Source of the DNA: Octopus vulgaris
Taxonomy: Eukaryota
Direction of reading: 5' to 3'
Assembly: GCA_951406725.2 (NCBI GenBank)
Contig: OX597815.1
Coordinates: forward strand, 57,846,001-57,910,000
DNA: 64,000 nt
Shown: piece after piece, positions 1-64,000 of the stretch
How positions within the stretch are numbered: the first letter of the stretch is position 1
Layout of the letters: each line of letters starts with the position of its first letter
Position numbers and translations under genes: made by a program
Notes under the pieces: generated by a model
What the model was told of the DNA's origin: nothing
What the model saw: the letters and a program-made list of their open reading frames with translations, nothing else
Database searches by the model: none

Positions 1-56
1 ACAAAGTCACAAAAGTGTCAATAGTGTTCAAAGAGTAACAATATCAATGTACTTAC

Positions 57-131
57 ATTGTTTGGAAGAGTACACTTCCCTTGGCGCTGACCTTCTTGAA
101 ATGTTTGTAGTATTTCTTCAGGATCAGGAAG
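57..131 (-). CDS. Putative internal exon of an unidentified gene (LPDPEEILQTFQEGQRQGKCTLPNN); gene continues off the left edge
   Basis: T-rich tract plus tatag acceptor, GTAAGT donor, 75 nt, open in phase 0. Confidence 0.6.
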
Positions 132-639
132 CTATAATATATTTTATAATAAACAAAAACAAAAAAACAGTTTGAAAAAGCAGTATGTAACAAATATATC
201 ATTCTAACTTGAGTAGAATTATGTATCATGCAGTTCCAAGCTACTTCCAAGGCAGCCAATTTATGCAAAATATGAGATTTTGAAGAGTGAGATAACTGGA
301 GATGAGCACTGGGCAGCATTGTAAATCAAAAGAGCACAGGATGTTATAATGATGATAGATGATTTCTTAAGTTGATGAATAAAGGGCTGACCATTTAAGT
401 TTGTATAAATACATTACAACACAATAGAATTTCAGCTTTGAAAAAATAAAACTCAGACCATATAAATATACTCACTTCTTAAGAATGATATTTAATGAAT
501 GCTAGGTTGCAAGTTCAAATTTTCTGCAAGTATGGAACAAGTAACATCTACCAATTCACATAAGAAACTGAAAATGCTTGGATTTCCAGAATTTCAGTCT
601 CTTTGTGTCAGCTTCAAAGATATTCATCTTTTTCTTTAG

Positions 640-1160
640 GTGCCATGTCCAGAATGTAGGATGTGTGATCATATCCTGCCACAACTCTCTGTTCTTTAAT
701 TTAAGTAAGTTCCAGTTCCTAATGTTTGATGCCTCTTTCTTCCAACCAGTTTGTCAAGCTTAACATCCATATCATCCTCCTAATTTCCTCTGCTTTTTTT
801 TTCCTTTCAGTTTTTCCAGTCATCCCTAAGATCTCCAGGACCTTTTTCCTCATCACATGACCAAGAAATTTCAGTTGTTTGGCCCTTATCTCATGAAACA
901 GTTTCCTATTTACCACAGCCCAGGTCATCTCTTGTTCATTAGATATTGAGGATATTATGATATCCTCAATATTCTCCTTAAGAACAAATCATAGCTCACC
1001 AAGCACATTTCTGATGTTATAGACCATGTTTTACTTCCATATATTAACACAGGGTAGGCATAGCATCTCCATATATGGATCTTGGTCTTGAAACTCATAG
1101 CATGGTTTCTCAAGATGTTACACAATTTTGAGAATGCAGATTTTGCCAGCATTATTCATC
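640..1160 (-). mobile_element. Degenerate RTE-type LINE 3' fragment (post-RT region)
   Basis: ORFs 955-1152 and 719-928 read AKSAFSKL..YAYPVLIYGSKTW..FLRRILRISW and RAKQLKFLGHVMRK, typical of RTE C-termini. Confidence 0.75.
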
Positions 1161-2144
1161 TTAGTAAAGTCACATGAAGGGACTCACCATGTCCAATAGT
1201 CTAATAGTTCTGCATACCTGTCACCCTGGATTGTTATTCCATTCATTAACTCTAAAAGGATGAAAGGCAAAGTTGCTTTTTGTAGGATTTGAATTCTGAG
1301 CACAGAATAATTACCCACAAGGTATTTAATTCTAAGCTCTAACAACTTTGCCAATTTATCACATTAACTTGCAGAATATGCAATATTAACTTGGAATGAC
1401 AGATGGAGCAGGAGAAATGATATTTTAAATATGAACAATAAATGACAGTTGAAAAACTTTTTGATGAGAGATGGGAATGTCTGAGGCAGAGGAAGTACAG
1501 AGAAGGTACTGAGGAACAGAGCCCATTATAGCAACAATAGAAAAGACATAAAAAGAAGACACAAAACTAGTAATCCCAAGGCAGGAGCCTACTACAAATA
1601 TGACTATGTCAGTCAGTCAAGTGGCTTTTATCTGGATGCAGTCTAGGATGTCTGTGTGTGTAACAACAGCACCATTTCATTTGACCTTTGTACCAACTGC
1701 CAAGAGCTGAAATATTTTCTGACCCTGAATAGAAGGACCAGTATCTAGGATATAATACTAACTATAGTAAGGACATGCTTTTGCCTGGAGAGGTCCTCAA
1801 TGATAGTGAAACCCAGCTCTAGTTAAGAGCTACTCATGCTTAGAGAAGAAGCTATGGTGTTTTCTTGATATAAGTTGTAGAATGACAGTGGAATATATTA
1901 GTGACTGAAAAAGATAAAGGAAGATGTGAAATTAGATATCAAAATATTGGATCAGGTGAATTAAGTAATGCTTACAGGATTGAGCTGAGAAGAGTAGCCA
2001 TATGCTAAACTGAAGATCTGTCTAACCTATACCACCTGATAAAACTGGATATGTGTGAGTAATGATTTAAGTTTTGAATTTGAGCTCAAATTATCAGAAA
2101 TCAAGCCATTAAACCTCACATGTAAAATATCTGAAATATTTTAC

Positions 2145-2213
2145 CTCTGATGTTACAGAATTTGAGCTTTGGGTTATTTCTCTCAGACTTTCCAAATTTG
2201 GTGCCATTTCTTT
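2145..2213 (-). CDS. Putative internal exon of the unidentified gene (KEMAPNLESLREITQSSNSVTSE)
   Basis: tcttcttattcatatag acceptor, GAG|GTAAAA donor, 69 nt, open in phase 0; the +1 frame has a stop. Confidence 0.55.
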
Positions 2214-2493
2214 CTATATGAATAAGAAGAATATTTTAAATATCGAAATATTATATATCACAGAGAAATATTTGTGTATCCTTTCTTCAAATATGAAATG
2301 ACTAGTATATTGAGAATTATATACCTAACCCCAGAACTACTAGTTTCTTATTCATAAATCACCTATATACTTAAACCAAAGAACTCTTGGAGCATATTTC
2401 ATTGCTAAAGTGTGTTTTCATTTACATAGCTCTGCAACTATGTCAAATCATCCCCTCCATCCATTGTTCTTAAACTTTTGCATCACTGGGGAA

Positions 2494-3060
2494 CCACTGA
2501 AATTTTCCTAGATCAGTCCCTTCACAGATTTGATCTATGCATTGCATGATTTTCACTGACAGAGGAGGTTCAGAGATGGTAGAGAAGAGGTGAGAGATGG
2601 TAGAAATGTATGGGAGGGAGAAGGACATCAGTACATCAGAGCTGGTTGAGAGAATTTGCAATTTTCTGGATGAAGACCATTGTGTGTCTATAAAGACAAA
2701 AGCATAGTTTGGAGTTGATGTAGCAAAAATACACACATGTTTTCATCAAGATCTGGGCATGTGCAAAATATGTACAGAGTTTGTTTCCAGGGTGCTCAAT
2801 GACAAACAGAAGGAAAGCTGCATTGGTGGAAGCAAGATGATGATTAAGCTCATTACCTCCAACCTAAGAATATTTGAGTCTCTGGTGACCCGTGACAAAA
2901 GATGTATCAACTGTCATGATCCAGAAACCAAGAAATAGAGTACCCTACAGAAGTAGCCCCCAACCTCCCTACAGTTCAGACCTTGCTGCCTGTGACTTTT
3001 ATTTGTTCCCCTAGCTGAAGTTGAACCTCAGTGAGTTGTTTTGAAGACACTGAGAAGGCT
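2494..3060 (+). mobile_element. Internally deleted mariner (Tc1/mariner) transposase remnant
   Basis: Closely similar to 11920-12420; contains PPYSSDLAACDFYLFP, a match to the mariner PYSPDLAPCDF motif. Confidence 0.8.
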
Positions 3061-3689
3061 AAAGATAAGAGCCTAATTCTGTGCCAGAAGACAAAATGGA
3101 AAAGGCATGGAAGCTGTAAAAACCATCTGCTATATGTAAGTTTGAAGAGGAATACTCACTTATAGTAACAAGGAGAATGAAATAAGCAACTATAACAATC
3201 GACAACCTGATGAAAGCTAAAAACCAGACTTATTGTTGGAAAATTTAGTAGGGCAGTGGCTGACATGATGGTGAAATGGTCCATCAAACACAACCATAAA
3301 AGCCAAGAGGTAGGGTTACAGTGAATAATACTTTGAAGCTAGAAGAGAAGTTAGACATCAAGTACATATAACAAGGAGAGATGCTGAAAGTCATGTCTGC
3401 CCCTTGAAGATCAGAGGTATGTTTTTATGTTTTTTGGGGGTATTGTTTTTGACTTATGAAACAGTTTGCCTGTGTAAATCACACCATTATTGATGAAAAG
3501 TATGTAACAACATTGGTGCACCTGCCCTCACTGATGTCAAGAAGAAATGGCAACAGAAATGAAAATGAAATATTACTGAATGAGAATGTGTGGGAGAGAA
3601 TGGGGACTACTTGAGTATGTAGCTTGCCCTTAGTGAAATCCTCTCTCTCTCTGACATATATAACATAAATATGGACGTAGTAGATAACA

Positions 3690-4607
3690 GTTAACCTTCG
3701 GTCGCTTGAGCCCTGTTGTGTCCACTACTCTGATTGGTTGATTTTGGTGCAGTTTGTCTCTTGCTTTATTTTGCGCCAATGTGTGATCCAACCAATCACC
3801 GCCTTCTGATAAGGTCCCATGACACAGTCTTCTAAATTCTCTTCTGGAGCCTATAATTTGCTATAAAAGCTTCAGCGATTCACCCTATCTCATCTTTGGT
3901 TCTCACTACTGACCACAGAGCACAGCCAGTTCCAGCAACAGACAACACCAGCAGTATTCAGGACCTCCACCACCATCGCCTTCATCTTAATGTCGCCTTC
4001 AATCTTAACGTCGTCTCCATCTCTGTCGCCTTCATCTTATCAACGCCAATATTCACCCAGGTCTAACTTCTCACTGTTTGTGAATATTTCACCATGGTTA
4101 ACAGTAAGCTCTACCTGCAAGAACCCTCTGTACCAAGTAACCTGGCACAACATAGAAGCCACAACCTCTACATGCGTAGTAACTGGCTCTGCCTTGTTCG
4201 CCTCAATTTCAATTGTGCAAAGTACTATGTACTGGTATTATCTTCATCTTGTGTCTGAACTTCTAATGTCCTGTTGTAGACTTTCTATTGCTCTATTTTA
4301 TCTTACACACATACACCCTTGTTTGTACACACATACACATTATGTATGCTTGACAGCCTGTCTATTATTATTGTTCTATCTTATATGTACTTATGATGCA
4401 CACACATACACACACTCTGCTACCCACATGTTATCATCTAAATAAAACCTTTCTCTTAAATATATTATGGTTGTATTGTCTTCTCCTTATTCCTTCCTGG
4501 CACTTGTATACATTTATCTATATTTTGGCTTTTATTGTAAGGCAACTGTGCGGTGTTTAAAGGAGTCATTCATTCGTCACCTCTCCTTTTCGCACGGTCG
4601 TTCTACA
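3690..4607 (+). mobile_element. Unclassified ~0.9-kb LTR-like repeat
   Basis: More CpG-rich than its flanks; CCAAT motifs, TATAAAA at ~3862, AATAAA at ~4441, ends in TTCTACA; no clean 5' TG or short TSD. Confidence 0.4.
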
Positions 4608-4619
4608 AGTATATAACCA

Positions 4620-5900
4620 GAAACTGTCATTAAAGATAGGAAAGAAGAACACAGCAGTGTTATACTTGCTGACTGGTGCAGTAGTATCATCATCAGCTGC
4701 AACTCAGGCAAAGAAGATTTTCTAGAAAGGAGCAACTACAGAAATATCAAATTATCAAAGTTATGAAGGCGGTATAAGGAAAATTAACTTAGATGAGATG
4801 CAGTTTTATACCATGACAGGAAATCATTGATACTCTCTTCTTGCAGAAGTTCTTAAGAGCAAGCTACTATATATGTTGGCTTTTTAAGGTTGCAAAGAAA
4901 ACTGTATAAATGAGTGGCTTCTGAGAACTATAACAACCATATACATGGGTGGGTACTGTCAGCAAGGTGAAAGATAATGAGTTTAGTGAGAATTTAATAT
5001 GCAGAAAAGTCTCCATCAGTTCTCAGCTTTTCATTTATTATAGTCCTCAGGGCAATTGCAGACTTGTTGTCAGTAATAACTCCTGACTGCTGATATCAGG
5101 CCTGAGTCAGTAAAAAAATTGCATGCAAAGTTCTAATTACAGAAGTATGCCTAGTTAGCAGAAAAGAAGACAAAATTCAACTGTCATGTTTGATATGTAA
5201 GGTAGAAATTATATATTGCGTACCCAATGTAAATTACAGGTACATGAAAAATGCTATGGAATCACAGGCAATATGACAGAAAAAAGACTATGTATATAGC
5301 TGAAGCACAAAGTAGATAGTACTAAGAAACCAATGAATTGCATTATTTTGTATGCTATTCTAGAAATAACTGGCAGGTCCTATTACTTATGTGACCTAAT
5401 TATCTGTGAAAATGGGTATTGCACAGTGTAAGGATGGGAAGGAAAAGAGCTTAAGGAACTATTATCTCTTTTGGCAATATAGTGATTCTCTCTTTTGATA
5501 AAAGTCAGATTTTACAATGCTTATGTTGAAATGCATTGCATGGTAGTAAAAATGGATGTGTGAAAGTTGAATAGAAATGAGATGAATATGTATGAACAAT
5601 GGAAAACAGGTGAACCAAGGGAGAAAAATGAATATAAGGAGCATCAAAGGCAGTGTGCAAAATTATGCTGGTATGGACATGCACTGCACATGAAGACTGA
5701 CAATTAATGAAGAATTATCGACTGATCCAAGTAGAGGGAATATATTGAAAGGAAGACCAAGGAAGAAGTGGTGAAAACTCATCTCAAGATGCTGAACATC
5801 ATAAAGATGAGACTAAGGGCTGCAACAAATCGTAAGGTACTGTACTCGAGTAGACCAGCCCCACTACTGCAAGTATAAAGAAATTAACAGTAAAGCAATG
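4620..5900 (+). mobile_element. Highly decayed copy of the PHD-bearing RTE-like LINE (RT to 3' end)
   Basis: Patchy similarity to 36310-37650, e.g. gactggtgcagtag, tagatgagatgcagttt, atagtcctc, ggaagaccaaggaaga. Confidence 0.65.
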
Positions 5901-5966
5901 ATAATATAATCAATTATAACAATGTTGAAATAGCACCAATGTAACTAAGAGGAATTAAGTACTTAC

Positions 5967-6017
5967 AAAATCAGTGAAAGTAGAATAGGGTGAACCTTTT
6001 TCTTTCTGCAGTGATTT
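5967..6017 (-). CDS. Putative internal exon of the unidentified gene (KSLQKEKGSPYSTFTDF)
   Basis: T-run plus atag acceptor, GTAAGT donor, 51 nt, phase 0. Confidence 0.6.
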
Positions 6018-6154
6018 CTATAAAAAAAGTGAAGTAAAGTGATTTGTTATATTTCATATATTGGACTCTATAGGAATGTGATAAACCTCTTCTTAGAAAA
6101 GCTTAGAGTAACAAAGTTCACAAGAATGAAAACTAGGTTATATATATCTCTTAT

Positions 6155-6446
6155 CTTTTACTTAATTCAGTCATTAAACTGAGGCCATGCTTTGAAGAAT
6201 CATAGTCAAACAAATCATCCCTAGTACTTATTTTTTTTTTTTAAGCTGGGTACTCATACTATCACCTCCTTTACTGAACTGCTAAGTTACAGAGATGTAA
6301 ACACACCAACTTCAGTTGTCAAGTGGTGGCAGTAAGAACAAACACTGATACAAAGACATGCATGCACCCCTCCACATACAGCTCCACAAACAAGGAGCCA
6401 AGAACCATGTGGTTGGGAAGCAAACTTCTTAACACACAGCCATGCC
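6155..6446 (-). mobile_element. tRNA-derived SINE, family 1 (deleted copy)
   Basis: Reverse complement of the head and tail of the 23312-23725 copy. Confidence 0.8.
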
Positions 6447-6599
6447 AAAGGAGTAAATCCCTTGTCAGCCCTCTCTCAGCCCACAAATAGCTGATCTAAG
6501 GGAGATAACCCATCCTCACTGACACTGGACTATTCTTAGATGATGAAATGACCAATGACCACAATGGATTTCTTCCTCCCAGAGGTGAAGAGTTATATT

Positions 6600-6682
6600 T
6601 GTCTTCAGACTAGTGTCTGATGAGATATCTGCGAAGCTATAGCCTTCATGGATGTGAAACCACAGGACACTATGACTAGACA
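6600..6682 (+). ncRNA. Degenerate type I hammerhead ribozyme-like motif
   Basis: TAGTGT-CTGATGA-G-[12-bp stem with wobbles and one mismatch]-GAAAC-CACAGG-ACACTA; the NUH cleavage triplet is absent. Confidence 0.5.
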
Positions 6683-6829
6683 TTAACTTTATTACTTTTA
6701 TATATATATATGTTTATATATAAACACTTCATAGAACTTCTATGTAAACGAAATGTATATCAATTCAGATTAAAGCTAACACACACACATGCACGTATGG
6801 AGTCTTATCCACTTTCACTTGCAAAAGTA

Positions 6830-7205
6830 AACTGGCTGCATAGTAAGAAGCTTGCTTCTCAACCACATGGTTTGGGATTCAATCCCACTGCGTAGCACCT
6901 AGGCCAGCCAAAGCCTAGGTAGAGGATTTGGTAGATGTAAACTGAAGGAGCCCATTGTATGTGTGTGTGTGTGTGGGTCTGGGTTGTGTCTTTGTATTTG
7001 TGTTTGTCTCCTACCATCACTTGACAATTGGTGCTGGTGTGTTTACATCTCCATAACTTAGCAGTTCGCCAAAAGAGACCAATAGAATAAGTATCAGTCT
7101 TAAAAAATAAATACTGGGGTTGATTTGTTCAACTAAGAATCCGCCAAGGCAGTGCCCCAGCATGGCCACAGCCTAATGACTGAAATAAGTACAAGAATAA
7201 AGAAA
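6830..7205 (+). mobile_element. tRNA-derived SINE, family 1
   Basis: Pol III A/B-box-like head, internal (TG)n, tail GGCAGTGCCCCAGCATGGCCACAG..TGACTGAAA plus A-rich repeat. Confidence 0.85.
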
Positions 7206-8288
7206 GAATGCATGCACACTATTTATTTTTATGTTTTTATTCCACATATTTTTCACATGAATCACCATATAATTCAAAATTAATACTGATTTAGTTCGTC
7301 AGATACCAGATGCAGTGTGTATCCCTCACAATTAAACCATCAACATGAAATTTTAGGATGATTTTGCAAGATTTAATTCTATTTCTTTGGAGAATGTGAA
7401 ACAAAACAGAATTTCAGTCATGAACTAAATGATATTTCATTTGCTTCCCCTATGCTGTTTAATAAACAAAAGTTGAATGTTAGGAGATTTACTGAAAATA
7501 AAGTAACTAATGTACAGAAGCTAAAAACAGCTCTTTTTTAACTTTAGTTGATTATCTTTCATTATATTTACAATATGTTTTTAATAATTTGTTAATTACA
7601 GATCTTCTTAATTATTTAGCTTATAAGGATGAAACCTTCAGTTTCTGTTAAATAGTTTGTTTTTTTTAATATTTACTTCTCTGTGTCTGAATGGGTTGTA
7701 TGGATCTGTAAATTTGGATAATTGTATGTATTGCTGTTGGTTTGGAATACAAAGGAATATGAGCAAAAATTGGAGAAGAAAAGTAATCACAATAAAATAC
7801 AAATTCATTAAGAGGACAGCAATCAGGCTATGAAATTATTTGACTGATTAAAATAGAGCCTTAATTCAGAGATTTGTGGATATTTAGTATTTAAATAAAT
7901 GTTGCTTTTTATGAACAAACTGGTAATAGACTTAATACTTATTTTATAGATTCCTCATTTGAAATAAACCAAATAATGTGAAAAAAAATGTTCCACGGTA
8001 TGGTGGATAACTTGAAGACTTCATTTTCATGCAATAATCTAAGGGAAGTTTTATTGGTTATGATCTCTCATTACTTTTGCTAGGTCATTATGAAAAGCTC
8101 TGCCACCTGTTAATGATTCTGTATCTGAACGGCTTACAGGGATCAGTATACTTTTCAAGTAATAACAAGTAATAGGAGTGGGTAACTAGAAGTTATTTGT
8201 CTATCACAAAATGACAACAGGTAATCTATTCAACCAATCAACTGGCAGAGTATCAATTTTATCATCAGCAACTTTCAAAACATTATCA

Positions 8289-8510
8289 AAGGCAGTGAGC
8301 TGGCAGAATCATTAGCATGCTAGGCAAAATGCTTAGCAACATTTCATCTATCTTCATGTTCTAAGTTCAAATTCTGCCAAGGTCAACTTCGCTTTTCATC
8401 CTTTCAGTGTCAATAAAATAATAAAATAAATGCCTGCTGAACACTGGGGTTGATATAATCGATTTACAGCCGCCCCCAACTTGCTGGCCTTGTGCCAAAA
8501 TTTGAAATCA
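8289..8510 (+). mobile_element. tRNA-derived SINE, family 2
   Basis: GGCAGTGAGCTGGCAGAATC..GTTCAAATTC head and TTTCATCCTTTC..TCAATAAA core; related copies at ~1190-1360(-), 9500-9695(-), 16860-17075(+), 18350-18470(+), 29310-29540(+). Confidence 0.85.
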
Positions 8511-8558
8511 ACTTACAAAAAATAGTTACACAAATTTTACAGTAGAAGTTTGCCATAC

Positions 8559-8603
8559 CTTTTCAAAGGAAACTGGAAGACTTTTAGTACTGCTATCAGA
8601 ATT
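8559..8603 (-). CDS. Putative internal exon of the unidentified gene (NSDSSTKSLPVSFEK)
   Basis: tcttccacag acceptor, AAG|GTATGG donor, 45 nt, phase 0. Confidence 0.55.
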
Positions 8604-8854
8604 CTGTGGAAGATATTCAGTAATTTAGTTACTATTATAGCATCAAAACAGCTATAAATGTATATAACAATACATTTTGCATATAATGACATCTTGAACA
8701 AAATAGAATGTCAAGTTGAATAAAATACAAATGTTTGTGTGGATGTAGTGCAGATTCTTATACAAATGTAACAGAAATGCCTATAAAAATATGCAATATA
8801 TTCAACTACTGTGAAAGCTGTGGTCATTTTGAGATAAAACCATTTCGTTAACAA

Positions 8855-9330
8855 CTAGGAGTTGCCCAGCCTTCACCCCAGTCTGTATTGTACTCAAATG
8901 TATTTATAAGGCATCTTTTGTAATGCCTATGTGTCACATTGTAGTTAAAGGCTGTTAGTCATCACTCTTCACGAGAAAAAGGTCTAAATTCCAACCTGAT
9001 TTGTTGTTGCTCTTATTCCTGGGAGGCAGGAATCTGTTACAGTCATTTGGTCAAAGAATAAATAGTCGGGGGGGGGGGGGGTCAGTGGGGATGGGTTATC
9101 TCCCCATGACCAGTTTTTTTTTTGGGGGGGGGGCAAAGAGGGGGAACAAGGGATTTACCCCTTGGACTGCTTTTGGATCATAAGGACCCTTCTGGGTTTA
9201 ATCGGAGAACAAGGAATCCATGCTTGCAGCAAGTAGTGCTTTAAATGGATGCAGGGGATGTAAATTTCCTGGCAAGTGTTCAGTGATCCAGGTTTCAGAG
9301 TCTTTGAGTATCCTCGCTGAAGTTTTAATT
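8855..9330 (-). mobile_element. Possible non-autonomous Helitron-like fragment (3' end)
   Basis: CTAG|T terminus at 8855 preceded on the minus strand by an imperfect GC-rich hairpin; 5' end not defined. Confidence 0.35.
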
Positions 9331-9846
9331 CTTATTGCTCTTGTGTTTCTATGGCAATTACATTGGTCCCAGTGCTAAATCCGGTACATTTTTTATTGAC
9401 CCCAGAAAGATGAAAAGCAAAGTCAACCCAGTGGTGAAAGAGAAGATTAGAGTGGAATGGATAAAAATGTTTAATGAATAGTTATAAATCTTATATTCTT
9501 TTCTATTCTAGGCACAAGGCCTGAAATTTTGGGAGAGGTGGCCAGTCAATCAGATCAACCCCAGTATGCAACTGATACTTAATTTATCAACCACAAAAGG
9601 ATGAAAGGCAAAGTTGACCTTGGCAGAATTTGAACTCAGAACATAAAGACTGATGAAATACCGCGTGCTAACGTTTCTTCCAGTTCACCGCCTTGTTTTT
9701 TTAAAATTATACTGGTGTAGCAATCTCATATCACCCACTATTCAGTTCTTGTTGTAATTTGAAATCAATTACATCCTACCTGCTAGGATTTCAGATAACC
9801 CCCAACCAATCCATCATTGAATATTTAATGCCTTGGCAGCAATTAA

Positions 9847-9860
9847 AGTGTGTGTGTGTG

Positions 9861-9909
<49 letters not shown>

Positions 9910-9928
9910 ACGCGTGCACACATGTGCG
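9847..9928. repeat. (TG)n microsatellite
   Basis: Directly visible. Confidence 0.95.
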
Positions 9929-10509
9929 TTAGATACGTGTGTCTAAATCAGAGAGAGTTTGAGCATCCACTTAGTTGTTTAAAGTTGAAAAACCCTCATC
10001 TAAAGTGTATGAATATATTTTTTGGATAATAATTGTGTGTAAATATTTTGTTTTTCATATAAATATATTTTGTTTGCATTTAAAGATATCTTTTACCTTT
10101 TACTTGTTTCAGTCATTAGACTGTAGCCATGCTGGGGCACCAACTTAGAGAATTTTAGCTAAATGAATTATCCCTATTACTTATTTTTTAAGCCTGGTAC
10201 ACACACATACATACACACCTGAGGTTAAAGTAAATGACTCTTGCCCAATGTGTCACACAGTGGACTAAACCCAGGACCATGTGTTTGGGAAGCAAATTTC
10301 TTACCACACAGCGATGCCTGCACCAATATATATTAATATATTTTGCTTTGTATAATATATATTTAAATCATATTTGACATGTATGTTTTTGTAATTATTT
10401 TATCCATAATAAATTTGAACTGAAATAACAGTTTAAATCATCAGAAAATAAAACAAACTAATGCTTCCATAGGTTTAAAGTGTTTTTAAAGGCATTATAA
10501 AACGCTATG

Positions 10510-11510
10510 TAATCTAGGTGTAGTTGGAAAACTTGGAGAATAGGTATGGGATTTTTTAAAAGATAGAATTCAAGCAGAGGTGGTCAATGGACCCACTGCT
10601 AATGAAACAAATGCAGTGAATGATGTTCCATGGGACACAGTCTTAGGGCCACTTCTATTCAAATTGACCTTCTCAGACATGCCATTAGCTGCTCAGATAG
10701 CCACCCTTGCTAGCTATGCAGATGATTTTGAAGTCTCTCAGAGGATACAGAAACCTGGAGACATTGCATGCCTGCAATATATAGGTGGGCTGATCAAAAT
10801 AACATGTAGTATAATGCTGGAAAGTTCTAAGCTCTGCACTACCAATACACAAAGCTGAATGAAGACAGGATACATTAGTCCAGGAGGATTGCAATCCCTG
10901 AATTAAAATCCGTGCACAGCCTGGTTAGTGACATGAGTAATGATGCATCTTTCCAGGGCATATTACTAATTTGGCAATAAAATACAGATGACTGGATGGA
11001 TCCTTAGTTCTTTCAGAACAAGCAAACAGGAAACCATGACAGTCCTCTGAAGAACATTTATCCACAGCCACTTAGACTACAGCATCCAACTATGGTCACC
11101 ACAAAGTGTAAAAGTGATAACAGAACTTCAAGCAATCCAATGAATCTCTACAAATAAGGTTGTCTCATTGTTACAGGCCTGCTATTGAGAAAAGCTGAGA
11201 AAGTTAAGACTCTACTCCTTAGAACAAAGGTGGGAAAGATATGTAGTGATATACATCTGGAAAATCCTGGAAGTACTTGTACCAAGCTTAAGCATTGAAA
11301 GTTATACAGACAGCATAGTGCCAAAGATCCCAACACTGCCAACAGGATACAGAACTAGACACTGTAATAGCTTAAGTTTCAAGGGCTCACAGCTCTTCAA
11401 TATTCTCCAAAAAAGCCTGAGAAACCAGCACGGGGTGGATATAACAAAGCTAATGGAGGTGTCCCAACATGGCCACAGATCTCAAGCGCCAACTAATAAA
11501 AGATAAAAGA
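10510..11510 (+). mobile_element. CR1/L2-group LINE, 5'-truncated and degenerate (RT C-terminal half plus 3' tail)
   Basis: VPWDTVLGPLLF..ASYADD, LDYSIQLWSP, IYIWKILE; same family as 55040-56058. Confidence 0.85.
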
Positions 11511-11603
11511 AATTAGAGGATGTACAGAAAAAAAAAAATCAAATTGGAAAACTTGTTGATTGTAACACATGTAATTCTATAACATTTCTTTTCCATAGAC
11601 ATA

Positions 11604-13010
11604 TACTAGGTGTATTCCAGAAGCTTTGAGACATTTTTAGGAGATGCAGTCCTAAATTGTTGTAACTTTGATATACATCTAATAAGCTGAACTGTCAACT
11701 CCTTTATTCCAGATCGAAAGAGACAGCAGTAACAGCACTTTGAACACACTCTACTAAACATTACTTGTCAGAAACGACTAGTTTGCAGAATATAGTTGAG
11801 ACAAGGAAACAATTTTGAATCTTGTCATGCAATAAAATTTTGTGTTAGACTAGACAAAAATGCTACAGAAACTTACAAAAGCTCCAGATTGCTTATAGAT
11901 CAACTTGTATAGGCCAAGCATCTGATTTTCACTGACACAAAAGGTTCAGAGATAGTAGAGAAGAGGTGAGAGGAAGGTATGGGAGGGAGAAGGACATCAG
12001 AACTGGTTGAAAAAATTTGCAATTTTCTGGATGATGACCATTGTGTGTCTATAAAGATAAAAGCGTACAGTTTGGAGTTGATGTAGCAACAATACACACA
12101 CTTTTTCATGCAGATTTGGACATGTGCAAAATTTGCACTGAATTTGTTCCCAGTGTGCTCAATGACAAACAGAAGAAAATATGCATTGGTGGCAGCAGGG
12201 AGATGATTAAGCTCATTACCTCCAATCCAAGAATATTTGAGTCTCTGGTGACTTTTCCACTGGGGTCAGTGGTATCTGCACCAAGACAATGCTCCTATCC
12301 AAAATTCCATCCTCGTAACTAACTACCTGAGAGAGATGAACATCAGAAGTGTCCCTCAACTTCCCTACAATTCAGGCCTTGCTGCCTATAACTTTTGTTA
12401 TGATCCAGAAACCAAGAAACAGTGTGCTTTATGGAAGCAACCTGGCTCCTCCAGGTTCAAGAAAGCCAGGTAAAGCAAGCCCATCAGGAAGCTAATGATA
12501 GTCCCCTTTTTCAGTAGCAAAGGTATCATCTACATCCACTGGGTTCCCTCTGGTCAGACAGTCGATAAAGAGTACATTGTGAAGGTTTTGAGGGAGTTCT
12601 GGAAGAGATTTCATTGCAAAAGGTCAGAGCTTTTCCACTGTGGTCAGTGGTATCTGCACCAAGACAATGCACCAATCCACAATTCCATCCTGGTAACTAA
12701 CTATGTGAGAGAGATGAACATCAGAAGCGTCCCTTAACCTCCCTGCAATTCAGGCCTTGCTGTCTATGAGTTTTGGTTGTTCCCCATACTCAGGGACAAC
12801 TGAATTGAATACATCGAAAAGATGAATGAGGCTGTGACAAGGGTCCTGTACACCTTCCCTTCAGAGGATTTCTTTGTGGTCTTCATGAAATAGCTGGAGT
12901 GCTACAATGCACTGAAGTCAGAGGATCCTACTTTGATGATGATTAGAGTTTTGTATTTCTTTGAAATTATTAAATGTCTCCCATGAAAAATTTCTGGAAT
13001 GTACCTTGTA
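11604..13010 (+). mobile_element. Near full-length decayed mariner transposon with TIRs
   Basis: Left TACTAGGTGTATTCCAGAA pairs with right TTCTGGAATGTACCTTGTA, TA flanks; transposase motifs YDPETK, FFSSKGII, WYLHQDNAPIH and a degenerate PYSPDLAP. Confidence 0.88.
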
Positions 13011-13389
13011 TATTTGTATATCTTAGTATTAATAAACTTTTTATAAACACACACCTACAGACGTTGAGAGCTGAAAAATGATATATTTTTCTTTCTGTTC
13101 ATAATATGTAATGTGAAAATTGTAGGTTTCAACAAAGGAACTAACCAGCAAATATTTATAAACAAAGAAAAAAAATGGAGATGGATGGCATAAAGGCTAT
13201 CACAGTGGTTTTATAAAAATGCTATCTCTAAATGAATCCTTTAGTTGAAAAGAAACTTTTTTAAATGTATCAAAACTGAAATTTTAAAGAATTTTCTAGA
13301 CAATGGAGACTTTCATAATTGCTTACTTTCAGTAAAAGTTTCATAATTTCAACTAATTAATCAGCAGCTTTCTTCATTATAGTATAGGC

Positions 13390-13850
13390 AGATGTCAATC
13401 CATAAGAGAGCAAATAGGAGGGCAATTCATAGGAGAGCTTTAATTATCTTAGTAGGAGAGAAAGGTCTATAGAAAAGGTGCAGACTGTTGAGAAATTTAC
13501 TCTATAAATTTGGGAATGGTAAATTATTAACTCTTTACAGATAGGAAACTAGATACAATCCTAGACTCTTCTGTTCTGTTCCAAAAGTACATAGGACTAC
13601 TTTTTCATCCATTCACCCCTTGACTGATGAACACAATATCCTTCATAATGATGCCTAAGATAAGGTGAAGATTTTACAGAAGCAATGCTGTTCTGTCTTC
13701 AATGATACCTGGTATAGTTGACTTAGGCAGAATTAATTAAGTAAATTCGACATTTTCCATGACATAACTTTCAGTCCTGTGGACGTTGCTGCAATTGATA
13801 AAATTAAAGTCAATTCAGTAGTGGGCCTTGAAAGAGTGCAGGCATCAACT
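13390..13850 (+). mobile_element. Old CR1-like LINE fragment (EN-RT linker)
   Basis: Degenerate NPRLF..IHPLTD..DKVKILQKQCCSVF, resembling the CR1 KAEILNxxFxSVF motif. Confidence 0.5.
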
Positions 13851-14086
13851 TACTAATCTCTGGGGGAAATTGCTGGACTCAGATTTTATTCCTGAACAAT
13901 GCTGATAATTCTAAGATGAAGGACTTAAAATTGAATGTTGGTGGTTAAATATTTGTCAGTTGATCCAGTAGGTGGGGCCTCACATCAGTAATCGGGGTCC
14001 AGTGTGCTATGGAGTTATTGAGAGGGAGACCTTGAAGTGGTGCACATTCCTTCTTGACGATTTCTGAAACTTACATATATACTATA

Positions 14087-14572
14087 CTAGCTTAAGGGCT
14101 GCCCTATCAGGTGGCTTTAAGCTACTGACCTTAAATGGGAAGATCTGACCTTAAATGGGAAGATCTGACTTGTTTTAGAGAATTTATTGAAATTGCTTCC
14201 TCCAGAGTCATATCCCAATGATGATCATATTCGTCACAAAAAATCAAGTAAAACCATTGCCAAAAATAATCACTGGATTTTGAAATTAATTTCAATTGTT
14301 CCCAAAATTTATTTCCAAGTTATAAAAATTGTTATCATACAACAATATTCATCGCAAAAAAATCATGTAAAAAAAATCACCGGAAACAATTTCGGTAATG
14401 AAAATTTGGGAATCCAAAATTTCAGGATTGTGGGTCCAGATCTAGCCCAGATATTTTTAATTTACTCATGGAGTTGGCCTGATTCCAAAATGGTATGATA
14501 TGTTGGGCTACAGCCTCTAGGAGTAAAGTTGAAAAAGTGTGGCACACTGACTTTCGCATTTATTATATTAGA
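14087..14572 (-). mobile_element. Non-autonomous Helitron-like element
   Basis: Minus strand starts A|TCTAATATAATAAATGCGAAAG and ends with a hairpin plus CTAG|T; no TSD; internal 20-bp tandem duplication at ~14126-14170. Confidence 0.65.
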
Positions 14573-14759
14573 TGTATAGCATTTCTGGGTTAGGTTGCAC
14601 ACACACTTGTGTTTATTAGTGTTATACATATATATATATACACACAAGCATAACCCCCTGCAATATATATGTATGTAAATATGTATGTACACACACACAT
14701 ACATACACACACACACACACACGCACATGAGCAAAACTACCTGCAGAATTTCATCAGTT

Positions 14760-16135
14760 AAGTCTTAGAACCAAGAAATTCCTACTTAGTTCAAGGAGTT
14801 GGAAGCCTTTGAAAATGACATTGTAGATGTCATACATTGGCTAAAATTCCACAAATCCTCTAATCTTTTACATAGTGAACTTAGGACAGACATTCATAAG
14901 TTTAAACTTCAGATAAGGCCTTACTTTTTTTAGAGAAGACTTAGAATTTATGTATTGTAGAAAAGTAATACTTATGCACAGCCACTGCATCACACAAACA
15001 CAGGAAGATGGTCTCCTTCAATCTTCGGATAACATTAACAATGAGGACAAAGAGATAGCTTTTAGACTAGGCATCAAGGATAGGGTAGAAGTCTTCGTGA
15101 AAAAGAAGCCTTTATAACAATCAAAGATCACAAACCAGACTTTACCTCTGATTTCAAGTATCGATTGAACAACCCTACAACATCTGAAATCAGTTTGGTG
15201 AGCAACCAGCTGCTAAGGAGAATCAACAATGACATTAGAAGAACCTCACCCTTTGTTGCAATGTCAGTGAGATCATGTGGTATAAAAAAAATATAGTGGC
15301 AGAGATAGTGTAAGGTTTACCCAGTTTGATATAATGGACTTGGATATAATGAATTTATTTAGGGCAGTGAATTTCATTAAAGACTACATTGTGATCAGCA
15401 ATGAGAACAGAAGCATCATCACGCATGCTAGAAAAACCCTACTCTTTAACAAGGGATTGGTTTAGGTCAAGCAAGCTGACCTAGAAGGCTCCATTGATGT
15501 ATTGATGAATGTTTTCAACAGTACTGATGTGTGTGTCCTCATTGCCATTTTTATCATGGATTTACTTAGAAAATTCCCCTCAACTACCTTCGGCCTCTAC
15601 AGAGATAATGCTTTGGAAGTATCAAGAGGAGTGAATTGCCACACACTTGATTGGCTTAGGAAAGACCTAACCCATAACCTGAATTCTCTCGGGCTCAAGG
15701 TCACTAAAGAAACCAGCCTGAAGGTGGATAATTTCTTTGACATGACCTTAACCCTTTAGCGTTCAAATTACTCTGCCAAATGTAAAGCTTATTTATTCAT
15801 ATTGTTTTAAATTTATCATGCATTATCTCATTGTTGTGAGATTTTGATGTTATTGTTTATTTTTAGAATGGCATTGTGGGTGTGGGAGGTGTGAGAGGTT
15901 AGATCAGGCCAGTTTAAACATAAAACTGGAGGCATATTTTGGCCAGATATGGCCTGTTTAAATGCTAATGGGTTAAACTCAGGAAACTGAAGGAGAGGCT
16001 GACATATATTAATGCAACTTCCTGTTATCCAGCCTAGTTTTCAGGAACCTGGTTAAAGGGTCAGCAGTCTGTAACCTGTCTTCAAATAAAGAGATTTTCA
16101 ATGTTGCATCCCTGTTTTACGATGAGGCCCTTCTT
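14760..16135 (+). mobile_element. Degenerate Penelope-like element RT fragment
   Basis: ITIKDHKPDF, RLNNPTTSEI, HARKTLLFN, FGLYRDNAL, NFFDMTL; homologous to 52265-53181. Confidence 0.85.
15752..15972. mobile_element. piggyBac-type MITE (221 bp) inserted in the Penelope RT
   Basis: TTAA on both sides; TIRs CCCTTTAGCGTTCAAA and TTTAAATGCTAATGGG. Confidence 0.8.
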
Positions 16136-16450
16136 AGGAAATAACTACCTTTTTTGCTACAGTTCTTGGCATTGAGTATGCATTTTTATATAACCAAAAG
16201 TGGTTTAACAAAATCCCACAATGTTCATGCCTTTTTTGTAGTGTTAGTGATATATATAATATTCAAAGTGAACTCTTTTAAAGTGAATTGGATCACATGC
16301 ATTTACAGCTTAATGAATTTTAAAAAATCCTTTGAAATTAATTGATTTCAATGACTTGAAAAAATTTGTATTGAACAAAATCATGTTTAACCAATTGGAA
16401 TAGCTCATTAAATTAAGTGATTAAATTACATGGACTCTAATAAATTTTAC

Positions 16451-16483
16451 CTGTTTTCTACTCATAGTGCTACACAACCACAT
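16451..16483 (-). CDS. Putative first coding part (MWLCSTMSRKQ) of exon 16451-16508 of the unidentified gene
   Basis: Strong acceptor ttttcatttttctatttcacag, CAG|GTAAAA donor, in-frame ATGs at 16483 and 16465, phase-0 end. Confidence 0.5.
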
Positions 16484-17499
16484 TATTTTAGCTCCAGTGA
16501 ATTTACTTCTGTGAAATAGAAAAATGAAAAAAGGAGATATATAGACACATATTAGATAGGCATATACATACAAAAATGTTTAAGCATATAAGTTAATAAA
16601 AATTTAGTGAAAGAGTTATACCATTCAGATAACAGTCAGTTCAGTTATTTTCTTAAATACACTTGCATATGCATACACACATCAAGAAAGAACACGAGCA
16701 TGATGAATGTAAGAGATACACATAATAAAAGAGAGAAGGTTAGCAATATTTGGATAGACTAAAAATAAGAGAGATGTTAGGGAGTACAATATTGTTCTTA
16801 CATTACTTGTGTATGTGAATGCAAGTACAGATGTTTTCATATTATGTATGCATTGATAAAGGAGGTGTGCTGGCAAAATCATTAGCATGTTGAAATAATT
16901 GCATAACAGCATTTCTTCCACCCCTTTATATCCTGAGTTCAAATTTTGCCATGGTCACCTGTGCCTTTTCTCCAATCAGGGTGAATAAAATAAGTCCCAG
17001 CTGAACACAGGTCAATGTAATCGACTTATCTCCTCCCTTAAAATTGCTGGCTTTATGCCAAAATTTAAACTCATTATGTATGTGTTATGTGTAAGCTTGT
17101 TCAAGATTGAGATTATGTTAGGGTGTTATTACAATTTCTGTACATATATCATCATCACCATCATTTTAACATTAATTTTTCCCATGTTTGCATGGGTCAG
17201 ACAGAATTTGACGAGGTAGATTTTCTAGTCAGATGCCTTTTCTGTCACCAACTGTCACTTGTTACACAGCAGTGTAATATACCCTCATGGCAAGATTAGA
17301 AATAAGACACTGCTTATATGATGGTGACACTCATTTACACCATTCATACAAGGCAATGCATGCAACACACACATACACTTTTAATATGGCAAACTTCTTT
17401 CAGTTCCATCCATCATATTCATTCACAAGACTGGGGCTATAGTACAAGTCGTTTGTTCAAGGTACTATGCAGTGGGATTGAACTGGAAACCACATGCTG

Positions 17500-18125
17500 G
17501 TGAGTGTATGGGGATTGATATATAAATATATATCTATATTTGAGTCTATGTATGCTTATGTGTATATATGTATATGTGTGTATAAACTTGTGCATAAGTC
17601 TGCGTCTGTGTATAAGTGTGTGCATGCATATAAATATGTGAATACATGTGCACATTTATTCAGCCGCATGCATGTGCATATACACATATGCTCAATTACA
17701 CATGGCAGAATGTATATTCACATATATACACATTTACACTTGTGTGAAGTCATTTGCTTGAGTATGGTTACCCATTTATGCATCCATACTTGCATAAACA
17801 CTTGAATGAGTGTCAACCCCCCTTGTGTACGCATGTAGATACATGTATATGCATGCATGTAACCAAAAACATGTACACATCTGTATTTGCAACATACACG
17901 AAAATATACATTCAAGTACCTGTATACAGAAAACATATTAATGTAAATATACACCTGTGTACAACATGTGTTCACATGTACACTTGCAGATGTATTGATA
18001 TGGCCACATATATGTATATACATGTGCACACTGAGGCATGCATGCAAAAACGTTCATGTACATGTGTATATACACAGATGTGCATATGTAGAATTATGCA
18101 GAATGTTATTAATGTGCATGTTTAT
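17500..18125. repeat. Degenerate TA/TG/CA low-complexity tract
   Basis: Alternating purine-pyrimidine sequence producing spurious Y/I/C/V/H ORFs. Confidence 0.85.
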
Positions 18126-18261
18126 CCCATACCTCCATCCATAGTTACCTGATAATAATTGACTTATATCTAAATTAATATTCAGTCAGAAACTCATATA
18201 ATGATCACTTCAGAAATAAACTGTAGCTTTGACTCTGATCTATATAGCTTTTCTCTTATGA

Positions 18262-18307
<46 letters not shown>

Positions 18308-18769
18308 TACACAGTATGACATCATAATAGGCTTTTTAAAAAAAATAGTTAACTTTGCCTTTCATCCTTTCAGGGTTGATGAAATAAATACCAGTTAAGC
18401 ACTTGGGTCAATGTAATTGAGTAGCCCCCTCATCCCAAAACTTCAGGTCATGTGCCTAGAGTAGAAAAGATTATTTATGACCATTCAGAACAGATTAAAG
18501 CAAATACTTTTATCGGTTCATAATCTGTCCCTAGTCCACATATATTGTCATTCACAAAATAAGCAAAGAAGCACTTTTGATAATATCTACTCCTTACTCA
18601 AACCAATTTACACTAGATTTTATAGAAGTAAATGAAACCTATTGATACTGAAGTCAGTCACTCTTCTGAATATAAAAGGACCAGTGATTCTAACCAAGGA
18701 AGTGCTGTAGGGCATTACGTACAAAAGTATTACATATCTAATAATAATAGAGAAAGGTGTACAAGCTTG

Positions 18770-19229
18770 TGTAAGAGGATGAGAATTCAGGAACACTGGA
18801 AGGGTGTCTGGTCTGATCCTGTCACATTCAAGTTGAAGAAACGAAGACAAAGTCAGGCTGTCTTCAATAACAGTAAGTGGTGGTTTATTCTGTGGTTTAC
18901 AGGTAAAACATGTACACATGTATTTCTTGTAGGGAAACCGGCAGCCGAATCCACAGGACTGGTTACAATGTTCTCTCATGCGAGTCAAGATGATTCGGTG
19001 TTCATTCCCGCTTCGTTGGGGTGAGGTTCTCTGTGCGTAGGGTTGTTCCCTGAGAGAAAGTCAAGCCATGTCCAACCACTAGCGCTGTTCTGCCAGAAAA
19101 CACCGATTCAGTGGTCAGGCTTTCATGTTGCAGTTCCTGCGCATGCACATGAGGAAACTTCTGGTGGCCAACCGGCAGTAATCCAATTCTGCGCATGTGC
19201 GCTGAAACTTACACAGTAGCGTCACTACA
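18770..19229 (-). mobile_element. Solo LTR (gypsy-like, 460 bp)
   Basis: TGTA..TACA termini, 4-bp TSD CTTG at 18766-18769 and 19230-19233, AATAAA on the minus strand at ~18884-18889. Confidence 0.7.
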
Positions 19230-19970
19230 CTTGTATTTCTTTGTTGCTAAAACTCCAAAACAGTCCTGTTCAGTCATATCTTAATCCCAATTTGAATATA
19301 TCTTAAAAATTTAAACTTTGTCTATTTTGAGTGCTTTAATGTGGCTGTCCCTCTATTTCATTATACATATGATGATATATACATAGGGGTCCACTCACTT
19401 CTATTTTGCAAAAAACGACACTTGCAAGTTTCCATATTATAAAGCTTTATTTTTCCGTTAATTTGGCAAAATTTCAGAATAAGCATTACCAACTGTGATT
19501 TTTTTTTGTGTAAAACTTTTAAAGCTTCTGTTTTAAACATTCAGGCTTCCAAATTTTTAGCATTGTTTTCCATGTTATTTATAATTTTCAATTTTTTAAT
19601 TGTTCGTTTATGTTTTTTAATATAGGTGTGTGTGATTGTATCAAATCATTTAGTTGCTTGCTTTGCTTTTGTTTAAATCAAGATAGTGTAATACAAGGTT
19701 TGAGTGCAATTTCTAGCAGGTCAAGCAACTACACTGAGGATCCATTGGGAGGTAACATAATCAAAATTATTCTATTAATGATATCAATAATAATAAAAAT
19801 GCTTAATAAAAGTTGCTGGCATCAGGAAGGGCATGCAGTTGTAGAAATCATACTAAAGCAGACAGTAGAGCTTGGTAAAATCTTCTGACTTACCAGCTCC
19901 TGTCAAGCCATTCAACCTATGCCAGTAGGATAAATGGAAATTAAATGATGATGATAATAATTATATATAT

Positions 19971-20125
19971 ATCATCATCATCATCATCATTATCGTTTAA
20001 CGTCTGCTTTCCATGCTAGCATGGGTTGGACGATTTGACTGAGGACTGGCGAACCAGATGGCTGCACCAGGCTCCAATCTTGATCTGGCAGAGTTTCTAC
20101 AGCTGGATGACCTTCCTAATGCCAA
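19971..20125 (-). mobile_element. Short 3'-terminal fragment of the PHD-bearing RTE-like LINE with (ATG)n tail
   Basis: Matches the 3' ends at 37925-38062 and 42585-42687. Confidence 0.8.
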
Positions 20126-20137
20126 CACACACATATA

Positions 20138-21721
20138 TCATCATCATCATCATCATCATTTAGCGTCCGCTTTCCATGCTAGCATGTTCAACTGGGGTCT
20201 GGGAAGCCAGAAGGCTGCACCAGGCCCAGTCTGATCTGGCAATGTTTCTACAGCTGGATGCCCTTCCTAACACCAAACACTCCATGAATGTAGTGGGTGC
20301 TTTTTACGTGCCACCGGCACAGGTGCCAGACGAGGCTGGCAACGGCCACGATTGGATGGTGCTTTTTATGTGCCACCGGCACGGAGGCCAGTCAGGGTGG
20401 CACTGGCAACGGCCACATTCGGATGGTTCTCTTATGTGCCACCAGCACTGGTATCAAAGCTACAATTTCCATTGATGTTGATCGATTTCGATTTTGATTT
20501 TGAGTCTCACTTGCCTCAACAGGTCTTCACAAGTAGAGTTTTGTGTCCCAAGAAGGAAAGGTATGCATAAGTGGACTGGTTACATCCCAGGTTATGGTCT
20601 CACTTGTCCTGCCGGGTCTTCTCACGCACAGCATACTTCCAAAGGTCTCAGTCTCTAGTCATTTCCTCGGTGAGACCTAAAGTTCGAAGGTCATGCTTCA
20701 CCACCTCGTCCCAGGTTTTCCTGGGTCTACCTCTTCCACAGATTCCCTCAGCTGCTAGGGTGTGGCACTTTTTCACACATCTATCTTCATCCATTCTTGC
20801 CACATGACCATACCAGCGCAAACATCTCTCTTGCACACCACAACTGATGCTTCTTAGGTCCAACTTTTCTCTCTGTCGAGTATGAACGTTGACATTACAC
20901 ATCCATTGCAACATACTGGCTTCATTTCTTGCGAGCTTACACATATCCTCAGCAGTCATGGCCCATGTTTCACTGACATGTAGCATGGCTGTTCATACAC
21001 ATGCGTCATACAGTCTGCCTTTTACTCTAAGCGAGATGCCTTTTGTCACTAGCAGAGGTAAGAGCTCTCTGAACTTTGCCCAAGCTATTCTTACTCTAGC
21101 AGTTACACTTTCAACACACCCACCCCTACTACTGACTTGGTCACCTAGGTAACGGAAGCTATCAACTACTTCTAGTTTTTCTCCCTGGAAAGTGGCGGAA
21201 GTTGGTCTCTGCGCATTTTCATAGTTTATTGCTCCTGAGCATCTGCCACATACAAAAACTATCTTCCTAGTTAGCCTTCCTTTGACGTTGCTGCACCTCT
21301 TATGTGTCCATAGCTTACACTTGGTGCATCTTATAGAGTTTCTACCTACACCTTTTCTACAGATCGAGCAGGGTCATCTACCTGAAGGCGTTTGTGACTT
21401 GTCTACCTTCCTACTTATTAGGACTTTGGTTTTAGCTAGGTTGACTCTAAGGCCGTTCAATTCTAATCCTTGCTTCCACACCTGAAACTTCTTCTCCACT
21501 TCTGATAGTGACTCAGCAATTAGAGCAAGGTCATCAGCATAGAGGAGCTCCCAGGGGCATCCTGTCTTGAATTCCTCCGTAATTGCCTGGAGGACTATGG
21601 AGGGGGCTGAGGACTGAACCTTGGTGGACCCCTACCTCTACCCGGAATTCTTCACTGTACTCGTTGCCAACCCTCACCTTACTAGCAGCGTCCCTGTACA
21701 TGGCTCGCACAGCTCTCACTA
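20138..21721 (-). mobile_element. 5'-truncated PHD-bearing RTE-like LINE
   Basis: VGVHQGSVLSP, ELLYADD, C4HC3 finger, SFRYLG, SETW, LRWYGHV; 3' UTR with ~3 repeat modules; (ATG)n tail. Confidence 0.92.
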
Positions 21722-22415
21722 ACAGAAGAAGGAATGGGAGCTTGCTGAAACTTGAGGGATGGCGAATCTCGGAGTTTGATAAACTCTTCGTCAGTCTCTT
21801 GGACAGCTGCAATTTGATGACGGTCGATGCCTGAATCCACATGTATTGCGTTCAGCTGGATTCGGGACAGAGCGTCAGCTGCTACATTGTCTGATCCCTT
21901 GATATGCCGAATATCGGTTGAATATTGGGAGACAAAGTCCAAGTGGCGAAGTTCTCTTGGTGAATGTCGATCCGGTTTGGTACGGAACGCATAAACTAGT
22001 GGTTTATGGTCCGTGTAGATCACGAAATCCAATCCTTCGAGCATGTGATGAAAATGCTTCACTGAAAGGTAGGTTGCCGAGAGTTCATGGCTGAACGTAC
22101 TATATTTGGCTTCAGTGGGTTGCAACCACTTAGAAAAGAAGGATAAGGGTTGCCAAACGCCGTCGACATGTTGTTGCAAAACGCCTCCAACCCCCATGTC
22201 TGATGTGTCCACTAGCAGCGAAAGAGGAGCGCCAGACTTGGGGAAAATGAGCATGGAAGCGTTTGCCAGCATTTCTTTCAGACCGTTGAAAGATGTTAAT
22301 TCTTCCTCGTTCAACGTTATGTCTTCATTTTTCCGAGTCCGGTTGCGAAGAAGTTGCTTTGTTTTCTCTGGTGATGGCAGATGTATTTCCGGTGTCCGTG
22401 CAAGTTACTTCCGGT
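21722..22415 (-). mobile_element. Ty3/gypsy pol fragment (RT-connection and RNase H)
   Basis: ORF 21682-22314: LLVDTSDMGVGGVLQQ, FFSK, YSTFSHEL, IYTDHKPL, HIKGSDNVAADALSR. Confidence 0.92.
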
Positions 22416-22784
22416 GACTGTACATATATATACACTTTTGCTTAGGCATATTGATACTAATAACCTTGTGTTAGATCTCAATATACATATGCTTCAGAAT
22501 AAATCTTTAGTCGAGCAGGAATAAGAAATTGAAATGACAAAGGAAAAGAAATCATGCCATAAATTTTATTAGCTTACAGCTGCTTCTGGTATAAGATGCA
22601 ATACACTCATTGTTGAATACTTGTGTATCACTCTATATATTTAATAAATATACCATTAAGCTATCATACCTTGCTGGTACCATTACTGAGACTAATAACT
22701 TTAAACTAAAATATGGAAGTTGTACAGCTGATACCAAGCAGTCAACTTCCAAATTCCTCTGGTCTCGACCCTACCATTGTATAC

Positions 22785-23042
22785 ATCCCTTGATATGCCG
22801 AATATCAGTTGAATATTGGGAGACAAAGTCCAAGTGGCGAAGTTCTCTTGGTGAATGTCGATCCGGTTTGGTACGGAACGCATAAACTAGTGGTTTATGG
22901 TCCGTGTAGATCACGAAATCCAATCCTTCGAGCATGTGATGAAAATGCTTCACTGAAAGGTAGGTTGCCGAGAGTTCATGGCCGAACGTACTATATTTGG
23001 CTTCAGTGGGTTGCAACCACTTAGAAAAGAAGGATAAGGGTT
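22785..23042 (-). repeat. 258-bp near-identical duplicate of gypsy RNase H segment 21894-22151
   Basis: Direct repeat at an offset of 891 bp; two substitutions seen by eye. Confidence 0.95.
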
Positions 23043-23311
23043 AGTATTAGTGAAATATTAAAGAATATAGTGAAATAACCACTACGCCATTCCAAGTTCG
23101 ATTCCAGACAGTGACCTTAATAATAATAACAACATCAAAAAAATACCTTAGGAATGAGAATCCAGGTTCAAAATTTCCCCCAAGACACCTGATGAAGGCT
23201 GGAGGGTATATCAGTCAAACTATTTTGTTAACAACAATGAAGATGAGGACAAATATCTATCAAATATAAATAATGTTTATTTATATTTAGATGCATGCAG
23301 GAGTGGCTATT

Positions 23312-23725
23312 TAGGCACAGGAGTGACTGTGTAAGTAGCTTGCTAACCAACCACATGGTTCCGGGTTCAGTCCCACTGCGTTGCATCTTGGGCAAGTGTC
23401 TTTTGCTATAGCCCTGGGCCGACCAATGCCTTGTGAGTGAATTTGGTAGACGGAAACTGAAAGAAGCCTGTCGTATATATGTATATATATGTATGTGTGT
23501 GTGTTTGTGTGTCTGTGCTTGTCCCCCTAGCATTGCTTGACAACCGATGCTGGTGTGTTTACGTCCCCGTCACTTAGCGGTTCAGCAAAAGAGACCGATA
23601 GAATAAGTACTGGGCTTACAAAGAATAAGTCCCAGAGTCGATTTGCTCGACTAAAGGCGGTGCTCCAGCATAGCCGCAGTCAAATGACTGAAACAAGTAA
23701 AAGAGAAATAAAAGAATAAAAGAGA
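23312..23725 (+). mobile_element. Full-length tRNA-derived SINE, family 1 (CORE-like body)
   Basis: A-box-like head, B-box GGTTCAGTCCC, CTTGGGCAAGTG core start, internal TA/TG microsatellite, LINE-like tail; other copies at ~10095-10322(-), 31118-31505(+), 31550-31882(-), 33245-33555(+), 46480-46760(-), 49670-49975, 51800-52165(-). Confidence 0.9.
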
Positions 23726-25079
23726 AAATGTACATAATTCCTTATCTCTTAAATATAGAACTGTATCATGAAATAACTTGATGATTCTGGTAGGTTATCA
23801 GAGATAAAGTTAAAGACACCCAACATATGACCTATTTGGCTCATGACTACTTGCATTTACAATCATATATATTTCTGTGCAATATCTCTTGGCATTTAAT
23901 AATCACATTTATGGTCATTTATATTCCTGTGTGCATATGCATAATTTCTCCAAAACTTACATTCAAATATTCCTACATCCAGTCTCACATATCTCCACTT
24001 TCACATTTATTTTACTCCCCAAAATCATCTCCTAACGATTTACTACACCAAAGATATTGCACAAGAGGAAGATTTTTCTATCTACTTCAGGCAAGAAACA
24101 GAAGAAATTACTTAATTCAGAGACTAATACACATACAATTAATCGACATGGTGGAGTGAAGAAAATAAATCCTACTGTATATGATTTACAGTTATCTCAT
24201 TCAACATGCTCCACTCAAAGTGCTTAAAATGTACTAAGATGCTATACTGTATTTTAGCATCATCAATGACAAAGAAATGGCATGGATTTGTCTATGAAAT
24301 CGAGAAATTGTTAATGTTCTGAATCAAACAGCAGATACAAGAATATGTACCTTTAAGCCAATTAACAATTCAAAGGTGCAAAATATTTTCATGTCTTAGT
24401 AGGAATGGATGGGAAAGGGATATAAATATAACTTTCAAGCCAGCAATGGATGATTTAATTACTCAAAACATTAAAAAAATATTTTAACTCTATGTTGTCT
24501 GAGAAACAGAAGTTGAGAAAGTCTATGTATTAACAGCTGAGAAATTTAAAACTTAGGAAGAACTAATTAACAGAAAAGGATACTAAATAGAATAAGTCTT
24601 TAATGGGGATGATATCGGCTTATATGAGAACAGGAATGATTCAATAAACACTTACATCCAGAGGTAAAAACTATTCCTGGATTGAAAACATAACTCTGTA
24701 ACTAGGTTATAAACAGAAACCTCAATTTTACTATTCTGAAAATCTGCATGCATCTAAAAATATTAATGAGAATACATTACCAGTCCACTCTTGATCAAAC
24801 AATGTTAGATGACTAGTTTTCAGATTATTTTATTCCAAATGCACAAAAACTGCATTATAAACAGTACAATTGGACATCTGGCTCATCAAGACAATATCCA
24901 TCTGAACATAAAGGTATCTGTAGTGGATGTGTGTATGTATTAATAAATACATAAGTTGTTTCGTGATTAAATAGAGATTTATTTCCACTACATAAATTTT
25001 GTAAGCAATGCTACGCATTGCTTGTACAGAATACATATTAAAGAATGCTTGTACAAAATACATATTAAAGAAGAATATG

Positions 25080-25350
25080 TTTGCATGTGTGTGAGTAAAT
25101 CATTCAGGACAGTAACCTGTAGGCATATTCTCTAGTCGTCTCCAAAACGCGTAGTGTCTGCTTTAGCGTCAGCTCCGGTTCTCTCTGTATAGCCGTTTTT
25201 TCCTTTCTATTTATAAAATCTCAAATAGCCAGAAAAATAGATATATCGCAACACAGTTACTGTTTAAGTAGGTCATCGTTCGTCCCCTTGAACTTCGCCT
25301 GACATGGCTCAGGTCGGAGGTCAAAGGGAGACGATCAATCACTTTTTGTC
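25080..25350 (-). promoter_or_regulatory. Candidate promoter or first-exon region of the unidentified left gene
   Basis: Local CpG enrichment in apparently unique sequence, upstream of candidate non-coding exons 24781-24917 and 18598-18665, which have AG/GT ends. Confidence 0.3.
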
Positions 25351-25459
25351 AGAACAAAGGAATCTTAATTTCGCGGCTTTGCATGCATTGGTATTTGACG
25401 ACCGATGATTCTTGGATTCGATTTCGAATCCAAGCTTAGAGAAGGAAGTGCTAACTCTT

Positions 25460-25650
25460 AGATATCTATATACCAACTAACAACACTATCTGTCTTTCAA
25501 CCAATGGACCATGGTGCTGTAACAGCATTTAAAGTCTATTATATGCAATTAATGTTTGCCTAGGCTATAGTTTTAACAGATGATGAGACAGAGATTTGAA
25601 TATGTTCTGGAAAAGTTACATTTTTCAGTGCCTTAAATATATTGCAGTTT
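25460..25650 (+). mobile_element. pogo/Tigger-type transposase fragment
   Basis: Encodes a degenerate TLSVFQPMDHGAVTAFKVYY, matching the pogo LPPNTTSxxQPMDQGVI motif. Confidence 0.65.
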
Positions 25651-26149
25651 AGCCTCTCTGCTAAACTCCGAGAAGTTTCCCCAATGTATGCCATGTTTCT
25701 ATCCTTATGAACTTCTTACATGTACCTTATGCTGTAGACTACATGCCCAATCTTACAGTTAATACTGGGGTTAAAGTTACATGTCACACACTTTCCATTT
25801 GTGCACATGGTATTTTCAAAAGCGTACAGCCAACATAATTATGATCTGATGGAGCTCCCTGGCTTCTCAACAATCTTAATGTTGAGTCTGGTGTCCGTTA
25901 GAGCCTTCTTAACCCTACAGGCTAACTCCCTATGAGGTGTGGCCTCTACAAACATCACTCCTTGATATTTATCAGCTTTGTACCATGTGTTAACTCTGTA
26001 GAATATATTCTTAATTATTATTCTTTTTTATATGCTCATATCTTATAAATAGTTTATTAACAGATAATTCTTATTTTATTTCTTATTTTTACCTAACATA
26101 TATGTTTACATCTCTATGTCCACTCCTCTGTGAAGACATAGAAATTTCG

Positions 26150-28290
26150 AATGAGCATGATTAGCCAGTGAGAGTGTCATTCCCCAAGTTTCTTTTGGAG
26201 CAAATGTCAAGGAGGAGAAAATTCTAAAACACCCATCTCATTGCAAAGCCAGAAACTTTGCTCTTGCTTGCTTCTAGACTACATAGCTTTATAGGAGAGT
26301 CTCAATGGTGTTAAGCTGTTACTGACTTTAAATTTCAGCACAGCATTGCTGACTGACATTACCTTTAACAACTGGGTGGATTTTGAAGTCCTTTGGCAAT
26401 GGAAAAGCAGTGACACGTACAGGCCTGACAAACTCGAAGCATGTAGTTGTTGACTTGTACATAAGGTGGAATTTGGTAGACATAAGTCATTTGTCATTAA
26501 ATTAGGCAATGGTGAGACTTTGATGTTCAACTGGTGTCTGAGCAACCCTTTTCAAGAATAGCACTGCTTACCAGGGTTCTGGAAGGGTCTAGAAAAGATG
26601 TACAAGATGCTCAACAAGAATGTATAGCATCAATAAACAACACATCATCATAGGATGTTGTCAGAATGCAGCTAATGAAATTCTTGGGACACCTCCAGCA
26701 AAGAGTAGAGACTGGTTTGATGAAAATGACCAAGCTATAAAACAATGCTTTCAAAAAAAAAAATGGGATACAGAATAAAATGCTGCAAGAAAGGATATTA
26801 AAGAAAAGGAAGCTTCAGTTGTAAGAAAATTCCAAGCATGCAATTGCCATAGCTCAACACACTCTGCAAATAATGTAGTAAAACTAGTGGTTGAGACTGG
26901 TGACCAACATGCAAGCAGTAGCTGATGCAAAAATCACAAAGGTGATTTATAGTTAGATGAAGCAAACCTTTTGACCAAATTCTACAAATTCTTAAGATGG
27001 GAGAGATCTGCTTGTAGACAAAGAAAGCATATCTAAGATATGGAAGGAACATTTTAATGAGTTGGTAAATAGTGTTAAATCTCAAGTAGGGCCTGCTGAC
27101 CTTGAAAATATTCAGTGAGGACCATCCATTCTTAATGATCCACCAACCAAGGAGGAAGTAGTACAAAATGACATCAAGAAACTTAATCATAGAAAAGCTG
27201 CTGGAAAAGACAGATTTTTTGCAGAGATCTCTCAATTTGGTGGTGAAAGATTAGCAAAAATTATGCATAACCTAATTTTTGAAATCCAGAGGGACAGTGA
27301 AGTACTGAAGGACTGAAAAGACATCATGATAATAGCATTATATAAAAACAAGGGTTTACTAGAGAACTGCAGAAATTATAAAACAATAGCACTGCTTGTG
27401 TGGCCCCAATCATCCTAACAAGTTTGAACAACAATATAACAAACTTGATTTTGCCAGAATGACAATGTGGTTTCAGGCCCCACAGAATCACAGTTGACAT
27501 GACCTTTATGGCTCATCAAATTCAAGAGAAATGTTTTGAACACCATCAAAACTTGTTCCAAGTTTTTGTGGTCTCAACAAAGGCTTTTGACATGGGCAAC
27601 TAAAAAGCATTATGGTGGATCCTGATCAAGTTGAGTCACCTAGATCACTTTGTTGATATCAAAAAGTCTTTTCAAAATGACAAGTAAATCTGGATAAATG
27701 TTGGTGGTATTCTCAGTGAGCCAATTAAAATCAAGAAGGGTGTTAAATAGGGTGATCTCATGGCACCAACTTTTTTCTCTATATCCTCTATAGTGCTAAT
27801 TGATGCATTCAGGGACTGCAACAAAGGCATCTTCATTAGATACCAAAATACTTGTTCCATATATGACATTTTGCCGTGAAGACCAAAATCTTTCATTATC
27901 TTATATGCAATCAATTATATGCTGATGACTATGTGGAATGAGTGTGCTACAATAGCACACTCATTCCACATGTACACAAACATTTATGGATAGACTCTCA
28001 CAATCTTGTAAGGCATTCAGATTAACCATTAGCCTCAACAGGACAGTGGTAATGTTTCACTCAACTCCTAGATCACGCTATGTTGAATCATCAATTTTTG
28101 TCTATGGTCATAGGCTCAAATTTGTAGATAAATTTTTATATGTAGGAAGTATGGTTATTCAGCACAGTTTAAAGATGATGAAATAGTTTTAAGCATCATC
28201 AGAAAAGCAAATGAGGTTTTTGCTAGTCTCAAAGCATGTGTTTGTGATTGGAAAGGCATTTAAAAAGGTACTAAAATTAGAATATATAAC
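26150..28290 (+). mobile_element. Decayed RTE-clade LINE (EN linker and RT)
   Basis: DWFDEND, KAAGKD, CRNYKTIALL, QCGFRP, QIQEKC, GVK*GDLMAPTFF, QLYADD; many stops and frameshifts. Confidence 0.85.
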
Positions 28291-29039
28291 GCAAACGGTG
28301 CTGTCTTTTCGTCCAACATTACTTCATCAAGCATATTTTTGACCATGTCTTTGAGTCCAATGTCTTTTTGTCCAATGACAAATCCTATAAATAAAATTCT
28401 CAATAATTATATGATTTTCTAAAGAGTTTATTTACAATTGAACAAAAAGTCGTTGACAAAAAAATCATTGGACTAAAAGATGTGAATGAAGTGTAAGGCA
28501 GAAGTAATCATTGGCATCAGGAAGTTTCAGGAATCTATATCAGAATTAGCTAATATAAAGTAAGCAGTCACAAAAAGAGAACCTGTTAGTCCAACAGTCC
28601 CACAGTTTCTGTGTGATGAATGTGTACAAGTCTGCCTCACAAGTCACCAATGTAAACATCGTGAAAGGCCTCTATTGAGTACAACCAGTTTCTAGCAGTT
28701 AATCTGATGTGATGTGTGTTGTTGGAAATTTTTCTAGTCAATCTATACTCTCAAGGCACATGAAAGTGCACAATCAAGGTGCATCTGTGACAGAAAATGG
28801 AAGTCACTTGCTATATTAAGTCCCATGATTTCTGATAAAAAAAAAAACAGAAATGAGATTTGTTAGTGACAGCCATACTCATCTAAGATAACATCCAGCA
28901 TCAATGAGATGCAACATTTGTAGTGGAGTATTTAAAAGTAGACATGGTATGAAGATTCACCAAGGTAGATAGAAATGCGAAGAACAACGACAGCAATGAA
29001 AAGCATCTGATACTACCCAGAGGCTTATTTCTAGGAGCA

Positions 29040-30010
29040 TTAGAACTGTTTGTCAGTCTTTTGATTGACAGTGTCCAGGATCTCTCTGCTCAACCTGCTC
29101 AGAAAATATGAAGAGTTGGTGAAGCTGAAAATCCAAAGAGATTCAAAAAGAAGTCACAATTGAGTTTGCCACTAGCATCAAATTTTAGGAGTGTTCAGTT
29201 GGACATCATTCTGGATAATATTCTGATAGGTAATGCAACCAAAAAGATAAAAATCTTGGTACAAGCAATAGACCAGGTATGCCAGGATGCCTCTGGCGCC
29301 TTGGCATACAAGGCGTCAAGCTGGCAGAAACGTTAGCATGCCGGGTGAAATGCTTAGCGATATTTCGTCTGCCTTTATGTTCTGAGTTCAAATTCCACCG
29401 AGGTTGACTTTGCCTTTCATCCTTTCAGGGTCGATAAATTAAGTACCAGTTATGCACTGGGGTTGATCTAATCAACAATTCAAATTGTCTGTCCTTGTTT
29501 GTCCCCTCTGTGTGTAGCACCTTGTGAGCAATAAAGAAACAAGATGCCTCTGGCATGAATGAAGGTAAAACTAACAAGCAGCAGGGCCTTCATGGATGAC
29601 ATAATAATCATGACACTATCAATCCAAGGGCTATAGCAGAACTTGAGCTTACTACAAAAGATGGCCACATGGTCACATATGAAATTCAATCCAGCAAAAT
29701 CTCAGAGTATCCATAAACGAAGGCTGATAAATAATATCTTCAGCATTCAGATGTCTGAGATTCCAGCAATCAAAGCAAAAGGAACCTGATACCTTGGGAA
29801 GGATTATGACTATCTTTAAGGACAACACCAAGACTGGCTAAACAACTGGCTAAACAACTGGCTCAGGCAGTTGATGAAAGTCAGCTACTTTGAAGGTTTA
29901 AAGTATGGTGCTTCTGTTATGGAATCATATCCAGAATGCAATGACCATTCTTGCTATATGATTTTGCCATGACTCAAGTGGTGGCAAACAAGAGATTGTG
30001 CAGTAACTTG
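29040..30010 (+). mobile_element. Decayed HERO-like non-LTR RT fragment interrupted by a SINE (29310-29540)
   Basis: RAFMDDIIIMT, MATWSHMKFNPAKSQS, YLGK, AVDESQL..FKVW..GIISR resemble the HERO-group RT C-terminus as recalled. Confidence 0.6.
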
Positions 30011-30617
30011 TGCAAACAGTTTGAAATATATGACATGATTAATTCTATGGTAAATTATAAGAGGCAAATAGTATTTCATGATAAAAAGAAAAAACATTGT
30101 GCAAAGAATTGTAGTTTACAGAAAATTTGTGCATCATAATAATACATAATACATAAGTTTATAAAAGTTTTGTTTCTTTTCCCAAAATTATCAAGGTTCT
30201 GAAGGTAGTGGACTGACACAAGTAGAATACTAGGCAAACTCTTTATTATATTCAGTAACATCCTTTTATGTACTAGTTTCAGATGCTATCAAAGCTGACT
30301 CTGTCTTATAACCTTAGAGAATTGATAAAATAAGTAATGGTAACACACTGGGATTTGTTTGATTGACTTCCTACTTCCATGAAAGTGTGACATCCAAGTA
30401 AAGGATAATAGAAAAATATTTGTTTCAAAGGAAAATAAAAAACAAATTCTTTGCTAAATGTTTCCATTATGGCAAGTTAAGTGATTAAAAGGATATTTTA
30501 TCAATATTTATCAATTAAAAATCAAAAAAAAAAAAAAGAAAGAAAGAAAGAATCATGTTTCTTTGTACTGTGTAGTGTAGAAAACTGTTAAAGAGGTGTT
30601 GATAGTTTAAACAAGAA

Positions 30618-30844
30618 CTATGTAGTTGAAAATTCAGAACTCATATTTTTCTTCAGTTTGGCTAAGCCTGCCATATGACTGTCTCTCCATTTACGGCGTT
30701 TATCCAAATCTGACATTGGCACTTTGGCTGAGAGCTCCCTCTGAAGACGTTCCAGAATAGGCCCTTCAAATTTTTCTGGTGGAGAAAAGGTTTTTTGCAC
30801 ACGGTTAATTGTATCAGCATATCGTTCAGCATAATCCAGCATTC
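30618..30844 (-). CDS. CRYL1: Lambda-crystallin homolog / L-gulonate 3-dehydrogenase, last coding exon
   Basis: ttttccag acceptor, phase 1; GMLDYAERYADTINRVQKTF..RRKWRDSHMAGLAKLKK matches the CRYL1 C-terminus; TAG stop. Confidence 0.95.
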
Positions 30845-32167
30845 CTGGAAAATAAAATGCAATACATTACATGGATTTTAGAAAAATAATTTGATTCATA
30901 ATGCAATTAACATAAAAACTGTAAAAAACACTAGCATTTTTACAGATATGAGTGAAATGATGCTGTGATGTTTATTCAACAAGAATGTTAACTTTCAATG
31001 AGCCAGTTCAACTAGGCACATTTCTTTGTAGTAAGTAGCATCAACATTGTAGTATGAGAGCTAAGCTGAAGATGCAACAAGTGATCAAGCCAATGCACAT
31101 GAAGTATTATTATTAGATAGGCATAGCTGTGGGTAAGAAGTTTGTTTCCCAACCACATGGTTCCAGATTCCACTGCATGGTACCTTGAGCAAGTGTCTTC
31201 TACTATAGCCTCAGGCTGACCAAAGCCTCATGAGTGGATTTGGTAGATAGAAGCTGAAAGAAGCCTGTTGTATACATATATATCTATGTGTGTGTCTCTG
31301 TGTCAGTTTGTTCCCCACCAATGCTTGACTATCAGTGTTGATGTGTTTATATCCACCGTAATTTAGCAGTTCAGCAAAAGAGATAGATAAAATAAATACC
31401 AGACTTTAAAAAATTTAAAAAATGAACTGGGGTTCACTTCATTCAACAAAAAATTCAAGGTGGTGCCCCAGCATAGCCGCAGTCTAATGACTGAAACAAG
31501 AAAAAAGTTTTAAAATATGATGATTATACATTATTATTATTATCATTTTACATGTTTTAGTCATTAGACTGTGGCCATGCTTTGAAGAATGAATCAAACC
31601 CCATACTTTTTTTTGTGCCTGGTACTTATTCTATCATTTTCTTTTGCCAAACTGCTATGTTACAGGGATGTAACCACACCAACACTTCTTGTCAAGTGGT
31701 GATGGGAGACAAACACAGACACAAAGACACACACAAAAGGCTTCTTTCAGTTTCCATCTACCAAATCCACTCACAAGGTTTTGGTCGGCACAAAGCTATA
31801 AAAGAAGACATTTGCCCAAGGTGTCACAAAGTAGACTGAACCTGGTATGTGGTTGAGAAGCAAACATCTTACCACACAGCCACTATTTTAACATTTTCTA
31901 GAATTACATTATCAAATGAGAGAACATGAATGTAATATCTTTATACATAATCCATAAAATCTTGTTTACTGGAATTTAACAGCCTAAATCTATCCAGGAA
32001 AACATTAATTGTATTCAGTTATAATAAAATAATGAAGTTTTAAAATAATCAGTTATTTTAGATTTCAAAGAAATGCAGATGAAACTAAAAGAAGTAATGA
32101 AAAATTAAATCTGGAAGAAACCATAGAAATTGATATATTTCAAACATTTGAAATAATGTGTTCTTAC

Positions 32168-32273
32168 CATTAGCATTTAAGTAAGCAGTTTCCAATGGAC
32201 CAATGAAAGCATAGCGAAAACCTAGACCTTCAGACATAACTTTGTCAAGACCCTCAACAGAAACAATATCTTC
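32168..32273 (-). CDS. CRYL1: CRYL1 internal exon (106 nt)
   Basis: [35 protein letters not shown]; ttgcag acceptor, GTAAGA donor. Confidence 0.97.
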
Positions 32274-33382
32274 CTGCAATAAAGAGAAGTTAAAGCAGAA
32301 GTTCACAAGTTAAATAGTTTATATATAGATAAATAATAGAAGGTAGGTTTATAAAGTAAGACTTATTGAATAAAGTAGGAAATAAAGTAAAGATAATGAT
32401 AAATTACCAGTAAGATGCTATTTTCTCAGAAAATTTGATTTACTATGAAAACTGCACTTGATAATTAAAGAAAAAAAAACAAGTTCACATAGTTAATAAG
32501 GACTGATGAAATAGACAACCTGTATATAAATGGTCATTACAACACCAGCATGATGTTGTCAGTCTAACAGAGTTCATGTCTCTCTAGGTTATATATACCT
32601 GTAAGAGGGTCTGAGCTTAGCATTGCAACTACAGAAAGTCACATTCTTTGTTTTTTTCTGTATGTAATCATTTTTCTCTCATCTTTAAATATTGTTTTTA
32701 TTTATTTCTATAGCATGTTTTTTCTGCATTTCTCATACTATTTATGCAACAATAAATAAGTTTTAAAAATATGAAACAATAGACACTTGTCAATGCTCTA
32801 GTAGCTGTGTATACATATAAAAAGATAACAAATTGCAATTTGTTCTATACATTTTCAAATGTATATGCAGCCAGGTGAAGTGGCTTTTTGAGAGACAGTA
32901 TAACAATTACTGAAAAGAAATCACGAAAACCACTTAAAAGTGGAAACTTAGATGTCCAAAGACAACTTAAACTGATCTAGCAGAAAATGAACATTTGGTG
33001 TGGGACTCAACAAGTCAAGTACAGAGAATGTTGAGGCATGTCCCACAAACAACAAGAAAATGATCAACTAAAATTAATAAATGATTAGTAGTAGGCCAAA
33101 CTTAGTTTATCCACAACTCACAAAACTGATATCTTGATCTCATAAACTGAAACAATTTGCATTCAAGGAGTGTTTGGGGGCTTGAATTAAAATAGTTTTA
33201 TATGTTTTGGTAAAAATTTTGTTTTTTTAATAAAGTAAACAGACGCTTGCTTCACAACCATATGGGTTCAGTCCCTCTGTGTGACACCTTGGGCAAGTGT
33301 CTTTTACTATAGCCTCAGGCCAACCAAAGCCTTGTGAGTAGATTTGATAGAGGGAAACTGAAAGAAGCCCGTCATATATATA

Positions 33383-33422
<40 letters not shown>

Positions 33423-34539
33423 TCTGTGTTTGCCCCACCCTCTCACTTGACAAGCAATGTTAGTGTGTTTACATCCCTGTAACCTAGCAGTTTGGCAAAA
33501 GAGACTCGTACAAGGCTTACAAAAAGAATAAGTCCTGGGGTCGATTTCTTTGACCTCGAGCCGCCCTTTGGGTGGCATTCTGGCTAGCTCCTGGTAAGCA
33601 CTGATGCTGATCATAGGTTAATCAATAAGCATGGGGAGCAAGGTAAATGCAATGAAAATAGTGGGGGTCAGTGAGGCCCCATTTAAGCAACCCTTCAGAA
33701 ATTAACCTCCGCAGGAGTTCATGGTACAAAATTCATTGTCATTGCTCCAATTCAGTCACCAATGCTATGTATTTAGTTTAAAAGGCAGTAAGAATAGGGG
33801 GTTTGGTGAGGCCCCAATGAGGCAACCCTTAAAAAAATAGCCTCCCTTAGGATACTCCCTGGGATTAAGGGAGTTGCTGGTTTGAATTTCAATTGTCCTT
33901 GCTCCAACAGTCTAGGAGGAGTTAGTAAACATAAAAATGTAATGGACAGAGAAACATCACTCAAATTTACATTAAGATTATTATTATTCATTTAGTGGTA
34001 TGCTATAGCAAACTTAAGAAATCAAATTCTTCAACTCTCTTTACTCTTGCTCTAAATCTCGAAAATTCCATCTCTTCATGTTTTGTTTTCAACCAGCCTT
34101 AATTCTGGAAAATTTCACTGCTCTACCTCTCTCTCTCAGTTTTATTAACCACTTGCTTTTCCCATGTTAATTGTTAATTAGTAACTCACTTTGTCTGTGG
34201 TTATGCCACATCAGCTTCTGCTAAGGAATAGAGCAGTGCGCTCTTCCATCCCACCAGGTAACCACAGTACTTTGCCGTTCACAGTGCATTCCAATCCCAC
34301 CACCTATACTAGCAGTCCTTATCCTCTGACCTCTACTGGATGTCTTTCTCCTGAGCACTTCTAACAGCTTACTATATGGAACACTTTCCCCTCCCTTCCC
34401 CCTCCATCCCTACCTGTTTACTTCCTGTTAAACATAATGATTATGTAGTGAATAAAATGATGGTGTAGTGTATGCAGGTTGAGGGCTATTTATATGTTTA
34501 CGAGATCTGCCAAATGCGAGCTTTCTTTTCATATGCATA

Positions 34540-37500
34540 ATGTTGCTGTCCTCCATCTCACCAGCCCACATCTTCCACACCCTCAGAGTTGGCACACTTA
34601 ACGGCACATTGAAAGGTAAGTCTGGTGAGATTGTTAAGATGCTTGAATGGAGACGTGTAGATTTGTACTGCATACAAGAAGGTGGAGAGGAAGTTCTGCT
34701 AGGTTCCTCACAGGCAAAGAACATAGGTATAAGATTTTCTGGGTAGGGAACACTGATGGGATTGGGGCCGTGGGTATATTCCTTGTGGAGAAATGGATTG
34801 ATAAGGTAATCAAGATAGTCAGAGTCCATGATAGAATACTTAAGTTTAGACTAGTGCTGCAACATGGATTACCAACCATTATTTCAGCTATGCCCCTCAG
34901 CCAGGGCTACCTGATGAACAGAAAGACCAATTTTATGACACCCTCTTGCAAACTACCTTGTCAACGAATGATAGCAACCATCTCTTTGTGGCTGGCGACT
35001 TCATTCAACATCCAGGGAGCTTCCATGGTGTACATGATGGCAACAGATTTGGTTCCTGCAATGAGGAGGGAGCCAGGCTGCTGGAGTTCTCTGATGGAAA
35101 TGATCTTATGATCTGTAATACTAACTTCAGGAAACCTGCCAGTCACCTGTTCACCTACCAGTCTAGTGGGCATACTAGTCAGATTGACTACATTCTTGCC
35201 AAGAAATGGGAAAGATGGCTACCTATAAATGCCAAAACTTTCCCAGGTGAAGAATGCATCTCACAACATAGGTTAGTTAATGACTTCAGGATCAGGGCTA
35301 AATGGCTGCCCAGAAGAATACCAGCATGAAAAAGAAGGGTCTGGAAGCTTAAAGATCCTCCAAATGGACAGAGATTTAGAGACATTATTTGAAGCTCTTG
35401 ATAAAAACGAGGAGGATATATCATCACATAATGTGGATGAAAACTGGAGGTTCCTACAAGACAATATGAGGGTTACTGGCCAGATCTGTGGCTGGTGCAA
35501 AGTCCCCTCTTGATCTAAGGTAACGTGGTGGTGGAACAATATAGTTGACAGAGCCATTAGGGAAAGAAACAGGCATGGAAGGACTGGAAGTGTGGTGTTA
35601 GCAGGGAACTGTACCAGATTGCCAGAAGAGAAGCTAGAAGACAGGATTACTTAGCCAGAGGAAAAGTAGATAAGATTTTCCAGTGTTCTGCATCATGAGG
35701 ACCAGAGACTTGAAGTGCAAGACAGTGTGTTTGTTTGTTTTTGTTTTTGTTTGTTTTTCCAGTTTCAGCTCTTGAGCTGTGGCCATGCTGGGGCACCGCC
35801 ATTGTGGTGAAAGAGTACAGCAGGGATCACCACCCCCTGCGGGAGCCTCGTAGAGCTTTTTTTAGGTGTTTTCGCTCAATAAACACACACAACGCCCGGT
35901 CTGAGAATCGAAACCGCGATCCTGCGACCGCGAGTCCGCTGCCCTAACCACTGTGCCATTGCGCCTCGAGAATCATGATGTCATAGGAGAGAAATAAATT
36001 CACATGGATGATGGCTCACTTGCATTTAATGATGCTGCAAAGAGAGAGACATGGAGATGCCACTATGAAAGGTAGTTAAATGAAGACAATGAATGGGAGA
36101 AAGAGAGTCTGCCAAATGTCAACCCAACAGAGGGACCAGCTATTCGAATTCACAGTACCTTGGTAGATAAAGCAATTAAGGGTATGAAAACAGGGAAAGC
36201 CCCTAACCCATCAGGAATCACTGCTGAGATGCTTAAGATATCTGGCAGTGTAGGCTATAGTCTAGTCTAGTCACCCATATCACCCAGGTGATACATGAAG
36301 GAGTCAAACCCAATGACTGGTGTAGCAGCACCATATTCAACTGCTATAAACGTAAAGGTGACACATTAGATAGAAATAATTACAGAAGTATCAAATTGTT
36401 GGATCAGGTGATTAAAGTTATAGAGAGGGTCATAGCCCAACTAATTAGGGAGAGAGCTTAGACGAGATGCTGTTTCAGTTTGTGCCAAGGAGAAGCACTG
36501 CTGATGCTATATTTCTGGTAAGAGAGCTTTCGTTGACAGGGTCCCCCGATCAATGCGGAATCTAGAGATAGATGAGAGGTTGGTGAGAGCTGTACAAGCC
36601 ATGTACAGGGATGCTGCCAGTAAGGTAAGGGTTGGGAATGAGTACAGTGAAGAATTCTGGGTAGAAGTAGGGGTTCACCTAGGATCAGTCCTCAGTCTCC
36701 TCTTATCATAGTCCTCCAGGCAATAACAGAGGAATTCAAGACAGGATGCCCCTGAGAACTCTTTTATGCTGATGACCTTGCTCTAATAGCTGAGTCACTA
36801 CCAGAACTAAAGAAGAAATTTCAGGTGTGGAAGCAAGGTCTAGGATCGAAGGGCCTTAGAGTGAATCTAACAAAAGCCAATGTCTTAGTAAGTAGGAAGG
36901 TAGACAAATCACAAATCTCTTCAGGTAGATGGCCCTGCTCGAGCTGTAGAAAAGGCGTAGGAAGAATCTTCATAAGATGTACCCGGTGTAAGTAATGGCC
37001 ACAAAGAGGTGCAGCAATATCAAAAGAAGGTTAACTAGGAAGATAGTTTTTGTGTGTGACAGATGTACAGAGGCAATAAACACCAAAGATGTACAGAAAA
37101 CAAATTCCATCACATACCAGGGGAAAAACTAGAAGTAGTTGATGGCTTCTGTTACCTAGTTAACTAAGTCAGTAGTGGAGGTGGATGCTGCTAGAATAAG
37201 AATAGTCTGGACAAAGTTCAGAGAGCTCCTACCTCAGCTGGTAACAAAGGGCCTCTCACTCAGAGTGAAAGGTGGACTGTATGATGCATGTGTGTGAACA
37301 ACCATGCTACATGGCAGTGAAACATGGGCTGTGACTGCTGAGGACATGTTTAGGCTTGAAAGAAATGAAGCTAGTATGCTCTGCTGGATGTGTAATGTCA
37401 GTGTGCATATATGACAGAGTGTAAGCATCCTGAGAGAAAAGTTGGACATAAGAAGCATCAGATGTGGTGTGTTGCATATGGATTAAGATAGCTGTGTGAA

Positions 37501-38062
37501 GAAGTGTCACACCCTAACAGTGGAGGGAACTTGCGGAAGAGGTACACCCAGGAAGACATGGGATGAGCATGACCTTCAAACATTGTGCCTCACAGAGGCA
37601 ATAACAAGCGACCAAGACCTTTGGAGATATGTTGTGCTTGAGAAGACCCAGCAAGCTGCCAGTGCCAGTGTTGCATAACCAGCCCATTTAAAAGCACCCT
37701 TCAATCATCGGGCAATATGCTGTACTTGAGAATCTTGACTGGCACCCATGCCTGTGGCACGTAAAAAGCACCATTTGAGCATGACCAATGCCAGTGTCAC
37801 CTGACTGGTCCTTGTGCCAGTGGCATGTAAAAAGCACCATTCAAGTGTGGTCAATGCCAGTGCTGCCTGACTGGCCCCTGTGCCAAGGACATCTAAAAAG
37901 CACCCACTACACTCTTGGAGTGATTTGCATTAGGAAGCTGTAGAAACCTTGCCAGATCAGATTGGAGCCTGGTGCAATCTCCTGCCTTGTCAATCCTCAG
38001 TCAAGCCATCCAACCCATGCTCGCATGGAAAATGGATGTTAAGCGATGATGATGATGATGAT
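34540..38062 (+). mobile_element. Near full-length, frameshifted PHD-bearing RTE-like LINE in a CRYL1 intron (antisense)
   Basis: AP-endonuclease motifs LRVGTLN, CIQE, AGDF, SQIDYIL, SQHRLV; RT motifs NYRSIKLL, GSVLS, YADD; C4HC3 finger; 3' UTR modules; (ATG)n tail. Confidence 0.93.
35730..35968 (-). mobile_element. tRNA-derived SINE, family 3, nested in the RTE-like LINE
   Basis: GAGGCGCAATGGCACAGTGGTTAGGGCAGCGG..GGTTTCGATTC head; tail GGCGGTGCCCCAGCATGGCCACAG; LINE sequence resumes on both sides. Confidence 0.85.
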
Positions 38063-38065
38063 GCT

Positions 38066-38490
38066 ATGCATGAGAAGACTTGTCAAGCCAAGTGAAATCA
38101 TAGTTGTGGATGTGTCAGTGTCCTGTAAATGGCATCTGTGAATTCATAGCCATGGCCGTTACCAGTGCCATGTAAATGACACCCATGGACCATAGTCATG
38201 GTCATTACTGGTACCATGTAAAGGGTACCCATGAATCGTTGTGATTGTTGCTGGCACCTGTAAATTGTAGTCATGGTCGCTGCTGGTACTATGTAAATAG
38301 CATCCATGTCAGTGGCATGTAAAAGCACTCATTACATTCCTGGAGTGGTTAGCATTAGGAAGAGCATCCAGCCATAAAAACCTTCTCAAATCAGACTGGA
38401 ACCTAGTGCAGCTCTCCAGCTCATCAGCTCCAGTCAAACCATCTAACCCATGTCAGCATGGAGAGTGGGCATTAAATGATGAGATGATAT
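38066..38490 (+). mobile_element. Older, diverged 3' UTR and tail of the same RTE-like family
   Basis: Degenerate CATGTAAA repeats, GGAGTGGTTAGCATTAGGAAGAGCATCCAGC, AACCCATGTCAGCATGGA, ATGATGA tail. Confidence 0.7.
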
Positions 38491-39176
38491 AGTGAGACTC
38501 ATTTCACTTCTGGCATGTTAATTTTTGCCATTTTGTTATGTGTATTTGTTTCAGCTATTTTATCTCCTTGAATGGGGGGGGGCCTTTTATTCATTCTCTT
38601 AGCTCCTTTACCAGTTTCTACTTGAGATTTCCACTAGACAGCACAAACAAGCTATAATATTTTGCCTTCTTTAGCTCTTATGTAAGATTTCATTTTGCCT
38701 TGACAGTATAGAAATGGCCAACAGTATTGTTTTGCCCTAAAAAAACAAAAGTATATTAAACTGAATGAGAAATCATTTGCCAGCTGTTAAACTCTTTCAG
38801 TTTAAATAAATGTACATTAGCTTTCTCTCTTCAATGACGGTTATTTATTTTCTTCTACACATTTAAATCTTCAAACAAGAAAACATGATCACTTTCTTGA
38901 GAAATCTTATTAGTTTTGTAAAATATGAGAATATACATTCCACAACACATCTACTTATTGAAATAGTGTAACCAAATTTATTACTGTTCACTGTGGTGTT
39001 TGCAACGATATAATTTTTAACCACTACTGCTACAATTGACTTAGGCCCTCCCTCAAAATTTCTGGCCTTGTGCTAAAATTTGAAACTATTTTTATTGCAT
39101 TATTCTAACAACAAGATCAGAATTCCTGTAGGTATTCTTACTTTTATTCCTTTACTTGTTTTAGTCATTGACTAGT

Positions 39177-39386
39177 TCTGATTGTAACTCAGCAATTAGA
39201 GCAAGGTTGTCAGCATAGAGGAGCTCCCAGGGGCACCCTGTCTTGAATTCCTCTGTTATTGCCTGGAGAACTATGATAAATAGAAGGGAGCTGAGGACTG
39301 AACCTTGATGGACCCCTACCTCTACCCGGAATTCTTCACTGTACTTGTTGCCAACCCTCACCTTACTGACAGCATCCCTGTACATG
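39177..39386 (-). mobile_element. Isolated RT-core fragment of the PHD-bearing RTE-like LINE
   Basis: ORF 39161-39385: VGVHQGSVLSSLLF..WELLYADN. Confidence 0.9.
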
Positions 39387-39815
39387 TTTACATATTTTTA
39401 TATGAGTGGGTAAAACATTATTTACAAGCCATAAACAATTTCTTATAGTGTTCTGGCTTTGTTACACAAACAACTAAGGAACTTTTTAGTCTGTGTTGTG
39501 ACAGTTGTAATATATTACAACTATCAATCACAACAGTAAGACTACATCAATTCTTTTTTGAGTCAGCTGTAAGCTTAAAGCTGTTTCTTCTGGCCCCATA
39601 ACCAGCTCAGTATTTTTATTGTTACAGTTCTGAGACTTAAAAAAATCATAATTCAACTGTTGCACCAGAAAGCATTCTCTCCTCAACTGGAATTAGTTTT
39701 TGTATCAATATTGCAAAAACTCCCTCATAAGTGATTTCAATAAGATTAGTGTGTGAAATTTCTGCTAGTAAAAGGTGACAATTTAAAGTCATATATTTAA
39801 TGTAAAATTTCTTAC

Positions 39816-40010
39816 TTTTATAATTTGCCATGATGCCTGCAAAATAGCATACTGGATTCTGTTGATAAGAAAGCCATCACACTCTTTTTTCAGTTGTATT
39901 GGTACCTGGCCAATTTCATTCATAATTTTCTCTGCCTTATTCATGATTTTACTGTCAGTCCATGGAGCAGGAACAAGTTCAACTGCAGGAGCAAAGAAAG
40001 GTGGATTTAC
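39816..40010 (-). CDS. CRYL1: CRYL1 internal exon (195 nt)
   Basis: VNPPFFAPAVELVPAPWTDSKIMNKAEKIMNEIGQVPIQLKKECDGFLINRIQYAILQASWQIIK; ttttatcag acceptor, GTAAGA donor. Confidence 0.97.
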
Positions 40011-40249
40011 CTGATAAAAGAAATTTAGTTTAAAAATTAGTCCAAGATTAACGGATGAAAAATTTAGGATAAATCCAATTTCACAAACATCAAAAAACTG
40101 TATCAGACTACACCATCCTTTTCCGACATTTTCACAATAGTTATAATTTTAGTTTGAATTTTATATTATTCCAAACTTGTACTTACAAGTTGTGTAATTA
40201 TTATTAAATTATTTTACTAACAAGATCACAAAAGATCTATTTCTCTCTT

Positions 40250-41670
40250 CATCATTGGCTTTATCTCATATCTGAGAATTTAGTTTCTTCTTTGCTGAAT
40301 GTTTCCCTTATGGTGATGGCATTGATGACTATGCAGACCAATTCTTGATAAGAAAAGTCAACGATGTTGGTGGAGGACAAGGTTGATTTTGTTAAGCCTT
40401 TCTCGCCTGTCATTTGATTTCTTCCTTTTCTCTTCTGGTGACTTTGAAGTTTTTGGTTTCAATGGTGATGGAACACTACCACTTGGTATGGTCTTGGTCT
40501 TGTGTTTCAAATGATTTAGGTTCAATTCCAGTGGCTTTCAGTGTTGCTTTGAATTTGTCCATGTATCTTCGAAGAGAGCAACTCTGTGGTCTTTTCTCTG
40601 AAGTGAGCTCACTAAATATGACTTGACATGGGAAGCTTGACTTTTCCATTCTTACTACATGTCCTGACCATTGAAGACAGTGTTTCATTATCAGTGATTC
40701 AATAACTTTGACTGTTGGCACTTTCCAAGACTTTGTTGTTGGTAACATAGTGTTCCCCATTTGATGCTCAAGTTTGAATGAAACTTTTGTTGGCAAAAGC
40801 ATTCTTATTTTTGGATGTCGCAATGATATTCAGGTTTTGCAGCCATAGAGTAAGGTTGAAATGACAACAGCATCATAGACTATAATTTTTGTTAAGTTAA
40901 GATCTTTGAGGATTAACTTGATTAGCTTTCCAAATGCACCATTAGCAGCTCCAATTCTGTTTCCACATCCTTTTCTGAGATGCACCTGTTTGATAAACGA
41001 CTGGTAAGATGGTATTTGGGACTGATTCAGCAAGGACCTTGGATTTCTTGATGTTTGCTGTAAGGCTAAAGTGATGGTAGGCCATAGCAAAGTTGTTCAC
41101 AGACTGTTTGAGGAGTTCTTTTGAATGACAGAAGGCAGCATTGTCATCAGCATATTGAAGTTCTGAGATGTGCTGCATGTGTGTTAAATGCTTAGACTGA
41201 ACTCTACTAAGCTTGAAAAGTCCTCCATCTTATTGATATCTAATGTCAACTCCTGGATTGTTTGGAAGTTCATGAAGCATTGCAGCCAGATACTAGGAAA
41301 ATAGTGTAGGTGCCAAGACACATTCTTGCTTTAGTCCACACATGATTGGAAATTCATCTGACAGCATGTTTTGGTGAAATACATGCCCAAACATATATCG
41401 TGCACTGCTTCAACCAAAGTGATAAAGTGATCAGGATATCCAAATCAATGCAGAACCCTTTACATAGCAGCTCTTGAAACCCTATCAAAGGCCTTTTCTA
41501 AGTCAAAGAAAACAAAGAAAATGGGCTTATGTTGTTCCCTGCTTTTCTCCCAGAGTTGCCTTGCACAGAAAATCACATTGATATTCTGGTAGGATCTTTT
41601 TGATGATTTAGAAGAATCCTAACAAAGACCTTTCCAGTGATGGAGAGTAACACTATTCCTCTATAGTTCC
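40250..41670 (-). mobile_element. RTE-clade LINE, RT and C-terminal part (5' part displaced to 48543-49040)
   Basis: NYRGIVLLSITGKV, FFDLEKAFD, CLGTYT/LAPT region, ELQYADD, STLLYGCKT, LQWSGHVVRM. Confidence 0.88.
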
Positions 41671-41826
41671 GAGGAGTAGCTGTGTGGTAAGTAGCTTGCT
41701 TACCAACCACATGGTTCCAGGTTCAATCCACTGCATGGCACCTTGGACAGATGTCTTCTACTATAGCCGCAGGCCAACCAAAGCTTTGTGAGTGGATTTG
41801 GTAGACAGAAACCAAAAGAAGCCCGC
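41671..41826 (+). mobile_element. 5' half of a family 1 SINE; a matching 3' tail lies at ~48455-48542
   Basis: Matches 23318-23470 up to the internal microsatellite. Confidence 0.85.
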
Positions 41827-42683
41827 TGTGTGACTGCTGAGGACATGCGTAAGCTCGCAAGGAATGAAGCCAGTATGCTCCGATGGATGTGTAATGTCAG
41901 TGTGCATACTCGTCAGAGTGTAAGTGCCTTGAGAGAAAAGTTGGACCTAAGAAGCATCAGATGTGGTATGCAAGAGAGATGACTGCGCTGGTATGGTCAT
42001 GTGGTGAGAATGGATGAAGATAGCTGTGTGAAAAAGTGTCACACCCTAGCAGTTGAGGGAACCTATGGAAGAGGTAGATCCAGGAAGACCTGGGACGAGG
42101 TGGTGAAGCATGACCTTCGAACATTGGGCCTCACCGAGGCAATGACTAGTGACCGGGACCTTTGGAAATATGCTGTGCTTGAGAAGATTCAGCAAACTCA
42201 AGTGAGACCATAACCTTGTGACCTACGCTAGAGGTGTAACCAGCCCACTTATGCGTACCTTTCCTTCATTGGACACTAAACTCTGCTTGTGAAAACCTAT
42301 TGAGGCAAGTGAAATTGAAATCAAATTCTATGACAGCACCGCATGACTGGCATCACTGCTTGTGGAGCGCTAAGAGCACCATCTGAGCATGATCATTGCC
42401 AGGGCTGCTGACTAGCTCCTGTGCTGGTGGCATGTATAAAGCACATTTCAAGCATGATCGTTATCAGCGTTGCCTTACTGGCACATAAAAAACACCATTT
42501 GAGCATGGTCGTTGCTAGTACCGCCTCACTGGCCCTCATTCCAGTGGCACGTAAAAGCAGCCACTACACTCTCGGAGTGGTTGGCATTAGGAAGGGCATC
42601 CAACTGTAGAAACTCTGCCAGTCCTCAGTCAAACAGTCCAACCCGTGCCAGCATGGAAAGCGGACGTCAAACGATGATGATGA

Positions 42684-42687
<4 letters not shown>
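41827..42687 (+). mobile_element. 5'-truncated PHD-family RTE-like LINE (C-terminus, 3' UTR, tail)
   Basis: VTAEDMRKLARNEASMLRW..GRGRSRKTWDEVV; degenerate 3' UTR modules; (ATG)n tail followed by (TA)n. Confidence 0.92.
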
Positions 42688-42730
<43 letters not shown>

Positions 42731-42734
<4 letters not shown>

Positions 42735-44029
42735 CGGCATTGCCCGGCTACATTCAATTGAAGAATTAGACTTTTCTGTTATATTTTATCTAATGAACTG
42801 GAATATCTATATTTCGATTTTCATCACCCCCAAAACATTGTAATCATGCCACATGTATCCCATACTACTGATTTTTATGCGCATATTCCAAAATTCCAGT
42901 CTTATTGAACCTGTTAAAAAGATTTTGCTCCTGAAAAATGAAGGTCACGGAGCTCTAAAATGTGAGAGTTAAAGCCCCTGTTGGGAGTGGGCTCTTGATG
43001 TCAACCAGAGAAGTTGAATTGAATTGTTGAGAATCTTTTTAACTTGGCTCTTATATCTATTGTTTGAATTTCTTTGAAATAAGAAATATATGTTCACTGG
43101 GTTTGTAAAAGAGAGCAAAGCTACAGGAAACCAAAAGACGAATGATCACAATAAGCAGTCAGCTACCCTACCCTAGTTGTTACCACTCCCAATGTAGGAT
43201 TCCTCACTATCCAGGTGACAGGCACAGCCGTAAGATGCATTACGAATCTATAGCAATTGGAAGGGTGTGACCCAACTCAAATAAACATTAACAACTGTGT
43301 CACGTGAGGGCTAAGGAGAAATGAAAGTTAGAGTTTGCAAGTTGCAAGAAATGAAAGTTGGAGTGTCACCTCTGGAGTTTCAAAATGACCACTATACTGA
43401 TACATAACTGGACAGAATAATTTTACAATCTATAAATGTCTTTGAATAACCAGTCACTCATCTGGGAAGGCCTTGAAATCAATGTTACCATCTTGGGACT
43501 ATGTGTGACCCAGTGATAATAAAACGACTGAAAGGAGGTCTGCAATCAAATAACTTTACTCAACACTTTGCAACTGAATCAGATGCCTCTCATTTACTTG
43601 ACAATTTATGCACCACATTGCAGAAATCACAATGTAAGTGTATGTCAAAGCAAACTGTTACACTGTTGTACCATTGAATTACAAATAATGCTCATCTTTT
43701 ATGCTTGGGTAACCCTACAGCTTCTAAGAGCACAACTGTATTCGTTTTTTGCTTAGATAAAGTGACAAAATTGTGGGTGTTAAGTCCCCATGGAGGGGTC
43801 TTTCTAACTTGTAAGAAGATGAAATTTTATAAATATTACTTCATTTTGTGTCTAATATGTATGGTTAAAATTTCATCAACAGCAAAAATATATGAATTGT
43901 CATGGGGGTTATGGCCCTTATGCATAGGATATAATTTCCAAATTTCATAAAGATCCATTCAGTACTTTTGACCTAGTTTTGGATCATAAAAGAAATTACT
44001 AAAATTTGGGAGTTAAGGCTCCCATTAGG

Positions 44030-44065
<36 letters not shown>
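42731..44065 (-). mobile_element. Possible non-autonomous Helitron-like element
   Basis: CCCGGCATTGCCCGG hairpin at the left end and TCTATATATA.. at the right end on the minus strand; both ends lie in (TA)n and no terminal CTAG is seen. Confidence 0.35.
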
Positions 44066-44355
44066 TATATAGATAGATAGATAGATAGATACATTGATAG
44101 ATACAACTGAGTGGGCAAACAAAAATATGAGACACAGCCTAGTGCTTTTTTTATGTTGATAAGCCTGGTACTTATTCTATTAGTTTGTTCTTGTGAAACC
44201 AGTAAGTTATGTGGATGTAAATAAATGAACAGCAATTGTGAAGCAGTGATGAGGGCAAAACACAAAGACACACACATACACTTACATATATACATACATA
44301 TATATATATATACGATTGATTTGTTTCAGTTCCTGTCTACGAAATCCATATATAT

Positions 44356-46288
44356 TGTTGTTGGCATCCTTTATGTCTCGGAGACAATGGAGTTGCACAT
44401 AAAATAATCTAGTCCGGCTTTTACATTTCATGTCCTAATACATCTTCTGCTGTGGCAATGTAGTCCTATCCTGGACAAACACTCCCTCTGGCAGGTGCCG
44501 CAAATGTAGCGAAGACTTTGCCTGGCTGGTTGACACCTTTTCTTGTCTTTCCATTTCTCCTATCTCTCTATGTCACTCCTTTGTGTTCTCTCTTTTATGG
44601 TACGTCGCCAATCTCCATGGTTGCTGGCAATTGCTTCCCAGTTGGTAATATTAATGTTGCAGGCATTCATGTCCCTTTTGCAAACATCCTTGTATCATAA
44701 GAACAGTCTTCCCACAGACCTAGTGACCCTAGCAAGCTCTCTGTAGAATATGTCTTTGGGGATTCTGCCATCTTGCATACGGCTAACATGCCCAAGCCAT
44801 CTCATACATCTTTGTGTGAGGAGTGCAAACATGCTTGGTATTCCTGCTTGCTTGAGGACATCTTTGTTGGGGACATGATTCTGCCATTTGATGTGAAGGA
44901 TTTTCAGGACGCAGCGCAGGTGAAAGATATTTAGGCGACGCTCTTGGCATGTGTATGGTGTCCAAGTCTCACTTCCATACAGTAGAGTGCTAAGTACACA
45001 TGACTGGTAAATCTTCATTTTTGTGGTCTTGGTCAGCTTATTGTTGCCCCATGCCAGCTTGGAGAGTTAGGCCATCACAGCAGCTGCCTTGCCAATGCAT
45101 ATATTGAGCTCAGCATCAAGGGATAGGTTGTAGGTGACGGTAGAGCCAAGATAGGTAAACTTCTCCACCTCCTGTAGTCTGTGGTCTCCAATATGTATGT
45201 TTGGGATGCTATGTGCTTGCTCAAAACAGTTGATGAGCCTCTGTAGGGCTTCTTCTGTGTGTGATACCAGAGTGGCATCATCAGTAAATAGCATCTCCTT
45301 GATCAGGACGCTTCTGATTTTGGTCTTGGCATGCAGACGCAAGAGATTGAACAGTTTCCCGTCACTTCTACTGTGCAGAAACACTCCATCATCTGATGTC
45401 TCAAAGGCATGTGACACCAGCAGCGAGAAGAAGATGCCAAATAATGTAGGAGCAAGGACACAACCTTGCTTTACCCCGTTTTTTATTTGGAAGGCAGCTG
45501 ATAATGAACCATTGTGCTGTATGGTGCCTTGCATATCATCATGGAAAGATTTGATGATCCTCAGCAGCTTTGGTGGACATCCAATTTTTTGGAGCAGGAT
45601 GAAGAGGCCTTTTCTACTTACCAAGTCAAAGGCTTTTGTCAGATCAATGAAGACCATATATAATGGGATTTTCTGCTCTCTGGACTTCTCCTGAAGTTGG
45701 CGTATGGAGAATATCATGTCAATAGTTGATCTGCTTCTTGTATTGCATCAGAGTCGCATGCTTTGCTTCGATAACTGTTTCCAACTCTGAGAGCCCAGCA
45801 CTGAACCAATCTGGGTTTTGCCTTTCTCTCATGCCGAAAGTATCTATTGATGTGGTATACAAAGCTTCCCTGATATAATTCCACCTACTTTCAGCAGAGG
45901 AGGTTGGGTAGCTACTGAGGGCAACCTTGATAGAAACAGCAAAACATTTTCGCAGTGTAGGGTCCGAGGTCCGGGCAGTGTTAATGCGTGGTCGGCCCAT
46001 TTTCTTGGAGTGATGGACTTTTTTAGGCAGAATCCTCACCCTGCTTCTTATTAGTGAATGATCTGTGTCACAATCCGTGCTGTGGTAACTATGGGTCAGT
46101 TGAACAGAATTCAGTAAAGATCTTCGTGTAATGATGAGATCCAGCTGATGCCAGTAGTGAGATCTTGGATGTCTCCAAGATGCCTTGTGGGATGTCTAGT
46201 TGGCAAAGAATGCGTTGGTGATGCACAGGTTATGGTATGTGCAAAATTAAAGTAGTCTCTGACCATTGTCACTCATGTTGCCAATACC
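44356..46288 (-). mobile_element. RTE-clade LINE with an internal deletion
   Basis: EN end (WHQLDLII, HSTDCDTDHSL); RT motifs RQLQEK, FIDLTKAFD, GVKQGCVLAPTLF, MLFTDD; LLYGSETW, RWLGHVSRM; sequence jumps at ~45735. Confidence 0.93.
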
Positions 46289-46364
46289 AAAACACATGCA
46301 CTTGCATATATACATACATATATATATACGATTGATTTGTTTCAGTTCCTGTCTACGAAATCCA

Positions 46365-46396
<32 letters not shown>

Positions 46397-46924
46397 CACA
46401 CACACAAAGATAAATTGATAGATACAACTGAGTGGGCAAACAAAAATATGAGACACTGCGTAGTGCTTTTTTTATATTTTGATAAGCCTGGTACTTATTC
46501 TATCAGTTTCTTCTTGTGAAACCAGTAAGTTATGGGGATGTAAATAAACGAACACCAGTTGTGAAGCAGTGATGAGGGAGAAACACAAAGACACACACAT
46601 AGACTTACATAGATATATATACATATATATATACAATTGATTTCTTTCAGTTTCTGTCTACAAAATCAACTTTGGTTGGTCTGAGGCTATAGCAGAAGAC
46701 ACATGCCAAGTTGCCCCACAGTGGGATTGAATTCAGGACCATGTGTTTTGGAACCAAATTTATAAATGGTGGTTTCATATGATGAATTTCAGAGTGAATA
46801 ACATAGCTGCTATATACAGCTGTCATCAGAAACCTGAAGAACACTTTAGTCCATCATTTTCTGCTTTTTTGATCCAGTTCATGCAATGTTACCATTTGAT
46901 CAAAGTGATCTACTCCACTCATAT

Positions 46925-47345
46925 ATCTCTATATATATAAAACTGAGAATGTGTGTGTGTCTGTCTGTGTGTTTCCCTAAAACTTGAGAACTAGAACTAC
47001 ACAACCAAATTCATTCAAATTTTACACATGCCTTACTTAGGGTCCGGGGAGTGTCTTTGGCAAAAAATTTTTTTAACATTTTGCCTAGGGCGAGCCCACA
47101 GCAATATCATATCTTCTCCACTACGATTCCCTAAAACTTGAGAACTACACAACCAATTTCATTCACATTTTACACATGCCTTACTTAGGGTCCATGTAGT
47201 TTCATGGGCAAAAAAAAATGTTCAACTTCTTGCCTAGAGCGAGCCCATAGCAATATCATATCTTCTCCACTATTTCAGTATTACGTGCTAAAAGTGAAAC
47301 AAAAACATTTCTCTATTTTATGTCAGATACTTTCACTTTAACAAT
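46925..47345 (+). mobile_element. Helitron-like 5' fragment with a ~150-bp internal tandem duplication
   Basis: Starts TCTCTATATATATAAAACTGAGAATGTGTGTG; 46972-47122 is repeated at 47127-47272. Confidence 0.55.
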
Positions 47346-47579
47346 AAAAATAATAATAACAATGGAATTATATGTAGTAAGTAATAATTAAAATCAAACT
47401 AAAGTATAATATAATCGTAACATAACAAAAGTAAAAATAGCAATTGGTATAAAATTGCATCAATGACTTGAACTTGAAGTAAGTGGTTTCACATGAATGG
47501 GAATAAATTAAAAATAAAATTTAAGTGCAGAAATTGAATAGTCCAGATGGAGCTGTGCACATACCGTTTACCATGGCTT

Positions 47580-48450
47580 TTACATTAGATTCATTGCTAA
47601 TTAGCTAGCATTAAGTATCTATATGAAGTTTGGCTGTATGTAATGTCTGTTTTCTCGAACAGCCACTTCTACTGAGTACTGCTGTTGGTTTATTTCTTAT
47701 ACATAAAGGACTATAGCTTCAACTGTGTACTGCTTTTTGATTCACCGAAAGGTTTGTTGTTATTATTACTGTTTAACTATTGTTATCACGTTTGTTGGTT
47801 CCTCGTGAGGGAAACGTTGTTGTGTTGCATTTGTTAAATAATTGTAAACTGTAACCCCACCTCTGGGAGAAGGAGCTTTGGTTATTGTTTAAAAATTGAA
47901 TTGTGTCCCTGTTTGGAGAAATTGACAATATTTTCACCGTTTATATGGAAGCATTTTTGTTAGAATGCCTTCGATAGAAGAAAGTCTAAAAATGAATTTC
48001 GCTGCAGCTGTCGGCAGGCGCGAACTCATTAAAATTAAAATGGAAGAAATACAAACCTATTTCGGATTGATCACCGACAAAGATGGTGAATCTAGGATAA
48101 CACCACCAAATGAAATAAAAAATTAAATTAAAGAAAAGACTATTGTCTATAAAGTATACAATGTAGAGAAGAAAAAAAGATTTGAACACCTGGAGGAAAG
48201 CACCATCGAAAAGTGTCTTGGTGCGGCTATGAAAGATATCTGACCAGAGGCAGTAAATTCGCCACAATAGAAGCGAGGTTCGAGTCAACGGAGCGTGCAA
48301 GGGAGTATTCGATTCAAACCTTGCAAAGTAAAAATATTTTATTTTTACCTTTATATCTGGGACATAGGACGTGCCAGATAAAAATTAAAAATGTCCCCCC
48401 AGAAGTAGATGTAGGCTGGATTGTAGCCACACTTCTATCCAAGAGATAAA
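47580..48450 (+). mobile_element. Probable 5' UTR and ORF1 fragment of an L1/Tx1-like non-LTR element
   Basis: Broken ORF ..YLTRGSKFATIEARF..FLPLYLGHRTCQIKIKNVPPEV resembles RRM-type ORF1 proteins. Confidence 0.45.
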
Positions 48451-48542
48451 TTGATAAATCCTAGGGTTGATTTGCTTGACTAAAGGCAGTGCTCCAGCAC
48501 GGCCACAGTCAAATGACTAAAACAATTAAAAGAATGAAAGAA

Positions 48543-49040
48543 CATCCTTTTCGATCAACTTTTTTTGAAGATCGTGATGATGACTACATCTTTCAGTTTT
48601 TTTAGGAACATGTTGGGATTCCCACATCTTCAGGATGAGGGTGAAGATATGGGTTTGCAAGGGTAAACCTCCATGTTTGATCAGCTCAAAAAGGACATTA
48701 CGTGGGTCTGGAGACTTTCTTGATTTCATCTGCTTCCTAGCTTGCTTGTATTTGTGAAACATAGGCTTCCTGTTTATACACAGCTGAGGAAGATGATTTA
48801 GAAAGTGTCTCAGAAAGTCCTCAGCTGCATTTGAATTTCTATTTAGGAGGGTGGAAAAATGTTCCTTTCAGTGCAAGAGTATGTCTTGTGGATCAGTCAG
48901 GATGTTTGTATTGTCAGCTGCTAGAGGGGATCCAGCTGATACCCATACTGGTCCAAATATCTGTTTCATTTCAACATAAAAATTTCTTAAGTTCAACTGC
49001 TTTTTCTGCAGTTGTCTTAGATTTTTTCCTTTACCGTACA
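48543..49040 (-). mobile_element. 5' continuation of the RTE LINE at 40250-41670
   Basis: MKSRKSPDPRNVLFELIKHGG..ILKMWESQHVP..KDVVIITIFKK.DRKGC, the sequence that normally precedes GNYRGI. Confidence 0.85.
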
Positions 49041-50400
49041 GGAAAATGTAAAAAAAAAAGACACTTTTAACAAAGTAAATAGCAACTTAATTGGATTCTG
49101 AATTTTAGAACAAAATAAGAGGAGTACTTGTTGACAATTTACCTTGTACATATTTCAGTGTTGTCAAGGAAATGCATCTAAAAGCAATATCCAACAGAGC
49201 AGGTTTGGTTTTAGGCACATAAGATAAAGTTAAAATATTCAAAAAACTTCAGATACTCTTTATTGTTACCATAACTACCATATTAAAAATTTTATGTGAC
49301 ACTATCAATACAATAACAATTTATGCAAAACAAAATCCATATAACAACAAACAAGAGTAATATAAAGGGGCACAATCAGCATCATCATTGATGTTCTTTT
49401 AATGTCTACTTTTCCATGTTTGCACAAATCAGATGGGATTTGTTGAGACAGATTTTCTCTTACTGGATGCCTTTCCTATCACCAACCCTCATGTACTTCC
49501 AAGCAAAGTGATATTTCCCTATGGTCAGTTGTGTTTTCAGAGAAGATTGGAATTGGAAGACAATGGTGATGCTCATCTGGAATTATCATGCAATGTCAAG
49601 ACAAGGACACGCAAACATTCACATCCCAAAAATAATGTGTGTGTGTGTGCACGCATGTGTGTGTAAAATGGGTTTCTTTCAGTTTCTATCTACTAAATCC
49701 ACTCTCAAGGATTTGGTCAACTAGGGGTTATAGTAGAAGAGACTTGCCTGAGGTGCCACACAATGGACAGTGGCAATGAACCCAAAACCATGTGGTTAAG
49801 AAATGAATTTCTTAAACTACACAGTTACTTAGCGGTTTGGCAAAAGAGACCGATAGAATAAGTACCGGGCTTACAAAGAATAAGTCCCAGGGTCGATTTG
49901 CTCGACTAAAGGTGGTGCTCCAGCATGGCCGCAGTCAAATGACTGAAACAGGTAAAAAAAGAAAAAGAGTAAAGAGTTAAGTCTTTGCCTTACAACAAAA
50001 GAAACCCCAAGCCTATCAATGGAGTCGCCTTAAATAAGGAAAGGTTACATTGGATCATGTAGTCCTGCATATCTCTAAAAAGTTATGTTCGCATCTGGAA
50101 TGCCCATGATCATAGGTCCTCTTAATGAGGACTGATCTAGAGCGTAACAACAAAACAAATCCCATTACAAAAATAACAATAAAATACTTACCACACTCTA
50201 AAAAAATAAAATTACAGTATATTACTCTGTAACCATAAAAGAATGAAAGCGAAATTGACTTCTATATTTGATCATAACTAAATATCATAAGACATTTCTA
50301 TAAGTATTTAAGTGTCTCTGCTACTCTTCAACACTTTTGATGTTAGAACACTAAAATAGTGATTTCTTACATTGGCACAGTAATAATAATGAAAACTTAC

Positions 50401-50562
50401 AGGATGAGCAACAAACATTTGATTCCGGTGCTTAAGCTCTTCAGATATCTTTGATGGAACAATGCAGCTGGCAGAACTGGCTAGTAGTGCTTCATTGGAA
50501 AGATATAAATCTATGGATTTTAGTACTTCTTTTTTTAGTTCAAGGTTTTCTGGAACAGATTC
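50401..50562 (-). CDS. CRYL1: CRYL1 internal exon (162 nt)
   Basis: ESVPENLELKKEVLKSIDLYLSNEALLASSASCIVPSKISEELKHRNQMFVAHP; ttttaaatag acceptor, GTAAGT donor. Confidence 0.97.
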
Positions 50563-51079
50563 CTATTTAAAATGATAAAAACAAAATCGAAATATTTAGA
50601 TTAAAACAAGAAGCTAAATTATGTCATATAGAGAACAGAGCCCATTCTTTTCTAAGCAAAACTCAAAGGACAATTAGAACTAAATAGGCTGAGCATTTTA
50701 AGAATTAGTATTCGCTCTGCTTGTAGCATTGAAAATGGCTATCCTGGCAGCATCATGGTTGAGTGCATTCAGTTGTAAAATCCTTGTTTCAGTATTACAT
50801 TAGCAAATATCAAGATCTGCCAATTCTCTCCCATGCATAAAATAGTGATTGCAAAACAATTACACAAGAGGTTGTGCTATCAGAGTATTAAACATAGGCT
50901 TATACAAATACAGTGAAATCATTAAGTTGTTAACAGTAGGAAAGACAACTTTTAAAACATAAGCTCTACCAAAAGTAAATGAACATATTTACTAATACAA
51001 AAATACTATCATGAAAGTAAGAAATCTGGGCAAAAATAAAGTAAAAGAAGAAAAGTATGCATATGAATATATCTTATAC

Positions 51080-51314
51080 CTGAACATAAACAGCACCAGT
51101 AACGCAACTTTCTAAAGTCACAGTCTTTGATATGCGTTGATATTGCTCTTCAACTGATAGAGTGCCACGTAACAGGCCCAATTTCTCTAGATTTTTTAGC
51201 TGAGACAGGATATTTTCCAAAGCATTAGCCACTTGATCAGGATTGACATCAAACATAGAAACTTTATAGCCAGAAGCAGCAAACAGCATTGCCCAACTGC
51301 AGCCAATAAAACCA
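51080..51314 (-). CDS. CRYL1: CRYL1 exon (235 nt) with the second half of the GxGxxG NAD-binding motif; upstream exon not found in the window
   Basis: (S)GFIGCSWAMLFAASGYKVSMFD..LLRGTLSVEEQ..GAVYVQ; tttttcctag acceptor in phase 2, CAG|GTATAA donor. Confidence 0.97.
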
Positions 51315-52165
51315 CTAGGAAAAATAGAAAGTAATAATTATTTTTAATTGCTGGCAAGAAAATCTATAGAGATAACATAAAAATAATTATTTTATACAGA
51401 ATAACATTCTTTGTCTGCATTCTATTTCACATATTTGGATTAATTCTGAACAGTTTTTGAAGAATACAACTCATCAATAATGCACTCTTGTTTATTACAT
51501 CAAGCTTTGACAATAAGTATTCAGTTTTTCAATCAATTAAACTATAGCCTTTAAATTTAACATGTAAGTCACTGACTATACTAGACATAAGCCTCAGGCT
51601 GACTCAGCATGACAGTATGTCAATAAGCTGTGCCTTTGAATTACAGGTTCAAGTCACACATGGAGTGCAACACAGTTTCTAACCGTAACCCAGTTTCACT
51701 CACATGACTTAAGTTCATCTGAGTATGGCAATAGACAATTGTTCAAAATGCTATGCGATAGGATGGAACTTGTGAGTGTCTGTGCGTATATATTGTTTTA
51801 TTTCTTTACTTGTTTCAGTCATTTGACTGTGGCCATGCTGGAGCACAGATTTTAGTTGAGCAAATCAACCACAGGAACTTATTCTTTGTAAGCCTGGTAC
51901 TTATTCTGTCAGCCTCTTTTGGCGAGCCGCTAAGTTATCACACTGACATCGGTTGTCGAACAATGCTGGGTGGGGGGGGACAAACACAGACACACAAATA
52001 TATAAGATGGGCTTCATTCAGTTTCTATCAACCAAATCAACTCATAAGGTTTTAGTCTGTCTCAGACTATAGTAGAACACATTTGCCCAAGGTGCCGTGT
52101 AGTGAGACTGAGCCCGGACCCATGTGGTTGGTAAGTAAGCTTCTTACCACACAGCCACACCTATG

Positions 52166-52209
<44 letters not shown>

Positions 52210-52228
52210 AATATATATATATATATAT

Positions 52229-53426
52229 GAGGCTTGATTAATTTGTAAATAAAGTTTCTAAATAATGATGAATAAAACTGGACCTTATATACCTATACAC
52301 CCTAGAATAACTTTGAAAGACCATAAGGAAAATTTTTACTCTAACCCTAAGTTTAGATTAATTTGTCCATGTAAATCAGATTTAGGTAAATTAAGTAAAA
52401 TTATTCTGGATAAATACATGAATAGATTAAATGAATTTAATTACCTTAAACTTTGGAACAGTACTAATAATACTTTAAAATGGTTTCATAATACTAAAGA
52501 TAAAAATAAATATAAATTCATTCAAATAGATATAGATAATTATTATTCTTCTATTAATGAGATTGTACTCAATAAAGCCCTAATATATGCAATGAATAAG
52601 GTAGGAATGACCTCTGATGAAGTTAATGTTATTAAAATGGCTAGGAAATCGTTAATTAGATATAATAATAAATTATGGGCTAGGAAGGATACTAGAAACT
52701 ATTTTGATATACCTATGGGGGCACCTGATTCTGCACAGGCCACTGATTTAGTAGGTATTTATTATCAGAACTTCAATTAGAACATTTAAATTTGGAGAGT
52801 GGTTTATATAGGGATGACCTTTTATTACTTACTAGAGATTGTACAAATAGAAAATTAGAATTATATAAAAAGAAACTTTATAATTTCTTTAAAAGATATG
52901 GTTTAAGTAATACTATTTATAATGAGAACTATGTTAATTATTTAGATGTTAATTTTAATGTAATAATGGGTAAAACCCATCCATTCCATAAAATTAATGA
53001 AAATCTCAGATATATTAATACTTATAGTAATCATCCACCTTCTGTTAAAAAATTGTTAATAAATAATGTAGGTAAAAGAATATCATTACTTTCTTATGAT
53101 TTAGAGATTTTTAATAAACATGCACCTTATTATAATAAAGCCTTGTATGAGGCAGGATACAATAATAATATTAAATATTAAACGTAATTATAATTTGAAG
53201 GAGAATAATTTAAATGATTTTTATAATGATAAACCTAATTATCTGAATTATGATAAATTTTATTTAGGTATCTATCGTCTTAACAATAATAGGTATTTTG
53301 ATGATATAAATCATACATTTAATATTGAAATAAAAAATAAAAATAGAAATAATAAAAATAAAAATAAAAATAAGATAAAATTTAATTCAATTAATGAAGA
53401 TAATAAATTTAATAATATTACAAAAA

Positions 53427-53485
<59 letters not shown>

Positions 53486-54983
53486 TAATAATAATAGATA
53501 AGAATTTGTATTATCATAATTTAAACACTTTATATAGGGTCCACTTCAAATAAAATTAAATCAAGAATATCTCAACATATGTATTCTTTTAGGAATAAAA
53601 ATCTAATACATTCAACAGGTCTCAGTAAATATATTTGGGACCTTAAATCTAGATCTATTAAATATAAATTAACTTGGGAGATTATTTGTAGGGCTAAATC
53701 ATATTGTATAGGGAGTAATTATTGTTCACTATATAATAACGAATTTAAAGAAATATTATTTAATAACAATTGTGTTGGTAAACTAATTGGAGGAACGTAA
53801 AATTAAATGTAAACATAAATTAAATTACCTATATAATAGGTTTAGCTAATAAATAAATGATTATACAAATTTATTAAGATATATTAATTATAGTAATATA
53901 AATTAATTTAAATATAATATATATATTTATTTTACTTATTATTTAGGCTTTAAATTTATAGTAAATAGTCATTTAAAATTAAATGCTAACATAAATTTAT
54001 TTACCTATATAATACGTTAACTTATTTTTCAGTATGAATAAAACCTTATTTCTTTTTATGTTATTTATTTCTTGTAGATATAATTTAATAGTATTAGAGT
54101 ATAATTTACTATATTATTATATGTTATATTAATATATTTGAACAATATTAGACTTAAATATTTCATAATACATAAATGATTATATATAATTTTATTAAGA
54201 CCTATTAGTTATAGTAATATAAATTAATTTAATATTAGATGTATATTGTACGTAATAATCATTTGAAACTTAATTTATAGTAAAATGTCTTTATAGTAAA
54301 ATGTCATTTGTTATTCTATTTTTCTTATTGTTCTTTAATTCATGAAGCTTAAATATTTTTGTCTTTTTCATTAATAAATAGACCTATTTTTTTACATTTA
54401 AAATTCAGTTATATTATTTTCATTGACAAGCTAAGTAACATTTTTTGTTTATCAATATTATTTGGCTTTTGAATTGCATTGGGTTTGATTATTATTATCA
54501 TTACTATTATTATTATTATTATTATTATTGTAATTATTATTGCTGTTGAACATTAATTTTATATATAGTTTCTTGATAGTTATTAGTGATGATAGTTATT
54601 AGTTATGATATCTATTTATTTAGTATGCTTTATTATTATTTTCATAATGTGATTTAATGTATTAAATATAATTTAATTTGAGAATTAGTTTTGTAAGACA
54701 ATACGTTATTTAATAATTAGGTGGTATATTTATTATGTAGTACTACATTTAAGTAAATTAGTTTTATATTAATTGATATTTTGGTCAACTATACTAATGA
54801 GTGAAATATTAAATCTATAGATACTACATATATATTAATATAGTTAGAATATTTGACCCATTTCCTATTTTTGATTCCAGTATTTATGGCTTGTACTAGC
54901 ATTCTGTGTATTACTTAACATTAAGGTTTTTAGTATAAATTGCTTAATGGGTATAAGAGTTTATATCAATTTTTATTAAATTA

Positions 54984-54985
<2 letters not shown>
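52229..54985 (+). mobile_element. 5'-truncated Penelope-like element (RT, GIY-YIG remnant, very AT-rich 3' region)
   Basis: ITLKDHKENF, FIQIDIDNYYSSI, FDIPMGAPDSA, GLYRDD, NYLDV, SNHPP; YIGST..STGLSKYIWDLK; frameshifts; flanked by (TA)n. Confidence 0.92.
53428..53495. repeat. (AAT)n microsatellite in the Penelope linker
   Basis: Directly visible. Confidence 0.95.
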
Positions 54986-55039
<54 letters not shown>

Positions 55040-56058
55040 TTAAATCCTTAAAAATGTTTTAGCCCGAAGGCCGCGGCCATGCTGGGGCACCACCGCTGAA
55101 TGAGCTACACTAGTTTGTGAATCCACCTCTGATACGTGGCACTTGATCAACAAGGGAGTTCGATGCTGCTGCCCGCATCCGTGTCTCCTATCGTGAGGTA
55201 GGTTCATCTGGGACTCCCAACAAGAAGAGATCCAGTTTAGTTTTAAAGAAACCCACATCCACACCATGTAAGTCTCTCAGGCATTTAGGGAGGATGTTAA
55301 AGAGCTGTGGTCCTCTGAAACCCAAGCTGTTGCAGTATCTGGACTTGTATTCTGATGGTGATGTTGGAATCCTTGGCACTACGCAGCGGCGCCCCGTTCT
55401 GCGGTTGGAGTAACTTTGAATGCCAAAGTTTGGGACAAGACCCTCCAGGATTTTCCGGATGTATATCACTGCATATCTCTCCCGCCTCCACTCCAGGGAG
55501 AAGAGGTTTAATACCTTCAGTCTTTCCCAGTAGCTGACATTTTGCATTGAGACGATTTTCTTTGTGTAGCTTCTCTGAATTGCTTCGAGTTCTGCTGTTT
55601 GTTTTATATTGTGTGGTGACCAAAGTTGGGAGCAGTAGTCCAAGCGGCTGAGGATGAATGTTTTCCATAGGACCATCAGTGTCTCCTTGTTGTTCTGAAA
55701 GTTCGGAGAATCCATCCAGCTAGCCGTCTGCATTTTATCACCAGATTAGCAATATGCATTTGGAAAGATGCATCATTGCTCATGTCAATGCCCAGGTCAC
55801 GCACTGATTTTGACTCAGGGATTGCAATTCTTCCTGGGCCAGTGTATCCAGTCTTCACGTCATTTACCTTCGTGTGCCAGTAGCGCAGGGCCTGGAACTT
55901 ACCTGCATTAAACTGCATGTTGTTGTCCTCAGCCCACCTGTATATTGTGTCCAGCTCATGTTGCAGATGCGCAATATTTTCAGGGTTTTGTATTGCGTGG
56001 GAGACTTTTGTGTCATCTGCATAGCTAGCAAGGGTGGTCATTGTAGCAACTGAAGGCA
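55040..56058 (-). mobile_element. CR1/L2-group LINE, 5'-truncated, comparatively intact
   Basis: ASYADDTKV, NNMQFNAGKF, VRDLGI, SRLDYCSQLWSP, FKTKLDLFL; tail GGCGGTGCCCCAGCATGGCCGCGG. Confidence 0.92.
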
Positions 56059-56167
56059 TATATATATATGTTTTATCTTATATTTAATCTTTCTATAATA
56101 TGTAATTTTTCTAAATGGTATAATTAATTTTTCCTTATTGAATTGATAAAAGGTGTTTTTCTACTTT

Positions 56168-56588
56168 AAATATATATAGGAATATATATATGTATATATA
56201 TATGTATATATATGTATATATATATATGTATATATGTACATATATATATGTATATATGTACATATATATGTATATATATGTACATATATATGTATATATA
56301 TATGTATATATATATATGTATATATGTACATATATATGTATATATATGTACATATATATGTATATATATATGTATATATATATATGTATATATATATGTA
56401 TATATATATATGTATATATATGTACATATATATATGTACATATATATGTGTATATATATGTACATATATATATGTACATATATATGTAGATATATATGTA
56501 TATATATATATATATGTATATATATATGTATATATATATATATGTATATATATATGTATATATATATATATGTATGTATGTATGTATG

Positions 56589-56622
<34 letters not shown>
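56168..56622. repeat. Compound (TA)n / TATG / TACA microsatellite
   Basis: Directly visible. Confidence 0.97.
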
Positions 56623-56744
56623 CAAAATAAGAAAATGGAGAAATACACCTTAATCAATAATCAACTACCAGACAATACCCATTCACATAATTTATTAACC
56701 AACTACATATGAACATCAAGGTCAAACATAATAGTACAGAACGA

Positions 56745-58434
56745 ATACATCTAATAGAAGGCTAGATTTACTGAAAAAACGACTGCATAAATTTTTTAAG
56801 AGTTTTGGTTTATCTATAATTATTGAAAATGAAAATTACTCTGTCAATTATTTAGAAGTTAATTGCAACCTTACTAATGGGATACATGAACCTTATATTA
56901 AACCTAATTCTAACTTAGTATATATAAACTACTCTAGCAATCACCCCCTCAAATTAAAAAGTCACTATTGCGTAGCATTAGTCAGAGAATCTCTTATCTA
57001 TCCTCAAATTGGGACATATTTAATAAGCATAGTGAAAGATATAACACTGCATTGCATAAGGCAGGCTACACGAGTAAAATTAAGTATATACCTAATAATA
57101 ATCTTTTGAATCAAGGTGGATCTACTACTACAAACATAAATGAATTTCGAGTGGACAACAACAACTTTAGGGTAAAGAACAATAGGCTATATAAAAGTGT
57201 GTATGGCAATAATACTAGTATTGGTACTAATGGAGCTGTTGATCTTAGCTTAAATAACTTAGCACACAATATTGAGATTAATAATATTAATAATAATATG
57301 AATAATAATAAAGATATTATCTACGATAATAGAAAAACTTATTTACACCATAATAACAATACCAATTTTAACAATGATTTTAGTCATAATCTTGGTAATA
57401 TTAATCACAGAGGGCATAGGGGTTGGAAGAGGAACAGAGTTTTTGCTAATAATAAGAATTTGATAGGTAACCCACATAGTGATAATGATGCACTATGGCT
57501 GATAATCCCATATGCAATGCAAATTAAAATGGATATAGTTAGAATGATCCATAGTTTATTGTACAAGCACTTTGAGAAGGGTAAGAATAAATATTGTCAA
57601 ATAATTAATAATAAAACTATCAGAATAGGGTATAGCCTTACTCACAATTTAGCCACCATCATTTCCTTCTTTAATAATAGAAAATTAGACCGCTTCTATA
57701 GTGATAGAAGGATAAACTTGGGTAGCAGAAATGTGCCTCTCCATAACTTGAGAGGTAATAAATCTAATAGTGCGAACGTGATTAACCCTCACATTGGTTA
57801 TAATAGTACTATCTCTGTAGCGACAAATAATAATTTGGTTGATGATACTGCTATTCGTAGTAGTAGTCCTAATGATTTGAATATTACTAATAATGTTAAA
57901 CATGGACTCCCGTTGAATATAGGATTAAGTAGTGGGAATGAGGTTAACATTATAAACAATAATAGGGATGCAGTGAATTGTAGCAAGGTTAAATTTCCTC
58001 AATCAGATAGCATCTGCAATTGCAGAAACAAAAACAAATGTGTGTTCAATAATGAATGCCTGAGGAAAGGGGTGGTTTATCAATGCATTGTGAATACACA
58101 ACATGATAGTAGGGTGTATATTGGTGCGACTAAAAATAGTATGAAACAACGACTGAACTATCATAGATACACTTTCAAAAATAAAAATAGGATGAATTCT
58201 ACGGGGTTAAGTACTTATATTTGGGAACTTAAGAGCAAGAATATAGATTTTGACTTAAATTGGAAAATACTCACTTTGGCACCAGTATATAATAATAGAA
58301 ATAAAAAATGCTCTTTATGCATCAATGAAATCTTCTTTATCATCAAAGCTAGCTTACCCATTATTAATAATATTAACGAGCGAAATTTTTTTTACCTTCA
58401 CAGACTAGCGTATACTTTCTCTAGATTTAAATAG
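56745..58434 (+). mobile_element. Penelope-like element 3' half: RT thumb, Asn-rich linker, GIY-YIG endonuclease
   Basis: YIKPNSNLVYINYSSNHP; 488-aa ORF with CNCRNKNKC..C, GVVY..VYIGAT, QRLNYH, STGLSTYIWELK, CSLCINE. Confidence 0.92.
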
Positions 58435-59139
58435 CACCTAGTTTTTATATAAACATTTTTATATAGGATTACGTTCATAGACATTATAATTTATAATTTT
58501 ATATTTCCACATATGTGTTCTGTATTGATTGGTTTTGTCTTGGTTTGAAAATATTGAAATATATATGTATATTCTGATATATACATGGTTTTTTGATCTT
58601 CATGGAATTTTCCATTGGTGTCGGGCGTATACATGAATCATATCTTAGGCTGTTGGTTTGGGACTTTGATATACTGATACGTACCTGGTTTGGGTCTATA
58701 TTTAGTATATGGTGTCTACATTTGGATAAGTATGTGTATATATATTTACTTATATTTTGTGTGTATGTATATGTATGTATATGTATATATATGTATATGT
58801 ATAGATATGTATAAGTGTTAGTGTATGTGTTTGTCTACACATGCATGTGTATACTTACATGTGATTGTATATGTATATATATCTTCCTTGTGGGTCTTCC
58901 CATGTATTTGTTTGGTAGTCTTAAATATTAAGTTCTCTATGTATATATTTATATTTATACTTATTTTGTACTTATTTGTACTTATTTTGTACTTATTTTT
59001 GTTTTTATTTATTTTTTAAATATTTTTTTTATATTCTATTTTTTATTATTCTTAAATTCTTTTATTATTTTATTTTTTAGTTACTGGTACTTATTAATTT
59101 ATAACTTATAATTCATAATTTATGTTAACATATAAATGT

Positions 59140-59620
<481 letters not shown>

Positions 59621-59793
59621 CTTCTATGTTTGGTTATGTATGAATGTATGTATACGCAAAGATGTGGGCAGGCTTGTATATCTGTACTTCTGAATGTGTA
59701 TGTGGGTATATCTACATATGTTCATGTGTATATTTATATATATATATAGGTTCACTGGTGGATATGTGTGTATATGTTTTTATATATATAGGT

Positions 59794-61133
59794 ATCATCA
59801 TCATCATCATCATCATCATCATCGTTTAACGTCCATTCTCCATGCTAGCATGGGTTGGACGGTTCGACCAGGGATCTGGGAAGCCAGAAGGCTGCACCAG
59901 GCTCCAGTCTTATCTGGCAATGTTTCTACAGCTGGATGCCCTTCCTAACGCCAACCACTCCGTGAGTGTAGTGGGTGCTTTTTACGTGCCACCTGCACAG
60001 GTGCCAGGCGAGGCTGGCAGCGGCCATGGTCAGATTGGTGTATTTTATGTGCCACCGGCACAGAAGCCAGTCGAGGCGGTACTAGCATCGGCCACGAGTC
60101 GGATAGTGCTTTTTACGTACCACCAAACCAGGGATCCTGGCTGGTTCAATTCGATTTCGATTTCGATTTCGCTTGCCCCAACATGTCTTCACAAGCAAAG
60201 GGGGTTGGCATGGGTGCCTGTCGTACAGTCGGATTGGAGTATTTTACGTGCCACCGGCACGGAAGCCAGTGGAGGCGGCGCTGGCATCAGCCACGAGTCG
60301 GATAGTGCTTTTTACGTACCACCAGACCAGGGATCCTGGCTGGTTCAATTCGGTTTCTATTTTGATTTTGCTTGCCCCAACATGTCTTTGCAAGCAAAGG
60401 GGGTTGGCATGGGTGCCTGTCGTCGGATGAGGTTCTATATCGACTTCGCTTGCCTCAACAGGTCTTTGTGTCCAAGGGAGGAAAGGCATTCATAAGTGGG
60501 CTGGGCTCACTTGTCCTGCCTGGTCTTCTCACGTACAGAATATTTCCAAAGGTCTCGGTCGCTGGTCATTTCCTCAGTGAGGCCTAAAATTTGAAGGTCG
60601 TGCTTCACCACCTCGTCCCAGGTTTTCCTGGGTCTACCTCTTCCACGGGTTCCCTCAACTGCTAGGGAGTAGCACTTTCTCACACACCTATCTTCATCCA
60701 TTCTCGCCACATGACCATACCAGCGCAATCGTCTCTCTTGCACACCACAACTGATGCTTCTTAGGTACAACATTTCTCTCAAGGTGCTAACGCTCTGTCG
60801 AGTATGTACACTGACATTACACATCCATCGGAGCATACTGGCTTCATTCCTCATGAGCTTACGCATGTCCTCAGCAGTCACGGCCCATGTTTCACTGCCA
60901 TGTAGCATGGCTGTTCGTACACACGCATCATACAGTCTGCCTTTTACTCTGAGCGAGAGGCCTTTAGTCACCAGCAGAGGTAAGAGCTCCCTAAACTTTG
61001 CCCAGGCTATTCTTATTCTAGCAGTTACACTTTCAGCGCACCCACCCCCACTACTGACTTGGTCACCTAGATAACGGAAGCTATCAACTACTTCTAGTTT
61101 TTCCCCCTGGAAAGTGACGGAAGTTGTTTTCTG
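59794..61133 (-). mobile_element. 5'-truncated, young PHD-family RTE-like LINE
   Basis: Intact C-terminal ORF to 60507 (SFRYLG, HGSETW, RLRWYGHV); 3' UTR with modules and a ~199-bp duplication; (ATG)n tail. Confidence 0.95.
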
Positions 61134-61860
61134 TATATATATGAGTATGTATGTGTATACAAATGTTTGCGGATATAATTTGGTGTAGTTCTCCACACCT
61201 GTATATATATGGTTTTTGTATGTATATTGTAATTCTATCTATATGTATATCTGCGTATGTTTATATGTATATTCATGCTTTTATGGGTGAATTTGCGTTA
61301 GTGTATATAAGTAATATATGTGTGTGCGGGTGTGTGTATGTGTATGTGTGTGTATGCTGATGCAGTTTTCCCATTGCCTGTGCATGTTTATTGGCAGTGT
61401 GTGTGTGGGTGTACATGTGGAGGTGTATTCATTTTTGTTATGCGGTGTGTTTGTGTGTGGGGGGATGTATGCGTGTGTCTGTTGGTTTGGTGTACATTTG
61501 GGTGCTTCGGTGTATGTATGCATGTGTGTATGTATGTGTTGATCTTGGATTTGTAGGTTTGTCTGTTGCTTGTATGTGTATTTGTGGGGGTTTTTAGGTG
61601 TAGGGGTACATATGTATGAGTCTTGGTGCAAATGTTATTGTCGGTGTGTGCCTTAAATAAGAGTTGAAATAAAAATAAAAATAGGCATATAAATACCGAT
61701 AGATATAGATTACATAATTTTTGATGGGTTGTGTTTCGTGTTTGAGGGTACGTGGTTGTGGTGGTAAATGGCTCCGGTTTTTTGTTTGGTGGCTTTATGT
61801 TTGTTTTGTGTATGGATGTGTGGTGTGCTGCGTTGGGGTTTGTACAGAGTTGGGGTTTGA
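61134..61860. repeat. TG/TA-rich low-complexity tract continuing 58720-59790
   Basis: Same composition on both sides of the LINE insertion. Confidence 0.8.
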
Positions 61861-62013
61861 GTGGGCTCACACTTGAAAGTGTTGATATCTGGACGGTTTC
61901 GTAGTATTCTGGTTGTTTACGATATAATCGGAGTAAATTTTAATTATTTATCTTATGCAAATAACGTACTTCTTCTTTACACTAGTCATGGTAATTCTGT
62001 GTGTTGAGTTTAT

Positions 62014-64000
62014 ATCATCATCATCATCATCATCGTTTAGCGTCCGTTTTCCATGCTAGCATGGGTTGGACGGGTCAACTGGGGTCTGTGAAGCTGGAAG
62101 GCTTCGTCAGGCCCAGTCAGATCTGGCAGTGTTTCTACGGCTGGATGCCCTTCCTAACGCCAACCACTCCGCGAGTGTAGTGGGTGTTTTTTACGTGCCA
62201 CCTGCACAGGTGCCAGACAGAGCTGGTGAACGGCCACGAACGGATGGTGCTTTTACGTGTCACCGGCTCGGGGCCAGGCGATGCTGGCAACGGACACGAA
62301 CGGATGGTGCTTTTACGTGCCACCGACATGGGGCCAGACAGAGCTGGCAACCGGCCACGAACGGACGGTGCTTTTACGTGTCACCGGCACGGGGGCCAGC
62401 CGAGGCTGGCAACGGATGCGAATGGATGGTGCTTTTACGTGCCACCGACACGGTTGCCAGACAGAGCTGGCAAACGGCCACGAGCGGACGGTGCTTTTAC
62501 GTGTCACCGGCACGGGGGCCAGCCGAGGCTGGCAACGGACGCGAACAGATGGTGCTTTTACGTGCCACCGACACGGTTGCCAGACAGAGCTGGCAAACGG
62601 CCACGAGCGGACGGTGCTTTTACGTGTCACCGGCACGGGGCCCAGGCGAGGCTGGCAACGGACGCGAACAGATGGTGCTTTTACGTGCCACCGACACGGT
62701 TGCCAGACAGAGCTGGCAAACGGCCACGAGCGGACGGTGCTTTTACGTGTCACCGGCACGGGGGCCAGCCGAGGCTGGCAACGGACACGGACGGATGGTG
62801 CTTTTACGTGCCACCGACACGGTTGCCAGACAGAGCTGGCAAACGGCCACGAGCGGACGGTGCTTTTACGTGTCACCGGCACGGGGGCCAGCCGAGGCTG
62901 GCAACGGACACGGACGGATGGTGCTTTTACGTGCCACCGACACGGGGCCAGACAGAGCTGGCAAATGGCCACGAACGGATGGTGCTTTTACGTGCCACCG
63001 ACACGGGGCCAGACAGAGCTGGCCCACGGCCACGAACGGACGGTGCTTTTACGTGTCACCGGCACGGGGCCAGGCGAGGCTGGCAACGAACACGAACGGA
63101 TGGTGCTTTTACATGACACCGACACGGGGCCAGGCAGAGCTGGCAAACGGCCATGAGCGAATGGTGCTTTTACGTATCACCGGCACGGGTGCCAGACGAG
63201 GCTGACAGCGGACACGAACAGATGGGTCACTTAACCCCTGCTTTCTGATATATGATTTGATTTTGATTGTTCTCACTGGTCTTGCCGGGTCTTCTCACGC
63301 ACAGCATACTTCCATAGGTCTCGGTCTCTGGTCATTTCCTTGGTGAGACCTAGAGTTCAAAGGTCGTGCTTCACCACCTCGACCCAGGTTTTCCTGGGTC
63401 TACCTCTTCCACAGGTCCCCTCAACTGCCAGGGTGTGGCACTTTTTCACACACCTATCTTCATCCATTCTCACCACATGACCATACCAGCGCAATCGTCT
63501 CTCTTGCACACAACATCTGATTCCTCTTAGGTCCAACTTTTCTCTCAAGGTACTTACACTCTGTCGACTATGAACACTGACATTACACATCCAACGGAGC
63601 ATACTAGCTTCATTTCTCGCGAGCTTACGCATGTCCTCAGCAGTCACGGCCCATATTTCACTGCCATGTAGCATGGCTGTTCATACACATGCATCATACA
63701 GTCTGCCTTTTACTCTGAGCGAGAGGCCTTTAGTCACCAACAGAGGTAAGAGCTCCCTAAACTTTGCCCAGGCTATTCTTACTCTAGCCGTTACACTTTC
63801 AGCACACCCACCCCCACTACTGACTTGGTCACCAAGATAACGGAAGCTATCAACCACTTCTAGTTTTTCCCCCTGGAAAGTGACGGAAGTTGTTTTCTGC
63901 AGATTTTCAGAGGTTAATGCTCCCGAGCATCTGCCACATACAAAAACCATCTTCCTAGTTAGCCTTCCTATGACATTGCTGCACCTCTTATGTGTCCATA
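62014..64000 (-). mobile_element. Young PHD-family RTE-like LINE running off the right edge
   Basis: C-terminal half of the finger (WTHKRC..FVCGRC), SFRYLG, HGSEIW, RLRWYGHV; (ATG)n tail at 62014-62033. Confidence 0.95.
62183..63226 (-). repeat. GC-rich tandem array of 17 units of 60-63 bp (123-bp A/B dimer in the centre) inside the LINE 3' UTR
   Basis: GGTGCTTTTAC core at about 62183, 62246, 62306, 62367, 62428, 62490, 62551, 62613, 62674, 62736, 62797, 62859, 62920, 62981, 63042, 63102 and 63163. Confidence 0.97.

Follow-up and report, generated by a model that had tools for sequence, protein, structure and literature searches.

A tandem array of 17 short modules lies in the 3' untranslated region (UTR) of a dead, probably RTE-type LINE copy of Octopus vulgaris. 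The origin that we place just on the probable side is that a module from a SINE-like cassette, capable of a pseudoknot when alone, was multiplied neutrally into a minisatellite in which the cores of two variants, A and B, pair with each other. The array was found in a stretch of 64,000 nt of contig OX597815.1 which was analysed as a whole and is called the window here. The features are listed in Table 1.

An earlier note on this DNA had claimed 17 modules in a LINE 3' UTR. The array is real: TRF and unit calls give 17 tandem units of 60-63 nt on the minus strand, with TRF periods of 61 (17.0 copies) and 123 (8.4 copies, 91% matches). The GCCAG/CUGGC hairpin and the A-type and B-type pairings match the description given there. 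The two variants account for eight units each, but the last unit is a third type (T), with A and not C in loop 1. The order is A B A B B A B A B A B A B A B A T, i.e. alternating subvariants with a dimer-scale period and no A-A neighbours. The array starts 50 nt past the ORF stop, inside the 3' UTR. It was correctly placed between the stop codon and the (ATG)n tail, but it does not adjoin the tail, as about 150 nt with a conserved motif and a terminal hairpin separate it from (ATG)7. The 17 copies have one or two origins and are not 17 independent cases.

Table 1. Features of the array copy and of the other copies of its LINE family in the window
Feature	Position	Strand	Remarks
(ATG)7 tail	62014..62034	-	
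Terminal hairpin of RTE; its translation RPTHASMENGR* is how related ORFs end	62041..62072	-	Fold z -3.0 for 62010-62130; BLAST E 3e-8 to L097
Stem-bulge-stem motif, conserved; also heads short RTE-tailed elements in other animal DNA; likely RTE 5'-UTR motif	62131..62165	-	
Terminal module, of the third type (loop 1 is A, A run longer); position kept in every family copy of the window	62183..62245	-	
Module array (17): linker, GCCAG/CUGGC hairpin, 15-nt near-palindromic core, UAAAAG, CACC	62183..63223	-	
B-type core, unit 7	62807..62821	-	
A-type core, unit 6; predicted to pair through its A with U of the following B core (inter-unit helix)	62869..62883	-	
Short spacer, stop to array; spacers of other copies longer; mark of the minor subfamily	63224..63272	-	
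LINE ORF 3' end: PHD-finger end and C-terminal region; two in-frame stops; TGA 63273-63275; dead copy	63273..64000	-	Frame 2; relatives with RVT_1, PHD and DUF6451
Second family copy: 3 full and 2 half modules, 199-bp UTR duplication	59794..61133	-	
Third family copy, 3 modules	20134..21700	-	
Old, nearly full-length copy (endonuclease through tail); 37707-37904 holds 3 modules	34585..38067	+	
5'-truncated copy: other ~46-nt tandem unit, one clear module	38068..38490	+	
Truncated copy, 3 modules at 42381-42561	41830..42690	+	

Since the ORF has two internal stops, the LINE copy with the array is dead. Among named relatives, those nearest to the ORF end are proteins of Octopus bimaculoides (89% and 77%, for part of the query), and relative P0020 carries RVT_1, PHD and DUF6451. 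RTE-clade LINEs have an AP endonuclease followed by RT in one ORF; here an Exo_endo_phos_2 match (E 1e-6) lies in the copy at 34.6-38 kb, and the family copies in the window are broken. The ending is of the RTE type, with a short tandem-repeat (ATG)n tail after a terminal stem-loop. We take the RTE clade name from the C-terminal motifs, with the endonuclease, the RT/PHD relatives and the tail beside them, and on these features the LINE is probably RTE-type. RTE-2_OV, as far as the available parts of PMC9115989 describe it, is likewise an RTE-clade LINE of Octopus. By that description it differs in having a C2H2 finger and a microsatellite beginning at the ORF end, whereas the array family combines a PHD finger with a UTR that is structured.

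On public contigs covering 63102-63560, the summed contig depth on the copy-specific spacer is 10^3-10^4 (0.4-2% of the ORF peak) and that on the A-diagnostic site 8-32x the spacer depth, with 71-74% A in 3 of 4 runs; contig depth is no copy number, the RNA label of one run is a guess and the fourth run, of raw reads, gave 3 reads only. These depths at the A-diagnostic site suggest that long A/B arrays likely characterise a minor, multi-copy subfamily.

Searched against the window, a covariance model of 22 units gave 31 matches, of which the 14 outside the array all lie in the 3' UTRs of five other copies, with 1-3 full modules per copy and always in sense orientation. The module characterises this LINE family and is not peculiar to the array copy. 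One module sits directly ahead of the conserved 35-nt motif in each family copy. UTR length varies among the copies from about 360 to 1215 nt and the duplicated stretches differ by copy, being 61-68-nt modules, a 199-bp block or a 46-nt unit; the last is repeated about five times at 38068-38330, before the module of that copy. Tail-only copies are present at 19811-20126. Between the array copy and its neighbour, an 880-bp strand-biased low-complexity insert (61134-62013) interrupts the ORF of the 60-kb copy and borders on the tail of the copy with the array.

The origin of this UTR can be read from the ends of related ORFs. The ending RPTHASMENGR*, which the terminal hairpin encodes, was found in P0011, P0015 and P0016, while P0002 (69% identical) ends ERTRPTHASMEKRT where the window reads EKTRQ. 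The hairpin-type C-terminal motif is present in 8 of 63 proteins with a scorable C-terminus, out of 120. Since related ORFs read straight into the terminal hairpin, this comparison shows all sequence between the ORF end and the terminal hairpin as an insertion. At the RTE ends of L001-L079, the terminal stem has paired variants, CGGCUC/GAGCCG or GGGCCG vs CGGCCU/AGGCCG, followed by UWAAA, and this stem-plus-UWAAA ending is the same as that of the module.

The motif behind the array (62131-62165) matches loci L001-L074 by BLAST with E-values of 6e-4 to 0.03 and also heads short RTE-tailed elements in animal DNA of metagenome loci. It has a small stem, a 4x1 bulge, a 3-bp stem, an AGGGCA loop and UAAAA, has no Rfam match, and is common to the octopus UTR and to the heads of short RTE-tailed elements in L020, L031, L033, L065, L073 and L097. 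In 16 sequences, 93.6% of its pairs are kept and its covariation is 0.273, a value reached in 2/500 shuffles, which related sequences can inflate. By eye it resembles, with the same fold, the RTE5' part of the moth SINE HaSE1, which Kojima annotates in the passages available as tRNA - unknown body - RTE5' - RTE3' (PMC5786205); the motif is absent verbatim from the supplement passages of that paper. An assignment as V (Vhc) domain was ruled out, as the Vhc consensuses printed in the available part of PMC4758252 differ.

HaSE1/HaSE3 and bipartite RTE-derived SINEs have, in the parts of PMC5786205 and PMC3272025 that describe them, the same order as the octopus UTR: body module, RTE 5'-UTR motif, RTE tail and (GAT)n. 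The HaSE1 body given there, CCGUGU-UUCGGAU-GGCACG-UUAAA, is by eye close to the octopus B core (PMC5786205). In contrast with this SINE, the octopus cassette has no tRNA head, is fused behind an ORF and has its module multiplied; its loop is 3 nt shorter, the S2 register differs and the upstream hairpin is absent in HaSE1 as printed. Because the order is that of HaSE1 minus the head and the motifs look alike by eye, it is likely that the module came with a captured SINE-like cassette. This origin rests on layout and by-eye likeness, since the model and pattern searches were empty: the covariance model had 0 matches in 91 foreign loci, and Inv/Nin-type patterns are absent from the window, 98 loci and the viral contigs. 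No free SINE carrying the module, and hence no donor, was found in the foreign loci, the viral contigs or the window, and no tRNA gene in the window. Protein-anchored scans gave 80 metagenome and 11 genome loci and 0 viral ones, with short 3' UTRs in which the module is absent, and exact module patterns occur 0 times in the viral contigs and 0 times in the prokaryote genomes.

Some look-alikes were also inspected. Seven viral matches to a look-alike 17-mer are due to chance, as the hairpin and S2 are absent. L047 (1350-1440, +) and L060 (2200-2284, -) are SINE-like and have a CCAG/CUGG hairpin and, behind it, a look-alike of the pseudoknot in which one S1 pair is swapped; they were rejected as homologues, with nhmmer E-values of 1.5-1.7 only and nothing from the covariance model. 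At 41670-41830 of the window, a SINE-like sequence runs straight into a 5'-truncated LINE ORF fragment, which may be a chimera or a nested insertion. The RTE sequence in L088-L098 is animal sequence in records of prokaryote genomes and so marks host contamination in these assemblies.

The A and B units had been drawn as compact pseudoknots. A descriptor requiring at least 9 pairs and AAA in loop 3, drawn after seeing the unit, is satisfied by 13/17 units (6/8 A, 6/8 B and the terminal unit); u1, u2, u15 and u16 fail. The same descriptor has 26 unrelated matches, mostly AT-rich, on both strands of the window. Dinucleotide shuffles of one unit gave a pseudoknot of at least 9 pairs in 69/3000 cases and one with an AAA loop in 6/3000, so that the fit of a single unit is modestly beyond chance. 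Stem stacking sums are near-equal (A -16.7, B -16.8, terminal -16.2). Four of the 17 units have lost the drawn fold, and the multimer is predicted to pair between units.

Conservation was measured on 11 diverged units of the 22 aligned, after dropping near-duplicate array units and one duplicate. In non-CpG columns, variation per cell is 6.5% in paired vs 21.5% in unpaired columns (permutation p=0.00015), a contrast biased by the fact that units were found and aligned through the conserved block. S2 alone varies 5.2% vs 25.5% (p=0.004) and loop 3 9.5%; the A-rich loop is thus present and conserved, while the loop-1 base varies among C, A, G and U, a freedom open to an unpaired base. In the upstream hairpin, the stem is kept at loop lengths of 5-11 nt. 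Covariation of S1 and S2, which the earlier note proposed as a check, is absent from the module stems of the window's units: a single pair has two-sided change, as do 485/500 shuffles, and stem changes broke pairs 15 times and kept them 11 times. Rfam over 59700-64000 (E<=10) gave 8 matches, all far below gathering and none relevant, and over 8 loci (E<=1) nothing near gathering. From the fit and the conserved stems, the module alone is likely structured as a hairpin plus compact pseudoknot.

As for the likeness to luteoviral frameshift pseudoknots that had been pointed out, the topology stands and the context does not. Pseudoknots of the luteoviral BWYV type have a fixed C in loop 1, a 3-bp S2 and an A-rich loop that forms a minor-groove triplex. 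The module shares their compact H-type topology, 5-bp S1, short loop 1 and A-rich loop 3, but it lies past the stop codon, has an S2 of 4-5 bp and any of C/A/G/U in loop 1, and has no Rfam match. The overlapping ORFs and slippery site of the luteoviral context are absent at the array.

The 15-nt core is a near-palindrome, which was overlooked at first. In the A type, position 11 is changed from G to A and in the B type its partner, position 5, from C to U; on neighbouring units these substitutions make an exact G-C to A-U pair in a predicted 14-bp inter-unit helix. Predicted helix energies are -24.1 (A:B), -20.8 (B:B) and -11.9 (A:A) kcal/mol. Over the whole array, the nested ensemble has about 10 of the 15 core bases in pairs between A and B and about 0 in pairs inside one unit, nested folding being unable to score pseudoknots. 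For units 6-13, a rough estimate gives -140 for four A:B helices vs -105 to -134 for eight pseudoknots, with triples, stacking, Mg and tertiary contacts omitted from the pseudoknot energy. Junctions are fully paired in 11/16 cases, intra-unit 5-bp stems are intact in 7/17 units, and the loop-1 A of terminal units breaks the inter-unit helix. In these models, the inter-unit helix is predicted to be at least as stable as the pseudoknots, and the array to fold otherwise than originally drawn, with A and B cores pairing with each other.

With 9 random substitutions on the dimer, simulation yields the register shift in 1.5%, the inter-unit pair in 3.0% and both together in 0.09% of cases; each is a single event and both patterns were picked post hoc. 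The claim that the A/B changes shift the stem junction while keeping nine pairs holds for the pairings as drawn, but the changes can equally be read as an inter-unit compensatory pair, and the two readings are not mutually exclusive. The case is a clean example of apparent compensation in tandem repeats that is readable two ways, within or between units.

Taken together, the following course of events is proposed. The UTR was inserted between the ORF end and the terminal hairpin which related ORFs read through, possibly from a SINE-like RNA with the same RTE tail, by recombination or a template switch. The module stems appear conserved along master lineages; this points to a structural role in the element RNA, putatively RNP assembly or RT engagement near the tail. 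The UTR duplicates readily, with unit lengths and counts differing across all six copies. In one minor subfamily, an A+B dimer may then have been amplified, and retrotransposition may have spread it. The near-palindrome likely served as template for the complementary A/B substitutions, or these were retained as pairing-preserving, and 17-fold growth likely proceeded by neutral slippage or unequal exchange. The expansion is most simply explained as drift in a duplication-prone UTR, likely a by-product and not a purpose-built row of pseudoknots. Still, the array is more than a plain minisatellite, because its unit is probably structured and foreign to the LINE. The joint simulated chance of 0.09% is hard on pure neutrality, though post hoc.

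The closest systems in kind are SINE-derived satellites with alternating subvariants. As described in the available part of PMC10702118, sSat of squamates is a tandem ~60-nt part of a retroelement body with parent flanks and alternating subvariants amplified as dimers. In the octopus array too, the tandem units come from part of a retroelement body and have parent sequence on both sides; for a SINE parent, the layout and the motif likeness were seen, and no tRNA head. Different from sSat, the array sits in the 3' UTR of an autonomous LINE, likely travels by retrotransposition and has mutually complementary A/B cores; 'secondary structure' has 0 occurrences in that part of the sSat paper. The earlier note was aware of no description of the array, and the literature search found no account of it either, with Dfam and Repbase outside its scope.

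The explanation first offered was that every unit folds independently into a hairpin and H-type pseudoknot and acts as a cis-element (RT recognition, nuclease block or stability), that more copies help, and that A and B differ by a register shift. This is unlikely as a whole. The fit of most units, their equal stacking sums, the rarity of the register shift in simulation and the conservation of S2 and loop 3 beside a free loop 1 would all suit it, and the lower variation of paired columns keeps the structured cis-element part alive. However, covariation is absent, A/B has a single origin, four units lost the fold, the rival helix is at least as stable, and the family spreads with 1-3 modules. 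Since other family copies were inserted with so few, multimerisation is unnecessary for insertion.

It is quite improbable that the row of inter-unit helices is itself the selected structure, forming a dsRNA scaffold (for RT dimers, ADAR or export) with the pseudoknot as the default of unpaired units, i.e. a two-state switch. This would account for the exact A-U compensation, for the greater share of paired junctions than of intact intra-unit stems, for an array without A-A neighbours, and for the last two units of the 20-kb copy, which are also mutually complementary, at CpG-type sites. Yet the compensation is one event with a 3% chance, and template switching, which can yield compensatory changes without selection according to the part of PMC8794818 available, gives the same result. 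The terminal loop-1 A breaks the helix, and alternation is an ordinary outcome of dimer amplification, going by the available part of PMC10702118.

The block may also act as DNA, a palindromic protein-binding site which together with the RTE 5'-UTR motif forms an internal promoter or enhancer, scaling in strength with unit number and launching tail-only elements. We regard this as very unlikely. The conserved block holds an ACGTG word on the plus strand, which we take to be E-box- or hypoxia-element-like, and conservation without covariation suits a sequence motif. Tail-only copies do exist, and for conserved RTE 5' parts Kojima suggests regulator binding in the passages available (PMC5786205). 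Against a DNA-level function, the word is only 5-6 bp long, the upstream hairpin keeps its stem whatever the loop length, and the tail-only copies may be plain 5' truncations. That the unit or dimer is a self-cleaving ribozyme cutting unit-length RNAs is highly improbable: ribozymes are frequent in RTE and tandem retroelements, and some of them need the dimer for activity (PMC6765202, in part), but Rfam to E 10 gave no ribozyme match, known cases lie at 5' ends, a 3' UTR cut would sever the ORF from its tail in cis, and an HDV-like fold tried by hand on the unit and the post-array motif lacks P2 and a pyrimidine L3.

Other mobile elements are present in the window as well. AT-rich ORFs at 52262-53500 and 56735-58434, including a 498-aa frame without Pfam match, are presumably a Penelope-type RT and GIY-YIG endonuclease. 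At 21682-22404 and 44695-46195, a Gypsy-type RNase H fragment and a second, unrelated LINE RT fragment are found.

A bolder and rather unlikely extension concerns the conserved Inv/Nin/Deu SINE domain. Its 5' part, as printed in the available part of PMC4758252, can be drawn by eye as a 4-5-bp stem, a 1-nt loop, a 3-4-bp second stem and an A-rich loop, and in its second part a CGUG/CACG stem precedes UAAAAG, as in the octopus module. The S2 sequence differs, and the octopus module lies behind a LINE ORF, not a tRNA/5S head. By tools, homology to Inv/Nin/Deu was not detected, Nin-type patterns being absent from the sets searched above. According to the part of PMC5804259 available, such conserved SINE domains have not been found in LINEs. 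By eye, the first Inv/Nin stem varies in pairs in the printed consensuses: CGUGU/GCACG in moth, CGUC/GACG in elephant shark, and GUUCU/GGAAC, ACUCU/AGAGU, AGUCU/AGACU and GUCU/AGAC in molluscs. The second stem is nearly invariant and therefore without covariation (PMC4758252, PMC5786205, in part). The 5' part is thus compatible with an H-type pseudoknot, with a first stem that covaries among the consensuses of moth, shark, bivalve and snail. The word 'pseudoknot' has 0 occurrences in the available parts of PMC11481361, PMC5804259 and PMC3272025, and no literature on a pseudoknot in a conserved SINE domain was found among the matches listed. The extension would be that the unit descends from the Inv/Nin/Deu domain, that this domain is an unrecognised pseudoknot, and that the octopus LINE multimerised it as a two-state RNA, with a monomer pseudoknot and an A:B heterodimer helix.

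At minimum, this LINE represents a very abundant family that apparently has not been described, with a duplication-prone and probably captured cassette as its 3' UTR, which is found in a large number of host sequences. What conserved SINE bodies do is called unclear or undemonstrated in the available parts of PMC11481361 and PMC5804259. Should the module be a functional pseudoknot and a relative of the Inv/Nin domain, their role would become testable, with a natural dosage series of 0, 1-3 and 17 modules in one element, and there would be a first structural handle on SINE body domains that have persisted for hundreds of millions of years.
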